Shown piece by piece: positions 1 to 64,000 of a stretch of DNA of 64,000 nt. The notes beneath the pieces are model-generated. The model did no database searches. It saw nothing but the letters and a program-made list of their open reading frames with translations, and was not told the origin of the DNA. Both the position numbers and the translations under genes were made by a program. The DNA lies in assembly GCA_964252035.1 (NCBI GenBank), contig OZ176207.1; one strand, 5' to 3'. This DNA is from Podarcis erhardii. Its lineage: Eukaryota. Numbering within the stretch: position 1 is the stretch's first letter; each line of letters starts with the position of its first letter.

Positions 1-759
1 AGCCTCAGCCCTTGTGGCCAGATCATGCTTTATGAAGTCACAACTACTGCATCTAATACATCCCTTAATGGAACAAACTAATATTGTATTGTGAAACATC
101 TGCAATACTTCTTTAATCATCCATGCAATTTTTTTGCTTTAAGAACATGAAATATGTTGGCTATGATTTAGTGCGTAAGCAGTTCTATAAATATGGCGTA
201 CAGTGCACTTTTATGGAATTTTAAAACACAAGTTCCTGAATTTTATTCAGACAACCAGTAACTTTTAGTTATTTTATTATTTCTCTAGACCATAGAAAAT
301 AATTTTGTCACGAGCGTGAAAAGAAATGGACAGCTCAAAAGGACCTGGATTCTAATACTTGCTTTTAAAACTCTCAGTCTGGGTGCTGTTAATGTTTCAC
401 AGCTTACGTTTCATGGCTGGATTTTTCAAAAACTGTAGTATAAAGATAGGGTTATAGTCAACTGTGTTTTACAGAGTAGACCCATTTAAATTAATAATTT
501 CCTTTCTCCAGGAAACCCATTGTTTCCTCCCTAGTTGTGCTAGAAAAACAAACTTGAATTTGCATGAAATCTGTCATGGGCAGTGGTATTTTTCTAGGAA
601 AAGAAGTGCCGGAACTTACCATAAATGCCTCCCTTATTCTTTTATAATGGCTGTGGCACCTGAGAGGTGCCATAACTGTGTTCCGCTAAGTCCTGTCTGG
701 AAAAAAAACCCTGGTTATGGGTATGGATGACCATCACTGTTTGTGATTTTTCTAATAAG

Positions 760-979
760 GTTTGAGAAGCGCATTTACATTCCCTTACCTGAGGATCATG
801 CAAGAGCTGCAATGTTCAAGCTTCACCTTGGGACCACTCAGAACACCTTGACTGAATCAGATTATCGAGATCTGGGGAAGCGAACCGATGGCTACTCAGG
901 CGCCGACATAAGCGTAATAGTACGAGACGCCCTAATGCAGCCGGTTAGGAAAGTTCAGTCGGCCACACACTTTAAAAAA
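760..979 (+). CDS. VPS4B: VPS4B internal coding exon (exon 9 by human numbering), AAA ATPase C-terminal part
   Basis: AG acceptor 758-759, GTGAGT donor at 980. The 220-nt exon encodes [28 protein letters not shown]...[18 protein letters not shown], characteristic of VPS4. Confidence 0.97.
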
Positions 980-2232
980 GTGAGTAACTGGAACTTCTAA
1001 ATTCTTCTTCTGCATGCTCATCAGAGGTCAACAGGTGGTTGTTTTCAGGACTCAACTGCAGGGTTTTGTCCCAGGTCACGTGTGGTGTCTCTGTAATGCA
1101 GCACAAAGTTTAAGGGGAAGCCTCCTGCACCTCTCGACTTGCAGCTGGGGAAGAAAGGGCGGAAAACAAAACACAACTCCAAACACTTCATAACAAGGTG
1201 CCTACTTTGGTGCCTGCAGGTGCTCTGGCAAACCAACGCATCTCTCCGTTCCAGTTACAAGCCAACAAGGAGAAAGTGCAGCACAGGTATATCAACTTGC
1301 TCGGCCTTTTCACTCAGATTCTCTGAGCCCCCATTGTGTAGAGGGAAGCCCATATACCTGTGCCTCCCTTCTCCAGTGGTGAGCTGAAAACAGGAGGTAT
1401 AAGCATGGTACTGCTCTGTCTTTGTACACACAGTTGGCAAGTGCAGAGCCAAAACAAATCCCAGGCTTCAGCAGAACTCTTGTGCCTCATTGATCCAACA
1501 GGAAAATGACCACACCTGCAGGCAAGCTGTCGAGGAGAGAGCCAACACCATATCTTGGTTCTTGCTATTCTCTACCAGTGTCTTTACAGTCATCTTTAAA
1601 TACTATGGTTTTAAGATTTTACTTGATGGTTGCAGTGCAGGTACTGTATATGAGGAAAGTGTCATCCCTGTCTATTTGTCTGTATCCTCTCCTATTTCAT
1701 AAGCTGTATTTATATTTTAAAAGTGATCCTTGCTTTGTATAAAACTTCTATCCCAAATTTTCCAGAAGTCCTAGGATACCTTTTAAAACAACAACAGTGC
1801 TTACACACAAATGTCCTTTCCTACTATAGTTCATCATATTTGGTTTAAAAGGGCTGCAAGTCATAACATGATACCAGATTCTGCCTGAAATTCTACATGC
1901 TTGAGAATGTAGACAACCAGCTGTCTGTCCCAGAAAGGAGAATCATGAATATTGGTACTAAGCACTATGCAGAGAAAGGGGCTCCTTTTTTTTTTTTTAA
2001 GTGATGTTATCTTGGGCAAATGCTTTCTAAAATCTGGCTTGTTTGTTTAAAAATATATAAACATGTTTTCCGTATTTGGATTATATACACTGTCTTCATC
2101 AAAAAATTCTGAAAGTTTTAAAGGCGGACAGCAGAAAAAGAACTTTACTAGCAGGTCTTCTTGGCAAAGCATCAGAAGCTTATATTGCAGTTGAGTTCTG
2201 ATATGCAGTTGAGTTCTGATTACTGTTTTCTA

Positions 2233-2578
2233 GTGGCGCTGTGGGTTAAACCACAGAGCCTAGGACTTGCCGATCAGAAGGTTGGCGGTTCGAATCCCCG
2301 CGATGGGGTGAGCTCCTGTTGCTCGGTCCCAGCTCCTGCCAACCTAGCAGTTGAAAGCACGTCAAAGTACAAGTAGATAAATAGGTACCGCTCCAGCGGG
2401 AAGGTAAACGGCATTTCCGTGTGCTACTCTGGTTCACCAGAAGTGGCTTAGTCATGCTGGCCACATGACCCGGAAGCTGTACGCCAGCTCCCTCGGCCAA
2501 TAAAGCGAGATGAGCACCGCAACCCCAGAGTCAGTCACGACTGGACCTAATGGTCAGGGGTCTCTTTACCTTTACCTT
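2233..2578 (+). mobile_element. Sauria SINE
   Basis: tRNA-like head with A box (GTGGCGCTGTGG) and B box (GGTTCGAATCC), typical body, 3' (TTTACC)n tail. Similar to other copies in the window. Confidence 0.9.
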
Positions 2579-2887
2579 ATAACTCTCCGCAGAATGGATT
2601 TGGTAGTTGTTCAAATGTATCCTGAGAATGCCCCATCACAAGAACGTAACAAGCAGGACAGGATGTGCTGGTTATGATACTAAACCAAGTTTATTTCTCT
2701 CATGTGCTACATAGCATTAATGCTTTTCTTCCTGCCTGGTATGACTTGGTCTGCCAGAAAATCCACAGAACATTGCTAGCCAAGCTTTTGGGGAAGTACA
2801 GTGGTACCTCAGGTTAGATACGCTTCAGGTTACAGACTCCGCTAACCCAGAAATATTACCTTGGGTTAAGAACTTTGCTTCCTCAAG

Positions 2888-5841
2888 ATGGCGGCGCGTG
2901 CAGACGCTGCGGCTGAGAGCTCCTTTTGGGGGAGTCAGGGTTTGTTAGGACGAATGATTTATAGTCGATACGAAATGCTGTTGTACAGGGACAGAAATAG
3001 CAGCAGATACAGATGTAGAAACTGTTCTGTGTGGGAGCAGCTACAGGCGTGCGAGATTCCAGAAATTGTAAATCATCAGGGGAGGAGGAGGAGAAGAAGA
3101 AGAAGAAGAGGAGGAGGAGAGCGGAAGCAGAAGAGAGGCTGTAGAGGACAAGGTCAAATGAAAGAGAGAAGGAAGATAGGAAACAACGATGTAAACTACA
3201 TCTTCCAAGTATCTTTTATGCTAATGTGAGATTATTGGCAAATAAACTTGATGAATGGAGGCTTCGTGTAGGAGTGGAGGAAGACATCCAGGATTGTTGT
3301 GTGCTGATACTCACAGAGACATGGTTAAATTCAGCTATTCCAGACACAGCTGTTGAATTACAAGGTTTTACAACGTACTGGTGGGACGGGACACAGGATT
3401 CTGGCAAGAAACAAGGTGGGTGGGTGTGTATTTTTGTAAATCAAAACTGGTGTACGGACTCTGTCAAGTTGGATACCTACTGTTCTCCGGATGTGGAATT
3501 TCTGACAATTAAATGCAGACCTTTCTATCTTCCCTGGGAATTTACAACAGCGGTGTTAACAGTGGTGTACATAGCACCAACTGCAAATGCATGCAGGGCC
3601 ATGAGTAGTATGCATGAAAACATCAATGCTAAATTGAGTAGATGTGCACCGGAGGCGGTGCACATTATTGCGGAGGACTTCAATCACACAGATGTGAGGG
3701 TAGTACTCCCAAAATTCCATCAGCACATTGAGTGTGAAACAAGGGAGAAAATACTCTTGACAAGGTGTATACGAACATTAGATGGGCATATGAGGTCAAT
3801 ACCTTGGCACACCTCGGTGGTTCAGATCATGTGTCCCTGCTTCTGACACCAGTATACACACCCCTCAGGAAACAAGGCCAGATACAAACACGGATGGTTA
3901 TGGTGTGGCCTGAGGGAGCCTCTCAGCCACTGCAGGACTGTTTCCAGGAGACCGACTGGAATATCTTCGACCATCAAGATCTAGAAACTTATACATCAAC
4001 GGTCCTGAATTATATTAGATTCTGCACAGCAAATGTCACCAGGGAAAAGTATGTTAAGTTGTATCTAAATAGGAAGCCCTGGATGACAGGGGAGGTTAGG
4101 AGATTATTGAAGGCCAGAAATTCTGCTTTTAGAACTGGGGACCGGGTATTGTATGGCATAGAAAGAGCGAACTTGAAGAGGGGTATCAGGAAAGCAACAG
4201 CGGAGTACAGAGGAAAAATTGAGGACCATCTCAGAAATCATGATACTAGACAAATGTGGCAGGGAGTCCAACATCTGACTGGTTATAAATCAAGGAATTC
4301 ATCAGTGGTAGAGAGTACTGCTTCCTTGGTGGGAGAGTTGAATACCTTCTTTGCCCGATTTGAGGTGACACCAACAGTGACTCCAACAGGGATGCTACAG
4401 CTATTGGCGTCACTACCTACAGGAAATGCTGCCAGGGTGGAAGGGGGAGAAGTGAGGCGAATATTAAAGGAGGTAAACACGAGGAAGGCTATGGGCCCGG
4501 ATGGGGTGGCTGGCAGGGTGCTAAGAGATTGTTCGGACCAACTGGCAGGAATATTTACAAAGAATTTTAACCAGTCTCTGGCCCAAGCCACTGTTCCACC
4601 CTGTCTGAAATCCGCTACCATTATGCCCCTGCCAAAAACATCAAAGATAGACAGTCTGAATGATTTTCGCCCTGTGGCGTTGACACCCATTATAATGAAA
4701 TGTTTCAAAAAACTGGTGAGGAAGCGCATCTTATCTTGTCTGCCAGTGGGACTTGACCCTTACCAGTTTGCGTACAAGGCAAAGAGATCCACAGAGGATG
4801 CTGTGGCAATGGCTTTACATGCTGTCCTGACTCATTTGGAGAAGCAAGGGAACTACACGAGACTGTTATTTGTAGACTTTAGTTCTGCATTTAATGCTAT
4901 TCTTCCGCATAGATTGATGCCCAAATTATTAGACCTGGGACTTCCACCATGCCTGTGCAGGTGGATATTAGACTTTCTATCAAACCGTTCCCAAAGGGTC
5001 AGGTTGGGTTCCCACGTCTCTGCGGATCTCATCACGAATACGGGGACGCCGCAGGGGTGCGTGTTGAGCCCGCTTTTATATACGCTCTATACAGCTGACT
5101 GTGCCCCCAAATACCCCAGTAATAAGATCATTAAGTTCGCAGATGATACAACGGTGGTTGGTTTAATTACTGCTGGAGAGGGGGAGGCGGCCTATAGGAA
5201 GGAAGTTGTGCAGTTGGGGGAGTGGTGCAGGAAAAACAACTTACTCCTTAACTTAAAGAAAACAAAAGAGATCATTGTGGACTTTAGGAAATGTAAATTG
5301 AATATTCAGCCACTTATTATTGAGGGGAAGTGCGTGGAACAGGTCTCGATGTTTCGATTTCTGGGAATGGAGTTGAGAGACGACCTAACCTGGGGAGAGA
5401 ACAGCAAAGACCTGGTGAAGAGAGCACAGCAGAGGTTATATTTTCTGAGAATCCTCTGGAAAAACAATCTCTCTAAGGACCTGTTGATCGCATTTTACCA
5501 TTGCACTGTGGAGAGCGTACTAACTTATGGTCTGTGTGTGTGGTTTGGGAGCTGCACGGCCAGGGAAAAAACAATGCTATCCAGGGTTGTAAAGACTGCA
5601 GAGAGAATTATTGGGTGCACTCTTCCCACCTTAGATCAAATATATGCTGCCAGGTGCCATAAGAAAGCGGCAGAGATAGCACATGATAGTACGCACCCCG
5701 GAAATGATCTCTTTCAGCTTCTGCCTTCTGGAAGAAGGTATAGGGTTATAAAGGCCAGGACTAGCCGCCCGAGAAACAGTTTCTACACTAATGCAATTCT
5801 GATTCTAAACGCAGCATATACTCTGTTGTATAGTGTATTTT
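2888..5841 (+). pseudogene. Frameshifted EN-RT polyprotein of the Rex1 element
   Basis: Three consecutive ORF pieces (2888-3229, 3226-3846, 3765-5867) join into one protein with frameshifts near 3140-3195 and about 3745. Confidence 0.85.
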
Positions 5842-6368
5842 TTTTATTTTATTTTTTTATTTTATAAATATATTTATTTGTTTTTCCAAAAACAAAAGAA
5901 ACATCAAAACAACCCAAAACAGCAAAAACAGTACACCGAATAAAAAATAATAAAAAAGAGAAAGTTAAAAACAAAAACTCCAGTTTTCAGCCTCATGTTT
6001 ACAGAACCTTCTTTCTTGACCTCCTCACGCCTCCCTTTTTCGTGTTCCTCTTTGTCCAATCAGATACAGCAAATCCTTACCCTTCTTCAAAACTCATTTC
6101 TAATTATTGTAATCACTTCTATTATGTCTCCAATCTTTCCTCCTTATAATTAAACACCTTTAACATATTATTTACTTTGACATAATATAACCTTATTTTT
6201 TCGCCCTTTTTCTATTACATTTTTTGCATATTTTTTAACACTGTACCACTGATGCCATGTTATTTCATATCCAACATCATTTTAGCATTCATACACTTTA
6301 CAGTGTTTCTGCAGATAATTCTTGAACTTCTTCCAGTCCTCTTCCACCGCTTCTTCTCCCAGGTTGTA
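5842..6368 (-). mobile_element. 5'-truncated L1-like LINE 3' end inserted in the Rex1 3'UTR
   Basis: 14-bp TSD GTATAGTGTATTTT (5828-5841, 6369-6382), TT/AAAA-type target, A-rich tail on the minus strand, residual ORF end NLGEEAVEEDWKKFKNYLQKHCKVYEC-stop. Confidence 0.75.
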
Positions 6369-7026
6369 GTATAGTGTATTTTAAAATGGGGTTTTAGAGT
6401 TTTTAGGGGGTTTTGAATGTTTTATGTAGTTTTTATGTAGTTTTATGTAGTTTTTCAATTTCATTGTTCCGCAAGGGACAATGACAATAAAGATATCGTA
6501 ATCGTAATCGTAATCAGGATGAGAACAGAAATCGTGCTCTGGCAGTGCAGCGACAGCAAGAGGCCCCATTAGCTAAAGTGGTGCTTCAGGTTAAGAACAG
6601 TTTCAGGTTAAGAATAGACCTCCAGAACGAATTAAGTTCTTAACCCGAGGTACCACTGTATGTCAATAGCCAAGTCTAAAGAAGTACATAGTGCTACTCT
6701 TAAGGCACACTATAAGTACAGGTGCAACCCTGCCTTTGCATAGATGTGGGTTTGGGTCTAAAACTTGGCGAAGTAAACAGGGAAAATAAGCTTAATTATG
6801 CCACATAATTACATCTATGGGTTCTCTTGTTCTTTCAAGCTTGCTATAAAGTCACATTGCCTTTGGCACAGGATGCCACTTATGTCCTAGATTCACAAAA
6901 CAAAACATCCTTGTTCATTTGTTTCCTGTTAAAGATAAACAGGTATGCCTTTTACCATTGACCTTGTTTGACAGAACCTCCAAATGCATTTACTCCTGCA
7001 ACTGAGAAATTTTGCTTCTTCCAAAG

Positions 7027-7164
7027 GTGAAAGGACCATCACTGTCTGATCCAAACGTTCAAGTAGATCTGTTCACTCCATGTTCTCCGGGAGAACCAAG
7101 TGCCATTGAAATGACGTGGATGGATGTGCCAGGGGATAAACTACTGGAGCCTGTTGTTGCAATG
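7027..7164 (+). CDS. VPS4B: VPS4B penultimate coding exon (beta domain)
   Basis: ccaaag|GTG acceptor and ATG|gttagt donor. 138 nt encoding [46 protein letters not shown], in phase with neighbouring exons. Confidence 0.97.
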
Positions 7165-8124
7165 GTTAGTCTTTGTTTTCCTATGGATGTTTTTGCCTTG
7201 GATTAGCTCTGCCAGAGGTCACAGCCTTATAATTAAACCAGTGTCCTATTTTCTGGGCTTACTGAATACCGATATAATTCCGATGGCTTAGTGATGGGTG
7301 TACTCAATTGCTCACAAGAGAGATATGTCCCTTCTTCCTGCAACTTCTCTCCAATCAAAAAAGCTCCTCCCTGTTGTGCTTTGCCATCCTGGAAGGTATT
7401 GTGAAAGAATTCTGAGAGTGTGCCCTTGCATGCACTCCTGTCCTAAACCTTCCTGCACTAGCTGATATTCTTTATGTGGACCCTTCTTACTTTGTGCATC
7501 AAATGCTTAGGATGTGGTTGTTCCTCATAAAGATGATAAAGGTGAAGGGTTTCAGTATCTCCTCACTGCCTTGCATTAAATACTTGGAAAATGACACTCA
7601 ATATAAGTTGTGTAGAATTATATATAAATGGTTTGCTGCTTTCCTCTGAAGTTCAACCACCACTATTACAAAAACATACCTACTATTGTTGTAAAAGTTC
7701 CAGACTGGATGTGGTTTATGCAGAGTGACAAAGTTGAGTATATTGATTGAAGAAGGTGGTGAGTGCACTAGAATGGGAGATGTGAACTATTTATTAGATA
7801 TTTTGTAAAATTATTGAATTCAGTATACAAAACAACTGTATATAATTTTATATTTGATCAACCCTGCTGCCTCCTCCCCCTTGCCAGTGTAAGACCGTGA
7901 AGAAGTACATCCCAAAATCAGTTCAAGTACTTTATTTTACATAATTAGAATCAACAAAACCGAAAAACTACAGCTCCCCACTCTGGAGCTTTTTTCACCG
8001 TTGAAATAAATATCAGTTCCCACACAATAACAGGAGACATTTCTATAAATAAATTTGAAGTTTAGTTTAAGCCCCAATACCCCTTCCGCCACATTATTAA
8101 GGGTATTATTCATTTGTGGTAGTA

Positions 8125-8434
8125 CAGTGGTGCCTTGCAAGACGAAAAGAATCCGTTCCGCGAGTCTCTTCGTCTAGCGGTTTTTCCGTCTTGCGAAGCA
8201 AGCCCATTAGCGGATTAGCGGATTAGCGCTATTAGCGGCTTAGCAGATAAGCGGCTTAGCGGCTTAGAAAAAGGGGGGAAAGGGGGGGAGAGTCAGAAAA
8301 ACTCGCAAGACATTTTCGTCTTGCGAAGCAAGCCCATAGGGAAATTCGTCTTGCGAAGCACCTCCAAAACGGAAAACCCTTTCATCTAGCAGGTTTTTCG
8401 TCTTGCGAGGCATTCGTCTTGCGGGGCACCACTG
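8125..8434. mobile_element. Tc1/mariner MITE family B
   Basis: TIRs CAGTGGTGCC...GGCACCACTG, TA TSD, repeated subterminal CGTCTTGCGA motifs, internal (TTAGCGG)-like array. Second copy at 31840. Confidence 0.9.
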
Positions 8435-10495
8435 TACAAAATTAAAACTGCTTGTACATAAATAATATTGTCTAAGGCTGAAAGGAAATATCTAATTTGG
8501 GTGTGCCCTGTGGATTTGTGCCTTCTTCCTGTATCCTAAAACTGACGTTGAAAGTATCCTCCAGTTTCAAAAACAGTTTGCCATGAGATATAATTAACAA
8601 ACTTTACCCTATGAAAATACAGGATGAAAAACAATTAGTCATTAGTTGTGGCTCTTGACTACAATATTTTGTTGTCAAGTTATTCTTAAGTGATATGGAG
8701 TAGCAACATCATAATAACAATCAAACATTTAATATTATGACAGCCACCTTATTGACCTGGTTTTCCATTAATTGTAAGTCAGACAATGGCTTACTGCAAA
8801 CAAGCAAGCATGCTGGTTTTATTGTTATCATTGCTTTCTTTGCTGCGAATTATTTTGTATTGTGAATTTTATTGTTACCAATCTTTTACTGCCATTTTTG
8901 TCAGGGAATGTAGGGAATAAATGGAAATCTGCTGAACTGCAAATGAGTTAAAAAAGAAAAGGCTCTAAAAGTTGCTTGCTGCTTCTAAGTATCTGTGAAG
9001 TTTTTGCATTTTCTTTCAACTCTAGCATAAAAGTTACATCCCGTATGGGGCTCACTGACAAAAATCCATGTGCCCAACAAGCTTTGTAATTTCTCTTGAG
9101 TCTTTCTTTCTGAAAAGAGGAAGGCTTGCAAGTATTTTTGAATAATGACTTCATTACATCAAAGTCTGCTTCCTACAACCTGTCCAGTGGTCAAGGGAAA
9201 TGAAAGCTTGTTTATGCCCATAACACATAATTTGCTCTCATTTTCCTTCCTAAACCTTTGCTCAGCGGGCAGCCATATGGTGGATATTGTTTCTGGGATT
9301 ATACCCTTTAACAAGTCTAAACTTGCTGGTGGTAACTTTTTTGGGCAAAATCTCATGGTTCCGCCTGGTACTTTTGTCATCCAATAGTAATGAATTCCTC
9401 TAACAAATCTGTGTATGTTGTGTTTACGAAAGGGTTTGTTATGTCCGTTTAAAAAATAACAAAGAACATCCTTAGGAGATAAATATAAAAATACGGTGAA
9501 TGGGGGTACATTGTTGCCTACCCATGAGGCTTCAAGATTCATTGGGTATAAATAGTTATATCACTTGGAGGATCAAAACTTAATAACTTCCCCTGTACTT
9601 TAATGTGGGTTCCTAACAATTACAGGCTTCAAAAGGCAAATGCATGCTGATTCTGCAGGTGAGTGATGGCGGAATTGTTGTGATTCTGTCATGTCAAGAA
9701 TTGGTGTGGCCTAGTAGCTATGGGACAGAGCTGGTACCTGGGTTGCCACAGCCATGAATTTGTTAGGTCATCACATGCCCTTAGCCCTTTTGCAATATGA
9801 GGACAATACTGATCTGCTTTACATGATTGCTCTAATAGTTGTTATATACATTAAATGCATTGAATAATGAAGTTGTTAAATACTGAATGGATTTACTGAA
9901 TAACAATCTGTTCTCATATCTGTTCCCAACCCTTGGAGTGTGCGAGGAAGTGTTCATTCACTTTCTTACCATTATGCTGTCATTTCGCGAGGCCCAGAAG
10001 TCATTCTGCGAACACTTTTCATGAACACTTATTCAGGATTAGATTAGATTTGATTGATTATCAATTTATTTACCTTCCTTCATCCAAGGATCACAGGGTG
10101 ATTTACATTAAACATGCTTCTGAGTAAACATGCGTAGGATCGTGTTGTCAAGCAGTAATTGACATGCATGGGTCTAACTACCTGTAATTTAAAGTAGGTG
10201 TGGTGACATAGATTTCCTGGTCTCAAGTATCATGGTTGCTTAATAATATTGGTTAGCTTCCATCTTTGTCACATGAATGATTGGTAAAATATATGTAGAA
10301 ATGTGTTGGCTCTTCTGTATCTTCATGGCTGCTTCTGTATCTTCATGGCTGCTTCTTATATTTCCCCCCTCTATTGTGTAATTGAGCTGTGAAGTTGGCA
10401 AATGTATGTTGGTGACTTTTCTTTCTAATTGCACGTAGTTTGTTTACATGGAGAAATATTTGGCTCTTGACTGTTTGCTTTTCTCTATGTGGCAG

Positions 10496-10597
10496 GCGGA
10501 TATGCTGAGGTCATTAGCCAACACAAAGCCCACTGTGAATGAACATGACCTGGAAAAACTAAAGAAGTTCACAGAAGATTTTGGACAGGAAGGCTAA
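10496..10597 (+). CDS. VPS4B: VPS4B last coding exon
   Basis: ggcag|GCG acceptor. Encodes [33 protein letters not shown]-stop (TAA 10595-10597), the VPS4 C-terminus. Confidence 0.97.
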
Positions 10598-12561
10598 TCC
10601 AAAGACCATTGAGACCCTAAATTTCTTTATTTGGAATTCTTGCCTCTTTATTGCCAATAAATGAATTGCGCCTTCCTTCCTTTCCATATGAACTGATGAG
10701 CCATTTGCAAGGACCCTTGAGCTTTTATATTATCACTTTCCAGAAATATCTATTAAATGTCTTCTTCTGAGAGCATGATACTGGGATCTTGTGGCGAAGA
10801 AGGAGGAAAACGTGGTGAAAACACTTTAACATGTAACAGCCCCTTTAGCTATTGCAGTTTTTTAAGTTTGGATTTCAGGTAATTTATACTAGTCCTAGTT
10901 TATCAATATTATAAAACTCCTATAGACCAAAAACAGGGATGGGGTATTTGTGACATTCCAAATGTCATAGAACTCTCAGCTTTCATCAGACCTGGCCAAT
11001 ATTGGCAATGGTCAGGAATGATTAAAGTTGTGGTTCAACTATATCTGAGGGTTACAGGTTCCCCACCCCAGCCTAAAAAACAAAACAAGTTGGGCAGAAG
11101 ACACATTGATTGCCTGGTGTTTTCAGCGTCAGTCAATTTTGTCTGCAAAGAAATTCTCCATTTGAAATTATGCAGCATTTGGTAATATATGTAGTTACAT
11201 GGGAGTTGATTATAAAGAATAGCGAAAGAAATTGGGGTTGGGAAGTGGGAAAGAAGAACTTGCATTTTTAAAAAGGCCAGTACTTAACTGAGCATAATGT
11301 TGAACTGGTACTTTGTCTTTTGTTTTCTGCTGTGTGGTATTCAGACATTGCCTTAAAAGCAGCAAGCATTGTTTTTAACACCAATAGACACCTGTCACTG
11401 TGCAACCTACCAGAAAATAACTTGCAAAATAAATAAATATTTTGGAGAAACGTTTCCTCCCCCCTCCTGTTTTCATGGAACATTTCTGTTGGGTAAGAAT
11501 CCATGGACAACCCTGCAGACCAAATTTTAGCAAGCCATTCATTGAGGGAAGGATAATTCTGGACTCATTTGCAAAGCAACTTTGGGACCAAGTAGGGAAC
11601 GGCGTAGCAAACCTCTCTGAGGTGCCAAGGGAAGTTGGTCTTGTTCAGAGTCTACCTACAAATGTCTAGCTTATTAGTTCAATAACTAAATATATTGGGA
11701 ATGGGTTGACATTTCTTTAAACACAGTATAGGGGTAGTGCATATGGGTTCCCCGCCTCCCAAGGCCTTTGCTAAGAATTATTCATCTTAGAGAAGTGCCT
11801 GAATGTAACTTACAACACTGCGGACACAGCACTGAGTTGTGCCTTGTAAGTTTGCCCCTGTTGTAGACAAGTGATAATCAATAATGTAACACATTGCATT
11901 ATTGTTAATAGAATTGTACCTTGTAGATGCTTTGTGCTTTACAAGATTTCTGAGTTTATTAAGTACTGTATGGTTACTCTCATGAGATTTGGTTTTGTTT
12001 TTCTGTACATATTCTGTGTACTTTCTGAAATCATAGGACTGGTGGAAATTTGCTTATGAATGAAGTAAAAAGTTGCAATACAACACTAGCTTATGTTTCT
12101 TTAGTTTTTTTTTCCCTTTTGGGCAGCTTTATATGTTAAAATATTTGTTACATTAATTTTTGAATATGCTCAGAAATACAATTCAAATGATATTCTGAAA
12201 TCTACTCAAAGACATTTTTGAGAACACATCTTTGAAACTGCACTTTACTTTTTATAGTTCTATATTGCAGTGCTTCATTTTTCATTTATTGACAAACATT
12301 TTTCAGAGCACTGAACTCTTTACTGTCATATGCATTGTGTAGACCCAGCATTTTCCATACCTACTTTCTTACTGCTTGCTTCTACTGCCTGCTGCATTAT
12401 ATCTGCTTTCAAAATCAAGTGGATTTGAGACTTGGTTTTGAGATGTTGAGCTTCACCTTGTGTTCATGTTATGATGTCTGCACTCTTAGAACATTTGGCA
12501 CTTATATCATGGAGACCGTAGGTCATCAGTCAAAGCTCTTCTGTAACGGTTTAAAATCCAA

Positions 12562-12567
12562 AATAAA
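12562..12567 (+). terminator. Probable distal poly(A) signal of VPS4B (proximal AATAAA also at 10656-10661)
   Basis: AATAAA about 2 kb after the stop, at the end of an AU-rich stretch and just before the first SINE. Site usage is inferred. Confidence 0.5.
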
Positions 12568-12719
12568 ATAATGTTCATGTACTGATTCCATTTGCTTGAA
12601 TAACTATTTGTTAGGGGTTTTGCAGCAATTACCAATTTCTGCAACATTTTAGTTAGGTAATTCCCAAAAGATGGTTTACGGAGAATGAAATCCAAAATCT
12701 TCTTACACCTGCAGTATTA

Positions 12720-13009
12720 AAGGTAAAGGTACCCCTGACCCTTAGGTCCAGTCGCAGATGACTCTGGGGTTGTGGCACTCATCTCACTCTATAGGCCGAG
12801 GGAGCCAACGTTTGTCCACAGACAGCTTCTGGGTCATGTGGCCAGCATGACTAAGCCGCTTCTGGCTAACCAGAGCAGCACACGGAAACGCTGTTTACCT
12901 TCCCGCCGTAGCAATACCTATTTATCTACTTGCACTTGACGTGCTTTCGAACTGCTGGGTGGGCAGGAGCTGAGACCGAACAACGGGAGCTCACCCTGCC
13001 ATGGGGATT
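12720..13009 (-). mobile_element. 5'-truncated Sauria SINE
   Basis: Reverse-complement SINE body flanked by 12-bp TSD CCTGCAGTATTA (12708-12719, 13010-13021). Confidence 0.88.
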
Positions 13010-13170
13010 CCTGCAGTATTAGAATAGTATTAATTCCTTCAATTTAAGGTGGTGAACTGATTTGCTGCCATTATCGCCATGTTTTAAAAGTAATTTGACT
13101 ATTCCTTCTTTCAAGGAGGAACATCACAGTTCCAGATAAAATATTGCCTGAAAAGTATATTGGAGGGGAG

Positions 13171-13323
13171 GGACGTTGGGTAGAGCTGTGGTCTAAACCA
13201 CAGAGCCTAGGGCTTGCCAATCAGAAGGTCGGTGGTTCGAATCCCCATGATGGGGTGAGCGCCCCTGCTGCAACCCCAGAGTCGTCCACAACTGGACCTA
13301 ATGGTCTGGGGTACCTTTACCTT
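13171..13323 (+). mobile_element. Internally deleted Sauria SINE
   Basis: Head and tail only, 15-bp TSD TATATTGGAGGGGAG (13156-13170, 13324-13338). Confidence 0.85.
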
Positions 13324-13408
13324 TATATTGGAGGGGAGCTTTGGGGAAAGGAATTATAGTTATCAATAATGACAATTATTTCTTTGATATTTACTACTTT
13401 CACCAATA

Positions 13409-13625
13409 CAGTGGTACCTTGGGTTACGAACTTAATTCATTCCAGAGGTCCGTTCTTAACCCGAAACCGTTCTTAACCTGAGGCACACTTTTACTAATGG
13501 GGCCTCCCGCTGCCGCCAACACATGATTTCCATTCTCATCCTGGGGAAAAGTTCTCAACCCAAGGTACTACTTCCGGGTTAGCGGAGTTTGTAACCCGAA
13601 GCATTTGTAACCCAAGGTACCAATG
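13409..13625. mobile_element. Tc1/mariner MITE family A (uninterrupted copy)
   Basis: CAGTGGTACCTTGGGTTAC...GTAACCCAAGGTACCAATG with TA flanks; homologous to the copies at 2799 and 24305. Confidence 0.88.
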
Positions 13626-14966
13626 TATTTTCATTAATTTGGTATTACCACATATGGGAGTTTCATATTTCCATTTTTTTAAAAAAATTACCCTATAATA
13701 TGATTTAACTGGGTTGGAAAAACAGCTGGGAGAGGTTTCGCAGCAGCAAATTGTCTACAGGGGAAAGGGTTAAGCAGCAACACCCTCTTACTCTTCATTT
13801 ACTCAAACTTGCAGCTTCCTATGGCTTCCTTTGTGCCAGGTGATATCTAACTGGGCCCTTTTCCCTGGAAAGTGAGCATAGTAATTGCATCCTTAGCTTT
13901 ACAGGAAGGAGAGACAACCCATTTTTTGTTTGGCTTGCCAGACTGGCTTGCCAGAACAATGGGTAGGATTTGCTTGCTTGGGCTATTTGGAATCAGGGTT
14001 GTATTAGACATGACTAGCAATGACCTGAATCTTGGAATGTGGTCCATGCCAAGCAATGGTAGAGTAGATGTGAATGCTCAGCATATCCCCATCTTGCCTC
14101 AACTTTTGGAGCTCAGAGGAGATGGAAAGGGTTTGATAAAGCCACACACCCCACCACCACTGCTCCAATTAAAATTCCTCCCTTCCACTACTTTACACAA
14201 GTTACATTCTCCTAGGCCTAGTTTAACCAAACTTTGCACCAAGTGCTAATCAAAGCCAGAGTGGCACAGGTGGCTACTACTGCCTTGCTGGCAATATTCT
14301 TATTAGTGTGGCCTATAAATATTTAAACAAATAAATACTAATTGTGGTTCAAAATGGCCAGGTGATTTTTTAAAGGTCAGGTTTCAGGTCCAGTCGCTGA
14401 AAGAAAAACCCCACTCAGTGGCTTGAAGGAATGGGTGTGTCAAATTTTGTTTTACAGGTGGAACCTGCATCTTTTTTCATTTTTCATTTATCAGGCGAAA
14501 TTGGATCCTACAGCAGTTTACAATTAAAATCCTTCAAAATATAATGATATAAGCATATGGGAGTGTGGGTGTGTTTGTGTACGGGGAAGTGGGTGTTGCA
14601 GCTCACTGCCCTATTTTTATGGTCCCCCCCCCCCATGTTTTACTATCTTGCAAGTGCCTCTTGTGGTTATCATATTCATGTTTAATTAAAGCGAATTGCA
14701 GAATCTTCCAAACACATGTGCCCTCTTTCCTGATGACTACAACAGATATAAGGATAATTTTTCTTGCATAACAAAAGAAGCTATGTATGATCTAGTTGAG
14801 ATTCCTGTTTTGCAGGGGGTTGAACCAGATGACCCCTTGGGGCTCCCTTCCAATTCTGATTCTATGAAGTTTCACCAAATATTCCAATGTTTGTCAGGTA
14901 GCATACTGAAAAGATGGAGCTGTCCATTGCTGGAAATGAAGATTTCAGGTGGGCAGAGATCTGATC

Positions 14967-16922
14967 TTCTTTGGTGATCACTCCTAGCTGAGTAAGATTG
15001 TCTTCCATAAACACGGTTTTAACAATGAGTCCGTAAGTGACTGTGGAGGCAAATTCTGGATCCACACATCTTTCCACAGTGGGGACATTGGTTTCTGGAC
15101 AGGAGTTGATCATGGTGTGGATTTGCCAAGCGTGCCTTCCTCTTAGCACATTTCTCCCTTTTATCCTGAGTTCGAGTGTCTTAAAAAAACCCATGACACC
15201 TTTGGTAAAGGTTGTTCTCTAATTGGAGCGCTCACAAACAAGTGTTTCCCAATTGTTTATACTACATTTTTAAAAATTTGCCTTGAGACAGTCTTTAAAC
15301 CTCTTTTGTTGATCACAAGCATTGCGCTCTCCATTTTTAAGTTCAGAATAGAGTAGTTGCTTTGGAAGATGATAATCAGGCATCCACACAACAGGACCAG
15401 TCCAACAAAGTTGATGTTGAAGAATCATTGCTTCAACACTGGTGATCTTTGCTTCTTCCAGTATACTGATATTAGTTCACCTGTCTTCCCAAGTGATGTG
15501 TAAAGTTTTTCAGAGACACCAATGATGGAATCTTTCAAGGAGTTGGAGATGGCGTTTATGAGTGGTCCATGTTTCGCAAGCATACAGTAAGATTGGTATT
15601 ACAATAGCTTTATAAACAAGCATTTTGGTTTCCCTGTGAATGTCCCGGTCCTCAAACACTGCACTTCAGTCGGGAGAAAGCCGCACTTGCAGAGCTCAGG
15701 CGATGCTGGATTTTGGCACAAATTTTGGCCCTTGTGGAAAGATAACTACCCAGGTAGGAGAAGTGATTGACATTTTCCAACGTTACACCATTGCGTTGGA
15801 TTTGTGGTGCTGCAGAGGGGTTATTTTGTACTTGTTGGTGCAGCACTTTGGTTTTTTGGATGTTGAGCTTCGTAAGCTTTGTAAGCTTCTGCAAAGATAT
15901 TTAGGATGGTTTGGAGGCCATCCTCTGAGTGTGCACACACTACATTGTCATCAGCATACTGAATCTCTATGATGGAAATTATGGTAACCTTACTCTTTGC
16001 TTTCAGCCTGCTCAGATTAAAGAGCTTTCCATGTGTTCGATATATGATTTCTACTCTGGTGGGGAGTTTCCCTTCGACAAAGTATAGGATAACGGCAATG
16101 AAAATAATGAATAGAGTTGGGGCAATAACACCAATAACACCTGTTTAACACCTGATCCCACTGTGAATGGTTCACTTTGAGAGCCATTGTTATCTGCGAT
16201 TGTTGCTGTCATATTATCATGGAGGAGCTGATTGATGTTCACAAATTTATCTGGGCAGCCAATTTTTAGAAGGACAGTCCACAGGACATTATGATTTTCA
16301 GTGCTGAAAGCCTTAGTCAGATCAATAAACGCCATATACAGGGGTTGGTTTTGCTCTCTGCATTTATCTTATTTATTTTTAAAGAGATTGATAATTTTGG
16401 CATCCCTAAAGTCTGCTGGGATCTCTTCTCTCTCCCAGATTTTTTTAATGAGCTTGTGAAGTTGTTGTGTAAGTTCAATTCCACCCATTTGAAAGACATT
16501 GGCAGGTATCCCATCAGGTCCGCTGGCTTTGTTGTTTTTCATTTGGTTAACAGCTGTACACAACTCTCCCAGATTTGGAGATACTGCAAGCTCATCTCTA
16601 TCTTGGTTTTGTGGAATTTGTGAGAGGACCTCAGCAGCTACGGGGGAGTTGGGCTTAAGGAGATGTTAGTAATGTTCTTTCCAGTGCAGTGCAATAGCTT
16701 CTTTATCTTTTAGAAGTGTAGTACAGTGATTTATTGGCCCGTAGATGGTCTTTGTGGCTTTAAAGAAACTCTGTGCATCATGAGTGTCGGCTAAGTGCTG
16801 GATCTCTTGAGCTTTTTTTATCCACCATGCGTTTCTTAGTTCTCTGCTTCTTTGAACCTCAGCCTTAGCGTTGGCATAGGGTTTTTTTTTTCTTAGTGGC
16901 ACAGTTTCTAACTCTTTACCAC
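14967..16922 (-). mobile_element. Decayed, internally deleted RTE-clade LINE
   Basis: Minus-strand ORF pieces with KASGPDGIP, AFIDLTKAF, HFSYLGSYLS and AKAEVQR...WWIKKAQEIQ. 3' end matches the RTE tail at 20792. Possible TSD ATCTGATC (14959-66, 16923-30). Confidence 0.8.
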
Positions 16923-17739
16923 ATCTGATCCGAAGCGCCCTGTGATCTTTGGACAAAGGGCACCATACAAATTTAATAAACTTATTGCCAGGGAGGAATG
17001 ACAGAGATAGGAAGTTTTCTGCGCAGGTTTAGTCGTGGGTGTGCCGAGGTTGTCACCCGCTCATCGTTGTTTACACGCGTCCTTCCCTCCGTTTATTTCG
17101 GATACGAAGTAAAGCCCTAGTTAGAGGAAGTTCTGCCTGCTATTTGCTATTTGTTTAACCAGAACCACTTCGCAGGGGAATGGCGGGGGGCGGTGTGGGA
17201 AAAAGAATTCATGTGGTGGCAAAGACCTACATCAGGATCTGCTGGCCCAGTGGATCCTGCTGCCTGAGGCAGATGCCTCATCTAGCTTCATTTATGGGCT
17301 GGCTGTTAACGACCCATCATTACTGGTGACATGGCCTTCCAAGGAGGCACATGGAGACCTGGAAACCTTGGGTGCTGACTCAGAGGCAAAGCAGCTTTTT
17401 CAAGGGCATGCTGCCACCTCATGCACCTCTGACATAGGTGGCAACCTATGACGTTGTTGTTGTTTTTACTACATGAGTAAACAAGAGAATCAGTTTCAGG
17501 CTGAAGTGATTACCAAGGCCCAGTTCTGTACCTGAGTAACAGGGCTTCTATGCCCTTTTAAACGTGTTTGTGCGTGTGTTATTGGCTTTTTATTGCTTTT
17601 GTGAGGTAAACTGCGTTCCCTTTTTGCCTTCTTTTTTTTTGTTTTTACGCCCTGTAATCTTCGGGTGGAGGGCGGCATTATACAAATACCACTATTAATA
17701 ATGATGATGATGCTGATGATAATAATAATTTAGCAGGGC

Positions 17740-18440
17740 GGGCCGCGGTCGCTTTGTAAATCTCTGCCATCTCCACCCAGCTGCGCCGGCGGGAAACCGA
17801 GCCAACAGCGAGCGGGAGAAGAAAAAGACCGTACGACCAGCGGCCGTTTCTTTCCCTCACGACCGCTCCCTCCCTACCGCGCGCGCGCGCCCCCGCCCCT
17901 CAACGGTTCGCCGGCCCATCCTTCAACCAAGGTCGCGAAGGCCAATCCCCGATGGAAGACGTCACCCGCGCGCTCTCTCCCGCCCTCCGGGCGCCAGGCA
18001 GCCAATCGTCGCCGAGCCTTCGCTCCCGGCTCTCCAATCGCGGAGCGGAGCCTGCCTCCCCTCCTCTGAATGCCTTCTCTAAAGCTCTGAAGGGTTAGCG
18101 AGTCAGTCGGCTGCAGGCTGTCGGCGGAGTAGGTTGGCGTGGTCCTTTCTCTCCTCCGTCCATCGTTTCTTTCCCGCTGTGCTCCGCTCCTCTCACTCTG
18201 TCGCAGAGATGTCCGGGGCGGTTCTACTGGCGGCGGCCGGCGGGGTCGTCGTCGTCCTGGCCTTCCTGCTGCTGCTCTACATAGTGCTGCCCGTAAGCAG
18301 CCCGAAGACCATGCCGCTTTCTGGCGCCCACGTCGTGGTGAGAGCCCAGCCGAGGTTTCCTGGGGCGGTTTGCGGGGAGGAGGGCAGCGGGTATAGAAAC
18401 GCGACATCCTCCTGCCCTTCGAAACCTTTATTTCCTTACG
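17740..18440 (+). promoter_or_regulatory. KDSR CpG-island promoter
   Basis: CpG-dense stretch over exon 1. GC box CCCCGCCCC at 17891, CCAAT boxes at 17942, 18002 and 18034, GACGTCA CRE-like motif near 17958. Confidence 0.85.
18209..18337 (+). CDS. KDSR: KDSR (3-ketodihydrosphingosine reductase) exon 1, N-terminal hydrophobic anchor
   Basis: ATG 18209 in GAGATGT context; MSGAVLLAAAGGVVVVLAFLLLLYIVLPVSSPKTMPLSGAHVV; donor GTGAGA at 18338. Confidence 0.93.
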
Positions 18441-19020
18441 TTGATCTGTGTATCTCAGTGTAGAGGGAAATAGCAGCTCCCCCCCCCAAAAAAAAAACCC
18501 TCTTCCCCTTTCAAACTGCGCAAGCAAAATTAACACCGTTGCTGAGGAGAGATGTTGTCTCCCCCCCCCCCCGCCAAAAAGGGGAAAAAAGGGGATTCAG
18601 GGATGTAGCGCTTGACTAGTAATTAGAAAAGGGTGTGGAAGGTCTGGGTTATATTTAGCCTGAAGCAAAAGACGTGGTTTTTTGTTTTTTGAGGGGGGGG
18701 TGCCATTGTTTACAATTAGGGAATATTAGGAACGAGCTGGGTTATCTTTTAGATTTCCCCTTCCTGTCTATAGATGCTCCTGTTTAGAAGCAGACTAGTG
18801 GCACAAAAAAAAAAAAAAAAAAGGAAATCGTTAAATAAGATCTTCCTCTCTTTCATATATCTGTTTTATCTCCTGGGAAAAGAAATGTGGGCTGGAAATC
18901 TTGAATTAAACAAGGCGTAATCTCAATTTATGGGTTTAGTAGTGTGTGCTGCAAACTGAATGGCATTTTAAAAAAGAAAAGAAAGAATGCTACTGCTTGG
19001 ATTCAGTACCATATACATTT

Positions 19021-19076
19021 CATAGACTCATAGAGTTGGAAGGGACCTCTGAGGATCATCTAGTTCAACCCCCTGC
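19021..19076 (-). mobile_element. CR1-type 3' tail fragment
   Basis: Reverse complement of GGTTGAACTAGATGATC...CCCTTCCAACTCTATGAGTCTATG, the CR1 terminal octamer-repeat end. Confidence 0.6.
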
Positions 19077-20305
19077 ATTGCAGAAATATGCACCCATACA
19101 GGGGTTGAACCCATGACCTTGGTCTGAGCTATACTAGTTGGTCTTAAGGTAGGGGGTGGGGAACCTGTGGCCCACACTCCAGCATCATGTGGAGGGGCAC
19201 TGGTTCCTCTTTCCTGTCTTAAAGGGACACAACCACATACAAATTGTGCTGATGGTCTTAATGTGTTATTCTCAGTACTGCCTACTAACAAAAGGAGGTG
19301 GAATTCGGGAGTTTACAATATAGATATTATCTCTGTTGAGAGAATAGAGGATTAAGAACCTGTAGCTCCTGGGTTACGGTTTCCGTTGGCCATGCTGGAA
19401 GAGGCTGATGAAAGCTAAAGTCCAGCACCATTTGGAGGGCCACAGATACAGATGTCTACCCTAATGTAGTTGAAAGTCTGGGTTCAAGCCAGTTCATCCC
19501 CCCAGCAGTTGCTCTTAGTTGTGCCCTGTGCCCCTTTGGCCACCATAGAATGCGGTACATTTTATTACATTAGACCATAGCACTGCAAAGCAAGATAGCA
19601 AAATTTAAACTAGATTACAGAATTTACAGAAGTTACCTAAATTATATCTTTATATTCTCCTCCTTTAAAGTGGAGAGGATCCAAGGGGAGCTTGCCACCA
19701 TAATTCATACCCCGTACAGATACGTAAGCTGGTACCTTCTCTGGACAGTAGAGAAGTGGATACATGTGACTTCACAGCAATAACATACCTAAAATGAAGC
19801 TCTATATGTGAAGCATGATTTGTACTATTTATTTTAAGAGGAACAATTCCATGAGTAGACAAATGACATCATGTTATGAAGATGGAGACATGTGCAGAGA
19901 TTCTTGATGTTGGAGCAATTGCTTAATCTGAGTCAAATTCATTATTGGTTCTTTGTTTATAATCTGCACAAATGATGGTGTGAAGCATGTCGTTCATGAA
20001 ACTTATGTAAATGACATAAATAGTGGACTTACAGCCAAGCAATTTAAACATTTTATAGCAGGTCTTCGCCATTTTAGGTTTGGCTGTGTCTGGACGCTTA
20101 ACTGAATTTCTCCTTTCTTGTGCCTATCTTTTTATTTTCTCTTTTTCTGAGGAATTTTGTTCCATGTGTGCAATGGAAGAATCTGGTGTCAGGAGAATGT
20201 TGTCTTTGCTAAATTGAAGAATAGGGATTCTGAGTTGACCTTTGCTACTTATTGGTATGCATATAAAGTCTTGACATGGAGTTATTGCATAAGTAAGCTG
20301 ATAAA

Positions 20306-20662
20306 GAGGGACATGGGTGGCCCTGTGGGTTAAACCACAGAGCCTAAAACTTGCTGATCAGAAGGTTGGCAGTTCGAATCCCCGCGATGGGGTGAGCTCC
20401 CGTTGCTCGGTCCCTGATCCTGCCAACCTAGCAGTTCAAAAGCACGTTGAAGTGCAAGTAGATAAATAGGTACCGCTCCAGCGGGAAGGTAAACGGCATT
20501 TCTGTGCGCTGCTCTGGTTCGCCAGAACCGGCTTAGTCATGCTGACCACATGACCCGGAAGCTGTACGCTGGCTCCCTCGTCCAGTAAAGCGAGATGAGC
20601 GCCACAACCCCAGAGTCGGTCATGACTGGACCTAATGGTCAGGGGTCCCTTTACCTTTACTT
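20306..20662 (+). mobile_element. Full-length Sauria SINE in KDSR intron 1
   Basis: 12-bp TSD TAAGCTGATAAA (20294-20305, 20663-20674); complete head, body and tail. Confidence 0.92.
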
Positions 20663-20791
20663 TAAGCTGATAAAAGAATATGCAAGATTTTTAGTTGATT
20701 TGAAGAATTATTTAGCATGCGGAGCAGCTTACATACTAATATCATATGTCTAATCATTTGATACTATGATTAGACATATGGTACTCAAGAC

Positions 20792-20983
20792 GAAACATGC
20801 TAAAAGGAAGGCACGCTTGGGAAACCCTCACTGTGATCAACTCCCACCCAGAAACATGTGTCCCCACTGTGGAAGGACACGTGGATCCAGAATTGGCCTC
20901 CACAGTCACTTACGAACTCACTGTTAAGACCGTGTTCTTGGAAGACAATCCTACTCGGCTACGAGTGATTGCCAAAGAAGAAG
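20792..20983 (+). mobile_element. RTE-clade LINE 3' end fragment
   Basis: Encodes C-terminal CPHCGRTRGSRIGLHSHLRTH zinc-finger-like motif, (GAA)n tail, 9-bp TSD AATCATTTG (20752-60, 20984-92). Homologous to 14967-15200. Confidence 0.8.
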
Positions 20984-22725
20984 AATCATTTGTGATAAAG
21001 TTGCCTAATAGCAAATAAGCCTTACATCTATCAGAACTTGGAGAGGTATAGCAATCATGTTTAAAGGTAATCCTTTTATCCATAATCCTTCTATCCAAAG
21101 GGTTCACAATGCAGGTCAGTTTCTCATGCACCGTCTCTCATTCCTTCATGCTATATCCTGTAATTCTTCCACTGCCTTTTGTAAGGGCTGAAACTGGCCC
21201 TGCAAGCACTTATCTTCTTTTGTGGACATAAAACTGCACTCCTTTCTTACCAGCAACATCAACACGGATATTGCCACTAGGAAGTGTGGTAGAAACAAAC
21301 TGGAACTTCTTGTCTGCGTAGGAAAGAATTGCTCTGTAACAAACCTCATATTTGCGTTTTAATGGGACATTTTTTACATCCTTCTGTATCCTTGCACCAA
21401 ATCACACTCACAAACCCTCCTTTGGGCTTGTGGATCTATTAACGTATCTTCCAGGGTTTCTAAATGGACATTCAATACCAAAGTATGGAAATGCAAAGCC
21501 TCATTCTCATCATTGCTGTTGCAGCAGAAGAAACCATTTTTGTTTGTTCTTCTAGCCAAGCATTCCTAATTCTGACTAATTCACCTGGTATCAACATACA
21601 AGCTCTTCTAAAGCAGTTGTACAAGTGAGATATTTCTAGTCACACAATTCTTCCCATAAGGAGGACTCCAGCAAAGGATGTCATTTGTTCTTATGGCTTT
21701 AGCCTGTGAAACCACTGGTGAATTTCCTTGAAAGTTTAAGCAGTATATACTTTTTAAATAAAATTTAAAATAACAGATGTGCTGCCTTTGAAATGAGGAA
21801 AATATTATTTTTTAGACTTGAATAGTGAGGGAGAAGAGGTCTTCTTGAGAGATGATACTGAAAGGCTGCTTGTTTACAGGAATGAAAGATTTTGCCACTT
21901 GTGCGTTTTTGATTGGATTTTCCATTGAGTAAGAACCTTTTTTATCCTAGAAGTTGTCCGTACCATGTTCTATCATGTTTTGGACATTGTACAGGAATTG
22001 ATAATCTAGCATGTGAAAAACTGGATCAAGAAGTACACACTGTACTAGGAGCCTCAAATCTGGCACTGCTTGGACATTCTAAGAAACGACAACAACAACA
22101 AAATCAGCACAGTTTTGAAAGGTTCATTCTGCCATCTTATTTTAAATTGTGTCCAATTGTATGCAAACAGAGATGAGAATCTGTACATTTATCTCAGGAA
22201 CCATCATGCAAAAATTGATTACAATATTTTGGGAGCTGTCCAGATGCATAGCAAACAAGTATCCAGAAGTAGTAGAAGTTATGCTGCCTGTGCTTTAACT
22301 TAGGCGAGTTCATTAAATTGCCAATTTACCTAAATTATGATCTTGGTATAGTAATATACCGGAGCTGAAGGGGTATGAGTTTGTTCATAGATGCATCTAC
22401 CCCCTATTTGCCTTCCTCTACCCCCCAAAAAAGTAATCCTTACTGTGTTACCATGCTGAAAGTGAGCTGGGATGTCCATAGACAGCTTGCAGCTTTGTGA
22501 TTGTGGTGGCAATTTCAAAGCAATAGTTGTGGACAGTCGTAACATTAGAAGCTGTCCACATGACACCAAGAGGCATCTCATTACTTACGAAGGGGAAACA
22601 CTATTGCACACATGTGAACAGGCCCAGAGTTTGACCACTCTCTTCTCTAAAAGGCTTATAATTCTAATGTCTATGCTGTCAAGTTTATCAATTTAATCTC
22701 TATGCTTCCCCCCTTCTCTTAAAAG

Positions 22726-22815
22726 GTAACCGGTGGTTCCAGTGGCATTGGGAAATGCGTTGCCATCGAGTGCTTTAAGCAAGGGGCTTTTATAACACTT
22801 ATTGCAAGAAATGAG
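22726..22815 (+). CDS. KDSR: KDSR exon 2 (Rossmann TGxxxGxG motif)
   Basis: AG/GT bounded, 90 nt, [30 protein letters not shown]. Confidence 0.97.
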
Positions 22816-23158
22816 GTAAATTTCTAGCATGCTTATTTAACAGTTATGATGCCCTGAAGCTGTTAATGAAAGGGTTTGAAGCAACAGTAATTATAACTAA
22901 AGCCCTAGTATTTAATTAAATAGTTAAAATCCTTGGCTCCAATCCTACTAAAGTTCACCAAATTTGAAAGCAACAGGGCTTAAATTAGTGATTACTGTAC
23001 TAATTTTATCTGGATTGGGGCCTATTTGTTTCTCCAGAATAAATAAATAAATGACTGTTAGAGTTTGAATACAGTGTTTGAGTTAGCGAGAGTATTAAGC
23101 CAAAGCCAAACTGCTTATTCTATTGGCTATTCCATTTATAACCATTTACCTATGGTTG

Positions 23159-23294
23159 TGGGGTGTGGGGAACCTTTTCTCCTCCAGATGTAGTTGAATG
23201 ACAACTCCTATTCCAGCAAGCATGGCCAGTGGCCCAGGGATAAAGGGAGGTGTCGTTCAGCAACATCTGGAGCACCAAAGTTTCCTCACACCTG
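23159..23294. mobile_element. Old hAT-type fold-back MITE
   Basis: Degenerate GTGGGGAAC...GTTTCCTCAC termini and CTCCAGATGT/ACATCTGGAG internal inverted motifs shared with 29004 and 34225. Confidence 0.55.
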
Positions 23295-24396
23295 GCCTGT
23301 AGATTCAGAGGCACTCTAACCATTTCTTCAGGAAAGTGGGATATGAGCAGCATTCATGTTTATAAATTGTTTTCTGCTTTGCTAGTATCTTGGATATTGC
23401 ACCAAAGCAGAGAGTAATACTCCCACTTTTTGCACTCTTTTCTACTGTGAACATCTGAAAGGGGAATTTACTTGCATATCCCCTCTCTTCTGCTTAATAC
23501 ACTCAAAGCCATCCTTGGTTTGTTTCTAAAGTTTTCTAGTATAACAGAGTACAAAATATAGAATTCCAATCTTTGGAATTCGGAGAAGCAACAAGCTTTA
23601 AAGCAAGATTAATATTTAAGTCTTGCAGTTAGCTGATACATAAAATATTTGTTGGTAAGTAAGCTGAAATAGCTTTTTTTCTCTGTATTGTTTTGATTGA
23701 GGGTGTGCTGCTTGTAAGCTGCCATTTATTTTATTCTAAGCATCTATAACCCACCTTTCTATGATAAAATCAAATGCAAAGCAGTTTACAAATAAAATAG
23801 AAGTCATTAAAATTTAAATTGTTTTATTGTCTGGTTAGTTTTCAAGCAGCAGTAAAAGAAAAAAATAATAGAAACCAGCAGATAAGCTAAGAGCCTGTCA
23901 AGAGGCTCAACTAAAAAATTCCACCAAAGTAGAACACTTAACGGGAGTTTGGTCTTCAAGGCTGTGTGTGTGAAGTTAAAATGGTATGTGGGAAATTATC
24001 TTGAGCAGTGATAGCCAGAATTGCAGTTCTTCCATTTCTTAACAGGAGTTTGCATAGAGTCCCATGAGGGCATGGTGTCAGCAGTAGGCTGACAAATGTT
24101 TTTTGTTAAAAGAATTCAGTTACCTGCCTGAATTCTTGTAACTAGTACATGTGTGCACTGGGAAGTTTTACTAATCTTTACTTATCTTGTAATGCAATAC
24201 ACTTAGTATCTTGGGATGTGCTAGACTAAGAACTAAGTGTTGTATCCAGTGAAGTCATCCCATTAATGCAAGGATTCCCACCTGTGCAACAGGACTTCTG
24301 CATACAGTGGTACCTCAGGTTAAGAACTTAATTTGTTCTGGAGGTCCGTTCTTAACCTTCCAGTAGCACCTTAAAGACCAACTGAGTTAGTTCTAG

Positions 24397-24434
24397 GTAT
24401 GAGCTTTCGTGTGCATGCACACTTCTTCAGATAC
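24397..24434 (-). ncRNA. Minimal type I hammerhead ribozyme motif (PLE pseudo-LTR), antisense copy
   Basis: Exact reverse complement of 26270-26307. Confidence 0.7.
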
Positions 24435-24614
24435 ACTGAAACAGAAGTCACCGGACCTTTCTATATAGTGAGAAGGTGGGGAGGGGTATTACTCAGAAGG
24501 GTGGTGGGAATGGGTGATTGGCAGATAGCTGCGATGAGCCTGTTGACGACTCTTAATGACTGCAATAGGTCTAACAGGAAAAAGCAAGGGGTGAGAAGGT
24601 GAAAAATGGCTTTG

Positions 24615-25402
24615 TCATGTATAATGAGATAAGAATCCAATGTCTTTGTTCAAACCAGGTCTCTCCATAGTTTTAAGTTTGGTGATAAGTTGCAATTCAG
24701 CAGCTTCTCTTTCCAGTCTATTTCTGAAATTCCTTTGTAATAGAACAGCTACTTTGAGATCTTGTATAGAATGTCCTGGGAGATTGAAGTGTTCTCCTAC
24801 TGGTTTCTCTGTCTTGTGATTCCTGATGTCCGATTTATGTCCGTTTATTCTTTGGCGTAAGGTCTGGCCTGTTTGTCCAATATAGAGAGCTGAAGGACAC
24901 TGTTGGCATTTTATGGCATACACAATGTTAGACGATGAGCAATTAAATAGTCCCGAGATGGTATGTGTGATGTTGTTGGGGCCAGTAATGGTGTTGTCCG
25001 GGTGTATGTGGCAGCAAAGTTGGCATCTGGGTTTATTGCAGGCTCTGGTGCCAGTGTCCGTGTTAAGTCTGGTTATAGTATTATTGTGGGTTAGGAGTTG
25101 TTTAAGATTGGGGGGCTGTCTGGAGGCAATGAAAGGTCTTCCTCCCAGAGCTTGAGAAAGAGAACTGTCATTGTCCAGGAGAGGTTGTAGATCTCTGATG
25201 ATGCGTTGTACTGTTTTAACTTGGGAGCTGTATGTGATGACTAGAGGTGTTCTGTTATTTTCTTTTTTGGGTCTGTCTTGCAGCAAGTTCTCTCTGGGTA
25301 TCAGTCTGGCTCTGTTGATCTGTTGTCTAACTTCATCTGCTGGGTATTTTAGTTCTAAAAAGGTTTGCTGTAGATCTCTTAGGTGAGAGTCTCTGTCTGT
25401 AG
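24615..25402 (-). pseudogene. C-terminal part of the PLE polyprotein (RT thumb/linker + GIY-YIG endonuclease)
   Basis: Open frame STDRDSHLRDLQQTF...IVYAIKCQQCPSALYIGQTGQTLRQRINGHKSDI...GLNKDIGFLSHYT-stop. The RT core and start are absent. Confidence 0.85.
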
Positions 25403-26269
25403 AATTGGAGAAGAAAATAATAGAAAATAAGAATTGGAGAAGAAAATAACAGAACACCTCTAGTCATCACATACAGCTCCCAAGTTAAAACAGTACAACG
25501 CATCATCAGAGATCTACAACCTCTCCTGGACAATGACAGTTCTCTTTCTCAAGCTCTGGGAGGAAGACCTTTCATTGCCTCCAGACAGCCCCCCAATCTT
25601 AAACAACTCCTAACCCACAATAATACTATAACCAGACTTAACACGGACACTGGCACCAGAGCCTGCAATAAACCCAGATGCCAACTTTGCTGCCACATAC
25701 ACCCGGACAACACCATTACTGGCCCCAACAACATCACACATACCATCTCGGGACTATTTAATTGCTCATCGTCTAACATTGTGTATGCCATAAAATTCCA
25801 ACAGTGTCCTTCAGCTCTCTATATTGGACAAACAGGCCAGACCTTACGCCAAAGAATAAACGGACATAAATCGGACATCAGGAATCACAAGACAGAGAAA
25901 CCAGTAGGAGAACACTTCAATCTCCCAAGACATTCTATACAAGATCTCAAAGTAGCTGTTCTATTACAAAGGAATTTCAGAAATAGACTGGAAAGAGAAG
26001 CTGCTGAATTGCAACTTATCACCAAACTTAAAACTATGGAGAGACCTGGTTTGAACAAAGACATTGGATTCTTATCTCATTATACATGACAAAGCCATTT
26101 TTCACCTTCTCACCCCTTGCTTTTTCCTGTTAGACCTATTGCAGTCGTTAAGAGTCGTCAACAGGCTCATCGCAGCTATCTGCCAATCACCCATTCCCAC
26201 CACCCTTCTGAGTAATACCCCTCCCCACCTTCTCACTATATAGAAAGGTCCGGTGACTTCTGTTTCAGT

Positions 26270-26307
26270 GTATCTGAAGAAGTGTGCATGCACACGAAAG
26301 CTCATAC
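26270..26307 (+). ncRNA. Minimal type I hammerhead ribozyme motif (PLE pseudo-LTR)
   Basis: GTAT-CTGAAGA-A-GTGTGCATGCACAC-GAAA-GCTC-ATAC: core CUGANGA and GAAA, palindromic helix II, AGCU helix III, helix I GUAU/AUAC. Confidence 0.72.
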
Positions 26308-27067
26308 CTAGAACTAACTCAGTTGGTCTTTAAGGTGCTACTGGAAGGAATTTTTTTATTTTGTTTTGACCATGGCAGACCAACACGGCTACCTATCTGT
26401 AACTCGTTCTTAACCTGAAAGTGTTCTTAACCTGAGGTACCACTTTAGCTAATGGGGCCTCCTGCTGCTGCCTCGCCATTGTACGATTTCTGTTCTCATC
26501 CTGAAGCAAAGTTCTTAACCCGAGGTACTATTTCTGGGTTAGCTGAGTCTGTAACCTGAAGTGTCTGTAACCCGAGGTACCACTGTATCTCTTCTGCCTC
26601 CCAGATGTGCTCTGGAGGGTTGGGGCCACCCCCCTTGCAGGGTACAGGGAGGGGGAGCAGAAGTCGCATTGTTCAGGCAGAAGTCTTTGTGCAGGATAAC
26701 TGTATGGTATATAGCCTGTTGGCTACAGTCATATACACACTTCTGTAGGAGTGAGACTCACTGAATATAATAAGGCTTTAACCCTTAATTAGATATACAC
26801 AGGATGGCACTGCATATGTCATATAGGCAAAGCCAAAGCAAACTTCTGAAAATAAAGTATAACAGTGGATTTAATTTATGTTGGCCGAAGCAGAATGTTG
26901 TAAATATTTATAGAATTGGCAGTAAATTGACCAAGTAAGATGGCAATTCCTAAATGCATAAAGCACCTAAATGGTTGCGCTATACTACAATTTTTTTTAG
27001 AAGGCTTTCGTTCTGTCTATCTTAATTGTTTTAGCAGAATGTTCCAAATGTGCTTGTTTAATTCCAG

Positions 27068-27124
27068 TGCCGGCTATTGGAAGCAAAGAAAGAAATTGAG
27101 AAGTTCTCAGTTAATGATAAGCAG
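27068..27124 (+). CDS. KDSR: KDSR exon 3
   Basis: ttccag|TGC...CAG|gtaaga, 57 nt, CRLLEAKKEIEKFSVNDKQ. Confidence 0.95.
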
Positions 27125-29003
27125 GTAAGATGACTATATTCTACCAGGTCTCTCAAATGTGTTAAGAAAATGCATGTTCTTTCTCTGACTAGAGCAGCAA
27201 TACTTGAATTACAAGTTATGGAGTAAATGTGTAGATAAGAAAAAATTGAGTAGCATATTGTGTAGTCATGTCATAGGTAAACTGAGAATTCTGTTTTAAA
27301 GAATTCTAAGTAATCCTAGACACATCCTGCAGTCAAAGGCCTCCTTTGGGTACTATTGTGTTGTGAGCTATAATGCTAATACTTTGATTGCAATTTAAGA
27401 AAAAGGTGGGGTCAGTTCTTTTATAGAAAAGCTTATACAAAGCATGAAAGTGACATGACTTGCAATATAGAAGGCTGAAAATGTGCTTGATGTGCAATAT
27501 TTAATGGTCTCTCTTTTTTCCTAAAAGAATAATTCCTGCTTCTGAAGAAGTTTGTCTTGCCTCTAGGGTATTCTCAGTAGTCATTGGCAACAACGTAAAA
27601 TCATTTCATATTACCTAAGTAGGTGTAAGAGTGTATTTTAAAGTTCTTTGTTAGCTACAGTTAAATATGACTAAAATACCATGCCAGTTTTATGAATTTG
27701 GCTCAATCTTAATTTATTCTTGAGATATCAGTATCTTCTTCTTGGTGACTTTGCTATCTGCCTTTTTAAATAAAGCTAATTTTTGCACAGGGATGATTTC
27801 ATGTAAGCCCTAAAGATCAATATGTGAATGGGTCTTTGGCAATTTATTTTATGAATTTATATTCTGCTTTTCAGCTGAAGTCTTCAGAGCCATTCCTGGT
27901 ACTCAATAAAATGTAATGAATGTGTCAAAAACATAACACTTAAAACAAAACAAAATTAGCCTCACAAGAGCAAGCCCCAGGCGTTGTCTTCTCCTGTGCC
28001 TCTCTCTCTTGCTTTTGTAATGTCTTGGGGTTGTTAAACATTTCACTACATCAGTCTTTCATTTTGTCTTAGGTTCTGTTTAATAGAAGCATAGGAAGCT
28101 GCCATATATGAAACCATACCATTGGTCCATCTATCTCAGTATTTCATATGCTAACTAATAGGGATCTGTTCCAGAATCTCATATAGGATTTATCTCTGCC
28201 CTGCTGGGAAATGTGAGGGACTCATGTTCTACATGCAAAGCAGATTCTATACTGCTTCTTTCCCTGGCATGTTGTGCATGCTTTATGGAAAATGAAGACT
28301 TAAGTGGCGGTAGAGAAAAGAAAAAGGATTTCATATGAGACTACAATCTGTTCTATAGCAGCCATCAACAAGGATGAACAGCGCAGTGTGGTTTCCTAAT
28401 GCGCTTCTAAGCAACTTATCATTGGGAAAGTATTTTTCACTGTGTGGTGCAGTTGTTGTTTTTACAACACTACAGTGTCCATTAATGATTGCACCACTTC
28501 AATTCAAGAGGAAGAAGAACACTCTTTTAGAAAGAATTCGGTGTTGTTGAATATTCCATAAGCACTAGCTTTCCAGCTTGCCAGTTGGAGCAATCCCCAC
28601 CTCCTGTGCACTTTTCTGAGGGTTCTACTTCCATACACAAGCCAATTTTAGGGGGTGCATAGCGGGGCAGGAGTGGGAGGAAAACCCCATTGCACAAGTG
28701 AATATTCTTGCACAGAACTTGTATCTGATGGGACTTGTTAGACGAGTTCCACCCATTGAGCTCAATTGAATAGGCATCCACATGGAATTATTGTTGTTAT
28801 TACCTGCCCTTCACCCTAAGCTCCAACGACAGGTTACAACATTAACCATAATATGAAACATACAAAAATAAGGTGGGTCCTAAAAACATACACCTCAAAT
28901 GTCAAAGGCAGGGTAAAGAGGTGCGTCTTCAGCATTCATTGGAAGCTGAATTATTAAGGACTAGACAGGTTGTTCAGGCTACAGATGTCTGCAGACCTTA
29001 GAC

Positions 29004-29139
29004 CAGGCTTCCTCAACCTCGGGCCTCCAGATGTTTGGGGACTAGAATTCCCATCATCCCTGACCACCGGTCCTGCTAGCTAGGGATAATGGGAGTTGTA
29101 GGCCAAAAACATCTGGAGGGCTGAGGTTGAGGAAGCCTG
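29004..29139. mobile_element. hAT-type MITE
   Basis: TIR CAGGCTTCCTCAACCT/AGGTTGAGGAAGCCTG, 8-bp TSD CCTTAGAC (28996-29003, 29140-47). Confidence 0.9.
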
Positions 29140-29675
29140 CCTTAGACAAATTATAGCAAAGTGTCATTGCTATAGTCCAGGGGTGAAACCAGTTTAAAGT
29201 TGGCTTTTGAATCCTGACTTGTTTAAAAACCATTAACCATAATTCTGTATTTGCACATTAATGGGAATTTATGTTTAACTGCAGCTGCTAGGTTTGCTTC
29301 CCCGTTTACATGAAGTGAGGGAGCAAAGGGGCTCTTCACTGAGTGCATGAAAAAGTAATGCACATCCTGACTTATTAGGATTAAATTTGATAATTCAAAG
29401 CTCATCTGTAAAGTCTGAGCTAAATATTATTGCTTTGGAATATTAATTGGTTCTTCTCAAATGCCAAAGCAATATAATATCCCAGTACTTTATGTAGAAA
29501 ACAGGAACTCTGCACTCCTCTCAACTAAAAGTGAAAGGCAGAGAAACATACAATGCACACGTTGAAATATGTCTCCTACCTGTGTTGCCAAAATAGTTTA
29601 CTTGTTGAATTAAAAATTTGTCCATTTTACACTGTACATATCAAATGATATGGCCCTTCTTTTCCATTCACATAG

Positions 29676-29741
29676 GTTGTGCATTGTATCTCTCTTGATG
29701 TTTCCAAAGATGCTGCAAATGTGGAAAGGGCCCTTAAACAG
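29676..29741 (+). CDS. KDSR: KDSR exon 4
   Basis: catag|GTT...CAG|gtaagg, 66 nt, [22 protein letters not shown]. Confidence 0.95.
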
Positions 29742-29888
29742 GTAAGGAAATATTGGTTTTACCTGCCTGGCTGGCTCCCTCCCCCCCATTTTTCAATTGC
29801 AAGTGTTTATTGCAGAAATGTTCTGCTGACAGTAGTGATATTTATGGACACAAATTTGTTATCTCACCTGCTATTTTTTTCTTTCCAG

Positions 29889-29984
29889 GCTCAAGAGAAG
29901 TTGGGTCCAGTTGACATGCTTGTAAATTGTGCAGGAACATCAATTAATGGAAAGTTTGAAGATACTGACATCAGTATGTTTGAA
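29889..29984 (+). CDS. KDSR: KDSR exon 5
   Basis: ttccag|GCT...GAA|gtaagt, 96 nt, [32 protein letters not shown] (NCAG, the SDR NNAG-equivalent motif). Confidence 0.97.
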
Positions 29985-30356
29985 GTAAGTGAGCCTGACT
30001 TCTCCTGTTTGAGTATGTACTGGTATACTAATTCAACGGCACCTAGAAAATCACACCAGATTGAGAAATGTTTTTGAATGATAAAATTATATATAAAATT
30101 TACCTAACTTGTAGCAGCACATTTTATTGTCCATTTCAAATAAATGACCCAACATTGTATATTTTTTTTTCTAATCCCCCCATAGTTTTCCACTGGGTTG
30201 AATGTTTTCTATCTGTGTCATAGACCCAATAATTCTTATTAGATATTTATTGTGTCTAAAAATGTTTGCTGCCTTTAAACATCTATTATGAAAGGCCTTT
30301 AATGTATGTTGTGAAAGAGAAGTTTGCCATACGCTATTGTTACATAACTTTCATTC

Positions 30357-30402
30357 CTTGGTATCTGAAGAAGTGTGCATGCACACGAAAGCTCATACCA
30401 AG
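30357..30402 (+). ncRNA. Minimal type I hammerhead ribozyme motif with an 8-bp helix I
   Basis: CTTGGTAT-CTGAAGA-A-GTGTGCATGCACAC-GAAA-GCTC-ATACCAAG; predicted cleavage after C30394. Confidence 0.78.
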
Positions 30403-30492
30403 AACTGACTTAGTTGGTCTTTAAGGTGCTACTGGAAGGAATTTGTTATGTTTTGACTATGGCAGACCAACACGGCTACCTATCTGTAACTG
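30362..30492 (+). mobile_element. Solo PLE pseudo-LTR / retrozyme-like short element
   Basis: 131 bp nearly identical to 26271-26404, flanked by 13-bp TSD TTTCATTCCTTGG (30349-61, 30493-505). Confidence 0.85.
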
Positions 30493-30974
30493 TTTCATTC
30501 CTTGGGTAATACTTGCATGAACCACCACATAAACATGAAAGGAGAGTATTTCACAGCATGCAGAGTAGACAAGCATGTGGGAATAATACTTTTTCATGAA
30601 TACTTATATAACTGCAAAAGTGTATACAAATTTAATAAATAATAATAATAACAGCAAAAGTGGGGCTCCCTAATTCAGCCCGTCTCAAATGAAATGTTTG
30701 CTTCATGTTGACGTTGGTCCATAGAGTCTCTTCAGTGGCTGACTTGTAAACAGTTCACATAAAGATTAACTGGGCTATGACTCATTTTTTCCCTGGCATA
30801 TCATGGACAGGGGAGATGCAAAGTGCTCATAATTTCAGCAGCATGCGCCAGCACACTGCTTATTCACATTATTAAATCATTATTTGTTCAATAATAATAA
30901 TAATAGTTTCTATTCTGCCCTTCATCCAAAGATCACAGGGCAGTTTTCATTATAAACCATAATAATATAATAAT

Positions 30975-31055
30975 AATCTATTATTTATACCCCGCGCATC
31001 TGGCTGGGTTTCCCCAGCCACTCTGGGCGGCTTCCAACTGAATATTAAAAACAAT
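30975..31055 (-). mobile_element. L2-type LINE 3' tail
   Basis: Reverse complement of GGAAGCCGCCCAGAGTGGCTGGGGAAACCCAGCCAGATG...GGGGTATAAATAA, as at 49265-49320. Confidence 0.75.
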
Positions 31056-31839
31056 ACATGGTTTAATGTAACATGTGAACCAAGCCGTTAATTAGTTTCA
31101 GAGGAAAAAAATTGAGAAGTGATTTTATAAAAGTAGAGCAGTTGCAAATGTCATTTTCTACTAGTTCTCTACTCAGTGCAGATTATGTAATTAGTAAACT
31201 GTTGTGTCTTAAATTTTTACTGGATATAATTCCATTGCTTTGTATATATTAACCGTTTGCTCCCATGCTTGCTTAGTGTTCTCTATACCAGAGAAGGCTA
31301 ACTTTTGGCCTGCTGTAGGTTGTTGCCCTCCAATTACTATCATTCCTTACATGCCATGCACGCTAGCTGGGCCAGTGGAAGTGGAGTCCAGCAGCATATG
31401 GAGGGCCACAGGTTAGCCATCCCTTTTTAGTTGGGTTCAATCCTGGAGATGCTGGGGAGCAAATCTGGGATATTCTGCAGGTAAAACATGTATTTTACCA
31501 CTTAGCTACAATGTTTCCCAGTTTAAAAGTTTGGCCACCCTTGTCCTCTCGGCAGGAGTTACATAGGCAATCAAAACAGCAACCACATCACAAAGGTTAC
31601 TGCTCATCATCAAAGGAATCCCCAAGTGGTTGCCTTCCAGCATGTTAATGGACTATAACACAGCATTTTACAGCTTGGAAACTCCATTTGTAACGTGAAG
31701 CAACATCGTCCATAGTAGGAATTTTGCACTTGGTGGCGATGAGTATTAATATTGCTGATGCCTTGAGTTTAAAGATGCAGAGCAGCAATCACACTTCGTT
31801 ATTTCATTTCATTTACATTAATATCACACTTCGTTAATA

Positions 31840-32132
31840 CAGTGGTGCCTCGCAATACGAAAATAATCCGTTCCGCGAGTCTCTTCGTCTAGCGGTTTTT
31901 TCGTTTTGCGAAGCAAGCCCATTGACGGCTTGGCGGATTAGCGCTATTAGCGTTTTAGCGGATAAGCGGCTTAGAAAAAGGGGGGGGGAACCCGCAGGAA
32001 CTCACAAGACATTTTCGTCTTGCGAAGCAAGCCCATAGGAAATTCGTTTTGCGAAGCACCTCCAAAACGGAAAACTCTTTCGTCTAGCGAGTTTTCCGTC
32101 TTGCGAGGCATTCATCTTGCAGGGCACCACTG
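31840..32132. mobile_element. Tc1/mariner MITE family B, ending 46 bp upstream of KDSR exon 6
   Basis: Same TIRs and TA TSD as 8125-8434. Confidence 0.9.
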
Positions 32133-32178
32133 TATAAAATATGTTAACTAGGCCTCCGACTTGTATGTTTGTCTACAG

Positions 32179-32370
32179 CAATTGATGGCTATCAACTATC
32201 TGGGTAGTGTCTACCCAACTCGAGCAGTAGTTACCACCATGAAGGAACGGAGGAGGGGAAGGATTGTGTTTGTGTCATCCCAGGCTGGACAAGTTGGAGT
32301 GTTTGGTTATACTGCTTATTCTTCAACAAAGTTTGCTCTTCGAGGACTAGCTGAAGCTTTGCAAATGGAG
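32179..32370 (+). CDS. KDSR: KDSR exon 6 (catalytic S and YxxxK)
   Basis: ctacag|CAA...GAG|gtatga, 192 nt, [10 protein letters not shown]...FVSSQAG...[19 protein letters not shown]. Confidence 0.97.
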
Positions 32371-33771
32371 GTATGATTCTCTGTTCCTTACCTGCATGTA
32401 TCTTATAGTTTCTCTGTATAACATTAACAACAACAGCAACATATAAACAAAAAGAGCTAAAACCATAGGGGGAAATAATTAAAGAATCAAGTAAACATTA
32501 ATAGTATTATATAAGAATATTGTACAATATAGTGTTGCCCAAAAAGTACATAAGCAGGCTCAGCAACATTCAACGCTGTTTACAAGGCATAGACTTAGCT
32601 ATTCTATTGCAATAAGTGGTACAATATTCCAGAGCGCATGACACCATTCGGCTCAGAAGGCCTGTATTGTATACGATTTGCAAAACTGTTCATTTAGTAG
32701 GGTTAGTTGTCCACTGGCTCAAAATGAGAAGTAATAGTGCAGGCAGTGTATTGAGCTGCTTTACTCTCAGATATTGTAGATCTGGTTTCGGGCAGAGCGT
32801 GCATATGCAAAATCGCATAGAGCGAAGAATCCCCAGGATCGCCACCTTCCTGCCCAGCTGGAGCTCTAGAAAGGCAGCTCCCTCTTTCCTCCTCTGGTAG
32901 CTCTTTGTCCTCCCTATGGGCGGGCCAGAAGTACAGCCTGGAGAGCAACTGCAGTGTCGCCACCGCTCCCACTGCTCCCGTGTCCCACCAGGAGTGGCTG
33001 GGCCTGCCCTTGCTAGAGAGGCACCCTCACAGTGGTTTGGATTTGCTGCAGCCCTTGCCAGCTGACAGTGTGGAGCAAGCCAGCCAAGCTGAGGGACTGG
33101 CACCTTATGCAGCTGCAGAACCACCATGCACACCTAATAGGAGGAGGAGGCAAGAGCCCGAGATGGCAGCAATGCAAGCAAGGCATGTGTTACCCAGGTT
33201 TGCTTGTTCCTCCCCCTGCTATACTTCATTCAACCCTCTTCCCGCTGCATATCTCCTGAGATCCCAATGAGAAGCTCCCTCCCAGTAGCGGCTGGTGAGG
33301 TGGCAGAGGCAGAGGGTCACTGCTCTCCTTGCTTCCAAACAACATGTAGCTTTGCAGGAAGGCCTTCATCCCCAGGGTGTTTCTTGCAGAGAAGTAGCAG
33401 GAATGCTATTTTAAAAGAGCAAGATTTCTCCTTGGCTTTCTGCTCGAGATAAAAATAGAGGCTGCAGCCAATAGTATAAAGTTGAGTTGCAGAAGCAGAG
33501 GTGTAGCAAGTTCAGGTGGTACAGATTTCTTTTTTGTCACCCCCCCCCCCAATTTAAATTATTAAAAGAAGGGAAAATAAGATACGTGCAGTTGCAAGTG
33601 TTATTTTCTGGTTTATATACTTAATATTGTAAGTATAAGCACTTAAAACCCCTGTAGACACCATGGCTTCAATATCAGCCAGAAACAAATTTCTTCTCAC
33701 CCATCACCCCATTGCTCTGTTCACTATCTAGCCTGATGGTAGAACTTGAACTTTGCACACTATTTTGCGGT

Positions 33772-34119
33772 AAAGGTAAAGGGACCCCTGACCATTAGGT
33801 CCAGTTGTGGCCAACTCTGGGGTTGTGGCGCTCATCTCGCTTTATTGGCCGAGGGAGCTGGCGTACAGCTTCTGGGTCATGTGGCCAGTATGACGAAGCC
33901 GCTTCTGGCAAACCAGAGCAGCGCATGGAAACGCCGTTTACCTTCCCGCCGGAGCGGTACCTATTTATCTACTTGCACTTTGACGTGCTTTTGAACTGCT
34001 AGGTTGGCAGAAGCAGGGACTGAGCAACGGGAGCTCACCCCGTCGCGGGGATTTGAACCACCGACCTTCTGATCGGCAAGTCCTAGGCTCTGGTTCAACC
34101 CACAGCGCCACCCGCGTCC
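33772..34119 (-). mobile_element. Full-length Sauria SINE in KDSR intron 6
   Basis: TSD CTATTTTGC(G/A)G (33761-71, 34120-30); complete element on the minus strand. Confidence 0.92.
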
Positions 34120-34224
34120 CTATTTTGCAGTAGATAGGCCTAATAATGGAACTGCCCTAATAAGGATGTGTGTTTTCCTTATGGTTTGGTGCAGCTCCCT
34201 TTACTTTTACAATGCCGCTTAAAA

Positions 34225-34352
34225 CAGGTGGCTAATCTGTGTCCCTCCAGGTGTTGCTGGACTACAACTCCCATCATTCCTATTGGCCATACTAGCTGGG
34301 ACCAGTGGGGGACGTAGTCCAGCAACATCTGGAGGGACACAGGCTAGCCCCT
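34225..34352. mobile_element. Old hAT-type fold-back MITE
   Basis: CCTCCAGGTGTTGCTGGACTAC...CGTAGTCCAGCAACATCTGGAGG inverted arms. Confidence 0.6.
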
Positions 34353-34889
34353 CAGCCCCCCGTTTTAAAGCTGACCGTGTAATGCACCATATCAGAAGCA
34401 CAAATCCCTTTCAAGGGGCCATTTCCCTCCCCTCCCCCTTGTGTTTTTTCAAAGTATCTGCCCTGAACAACTCTGCAACTCAAACACTTGCTCATTCTTT
34501 TGAGACATTTGAGTTAGTCCTAATAAAGTATTGTTCAACTTCAGCTATTGGGCTGCTGTTGTTTTAATTAAAGGGACCATTTCAAAAAGAAACTGATGTT
34601 CATAGGCTGCAGTTCTACACCTACTTTCCTGGGATGAATTCCCATGGAACTCAGGTGCAGCTTCTAAGTAGACATGCAAAGGAGGGGACAGTTGTTTAAG
34701 CACCATCTCAGCAGCTCACTGAACAATGAGAAAAAATTTTCATGCTAACGTGAATACATTCTTATATTAATTCTCTCCTGAAATGTTGGATGTATGGATC
34801 TTAACTTGTGTTTTTTGGGGGGTGTTAGGAGGCACTGATGTATCTCTTGGCATCATCCAGCTTCTATGTTTGAAAGACATGTTTCTTTG

Positions 34890-34891
<2 letters not shown>

Positions 34892-34935
<44 letters not shown>

Positions 34936-34943
34936 TTATTTAT
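34892..34943. repeat. (TTA)n microsatellite
   Basis: Direct inspection. Confidence 0.9.
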
Positions 34944-35397
34944 TATTCGTTCCTGAATACCTGGCACACATGGACCACAATAATCATATGGACATAGAAA
35001 AGCGGGGGGGGGGGGACATCTTGGTAGCTTTATTGTAAATATCCCTGCTACATAAGAATAGGCTTGCCTGATCAAAGGGTCCTGTTCTCTCCCCTCTTGT
35101 CCATCTCTACCTAAGGCAGGGACAGTGGTGGAGTTAGCTGCATGGGTGCCCAGAGCCCATGCTGTGCACTTGGGGGGGGGGCAATCCACTGTGCATGGGG
35201 GTGGCGGGGCAAGCCCTCCCAGGGATGACACCTGGGGCCGAGCGCCCCCCTCCCTACGCCCCTGTGCGCAAGTAAAATGTCCGTAAGATACAATCCCACT
35301 ATATGCCTCTTTGTTCATATTACGTTGTATATCTTTGTGAAAACAAGTAAGCTCAATATATTAAAGCGTGAACTAAATATTTTTCTCAACGTAACAG

Positions 35398-35481
35398 GTA
35401 AAGCCCTATAATATCTACGTAACAGTTGCCTATCCTCCCGATACAGACACACCTGGCTTTGCAGAGGAAAGTCAGACAAAG
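35398..35481 (+). CDS. KDSR: KDSR exon 7
   Basis: aacag|GTA...AAG|gtaatt, 84 nt, [28 protein letters not shown]. Confidence 0.97.
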
Positions 35482-36134
35482 GTAATTTTATGTTCCTCTT
35501 TATTGTCATGCAAAATACTTAAAGTAAAAGGATCAATAGGTACAAAACAAAAAAGAATGATCCCATGATGTGCTTAATGCTAAATCTAAACCTTGAGTAT
35601 AAGTGTGTACTCAACTTTTAGTCACAGGAAAGGAGTTATATTGTGTCACTCCTTGGTATATACAGTGTTTCAAAAATTCTTAAACAATCTTCATTCTTGT
35701 TCGCATTTGTTAGCTTTTATGTTTTCCTGGTCTAAGACAGATATACCATATGATCTTGCTCATTGTTGCCAGATCAGTTTCCAAACTCATAGGAGGGACT
35801 TCTTTTTTTTCTTCCAGTATTCAGCATCTGCCTTCCAGAACCATACTGAATATTTTTTTACTTTCATTTGGTAAAATAAATTTTATATAAATTAGCAGAA
35901 AAACTTTTAAATCTTAAGAGATGGAATATTCCAAAAAGTTAACTTATTAATATTTTATACAACATTAAGACAATACTTGCTTGTTTCTGGGCATGTCCAT
36001 ATTAAATTTATCCCATATGGCTTTTTATGTTTTAAAAAACAAAACCTTTTTTGAAAATATTCACATAACACTATTTTTATATAACTTTTTTCTTCTTTAA
36101 CTGATTCTATACTGTCTGCTGGTTTTCATCTCTC

Positions 36135-36183
36135 CCCAGAGTGGCTGGGGAAACTCAGCCAGATGGGCGGGGTATAAATAAAT

Positions 36184-36210
<27 letters not shown>
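36135..36210 (+). mobile_element. L2-type LINE 3' tail with (ATT)n
   Basis: CCCAGAGTGGCTGGGGAAACTCAGCCAGATGGGCGGGGTATAAATAAATTATT. Confidence 0.75.
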
Positions 36211-36215
<5 letters not shown>

Positions 36216-36580
36216 CTGTAAGTTGCTTTGAGTTACTTTTTGGGTTTTTAAAAAAGCAATTAAGTGCAGTTATTATCCACTTCTGCATAATGCCACATTG
36301 AATTGGTTTAATATTCTATTCTTACTAAAATGCTGCATAAGCAAGATAGAAACCAACAGTGAAGGAGACAAATATTTAAACTCAAATCACACTTTCCATG
36401 ATACAGGACTAACGTTACTAATTCCTTTGCCTAATTTCTTGTCTTATCCATCCACAGGGTAGCATTAGGTAGAACCTCAAGGAAAACCTCCAGCAGGTTC
36501 TCTGTTTCTTTTTAGTCAAATATTCTGTGCAGGAGGTGTCTCCTCAAAAGCTGTCCCCACCATCTTTTCTGATGGGCTAT

Positions 36581-36965
36581 CAGGGGTGGCCAACTCCCAA
36601 GAGATTGCGATCTACTCACAGAATTATAAACTGGCAGTGATCTACCCCCGTTTTTGGGGGGTTCAGGTCAAAGTTGTTGACCTTTTTGGGGAAAGGAAGG
36701 CCCTGTTTTTTGGGGGAGGAGAAAAGCCCAGTTTTTTTTGGGGGGGGGGCATTGGTGAGAAAGAGAAACAGCCACTCACCAATAGATCGCTGGGGAAACA
36801 AACAACCTCACTGAGGAAACTCCGTCTTCCGTTCTGCAGATCGTGCAACAATGGAGGGCAGGGCGAGGGGCTGGGGCCGGAATGGGACCCAGCAATCAAC
36901 CACGATCTACCAAATCCTCCTGGGGATCTACCAGTAGATCGCAATCGACCTGTTGGACATCCCTG
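36581..36965. mobile_element. hAT-type MITE
   Basis: Imperfect TIRs CAGGGGTGGCCAAC/GTTGGACATCCCTG, internal GATCTAC/GTAGATC repeats, flanking GGCTAT duplication. Confidence 0.7.
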
Positions 36966-38615
36966 GGCTATAGCAAGTTAGGGCATAAGATCACCATAGA
37001 AATCTTGCCAAGTAATTTCAGATGAGGCTTACTTGTTTGTCCTAAAATTCAGGGCTGATTAATAATCTAAACCTGGATCTCTTGCCTTTTTATAAAACGT
37101 TGTTTCTATTGCACCACCTTCATTTATTTTGATGTTATATATTTAAATTAAAACTTAATGTAGGTTGAGGTGGGTGGATGAAACAGGAAGAAAATTGTGT
37201 TAAGAGTCAACTGGTTTTGCGTTAATAATCAGTGTTGCATCAATCTTTTACTGTATTGCCCTGAGCATTCTTGTTGCACATTTAACAATCATACAGCAAT
37301 AAAAGTTACCAAACAAAATCCTCCTACACTAGATCTTCGGATTATTCTTAGTTGGCCAATGTAATGAAAGTTTTTGAGTTTGCCTTTAATCTTGCTTTTG
37401 AATTGGTGGCAGGATAGCCATATGCTACTGAGCGCCACATTCTTTCACATTCCTTGTTTCAGTTCCTAATAGTTATAGAAAGTTGGTTTGAAAACATGAA
37501 AGAAGACTATCCTTTTGTAAAAAAAACAAACTTTAATGGTCTATGACCCTAAAGAATGTTGTCCCCGCCCCGAATCATTTTTAAAAATCTGTTAAATGTT
37601 TCAGAGTGAAAGTATTAACAATTGAATATGAAGCAGTTTAGGGTGGCAAAACATCTTTGCTTTTATTACTCTTGAGTGATGAATTGTCCAGAGGCCAGTT
37701 TCTGTCAACTACATCTCAGGATTTAGTCAAACAATGAGTTTCCACTTGACTTTCGGGCACGTATGAGAGGCCTACTTGTGAACCTCAAACTCCAAAATAT
37801 TTCCATTTAATCCTATGTTAGCAAGTGATATTTAACAATACTAACTTAACCAAATTCCTGCCTCATAAGCCCCTTTAAGGCCTTTCTTTACTCTTCCAGA
37901 GAGGACTGAATCAGGTGAACTGCAAATGAACAAATACCTTAATCACATTGACAGATACTAATTAGCTCAGTGTTTTCTAAGAGAAAACCGTTTGACAAGA
38001 TGAAAAAGGATGGAAAAGACAAACACTAGAACTCTGTGGTATCAGGCTTAATGCAAGAATGAATATAATATCACATTTTTATCTTTTCTCAACATTTCTG
38101 CAAGATCATATAGGCAACAATGCATCCCTTGAAGCGAAGATTTATAAGCAGGCTCTTTAGGTAGCAAGAATTTACAAAGTTGATCTAAGCTAATGGAAAT
38201 CAGGTTTAAAAGAGTTAGAGTCAATTCTCCTGGGAGCATAATATCAATTTATTTTTCTGTAATATTTGTGTCAGAGATACCTGCTGAATATGAGAAAACT
38301 GTCTCCACATAAAGATGTGTGTTTATGATAGCGACCAGCAGAATGTTGCATCTAAAATGTTCTAGTTTCACTCTTCCTATTATTAAAGAAAACTGCATGT
38401 TCACTTAGAATTTGCATTCATTTGTAATCTAATGATAAATATAATATCAACAAATGCAACTATAAACACACCTCTTGACCTGAATATTTTTTGTAAAAAA
38501 AAATGTCCAGATGGTCTTATGTTTCTTATCAGATGTAAGGTGAACTGTGGTTGTACTTGGTAACATTTCATCTGCTGTTATATGTATGTAATCTCTTTAT
38601 TTACTTTTGCTCAAG

Positions 38616-38699
38616 ATTTTAGAGACTAAGCTTATTTCAGAAACATCATCGGTCTGCAAACCTGATCATGTGGCCAGAACAATTGTTAAAGATGCCGTT
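38616..38699 (+). CDS. KDSR: KDSR exon 8
   Basis: tcaag|ATT...GTT|gtaagt, 84 nt, ILETKLISETSSVCKPDHVARTIVKDAV. Confidence 0.93.
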
Positions 38700-39677
38700 G
38701 TAAGTAAAATGCTGTATTTGTATAAAATGCTTTTGTGGGTGGAAAACATGGGTAACTTGCTAGTTTATTATAAGGTGAAAGGTTGTCTGTGTTTGTCTAC
38801 TACCTTTTCTGAATACTAGAATCTTTATATAAAGAGAGCCTTTAGATACAATCCTAACCCACTTACCTGGGAATAAGTCCCATTCAATTCAGTAGGACTT
38901 ATTTCTGAGTAGATATGTCTAGGATTGCACCGTTTTAAACAGTGCCATCATTATACGTGGAACCTTTGCATAGGCAAAAATAGAAAGGGCCCTTCTCCCA
39001 AGGTTAGAAATTTAAAGTAGACACCAAATAAAACTGGGGATGGGATAAATGTGGCAGTTGCCCTTACATGTAATTGGTTCTAGTTACAAATTGTCCCTCT
39101 ACCTGAACTGCGTGCTTGCTTTGAAATATGGTTTGTGTTAATGGATTTTGTTTTGTTCTGACTTTTTAAAATGGATTTTCAATCGTGTTGTCATTTACTC
39201 TTTTTGTTCTTTTGTGTTTCTTAATTAAAGGTCACTTCACTTTTTTTCCCCCTTTGCAAATGTTGAAATATTATTACATGGGCGCAGGTTAAAAATGCAT
39301 TTCAAATTTTAAATTAGTAGACTTGATATTCAAAAACTCAAGGTGCCCTGTTTCAACACAGGTTGACAGAAATGGCCTGATTCAAGTCTGGCACATGGTT
39401 CCTTTTAAAAATAAACTGCTTTGGGAGCCAATCTTGGCCAACAAGCACAGTATAAATAATAGTGGTGATTCCTAGGTTTCAAAAGGGTGGAATATAAAAA
39501 TAGCTGTTTCTGTACCACAGGCATTTTATTTCACAATATTTTTTTAAAAAGCATGTGTCTGCCTAACCACATGTTGGAATATTAGATGATGCAATATATA
39601 TATACCTATAGTCTGAATATGAATATATATATATTGCATCATCTAATATTCCAACATGTGGTTCAACAAACAATATA

Positions 39678-39919
39678 CCGTATTTTTCGCTCTATAAGAC
39701 GCACCTAGTTTTTGGAGGAGGAAAACAAGAAAAAAAAAATTCTGAATCTCAGAAGCCAGAACAGCAAGAGGGATCACTGCGCAGTGAAAGCAGCGATCCC
39801 TCTTGCTGTTCTGGCTTCTGGGATAGCTGCGCAGCCTGCATTCGCTTCATAAGACGCACACACATTTCCCCTTACTTTTTAGGAGGGGAAAAGTGAGTCT
39901 TATAGAGCAAAAAATACGG
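39678..39919. mobile_element. Tc1/mariner (Tc2-like) MITE
   Basis: TIR CCGTATTTTTCGCTCTATAAGAC/GTCTTATAGAGCAAAAAATACGG with TA TSD (39676-77, 39920-21). Confidence 0.88.
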
Positions 39920-40160
39920 TACTTTATATATATATAAAATCTGACAGGATTTTTTAAAATTTCTGATCTTAAAGGTACGTGTTTCCATGCTTAAACAGAA
40001 ACACGTACCTTTAAGATCAGAAATTTAAAAAAATCCTGTCAGATTTTTTTTATATATAAAGTATTAAACTCCTCTTTCCCCTTGGTAAGAAACACATTCT
40101 ATTTTTATAAAATTGTTTGGAAACCACCTGACTTCTTTCTCCATCCCCCCCCCAATACAG

Positions 40161-40262
40161 CAAGGAAAATTTGCCAGTTCTATTGGCACAGATGGTCACA
40201 TGTTAACAATATTGACTGGTGGAATGTCGCCTATCTCTTCTCTGGCTGAAGCCCTACAGGCG
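40161..40262 (+). CDS. KDSR: KDSR exon 9
   Basis: tacag|CAA...GCG|gtatgt, 102 nt, QGKFASSIGTDGHMLTILTGGMSPISSLAEALQA. Confidence 0.95.
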
Positions 40263-40751
40263 GTATGTAACAAAGTAATATCAAATGATGAAGTTTCAAA
40301 ATCTGTTAGGTTCTTTTAGTGCTGTGGTACACTCACATTTATTGGTTCAATGTAATTCAAAATCTAGTCTTTGTGCAGCAGATCTCTTCAGTGCAGTAAG
40401 CTTACTAAAGTAAAGAGTGACCAAGAAGTATTCTACTTCTTGGCAGCAAAAGCTGCTCTATCCAATGAATTGTGAGATAAACCCACTGAGGTCTACATGT
40501 ATTTATTTTGGTAGAGTTGAAAGTTAATAGAGTTTCAATTAATAACCTATAACTTGATCATACCCAAAATGTTTCATTGAGCAATGTCAATGATTCTTGC
40601 CCTATGGTGTTTTTTTTAATTGTGTCACATTTATCTATTAAAATAAGTAAAGCTTATTTACTATGATTAAAAGCTAGACCTGTCTGTCAAAACAGAAGGT
40701 TCTCTGACCTCACCACCTTCTTCTGCTCATTCTCTGGGTGTTTCCCCAGTC

Positions 40752-40885
40752 ATCTTCAGGGAAGTTTTTAATCTGTGATATTTTAGTGTATTTCTGGTTT
40801 TTATGGAAGCCGCCCAGAGTGGCTGGGGAAACCCAGCCAGATGGGCGGGGTACAAATAATAAATTATTATTATTATTATTATTAT
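40752..40885 (+). mobile_element. L2-type LINE 3' tail
   Basis: Matches 49218-49370; ends in (ATT)n. Confidence 0.78.
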
Positions 40886-42414
40886 CTTGGGTTCTTTTCC
40901 CAGAAAAGATAACTGGGAAGGGGGAAGAACAGCTGTGCATTTAGCTTTATGGAAAAACAGGGAGCAGAGCTATTCAGAAAGTTAGGTACACCCTGATATG
41001 CCTTGGCACACCTTGTTAATGGTGCAGTCCAAATCAGTAATAAGAGACCACCCCTAATCACCTTGTTGTTCAGTTAGACCAGAGCCAGTGCACATCCCTA
41101 CTGTCTGGGAGATGGATAACTGGGGTTAGGTCCATCTTATCCAGGAAGCATTGCAACCTCCAAACAGGCTCAAGCCGGTGTGAAACAACTTCCCAGGCAT
41201 AAATCCAGGTCAATAAGTACCACAAACACATGCAAGATGCACGCCTTCTGCTTCAGGATTATAGTTCCATCCAGAATGATAATCCTTTGTCAGATCATGA
41301 GAATTTCTGACCAGCAATACCTGTTTTAAGCTTCAGTATTCGGCTGCCTTTTGTTCATAGCAACATCTGTTTTGTTAACAAGAACAAATCTCTTAACGTC
41401 TTGTGAATTGGTTCACATGAAGTGCCAAACAATGGTTCTACTTCTTCCTCTCCCATGCTTTGTTTATTAATTCCTGGTTTGTGGCAAAGAATGTGCTGTT
41501 GTGTCCAAACTGAAAAACTAGTTTGTGATAGGCTTGTATCCTAGAATGGAGGTCATGTGCAAACTGGAGTGTGCCTGTTGCAGCAAACCAGGAACCATCT
41601 AAACCGAAAGTCAGATGTGAAAGGGAGAGCATGTGAGCACAGAGCTTGTTCTTATATCATCAAGCCATAGTTTGGCATATATGAATGTCTTGCATCTCCT
41701 TAATGTTTACCTGCAGAAATTGCCATGTATTTCAGAAAGGATAACCAAATGCATAGCTAAACTACTGAACTCATGCAAGTAAAGCTGGAAATCATACAAT
41801 TTGGACTTGATCTTGAGATCAAGCAGCTTGCAAATGTATGCCTATGTTAAATTGGACTGCTGCTACCCATCTGGCAAATGTCTCCTCAGCCTTGCTGGGC
41901 CTGCTAAACATTCATTGAATCTGTTCATCATAAGGTTGTTTCACATTGTTTGCCTGTGACTTTTCTACTGTTTACCCATTATTATTCTCCAGGGAGCAAT
42001 GCAACCCTAAATCATGTTCTCTTCTACAAATTTAAAAAAAACACTAGTCATTCTGTAGTCTTTTGCATTGTTTCTGCTTCAGGTAGATTGTTGTGCAGAT
42101 ACATGGGGCAGGTGATTCATTCATTAGCTTCCAAAAGGGGGGGGGGGATATTAAAATAAGGTCCCTTCCAACCATGTGACTATATTTCATAGTACTTTCA
42201 AATAACTTATTAATTTATTTTAATTAGAGAACAAAATATACATCTCAAGCTTTGTTTAAATAAGACTAATCTTTAATAGAACAGTCCTTTTTCACATAAT
42301 AATTGAGTGCTTGGTGAACCACACTTCTGATCATCAAATCTGATGAGAGAAAATATTAAATGACCACTAAGCAGAAGTATGTTGAATAAGATCTCTCCTT
42401 CTCTCCCTTTACAG

Positions 42415-42525
42415 CTTATTTTCCTGGGCTTTTTCCGCTTGCTTGCCCTGTATTATATAGCAGGTTTTGACAGCATTGTTCGTCGTTGCATGGCAAAAAA
42501 AGAGAAATCTGAAAAGACGGACTGA
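42415..42525 (+). CDS. KDSR: KDSR exon 10 (last coding exon)
   Basis: Long pyrimidine tract then acag|CTT; LIFLGFFRLLALYYIAGFDSIVRRCMAKKEKSEKTD-stop (TGA). The ten exons total 336 aa. Confidence 0.95.
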   Translation, partial: LIFLGFFRLLALYYIAGFDSIVRRCMAKKEKSEKTD

Positions 42526-44955
42526 AACAGAATGGGTGCTATTTAAAAAGTTGGACAGTTTGCTGCTAAATGGGACTGTATCTGTGGCCTGAGTATGTCT
42601 CACAGAAATGTGGAAGAGGTGATATCTTCGGTGGTGAAAGAAGGAAACTGAACTAGAAAAAGAGACTATGCAAAGGTGCTAATGAAGAAAACTGGGGGGG
42701 GGTTTGGGTTGTTGTTGCTTTTCTGTGATTTCAAGGAATAACCAGATTGTTGCCTTAGAAGTAAGCTTTTTGAGAAGAGTAGAACTTAAGAGTGACCTAT
42801 TTTGATGGTAATTCTGGACCAATACTAATTGTCAGCAGTGATGAAAGAGTTAATTCTGTTATCCACTTCTTAATCTGAGGACTAATTTGGTAAATTCCTC
42901 CCACACAACAGTAACACCTCAACTCTCCTACAGAAGGCCCAGCTTGTGTATTATTTTGATTACATGGTTCCCGCCAGAGAGCTGGACCTTGTAGGCCCTG
43001 TTCTGCATGAGTTGGTTCAAATGGCTGGGCGAAGTCTAGTCAAAGCAGCAAAAACTATCCAAAGATGAAATATTTCAGCTCTGGGACAATACATGAATTG
43101 GGCCAAAGTCTTTTGTGAAGAGGCAGTTTTTAAATATAGCATATTAATTTATTGAGGGGAGAGTTCTCTTTAAATGAGCTGCCCCCTCCTTGAGATAGGA
43201 GGCAATATTTGCATGTGGATGTTACCAAGCTGGAGAATCAATATTTGAATTGGCTCTTGGGAAACCTCATTTGAGATTGAGTTTTCTCCCACCAGATTGT
43301 TGGATTTTGACATTCCACTCTTGACACATGTGGTGAATTGTGTTAATATTGTGTTAAATGCTATATTAAGGAATTTCTTGATGGCAGAGCTTTACGCATA
43401 TGATCTCTGCAGGAGAAATGACGTATGCTTTAAATAGTTGTAGATCTTCAGCAGAGATCAAGGACCACCGACCCTTACTGAGATACTAGGGAAGGACTAT
43501 AAGCAAAACAGAAGTTGTCCATTTTTTTGTTATCTGTAACACGTTCATGTTTATTTTTGCCAGCTCTGTAAAAGACAGGTGGGCTTTAACACTGTAGAAA
43601 TTGAAGGAGAGAATAGGGTGCTAGAGAGAACTTAATGTAGCACAAGGAAGTGCCTAGGTCCTTACTCTGATGGTGCAGTGGAACTTGCAAAACGATATTG
43701 TCTCTAAGGTTTCATTCACAGCATGCCAATCTTATTACCTACATGGAATCTGGACTTATACAAAGTCCCTGAGTGGATTTTGGGAACCATATTTGCTGTG
43801 TATAAATTGACTGGTTCCCATTGGTTGCAGATATGCTGAACCCCAGTGTTGAACTGGTTCATAAAAATTCCTGCTACCCTTCGTCATTTTCCAAGTGCCT
43901 AAAAGACTGTTAAGAGACTCTACTTGCCAGTTTGTTGGTTAGCCAAGATTTTCTTTAAAAAATAAAATAAAATAAAATAAAAAGGGAAACACTTTTTAAA
44001 CTGCCCTTTGGAGAACATTATTTAAACTGCCCTTTGGAGAACATTATTCAAATCAAGTCCAGCAGCTTCTGGTTCAATTATAGTCTTCCAATTTTAATAG
44101 ATTTTTAGATTCTCAAAATAGATGAAATCACAATACCAACTGCTTGAGATTAATACTATAGTAGTTATGTTTACTTGTTTTTGGTACAGTTACCCAGCTG
44201 TTTTGTAAGTAAACCTGGAAAGTGCCAATCCAAACAAAAGCACTTGGAGCATTGGGCTTTTTGAGGGGCTGAGAGGATTGCCAGTTAGAAGGGAAGGAAG
44301 GAAATAATGTAGAAATAATAACGGATAAACTGGGCTTGGTGTTGTCGCAAAAGCATAAAAACTTGCTTCGTATCATTCCAGTTAGTAACTGAGTCACAAA
44401 AAGCATCTTTGCATGTATGTCTTGCTACTGTTTTAATGGGAACTGTTGGAAGTAGAATTTGCTCTTCCTGTTTGCCATAATGCTTTGGTTTTCTAGACCT
44501 GCTAGGATAGCCCTTCAAGCTGGCCAACACACTTAGTTCAAATAATAAATTCTAGATCCTTTAAAGCAATTTGGACATGCCAAATAATCAACAGTTGAAA
44601 GAAGAACGAATCTCTTCTACATGTGCTTAATGACATGTTAACTTTCCTGTTCATTCTGCGCCTTTACTGTGCTTATCTGTGGATGGATTATGCCCTTGGT
44701 TTCTTCAGTGTCTTGAACTAAAACAAAAAATTCTAATGTTATGGAGCATTATCACTCATTTGACTCAAATACATATAATAGTATGCTAAAGAACAAATGG
44801 AAGTGGGTAACTAGCTTACAAATGTATACTGTGAAAAACTTTAGGCACTTTTAAATGTTAATACTGAATGAAGCTAAAACTCATAGCTCATTTATGCTTG
44901 CTGTTTCATGAAGTGTTGTGCCAGAATACTAAATTTTAATATTTTGTATTCACCA

Positions 44956-44961
44956 AATAAA
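44956..44961 (+). terminator. Probable KDSR poly(A) signal
   Basis: AATAAA followed by a TG/T-rich downstream element, about 2.4 kb after the stop. An alternative AATAAA cluster lies near 43960-43980. Confidence 0.45.
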
Positions 44962-47158
44962 TGAAAATTGCATTTAACTTTTGTCTGTATATCTCTTCAG
45001 AATGACTGTGTTCCTGGTCTTGCTGAGTAAATTTATTTCTGCTAATTTTTGTCACAGTACTAAGGATTTATAAAATATTTGTAAAATAGCTTGTACAAAT
45101 TAGAAGCCTGTGAAGCTTCAAGGTGTGAGGGTGGAGGATAGAGGGTTCCTGACTTCCAATAAATGATGTTAACTCTTTGATCATTTTCCCGCTGAAAACT
45201 GCCTGACCTGAAGTTGCCTGCAAGTTATCAGAGAGGCCCACAGAATACCAGGGGACCCCACTGAGGGCACCCTTCTTGGGCCCCCCAAAGTCCATACCTC
45301 CATTAAGGGATTCATCTGAACCTTTCAAATAAAGCCACGTTAAACTTCATGGCCACTAAGACCGAATATAGCCACTGTTTGTAGGTACTTTTTAAGCATT
45401 TGGGGAAAAAGACAACATAGCTTAACAAAGATAAGCAATCCCTATCTTTGTAATAGGCTTCAATTTTAAAAAGGCAATTTAATAAGTGAAAACAAAACAT
45501 AAGAGGTAGAAGAAGCAAAATCATATTGGGAAAGATGTGAGTAAATGGAGTAGTTTTCAGTTGCTTCTTGATGGTAACAAAGAGAGGGAAATGTATGGTT
45601 AAAATCTTGGCCTAAGATTGTAGTTGGTGAGTGAAGAGGGCAAGGAAGAAGAAGGTAGGAAGGGGTAAATCAATGAAGATACTTGTTATAAATTTATTTT
45701 CAACTTATGGAACCACAGAAGCAAGTAAACAATAACAAAAATTCAATAATATACTGAAGGCAGTGTATAGAAAGCCTAAATATTTTAAATAATAACGCCC
45801 AAATTAAAACAACCGTATTTCTTTAGATAGAGCAGGGAGAAAGACCTGTTAATATGAAACTAAGCTATAGGAAATAACCCCCCCTCACACTGAGTAGAAA
45901 TGATTGGGGGTTTTCTGTCCTTTAGAGTTGTGTGTTATATATTATGCAATAATTTGTAATGCACAGTTATTGACTTACACTTGTGTTCATGAAAGGGTTC
46001 GCCTGAGCTCAGGTTGCAAATAGGTATGGCTTAGGAGGCTCTCAGTTGCCTCTGCTCCCCGCTTAAGTCTTTTTTGTGCTTCAATAAGCCATGTGTCCAT
46101 GGTTGTTTACACATGAACTGAATCTCTAACAGAAGATTTTCAAGGCTGCATCTTTCCTAATCCAAAAATAGCATGATCCTTTTTATAAGTAAACCAAGTA
46201 CTTTGCTTTTTAAGTAGTTTGGAACCTTTTTCATCTTTATTTTACTGCCAACGGATAGAGAGCTGTTTGCTGTAACTTCTGGAAACTGAGTAAAATATTC
46301 ACCTATTTGTAAAGTTGTGTCTGTGATTTATTCTAGCCTACGTATTTTTGTGGAGATTCCCCCCCCCCCAGATGAGGGCAGATGTAAATCTAATCAAGTT
46401 TCAGTGTTCTTGGAGCAATCACTATTGTGCTAACTCTGCTATCAGAGATTAAGAATGTTTCCCAAACCTCTCTCCAACAAAAAGTACATTCCATAAGAAT
46501 ACCATAAGAATATAGACAGATTTTTTTTAAAAAACCAATTTCCACTGTTGTACTAGAGATCTTGGCAATTGCTAGCATCTATGTTAAAAGTTCCTTTCAG
46601 TGAAATGTCTTCATAGTATCTGTTCACATATTTAGTAGGGATAATTGGAGAGAATATGTGTTAATAATCTGTGATATTGGCTGACAAATTTCATTCCAGA
46701 ATAATAATAATAATAAACCCCTGGCCATTTCCAGCGCAGATTGGAACTGTTTGGTGATGTGTTGGAAGTAATATGAGGAAGTAACAAAGATACTAAAAGA
46801 TTCAACTGGATCAGAATATAAAATGCGAGAGAAAACAAGTGGTATCCTGTGAATCCTATGTAACCAAAGCAAAATGTTCTGGCCCCAACAAAAATGGTTT
46901 TGAGTTGTAATATGATCTACATTTAAATATTTATTAAACAATTTACTGCATTTTAAAAAAGAATCTCAAAATGGTTTTAACAAAAAAATAAACAGAAGCT
47001 TATAATGTCGTCGTCCCCCCCTTTTTGCACTGTATAAAATAAGTAAAATAGATGGTCCCCCCGCCCCAGTAGCATAATTGAGCTGTTGTTTTTTAAACCA
47101 TTATATGAACTGCCCAGGAAGTTTTGTTTTTTTAAATGAAGCATGGTAGTTACAGATA

Positions 47159-47409
47159 CAGTCGTACCTTGGATCCTGAACACCTTGGTACTCTGACGTT
47201 TTAGCTCCCAAACACCGCAAACCCGGAAGTGAGTAGTTCCGGTTTGCAAACGTTCTTCGGAACCTGAACGTCCAACGGAGCTTCTGCAGTTTCTGGTTGG
47301 CTGCAGGAGCTTCCTGCAGCCAATCAGAAGCAACACTTTGGTTTCCAAACGTTTTGGAAGTTGAACAGACTTCCGGCACAGATTCCATTTGACTTCCAAG
47401 GTACGGCTG
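47159..47409. mobile_element. Tc1/mariner (Tigger-like) MITE family C
   Basis: TIR CAGTCGTACCTTGGA/TCCAAGGTACGGCTG, TA TSD, internally palindromic. Confidence 0.88.
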
Positions 47410-48149
47410 TATTTTAAGTAAGTATTTGGCTGTAATGCTATATCTGAATCAGAATTCACATGGCAAACAAAGAATAATGAATGGATTATATCTGCTTCCA
47501 CAAATTTTGTAGCAGAAGAGAAAGATAGATGATTCAAAATGTTAATGTATATGCACATTCCACAGAGAATTAAGAAGAATTTAAGATCCATTCCAAGCAC
47601 CCAGGGCTTTCAATTCATGGGGCCGGATTTGTTAATCCTTCCCAGAAATTGCAAGCAATGCACGCCGTTTGCAAACCTCCTTCTTGCTTCACAGGAACTG
47701 CCCAGGCGATTAATCTCATAAGCTATCACATTGCCACTCCCTTGTATTAACAGTAATAAAATTATTCCAGTTGTGCAGTACCCATAGTTTTCTGTAAAGA
47801 AGACTTGCCATTCTAGCACAGAGAACCCAATTGTATTCCGAGTATGTACAATTCTATTGTGATACATTGTTTTACTTCCTCTTCTTTTTTCTTAAGTATC
47901 GCCTGTTGGTATGTGTCTGTTTCTACACTCCAGGCAACCTCCACTGTTTACAACAAAAAAAATGTTCCTCTTTGGACAAGATGCTTGAGAGTGCTGGTGA
48001 TCCAGCTACAGGAGTGCATGGAGGGAGTGGATATCTAGACTAGGGGTGGCCAACATGGTGCCCTCCAGGTGTTTTGAACTTCGCTCATGAGCTCCAGTCA
48101 ACTTGGCCAGGGATGATGGAAGTCACAACACCTGAAAGGCAGCACATTG

Positions 48150-49319
48150 ATGTCTCACTGTGCTAGATCAGTTTTGGTCTTGCTTAAGGTCTGAACACAG
48201 CACTAAAACTGCTGTGATCACCCTGGCTGATGATCTTTATTGCAGGAGTGTAGCCTTGTCTTTATTGCAGGAGTGTAGCCACCTCTCAGTGGCTTTTGAT
48301 ACAATTGAATGGGTTCAGAGGTTGGGAATTGAGGGAACTGTGCTGTTAAGGCCACTTTTGAAAAGTTGCAATATCGCATGGTACCTTGAGAGTTAACCTG
48401 TGGGGTTCCTCACGTGTTGCTCTTGTTTGCTATGCTCTTTAAAATATGTGTGAAGCTTTTGGCAAATATCAGGGGATTTGGAGTGAGGTGTCAAGCTCTC
48501 CCTCCATCTTAACCAGATGAGGTAGTTCAGGTGCTTCACTGTTGCCTGGAAGAGGTAATGAGCTGGATGCGAAGCAACTGAAACTGAATTGAGACAAGAT
48601 GTAGACACTGTGTTAGAGGTCCTTGTGTCTGGGAAGTAAAGGCAGCTTGTGCTGGATAAGATTGCACTGCCCTGTAAGGGCAAGGTTTACCTAGTTGCAT
48701 GTTATTCCTTAGTCCATCTATTTCTCTTGAGTCCCTGTGTGTCTGTTTCCAACTTTGGCTGCTTCACCAGCTGCTACTGTTCCTGGACAGGAATATCTTG
48801 GCTACAATGTTCCACAGTTTGGTAACTTCCAGATTGGACAATGTGTTCTACGTGCAGCTGCTCTTGGAGATGGTTCAGAAGCTGCAACAAGCGCAGAACA
48901 TCTACACTCTCCTAAATTGCAGAGAGTCACTCTCAGGCAGTGTAAACAATACTCAGCTAAACAGAATGGTGATCTGAAATGGCTTCGGCCCAGCATACCG
49001 GAAGGAGCGTTCCCACCCCCATCATTCTGCCCGGATGCTGAGGTCCAGCGCCGAGGGCCTTCTGGCGGTTCCCTCATTGCGAGAAGCAAAGCTACAGGGA
49101 ACCAGGCAGAGGGCCTTCTCTGTAGTGGCGCCTGCCCTGTGGAATGCCCTCCCATCAGATGTCAAAGTGATAAACAACTACCCTACATTCAGAAGACATC
49201 TTAAGGCAGCCCTGTTCAGGGAAGTTTTTAATGTGTGACATTTTAGTGTATTTTTGGTCTCTGTGGAAGCCGCCCAGAGTGGCTGGGGAAACCCAGCCAG
49301 ATGGGCGGGGTACAAATAA

Positions 49320-49370
<51 letters not shown>

Positions 49371-49371
49371 T
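48150..49371 (+). mobile_element. L2-type LINE remnants (decayed RT part plus younger 3' end)
   Basis: STKTAV..LADDL, LSVAFDTI and LVTSRLD remnants; C-terminal RAFSVVAPALWNALPSDV...FRRHLKAALF; (ATT)n tail 49321-49371. Confidence 0.75.
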
Positions 49372-50282
49372 TGTAAGGCAACTGCTTGAGTTCATAAATA
49401 GCAGTGTCATACCTGAAGCAGAACATTACGTGGGAGAAGAGCTGGAAGGAAACTGGAAGCATGGGCAAATCAGGTAATGCGACTGCCTCGTTTGTTGACA
49501 TAAAAACAGATTTCCACTTAACACGAGTAGGAGGACAAATCCCTGAAATAATACAAGAATACACTGTTTCAGTCAGCACGTGGAATGTCTGGGTGATGTC
49601 CAGGGGTGCTGACTATTTGTCACTTAGCACAACGAAGTCTTTAAGTGACTTGCAACTGATTAAGAGCCCGCCCCCAAAGCACAGCATGTAATCAAAACAA
49701 TATGTTACACTCAAACCATTTCAATAACTCATAAAGAACGCTGTGAAAAAGAACACGAACTTTAGCAGCAAGAGCATTTCTAACAAGTACGCCATCAGCC
49801 AACTTATATGTTGGGAGAAAGTGCCTGGAAGAAAGGTTTTAACTTAGCACTGAAACAGTGTTAATGATTGTGCCAAGCAGAGCTGAGAACATTCCACAGG
49901 TGGGGAGATGCAACCCAAAATATGCTTTCCTTTGTGCTCCAAATCTCCCTCAGGGCATCCAGAGAAAGTGCTCTTGCAACAGCAGTTCTTTCCCTTGCAT
50001 GCTCCCAAAATCGGGGACCGGGTGGGGCAGGAAGGGAGAAGCGCCTTACCACAGCACTTAAGAAATCACCACCTGCCTTCTAGAAGCTGTTTGAAGTGTT
50101 AGATGTACAGAAACCAATTTCAGATTCTGCCACTCATTTAATTGATAATAAATTCTAGGCTTAAGCTATCTTTGGTTTGAGCAAAAGCATTTACAAATTA
50201 GTTCACACACCAAAAATAATGGGAAATTATAAATTTAAAGCACCTGACTAATGGGTCTTTCTTTCTCTCCTGGCTGGGAAAG

Positions 50283-50613
50283 GGCTTGCCAATTGGAAGG
50301 TTGGCAGTTCAAATCTGCACGGCGGGGTGAGCTCCTGTTGCTCTGTCCCAGCTCCTGTCAACCTAGCAGTTCGAAAGCATGCCAGCGCAAGTAGATAAAA
50401 AGTTTACCGCTGCGGTGGGGAAGGTAAACGGCATTTCCATGCACTCTGGCACTCGTCACAGTCCTCTGTGAGCCAGTAGCGGTTTAGTCATGTTGGCCAC
50501 ATGACCTGGAAAACTGCAGACAAACACCAGCTCCCTTGGCCTGAAAAGCAAGATGAGTGCTGCACCCCATAGTCACCTTTGACTGGACTTAACCGTCCAG
50601 GGGTCCCTTTACT
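50283..50613 (+). mobile_element. 5'-truncated Sauria SINE (divergent subfamily)
   Basis: SINE body homology; flanking CTGGGAAAG duplication. Confidence 0.8.
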
Positions 50614-50704
50614 TGCCTGGGAAAGCACTACATCTCAGGTCAGCAGGAGGCTAATCGTTAATAAAATACATGGGACAGGATCCAGCTAAACCGTTATGCT
50701 AGTG

Positions 50705-50948
50705 CATGGGTAGGCAAACTAAGGTCCAGGGGCCGGATCTGGACCTTCTAAATCCAGCCCGCAGATGGTCCGGGAATCAGCGTGTTTTTACATGAGTAGA
50801 ATGTGTGTTTTTATTTAAAATGCATCTCTGGGTTATTTGTGGGGCATAGAAATGTGTTCATATTTCCTCCCAAAAATATAGTCCAGCCCCCCACAGGGTC
50901 TGAGGGACAGTGGACCGGCCCCCTGCTGAAAAAATTTGCTGACCCCTG
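50705..50948. mobile_element. hAT (Charlie-like) MITE
   Basis: 8-bp TSD TGCTAGTG (50697-704, 50949-56); termini CATGGGTAGGCAAA/TTTGCTGACCCCTG. Confidence 0.85.
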
Positions 50949-51068
50949 TGCTAGTGCAAGGACTTTTAGCTGTGCACTGGAATCTCCCCACCTTCTCCTC
51001 TGGCAACCCTTTAAAATTCACTCCGGATTCCCATTTCTTGCTTGTCCCATGTAAGGGCTTGAATTTGC

Positions 51069-51486
51069 TAGCCGACCTAACCGGAAGAGTCCGCGACCAG
51101 AAGGAGGAGGAGTATCAGGAAGAGTGGAATAAATTTAATGATTATCTAGTTAAATTTGTTAAGTTAAATTAACTGAAAATAGCTTGCAGATACTTAATTG
51201 GCTTAGGATTTTATTTATGTTAAGTGATGAATTAATATGTTTAATTCCATAAGGTGAAGATTTAAGGATGTTAATGTTTAAGTTAAATTTCATAAGAATT
51301 GGGATTTGGAAAACCGTTAAAAGGACATGCAATGAAATTCAACCAAGGGGAAGCGGGGAAGTCACTTAACAAAGTTAGTAATTGTAATTTTCAATAAGGC
51401 TATGATTTATGTTTGTTTGTCTTGTGTGTTTGTTTGTTTGTTTATAATATTGTGAAAACTAACTAAAAAAATTGGGGGGGGGGAGA
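51069..51486 (+). mobile_element. 5'-truncated L1-like LINE 3' end
   Basis: Residual ORF end ADLTGRVRDQKEEEYQEEWNKFNDYL-stop (same pattern as 5842-6368), AT-rich 3'UTR, TSD GAATTTGC (51061-68, 51487-94). Confidence 0.7.
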
Positions 51487-52170
51487 GAATTTGCAGCTGA
51501 GCTGAAGTAGTACTTCTTAATAAAGGGTGATTACTCAGAAAATGTGTTTCGTTGGCACGTAACTGATGAGTAGTAGGGGGGAAATATTTAAAGGATAGGG
51601 TTTTTAAAAAAGTAAGCTATATCCCCTACCCCAAAAAAGACTTAATGTCCTATATATAGCAATGTGAAAAGACAGGAGGAGAGTGGTTTCTTCATTCCTT
51701 CCCCACCCACCCATGGGGGCCATGACCAGGGCTTCTGGGCTCTGGTCTTTCCACTTGGGGGCTAAGGGTGCACTTTGCGGGGTGAGTCCTTGCTTATGAG
51801 TAGAAAATCCAAATCCTTGCAAACTGCAAAATTAGGAAGTGCCACTAGGTGGTAACATGTAGCAAGAGAAGGGTTTTGTAGCAATCTTAATAGGTGTGTG
51901 GGGGGGGGGGGATGCACAGCTTCAGATTTAATAAGAAAATTGCCACCATCCCTTTCTGCTTAGTAAATTTCTACAGTGAAGCACTAATAGTGGCTCAATT
52001 AGCCTAATTCAATGACACAATATCTGCTTCATTCAAATATTTCTGAGGAGGGGAGGAGGCAAGATGATCGCACTTTCTTTTAAGTCTCACCCCCCCACAC
52101 ACACACTTAATTTTAATACTGTTTTTAGAGGACTATCCTGTACCCAGTTGCTTGCAATTAAGCTGCACTG

Positions 52171-52755
52171 GGATGCAGGTGGCGCTGTGGGTTAAACCAC
52201 AGAGCCTAGGACTTGCCGATCAGAAGGTCGGCAGTTCGAATCTTTGTGACGGGGTGAGCTCCCGTTGCTCGGTCCCAGCTCCTGCCAACCTAGCACCTGT
52301 TTTAAGCAGCATTGTAAAAGTAAAGGGAGTTGCACCAAACCATAAGGAAAACACACATCCTTATTAGTGCAATTCCATTATTAGTCCTATCTACTGCAAA
52401 ATAGGAATGTGGGTGGCGCTGTGGGTTGAACCAGAGCCTAGGACTTGCCGATCAGAAGGTCGGCGGTTCAAATCCCCACGACAGGGTGAGCTCCCGTTGC
52501 TCAGTCCCTGCTTCTGCCAACCTAGCAGTTCCAAAGCACCTCAAAGTGCAAGTAGATAAATAGGTACCACTCCGGCAGGAAGGTAAACGGCGTTTCCGTG
52601 CGCTGCTCTGGTTTGCCAGAAGCGGCTTCGTCATGCTGGCCACATGACCCAGAAGCTGTATGCCGGCTCCCTCAGCCAATAAAGCGAGATGAGCACCGCA
52701 ACCCCAGAGTTGGTCACGACTGGACCTAATGGTCAGGGGTCCCTTTACTTTTACC
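52171..52755 (+). mobile_element. Composite Sauria SINE: SINE head + captured intronic DNA + full SINE
   Basis: One 12-bp TSD TAAGCTGCACTG (52159-70, 52756-67) encloses a head (52171-52294), 111 bp matching 34120-34230 (reverse complement) and a full SINE (52405-52755). Confidence 0.88.
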
Positions 52756-52854
52756 TAAGCTGCACTGAACTCAGTGGGACATACTGCTGAATGGGAATGC
52801 ATAGGATTGCATTGTTAATTGCCTATTCACCTTATCTCTCTCTTTCTCTCTTAC

Positions 52855-52855
<1 letters not shown>

Positions 52856-52888
<33 letters not shown>
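52856..52888. repeat. (AC)n microsatellite
   Basis: Direct inspection. Confidence 0.9.
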
Positions 52889-52890
<2 letters not shown>

Positions 52891-53106
52891 GTAGAATTAA
52901 AACATGTCACACTGCCCACACCCAGCTTTATGAAGCATATTTCTAACTTATTGGAACACACTTCTAAAAATGGTTTGGAGATTGCATAGATTATCAATGA
53001 ATTCCTTAAATCTTAAAAACAGTTTGGCAATGAATCTTCGTCCTGATTCTAATTTCAGTGTCTGGTCAGGGCTCTGGAAAATGAGGGACAATTTCTGCTT
53101 TAATAA

Positions 53107-53539
53107 ATTTCCCAATAGTGATGTATGGAAGTGGGAGCTGGATCATAAATAAGGCTGATCGCCAAAGAATTGATGCTTTTGAATTATGGTGCTGGGGGAG
53201 ATTCTTGAGAGTCCCATGGACTGCAAGAAGATCAAACCTATCCATTCTGAAGGAAATCAGCCCTGAGTGCTCATTGGAAGGACAGATCCTGAAGCTGAGG
53301 CTCCAATACTTTGGCCACCTCATGAGAAGAGAAGACTCCATGGGAATGACCCTGATGTTGGGAAAGATGGAGGGCACAAGGAGAAGGGGACGACAGAGGA
53401 TGAGATGGTTGGATACTGTTCTTGAAGCTACCAGCATGAGTTTGACCAAACTGCGAGAGGCAGTGGAAGACAGGAGTGCCTGGCGTGCTCTGGTCCATGG
53501 GGTCACGAAGAGTCGGACACAACTAAACAACAACAACAA
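53107..53539 (+). mobile_element. Bov-B (RTE) LINE 3' fragment
   Basis: RIDAFELWCW..LRVPWTARRSN.SILKEISPECSLEG..LKL.LQYFGHLMRR...RGRQRMRWLD...WRALVHGVTKSRT, the Bov-B C-terminus; (CAA)n tail. Confidence 0.92.
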
Positions 53540-54547
53540 TTGGTCTGGCAGTTGTATCTTTCTTCAACACTGGTGATATGGCAGCTTTCTCTACTGAGGC
53601 TGGAGGCAAGCTGGCTAACTTAAGGGTGTGGGGGTCAGGTAGATGGCTTGGCTGTAGAATGGGTTAAAAATCTGATACAGTTTGCATTTACAGTTCCTCC
53701 AACCTAATTCATACTTTTCAGAATGGTAAATGAATCAAAATGTAACCAGCCTTTGGAATTTGCACTTTCAAATTTTGCAGTGCACTTCACCAGTCAAGTA
53801 ATGTGTACCAAAAATTGCATATAGAAAGGTAACGTGCATGTAAGAATGCACATAGGTGAAAACATATTATATGTAGAGATAATTGCTTTGTAAAAATGTG
53901 AATATTAGGCAAATGTGCATGCAAACACATGTATATTAGGATAAATTTGCTGGTGAATTTTCATTAGGACTTGAACAGAATTGCAACTGATGGGCAAATG
54001 GAGAAGTGAACTTAATATCGAAGAAAAAAGAGAAACTGACATTGACAGATTTGCCCATACTTATTTGGCCCCCACAACTTTGAACGTTTAGCATTCCCTG
54101 CCCCATTGCATTAACCTCATTGATGAGAGCACCATAAACAGATAAGTGCAGAAATGGAAATGACTGGCAGATTTCCTCCCTCGGTTTTGTAGGGGTTTCA
54201 TATTACTTTTTCCGGCATAGTGATCAGCATGTTAATTGGTCACTAGCAAGTTAAAAACTGTGAGAATGGCCACTCAATTTAATTTATTTCAGCTTCCTGA
54301 CCAACACTGAAATGAACCCTGTCTAGAATCATCAAAAAATCATAGTTTAAATCAGCCAAGATGCATAAATTCATATGAATGTTTTCAGATGCAAACGTGT
54401 CATAGTAGGCAACCTCTTAGAAATCTATATTTTTTATTCTCTGTGAGAAAAAAGAGGGAAAATACATTAAGAAGGTTCTACCAATTGTAGTTTTATAAGT
54501 GTATGTCTGTTGCTACCCAGTTCATTGGGTGAAAGATTCTTTCCTTG

Positions 54548-54606
54548 CAGGGAGTTGGACTAGATGATTATCGTGGCCCCTTCCAATTCTACAATTCTAT
54601 GATTCT
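54548..54606 (+). mobile_element. CR1-type 3' tail fragment
   Basis: GGAGTTGGACTAGATGAT...CCCTTCCAATTCTACAATTCTATGATTCT. Confidence 0.65.
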
Positions 54607-56802
54607 AAGTTCCCAACTCTGATACAGCCCCAATACACCATTACAAGTTGCTCAGCCTAGTGCAGCTGGCTGGGCTGAATCTGGTTGCCCTAAGGATGGT
54701 TTTAGCCCCCAAAAGGGGCATTCTGGGTGTGGTGTGACCAGACGGAGCCTTAGGCTGAATCCTAAACCCATTCAGCTCTGTTATATGTCCCAACACAGAA
54801 CAGCATTTTAAAGGCTTGTTTTCTGCGATCCAGGCTTTGGAAGAGTAGCAGTAGCCCCTTCGGATCTGGTGTAACTTTACAACAGCTTAGCTTACACTGG
54901 CTTGCTTTATGTCTGCTTATTCTTGTGCTTGATATTGCTCCTTTAATATTTGCACTACTGGAAAAACTGATTTGAAGACAAGTTTCTGAATAAAGTATCT
55001 ACATACTCTTTCTGGATGCAAGTATTATTCCTGTTGCTCCCTTCTCCATCCTAGCTTTTGCCTTGATCAACATATTTTTATACTATATTTTTTATACTAT
55101 CCCTGCCCATTTATTTGTTATCGTGTTGTGTCTTTTAACATGTAAGCCTGAGGGGTAAAACTTCTGATCTTTGTAAGCTACCTTGGGAACATTTGTTTTA
55201 GAGTAGGTAGATATAATGCACTGATATTCATGGGTACAAGCTATCTCATGTTCCAACAGTGCTTTGGAATCCAATCTTATTCTTTTTTTTATTCTTTTTT
55301 TTTTACAAAATCTTTCAATGTCATCTCTCTAGGATAACTGTATTAATGACAGGGATTTTGGTATGCCCTCTTTCTGGCAGTTCTTGAATGAATTGATTTT
55401 AACAATTCTGTCAGACAAGGTGAGTTACTTTCCCAGTGCTTCTAAGCCTATTACTGGAACAAAACTCCAACATTTGATTACAAATGGCTCAAAAGTTTGC
55501 TTAATGCAGCAAGCTTTTGATATTAGATTCACAACATACATTTAAAGCACACACATTTAAAACACATGACTTCCCTTAAAGAGTCATGAGAACTGCAGCT
55601 CCCCCCGCCGAGTTATGATTCCCTGCATCCTTAACAAAGCTGCATATTTTATTTCACTCATATCTTATTTTTATTAGACTCATACCTACCAGTAAAAGCA
55701 AACTTTTGAATTACACGAAACCTCATAATAGGCAAAAAATAAAAATATTTTTGAGTTTTGTGTAATAGAGAAACTAGAATTTACCATATGCTGTTTCAAG
55801 ATAAGGCATTCTATTTGTTCGGTTACCAGCAGCATTATTTTAATTTAATTTATTACCTGCCCCTCAGCCTAAGGTCACAAGGCAGGTTACAGCTATTTAA
55901 AAGCTTATAATGAAAAAAATGCAATCACAGAAATATTACCTTTTAAAAATAAACATTGGAAGTGCAGGAAAACAAAGGTCAAAATCTGTTGACCCTGTAC
56001 AGATGCTTGTCAAGTTCTACAAACATTAGGAATTTTGTTTTATTTTTTCAAAATGAAAGTTTGGAATCAGGATTACGGTTCATGTAGGGTGAAGTTACAT
56101 GCCAGGTAGGGGGCAGCTCCACAGTTCACACAGGAACAGCCCCATGCCCCTACCATCCTCCATACTTATTTCACCCTTCATCAACCTGGTGCCCACCGGA
56201 TACAGCTAGACTACAGCTGTGCTGCCTTGGGCTGATGGGAATTTGGAGTCCAGCAATATCTGGAGAGCACCAGCTTGGAGATAGCTGCCTTATTGCTTAG
56301 CTTGGGGCTTATTGTAAGGTCTTTCAGCTTGCCTTCTAGGTCAAAAGCCCTCAAAAAGGCAACTTCCACAGAACATAAATGATGCTTCTATCAAAAACAG
56401 AGCAAGACAAATGAGGCATCCTGCAGCAGAATAGAAAAGAGGCATTGGGGAGCCAGCAATATGTAATGGCGGTAAAGTCCTCAGACCCTCCAAGTGTCCC
56501 TATTTTCCAGGGACAGTCCTGGATTTACAGAAGCTCGTCCCTGTTTCTGATTTGATCCCGGAATGTCTCGCTTTCCCTTAGGGTGTTCCTATTTTCATCA
56601 AAGGTTTGTTGGAGGTTATGGTAGGATGTCCCTATTTTAAAGTAAATGATTTTGATTAAAGATTTCCACGAATTACAAAAGAACGTGCAATGTCTCTCTT
56701 TGTTGTTCAGATTATAAAGTCTTTTGGTTACGTTCAATGTAAGACAATATGGTATCCAGAGATGTTTTAGGCCGGGTATGGAGTTATGCAACCCCAGACC
56801 AG

Positions 56803-56905
56803 TCTGAAGGCAGCCCTGTATAGGGAAGTTTTTAAATGTTTAATTATGTTTTTATATATGTTGGAAGCTGTCCAGAGTGACTGGGGCAACCCAGTCAGAT
56901 GGAAA
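56803..56905 (+). mobile_element. L2-type LINE 3' tail (diverged)
   Basis: CTGAAGGCAGCCCTGTATAGGGAAGTTTTTAA...GGAAGCTGTCCAGAGTGACTGGGGCAACCCAGTCAGATGG. Confidence 0.65.
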
Positions 56906-57339
56906 ACAACAACAACAACATAGGTGCTTTTTCTGTGGGGAAATAGGGGAACTCACCATGAAATTTGTTTTATTTCTTGTGAGCCCAGCTGCACTGCTGC
57001 ATATAACCTCCACCCCCAAGCAGTGGCTAAATGTAAAATGTGATTAGTAAACTCAAGCAGACAATGATCTGGATTAGAAATGGCCACAACTTTATTGATT
57101 AAAGATAGAGGTGGATTTCTGGCTCAGAAATCTGTTCCAGACCCACCAGAAAATAATAATAATTATTTAGTTTTAACGTTCCTACTCAAAAAAACTAATA
57201 ATAATAATAATAATAATAATAAAAGAAGAAGAAGAATACGGTGTCCCTATTTTCATTGGAGAAATGTTGGAGGGTGTTAAGTCCTGAGAACTGAGGAGTT
57301 TTGAGAACGGGCGTTTTGCATGTTGTAAAAAATATATAT

Positions 57340-59230
57340 ATATAATGAATGCATGATGCGCACAGACCAGGCAAAAAAGAAGCCAAAATAAACTCTTAAA
57401 AGGCAGAAAGCGGGTAAAGGAGGCCACACAGCCGACTCTCAACCTGCCCCTGACGCCGCCTGAGGAAGGGGACGGGACTTCTGAGCCGCTTCCCTTCCCT
57501 TCCCTTCCCCAGCGCGCCAAAAGCCCTCGAGTGGCGCCTTCGAGAGAAGGCGGGAATAAATCATCGTCAGGATGCCGAGCGCGGAAATTGCTCCACAAGC
57601 TCGCGTGGAGCCGCCCAAGTTGCAAGTCGGGGGTGGGGTGGGGGGATATCGATGGGAGTTTGCCGCCAGAAGTGTAAGCCCCCCCCCCTTTTCTTTTTCA
57701 TTTTAAATACCCACACGCGCCACGACTTCTAAGCCTCCCTCAGACACGCTCTCAGACGCATCACCCGGGCAAGGAATGGCCTGGTGGCCCCTTCAGTTTT
57801 GACCTCCTAAGAGGAAAATTTTTATTATTATTATTATTATTTTAAAAAACCCCAGTTCTCAATTCTACAGGGGGGGGGGGGCGGGAGAGGCTCTTGGCGG
57901 GAAACAGGCTAAAACCCCCGGGCAAGTTGCCTGCTCGCCCCGCGTGGCATGAGACCTTGCAGGATGAAACTGTAGGTGACGCGGTTGCTTTTAAAACCGG
58001 CCCTGCTTCTGCCTCGAAGCATTTTCCCGGGCCGTGGGTGGACTGAAAAAACCGTCCCTCTTTTTTTATGCACAAATTCCCCTAAACCAAGGCAGAAGGG
58101 AGAAATCCAGTTTCGCGTCCTTCCCTCCCCCCCCCCAAAAAAAAGAATAAGGGGAAGAAAAGGGTACGCCATCCTGTTTCCCTTCTGCCCGCGGTTTTCA
58201 CACCGCTCAATTTTATATTCTTATTTTTGTTCCGTTCCACCTCATGCATGGGCACTCTGTGTAGCCTCAGTTTCCCCATCTGTAAACGAGTTTTATTGCA
58301 AGGCGCTCCCCCCCCCCCCGTTCAGTAGGGGGAAAAAGTGCTTAGAAGCCCCTTTTCTCTCACAAAATGGCTCTTAACGGCGCCTTAAGAGCACGGGACG
58401 AGCCGCTGAATAACCTGAAATTTAAAAAGAAGCCCATGAAAACAAAAGAAGGAAAATGAATGGCGGGGAAGGAGGAAAGAAAGGAAAACCTCCAGAGAGT
58501 GCGCGCGGGGAAAAAGCAGCTTTGCCGCCTTTTCCCTCACCGTGGACCACCCACCCTCAGACCCCCCCCCCCGAAATTGCGGGTGCAAAAGCAAGACGCA
58601 AGTCGGAGGAGGCGAGCGAGTGCAAACACAAGGAGAACAAATGGGTTGGTTTGTTTCTTCTCTCTCTCTCTCTCTCTCTCTCTCTTCCCCCCCTTTTCTT
58701 GAATGAACGGCGAGGTGGGGCCAGAGGGAAGCCGCCCCATTTGCTGAGCCCCGGAGCGTGAGAGCGGCTCGCCTCGACTCTCCGCCCCCTTGGGCTTCTG
58801 CATCGAGGGCGCTTCCCCTGCCCCCGGGACCTCCCCAACAGCCGCCGGAGCGCCGAGCCGAACGCAGCTCAGCCAGCGCATCCAATCTGCAGCCCGGGCT
58901 GGAGAAGGAGGAGGCGCCTCGTGACTGGGAAGCATTGCGCGGCAGCCTGGGGTAGCAAGGGCGGTGGGGGGTGGGGTGGGGGGGGTGGCGGCCAGGACCA
59001 ATTAATACCTCTGAGACACGCCCCTTTGCCTCCTGGGATCTCTTCCTCCTCTCCCTATATATTACACACGCGCGCGCAACACAAAAAAACCTGTGCTGTT
59101 TTTTTTAATGGTGGGGGGTACTGTATTTTCCTCTCCCCATCCGGAGTTTAGCAGTAGAAAAAGGTGGTTCATTCCAGATTTGCGCGCGCGCGCGTGTGTG
59201 GCATCTAAGTGGAGGGAGATCCGCGTCTGA
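57340..59230 (+). promoter_or_regulatory. BCL2 upstream CpG-rich promoter region (P1-equivalent)
   Basis: GC/CpG-rich, G-run and (CT)n tracts 1-3 kb upstream of the BCL2 ATG, where mammalian P1 lies. The TSS cannot be fixed from sequence. Confidence 0.7.
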
Positions 59231-59631
59231 ATGAAACATTTTTTAAAATTATTTTTTAAAGAAATCTAAACAGCAGGGATTTAAACATGAGGTTTTTTTT
59301 AATGATGCTTTTCAGAAATTTCCTCGTTTTCGTCCTTGGGCTTTTCCTGAAGTTCAGCGGCAGGGATTGCTGAGACTTGGGGCATAGCTTTGGAAATGTC
59401 ATTCAAACGGGAGCCTTGTGAGGCTTTCTGGAAATCATAGCAACTCAACGGTATCTGAAGATATTCCACACTCTTCCCTTATTCTTTTTCTCCCCCCCCA
59501 CCCCACTTTTTTGGGGGGGAATCATCAAAGAAACTACTGCATTTCATTTTTGTAGAGGACCTGCGACTGTTTGGATTTATTTATTTATTTTCCCTGCAAG
59601 GAAACTTGACAGAAAAGTAGATTTATTTCAA

Positions 59632-59952
59632 GTAAGTGCTTTTTTGTTTGTTTTTTCCCCACAGGCAATTTGCTTTGGGTAACTTTATTTCATTTCATGG
59701 TGGTGGTGGTTGGTTCCCTTTAAGCACTGGTTGAGGGTCTTTAGTTGAATGTGCTTTGCATGAATTTGCATTAGAGGTTGCTCTGCTTTAGTAAATCACA
59801 TATTGGATGTCAGGAGGGGTTTTTTTTTTTTGTTTGGAATGTGTGCCCAGCAGTCTCCTTCATTCATGTCCTAGTCTATAGCAGCATGTAGGAGGGGTGT
59901 ATGTGTGGAAATGCACCTGACTTTGAATAAGCATCTGATTTTCTTATTTCAG
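59632..59952 (+). other. BCL2 5'UTR intron (321 bp)
   Basis: TTCAA|GTAAGT donor and TTTTCTTATTTCAG acceptor. As I recall the human gene, the flanks (AAGGAAACTTGACAGA before, CACAGAGGA after) match its short 5'UTR intron. Confidence 0.75.
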
Positions 59953-60133
59953 ATGCATTTCAACACAGAGGACGGAACGCCTCTGCAAATACGCTTCATA
60001 ATAAATATTACATGTGGAATACAGTACTGGCTGCATTTTAAATCCGGTTTCCACCGTGCATCGCAAACTGAGGAGGGAAACACTGGGAAGGCGGAAATAC
60101 CTTTGAGACCCTGAGGACTGCCCCATACCTCAA

Positions 60134-60176
60134 CCAATGGAACTGCATAGAATAAAACAACTGGATTATATATAAA
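60134..60176 (+). promoter_or_regulatory. BCL2 P2-like CCAAT/TATA promoter overlapping a short uORF
   Basis: CCAAT 60134-38, TTATATATAAA 60166-76; uORF ATG 60137 to TAA 60175 (MELHRIKQLDYI). Confidence 0.65.
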
Positions 60177-60290
60177 CACTGGCACTTACTATTACTGGCT
60201 GCTTTATTTTGGGGGGGGCGGGAGGGGGGACACTCCATCCGCTTCTGCATATATTTTTCCCCTCCTTTCCCCTACTCCTTGCTATAAATG

Positions 60291-60848
60291 ATGGCTCAGA
60301 CTGGGATAAGAGGTTACGACACAAGAGAGATAGTGCAGACGTACATCCATTACAAGCTGTCGCAGAAAGGATATGACTGGGTTGCCAGTGAAGACAGAGA
60401 AGACCTTCCTTCTCCTCCTCCTCCAGATCCTGCTGCTGCAGAGACCTTCCCTAACCTTGCTAGGCTGGCATCTCATCCTTCCGAGCTGCCTGTAAGTAAC
60501 GTCGCCCCGGCTGGCGGACCGCATCCTGCGCCACAGGTTGTCCACGCGACTTTACGTCAAGCTGGGGATGAGTTTTCGCGGCGTTACAGGAGGGATTTTG
60601 CTCAGATGTCTGGACAGCTGCACTTGACCCCGGTCACTGCCAGAGCTCGCTTTGCGGCAGTTGTCGAAGAGCTCTTCCGAGACGGGGTGAACTGGGGGAG
60701 GATTGTGGCGTTCTTTGAGTTTGGTGGCATGATGTGCGTGGAGAGCGTCAGCCGGGAGATGTCGCCCCTTGTGGACAATATCACAGTGTGGATGACTGAC
60801 TACCTGAACAGGCACCTGGACAACTGGATCCAAGACAATGGAGGCTGG
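60291..60848 (+). CDS. BCL2: BCL2 first coding exon (BH4, loop, BH3, BH1, BH2); the TM-encoding exon lies beyond the window
   Basis: [28 protein letters not shown] (BH4), [12 protein letters not shown] (BH3), [20 protein letters not shown] (BH1), WIQDNGGW (BH2); donor GTATGT at 60849. An in-frame ATG also lies at 60288. Confidence 0.97.
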
Positions 60849-60921
60849 GTATGTTTCTCTCTGTGTTTCCATTATCAAATGCGTTCGTTTCCACTATTTC
60901 AATATTACAATGTACCCTTAC

Positions 60922-61437
60922 CTATTACACCAGCTGCACTGGCTCCCGGTGGAGTACAGGATCAGGTTTAAGGTGCTGGTTTTAACCTTCAAAGCCCTAT
61001 ACAGCCTAGGGCCCTCGTACCTACGGGACCGCCTCTCCTGGTATGCCCCACAGAGGAACTTACGGTCTTCAAATAAAAACAACTTGAAGGTCCCAGGCCA
61101 CAGAGAGGTTAGGCTGGCCTCAACTAGAGCCAGGGCTTTTTCGGCTGCGGCTCCAACCTGGTGGAACGCTCTGTCACAAGAGACAAGGGCCCTGCAGGAC
61201 TTTACATCTTTCCGCAGGGCCTGCAAGACATAGCTGTTCCACCTGGCCTTTGGTCAGGGCGCAGCCTGACTCCCTCCTTTGGCAATCTTTACAAAACTTT
61301 AGTTTATGGTTGCCATCAATTTTGATTTTAATTAATTTTTATAATGTTTTTATAATGTTGTACTGTTTTAGTGTTGTTAGCCGCCCTGAGCCCGGCTTCG
61401 GCTGGGGAGGGCGGGATACAAATAAAATTAATTATTA

Positions 61438-61473
<36 letters not shown>
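60922..61473 (+). mobile_element. L2-type LINE 3' fragment in the BCL2 intron
   Basis: [25 protein letters not shown]...RAFSAAAPTWWNAL...FRRACKT-stop; AATAAA 61421-26; (ATT)n tail. Confidence 0.85.
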
Positions 61474-61475
<2 letters not shown>

Positions 61476-62067
61476 GTGCTTGCAATGGGGGTCAAAGCTA
61501 GCTTGCCTGGCTAGCTGTTTTCCAAGCGCCAGTAGAATTCACGGACTCCAGTACTTAATTGTTTCTGGCAATTTGCTCGTCCTGCTCCAAAATGTGATAA
61601 CCGCTTACCATAGACCTGCCAGGTGTTCGATGGAAGAGGACCTACACTGTATCATTCCTATCTCCAGTGCGCCAGACTTTAAAAGTTAGTTGCCGTGTTG
61701 AAAGTAGATGTTTAAAAACTGAGGTGTTTCAGCAGTGATAAAGTTCCCATAAATCTCTCTAGCCTGTCAATGACCGTGTTGCACTTTTCTCTCTCAGGTT
61801 ACAGTGAGAACTCCCCATCTTGTTTCAATCAAGGTTTAATCGCTGATGTCATTCATAGGTTGTGTGAAATTTGCTGGTAAAATGAGGTCACAGTTTAAGC
61901 ATGGGAGAGGAAAACTAATGATGAGGGGGAAGCTAATTCACGTCATGTGTGGCCTATTTCTTGGTTGTGCTTGAAGAGGAAAAATGCTACTGAAACTGTA
62001 TTATGACTACATAGCACAGTGGAACCCTCATTATCTGCACCTTGTTTATTTTAGACCATAGTTTGCA

Positions 62068-62070
<3 letters not shown>

Positions 62071-62108
<38 letters not shown>
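62071..62108. repeat. (GT)n microsatellite
   Basis: Direct inspection. Confidence 0.9.
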
Positions 62109-62112
<4 letters not shown>

Positions 62113-64000
62113 ATGCGCGCCACAACCCTTGCAGGAACCCCTCACAACACTTCCATTGTTTCTGTTTATCTTTCTATTTGGGAGAAAAATGAAATTCTAC
62201 ATGGATGTCTTTGCATATGGTGCACAATCAGATTAATCAGGTGACACTTGTATTGATGGGTAAAGTTTTTACAAGAAGGAAAGCAGATATATTTACATAT
62301 ATATTTATAGCATCTGACATAACGAAATAAGTTTTTTGTTTATTTTCTTCTAAAAAACTTCTCTAGAGTTCTTTGAAGGGGAAAGAAGAAATGAATACCT
62401 TTTAGTAAATCTGCAAATAGGTTTTCTTTCGCGACCAGTTCTTGGAAAGTGTAGGACTTTTGTTGTGATTGAGTGTGGTTCTTAAAGAAATTGAAATCTG
62501 CGTATAGAAATTAGTGATGGCAGAGAAAGTGGAAGTGTTCTGGAACGGTGAACTCTGCCATATGAAGATCATATGCTGTCTTTTCACCTGTCTTTAACAA
62601 TGTACCCTAATCCTTTTCCGTCTTGAATAAGCGTCTCTTTGCACATAATTGTTTTATGAATCAGTTAACCAGTATGTCTCATCTTTTTGCATCATTAGAT
62701 TAAACCAGTGATTCTCAACTGGTGGGTTGGGCTACAGACACTAGTGAGGTGTCCTCAAGGTAGAAACAATGGAGTTGTAGACAAAGTAAAACTAGAAACA
62801 CAGAGGTAAAGGAAGGGTAACGTTTGTGTATGAGACTGAGACCAAAGGGTGGGCTTACTTTGTTTATGAACTTGCGCTTCATAAAAAGTCAAGCCATGTT
62901 AATAGTATATACCCCCATTTTCTGTTGTTGAGATATATGCTCTGCAAATGTCTCCTATTATTATAAAAAAAGAAATATAAATCATTTTAAAACAGAGTAG
63001 AACCTAACATTGACCTATTTTATTCATCCAACTGTGTAGAGAGTAGTAAGCTTCCATATTACTCACAAGGCTGCCTTCACACCAAAGTATTTGGAAAGGA
63101 AGGAAAATCCATTTTTTAATCTCTGCTGTTTTTTCTTGTGGATCTGCACAACATCTTCTCTCCACCTCTTGTTGCTAATGGATGCGCCACCTTAGTTTTT
63201 ACCTCAATAGATTGTTTCAGTGCCAGCAACCTAATACCATATTTTGTACCTCTTAGCAGAACTTAGGGCAAACAGATGGACATTGCCTTCAGTGCAACTT
63301 CACAGCTCTTAATGGGATGCACATTCTTTAGAGATGTTCCATGTATTTGCAGGAAGACAAGCTGGTGCACATATTTAGGCTCAGGATACATGTATGTGCT
63401 CTGCCACATCAAGCGGTGACTCTTATGTGTGAAGAGGCCACCACAGAGGAAACTTCCCTGTCTCCTCACATCACCTCAAACACAATTCTCTCTGGTTCGC
63501 ACATTTAGCTGCCAGCCATCAGATGCACAGTAATCAAGTGATACACATATATGCATGTTGGACTGTGCCCTAGTTTTGAAATACGGTAAATGCCTTTTTT
63601 CAAAATAAACTCCCTTTATTCAAGGAAGCTCGATGTATTCTGGAACAAAGAACATCCTTTAAATTAAACATATCCAGAACTGCTATACTTAGTATGCCTC
63701 CACTCTATATTTTGGAAGTGTTTTTCTCCTAGAGAGCAGTTCTTCTTTTTATTCTTCCTTCCACCCCAAACTGGTTATTATTCACCAGAGGAAAGAGAAA
63801 CATGTGACTCACTTTCTGGGTGGCACATGAGAACACAAATGATTTGCATGCCAGTTATAATACCGCAGTATTGCTCTTGCAAACAAGACATAAATCACAG
63901 TAGAAACTTAATATGGACTGCAAGGCACTAATATGTAGCTTTCCCTGTATTCAGTAAATGTATGTTTCCCAACCGGACAGTTTCATTTTAATTTCCAGTG

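Follow-up and report, generated by a model that had tools for sequence, protein, structure and literature searches.

A composite SINE in the spacer between KDSR and BCL2 of Podarcis erhardii is likely to have arisen in two steps: a SINE first inserted in the spacer, and DNA-templated repair from an inverted paralogue in a KDSR intron later wrote a foreign tract into it. The composite lies ~9.6 kb beyond the KDSR stop codon and 7.5 kb ahead of the BCL2 start codon in the 64-kb stretch of DNA that was analysed (the window), which contains no N bases. It constitutes an unusually well-resolved natural footprint, as the prior recipient (in P. lilfordi), the donor, and the product are all readable and both boundaries are explained by the sequence.

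The composite and its donor

Leads to the KDSR and BCL2 exons were short motifs that were then checked against Pfam; the exons are given as separate pieces and were not joined into a spliced model (Table 1). Since KDSR exons on the plus strand flank the donor SINE, this SINE is intronic and antisense to KDSR. The Bcl-2/BH4 exon beginning at 60288 places the composite between KDSR and BCL2. The neighborhood and orientation of the two genes are the same as in mammals.

Table 1. Coordinates of the composite, its donor, and the surrounding features in the window
Feature	Position	Strand	Remarks
5′ target-site duplication TAAGCTGCACTG of the resident SINE	52159-52170	+	Exact repeat of 52756-52767; begins with TA
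Retained head of the resident SINE (Sauria/Squam1), positions 1 to ~126	52171-52295	+	Continuous with the left flank, both here and in P. lilfordi (L001)
Exit junction, CA microhomology	52294-52295	+	Overlap of SINE and donor-flank homology
Captured 111 bp of unique KDSR-intron DNA (5′ flank of donor SINE)	52294-52404	+	106/111 to donor
Full-length donor-type SINE	52405-52755	+	Donor-copied at least to 52629; the resident may have supplied the last 126 bp
3′ target-site duplication of the resident SINE	52756-52767	+	Same TAAGCTGCACTG 12-mer
Donor SINE, KDSR intron between exons at ~32.2 and ~35.4 kb	33769-34119	-	Antisense to KDSR; both duplication halves present
Donor copy of the 111-bp flank	34120-34230	-	BLAST/MAFFT
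MITE, 120 bp, with 44-nt terminal inverted repeats	34230-34349		Arms 34230-34273 and 34306-34349
KDSR exon pieces (adh_short)	22723-22824, 29676-30074, 32152-32373	+	Pfam match
Additional KDSR-like pieces	~35.4, ~38.6, ~42.4 kb		Motif leads
Likely final KDSR coding exon	42364-42522		Side observation
BCL2 first coding exon	60288-60866		Bcl-2 and BH4 domains (Pfam)

Positions 52294-52755 on the plus strand are the reverse complement of 34230-33769, with 437 of 462 nucleotides identical in an ungapped alignment (self-BLAST and MAFFT). The flank contributes 106 identities in 111 positions, a figure that the preliminary description had already given and that both programs returned, and the SINE part 331 in 351. 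The remaining SINEs of the window (2233-2577, 20303-20669, 12718-13009, and 50281-50614) show only 72-90% identity to 52405-52755. A third copy of the 111-mer was not found in the window by BLAST, even at E ≤ 10. Homology to the donor ends at the last bases of the SINE, ...TTTACC.

The preliminary description had further proposed that the adjoining SINE carries diagnostic variants of the intron SINE, and those it named were found in both elements. Donor and composite SINE have in common a 2-bp deletion, GTTGAAC, TTCAAATCC, CAGTCCC, and the rare transversion C52629, which accounts for 4-10% of the SINE depth in read contigs and is absent from the P. lilfordi orthologue. The retained head has neither the 2-bp deletion nor the other donor variants; it is 93% identical to 2233-2349 and only 86.5% identical to 52404-52527.

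The sequence TAAGCTGCACTG matches exactly at two places in the window, the two ends of the composite (0.37 matches are expected in the window at up to one mismatch). A single duplication pair therefore encloses the head, the flank, and the SINE, as had been claimed. The donor SINE has a duplication of its own, CTATTTTGC[G/A]GTA, at 33760-33772 and 34120-34132; both halves reported earlier are present, with the first starting one base before the 33761 given for it. The donor's 5′ copy of this duplication was carried into the composite, at 52392-52404, and its 3′ copy was not. At the junction between head and flank, SINE homology runs up to 52295 and donor-flank homology starts from 52294, and the strict microhomology is thus the 2-bp CA. 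Microhomology had been correctly expected here, but the TAGC assigned to it matches only at a 1-nt offset (TAGCA in the recipient, TAGCCA in the donor).

The orthologous site in Podarcis lilfordi

The BCL2 exon of the window matched BCL2 proteins of lacertids, and through them the comparison DNA (L001) was reached; it comprises 20.9 kb from the single-exon BCL2 model of P. lilfordi, the sole outgroup genome compared. Window positions 50000-52295 align to 65-2368 of this DNA and positions 52411-53109 to 2250-2960, both onto one SINE. A simple SINE at the orthologous site, which the preliminary description had suggested looking for, is indeed what P. lilfordi carries: a full-length element at 2244-2594, enclosed by the same 12-bp duplication TAAGCTGCACTG at 2232-2243 and 2595-2606. 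This element is without the 2-bp head deletion and has the consensus states TTCGAATCC, CTCGGTCCC, GGTTCGCC, GGCTTAGTC, CCCGGAAG, and AGTCAG where the donor and the composite share derived ones. Because a simple SINE of non-donor type occupies the same duplication, the donor block was a later addition to a resident SINE that already had its duplication. Furthermore, the 111-mer is absent from the 20.9 kb around the P. lilfordi site. It is therefore not native to the KDSR-BCL2 spacer there, and the direction of copying was from the KDSR intron to the spacer, which upholds the earlier naming of KDSR intron 6 as the donor.

These observations bear directly on a history with a single retrotransposition, in which a reverse transcriptase (RT) copied a transcript of flank plus SINE, switched to a second SINE RNA at position 126, and made the duplication along with the insertion. 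One duplication pair does surround everything, the head begins at the full 5′ end of a SINE, and the donor homology ends at a SINE 3′ end, all as such a history would have it. However, the duplication predates the composite, since in P. lilfordi it surrounds a simple SINE that is not of donor type. The template switch in one step, which the preliminary description had offered as an alternative, is thereby refuted unless P. lilfordi acquired an independent insertion at the identical 12-bp site, and we consider this history exceedingly improbable.

Divergence at non-CpG positions amounts to 10/462 (2.2%) between the copy and the donor and to 61/1475 (4.1%) between the flanks of the window and those of P. 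lilfordi. The former is about half of the latter, in keeping with an event after the split from P. lilfordi. We also considered that P. lilfordi once had the composite and lost it through recombination of the two heads, and rejected this; such a loss should have left a donor-type body, and the body of the P. lilfordi SINE is without donor markers.

One further difference within the element concerns positions 52277 and 52281. The window head reads AGCTC there, as does the family consensus, and the P. lilfordi orthologue and the donor-type SINEs read TGCTT; this may reflect a short conversion patch in one lineage.

Copy number in read contigs

Read contigs of four related species were placed on 51700-53200, and their summed depth, which overlapping contigs inflate, is not a copy number. 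This depth was 16-204 over the unique flanks, 71-417 in the bin of the 111-mer (52312-52362), and 4-30 million in the SINE bins. Since the 111-mer thus reaches 2-6 times the single-copy depth of the flanks and the SINE ~10^5-10^6 times, the 111-mer is a low-copy sequence and not a dispersed repeat. The window contains two copies of it, and L001 contains none; of the earlier expectation of exactly two genomic hits, the contigs bear out a low copy number.

In all four species, at least three letter combinations of the 111-mer are found per species, and one of them (C52330 with G52337) differs from both copies of the window. In X9, two contigs cease matching at 52294, with 25-32 unlike letters leftward. 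Elsewhere in the genome, one or two further donor-like copies may exist. The same combinations, together with the summed depth of 2-6 times single copy, could be taken to mean that the 111-mer is a repeat, or that flank plus SINE is a mobile composite subfamily, so that the KDSR intron would not be the specific source. This reading is very unlikely, given the gulf in depth between the 111-mer and the SINE, the inflation of the former by overlapping contigs, the lack of a third copy in 64 kb and of any in L001, and the finding that both duplication halves surround the SINE only at the intron copy.

The contigs also speak to an assembly artefact, that is, a false join of two SINE-containing reads. 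Among the contigs listed, none in any run bridges the head/flank junction at 52294/52295, where SINE k-mers break contigs. Against a false join, an X1 contig covering 52338-52439 with 0 differences and a depth of 18.6, a single-copy value, spans the flank/SINE junction with the private letters of the composite. The left-flank contig extends into the head in four of four species, and 25 private differences from the donor are not what a mis-join is expected to give. An artefact of this kind is hardly credible.

Extent of the copied tract

The donor is certainly the source of the flank and of SINE positions 1-126, and the donor block comprises the flank and the SINE from position 1 to at least ~225. 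To the right of position 126, the donor markers are one non-CpG change, C52629, and three CpG-type transitions, which reach 52711. CpG transitions recur, and two parallel CpG changes between P. lilfordi and the donor-derived head are visible in the alignment. As C52629 is the only non-CpG marker to the right of the break and the other three may be parallel changes, the tract end falls between 52629 and 52755. Resident homology of at most ~125 bp would then have been available for strand invasion, with conversion of ~100 bp or more on the invading side. To judge from the markers right of 52629, a SINE derived wholly from the donor, as copying through RNA predicts, would also be compatible with the element. 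The markers do not establish a switch point in the final 45 bp of the SINE; sites private to the donor occur throughout the element, and the majority of markers are of CpG type.

At its other end, the copied tract stops at the outer base of the MITE, 34230. As DNA, the MITE forms a hairpin of -39.2 kcal/mol (z = -10.1) whose stem begins at the terminal bases. Diverged members of its family, with GGCTAA...TTAGCC termini and arms of ~44 nt, lie at 31319-31418, 29024-29120, 23181-23272, 19406-19447, and 56233-56265, scattered over the KDSR introns and the spacer. Because the family is old and diverged, the element was probably present before the event.

A probable repair origin and its relation to known processes

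In the history that we favor, a Sauria/Squam1 SINE inserted between KDSR and BCL2 by target-primed reverse transcription, making the TAAGCTGCACTG duplication; this insertion is demonstrably older than the split from P. lilfordi. In the lineage of the window, the resident SINE would later have broken, or a replication fork would have stalled, near position 126. The right-hand 3′ end could then have paired, over a distance of 18 kb, with the inverted and diverged SINE of the KDSR intron and been extended across the head of the donor SINE and on into the 111 bp of unique upstream DNA. Ordinary annealing would have failed, as the left end offered only ~126 bp of homology with ~13% divergence. Synthesis would have halted at the foot of the MITE palindrome, and the nascent end would have been sealed to the left end through the 2-bp CA microhomology. 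The product would be the resident head, the captured flank, and a donor-type SINE within the old duplication, with the donor locus unchanged. The outcome of this second step can be read at the site, and from it we infer the mechanism. Its route may have been break-initiated (SDSA finished by end joining) or replicative (FoSTeS/MMBIR), and the two would leave the same sequence footprint.

Published models (PMC2583991) include strand invasion that is completed by end joining, switches of template via inverted repeats, and palindromes as stall sites, and second-end capture is poor with homology of ≤150 bp or with diverged or heterologous sequence (PMC7407515). Of the features that a repair model calls for, a pre-existing homologous recipient is found in L001 (2244-2594), and the donor keeps both duplication halves (33760-34132). 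The right boundary lies inside the SINE (52629-52755), and the left one is the CA beside the non-homologous 111-bp flank. The preliminary description had pictured the break in a resident SINE as repaired by microhomology-primed copying. Repair from a nearby inverted paralogue is retained, in the light of the simple SINE of P. lilfordi, but homology between the two SINEs probably gave access to the donor, with microhomology used at the exit junction only.

The retained head shows a local peculiarity ~50 nt to the left of the junction. At 52243-52247, it reads CTTTGTG, in contrast to the CCCCGCG-like letters of the family consensus, P. lilfordi, and the other copies; this amounts to four C>T changes within 6 nt. 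The cluster may stem from deamination during the repair event; a break at 52295 would have left the strand concerned as a single-stranded 3′ tail.

A second retrotransposition, this time onto the resident SINE, is the main rival and could in principle have given a similar product. A rare antisense KDSR-intron transcript of the 111-nt flank plus the donor SINE would have been reverse-transcribed by Bov-B at the 3′ junction of the resident SINE, and its 5′ end would have been resolved ~224 bp upstream in the resident element, deleting positions 127-350. The tail (ACCTTT)n of the resident followed by TA recreates the Tn-TA signature (PMC13295347), the donor-type SINE may reach the exact 3′ end (CpG-type markers run to 52711), and a hairpin could stall reverse transcriptase just as it could DNA polymerase. 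However, the transcript would have to start beyond the flank and run antisense, KDSR being on the opposite strand, and read-through by RNA polymerase III would tend to be cut off by the TTTT at 52300-52303. The target deletion of 224 bp would also have to end within the same SINE. In a genome of ~1.5 Gb, an insertion without local bias has a chance of ~4e-5 per event of landing as close as 18 kb to its source. Retrotransposition is not known to prefer nearby sites. We therefore regard a second retrotransposition as unlikely. DNA-templated repair, on the other hand, is in accord with the local use of a template, the donor being inverted and in cis at a distance of 18 kb; it is this locality, along with the need for an antisense transcript, that points to DNA rather than RNA as the template.

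The composite resembles several known systems. Homologous invasion finished by end joining (PMC2583991, PMC7407515) shares with it a prior recipient repeat, entry by homology, an overrun into unique donor flank, a seal by 2-bp microhomology, and an intact donor. In contrast to that system, the present case arose naturally in the germline and became fixed in a lineage of lizards; it is known from sequence alone, and it involves inverted SINEs ~87-88% identical and 18 kb apart as well as a stop at a MITE palindrome. FoSTeS/MMBIR and serial replication slippage (PMC2583991) have in common with it a local inverted template, a microhomology join, a deletion-plus-insertion, and a palindrome at the switch point; here, however, the entry switch lay within 350 bp of SINE homology instead of microhomology, and there was one small detour of 462 bp. 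In ectopic gene conversion between SINEs (e.g., Alu-Alu), donor-type variants likewise replace those of the recipient and the donor is unchanged, but ordinary conversion stays within homology, whereas the composite gained a duplicated SINE head and 111 bp of flank without homology. LINE 5′ transductions and RT template-switch chimeras (U6/L1-type, SVA) also place an upstream flank and an element in one duplication, with the head of a second element at the 5′ end. Their duplication arises with the chimera at an empty site, whereas the present site already held a simple SINE.

Thus, the event is a known kind of repair, started by homology and finished by end joining, or of the FoSTeS/MMBIR type; it is a clean new example and no new mechanism. 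It shows how a dense population of SINEs can relocate short pieces of unique DNA within one locus, in this instance into the spacer at 7.5 kb before the BCL2 start codon. A further lesson is that one target-site duplication around a composite is no proof of a single retrotransposition. Going further would be speculative, and we give little credence to either of two extensions. SINE-guided capture might be recurrent in lacertid genomes, with Squam1 breaks patched from neighbors and MITEs ending the tracts, or else the template might have been a locally retained antisense intron RNA, through RNA-templated repair or local Bov-B reuse of the resident 3′ junction. If recurrent capture were true, unique intronic or regulatory DNA would be shuffled locally between SINE sites.

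Family identity of the SINE and further observations

The SINEs of the window are ~351 bp long and end in CCCTTTAC(C/T)TTTACC, with seven copies or fragments in the 64 kb. In SINE orientation, both duplications begin with TA (TAAGCTGCACTG and TACTGCAAAATAG); a clear TTT ~10 nt upstream of the duplications is not obvious. Sauria SINEs (= Squam1) are described as ~350 nt long and highly abundant in lacertids, with an (ACCTTT)n tail and duplications starting with T (PMC13295347; the family also in PMC10702118). Specifically, their duplications have been reported to start with TA, with a Tn-TA cleavage signature (PMC13295347). By length, abundance, tail, and TA-start duplication, the element of the composite fits the published Sauria/Squam1 SINE, which is mobilized by Bov-B. 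A scan of 52100-52800 for a tRNA-derived head gave no tRNA with ARAGORN and no tRNA match at E ≤ 1 with Rfam. Diverged SINE heads are often missed by tRNA and Rfam scans.

Position 126 of the SINE, at which the junction of the composite lies, is also an indel boundary between SINE subfamilies. In the read contigs, many genomic copies are without ~17-18 nt (GTTCGAAAGCACGTCAA) starting right after this position (52292-52295 joined to 52544-52546). Within the 111-mer, the 15-nt string CCCTTTACTTTTAC(A) at 34196-34210 (= 52318-52332 reversed) recurs without difference in the SINE tail at 52740-52754. The match may be due to chance, or the string may be what is left of a heavily truncated SINE or LINE tail.

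Beyond the composite, a stretch of ~430 bp at 53110-53538 is present in the window and has no counterpart in P. lilfordi (L001 2960-2971). The stretch overlaps a repeat of very high copy number (depth 10^5-10^6 from 53077), which has long open frames on both strands. A second complex SINE cluster occupies 12718-13325, where a minus-strand SINE (12718-13009) lies beside plus-strand fragments of a head (13177-13264) and a tail (13270-13325); this could be a second rearranged SINE pair.
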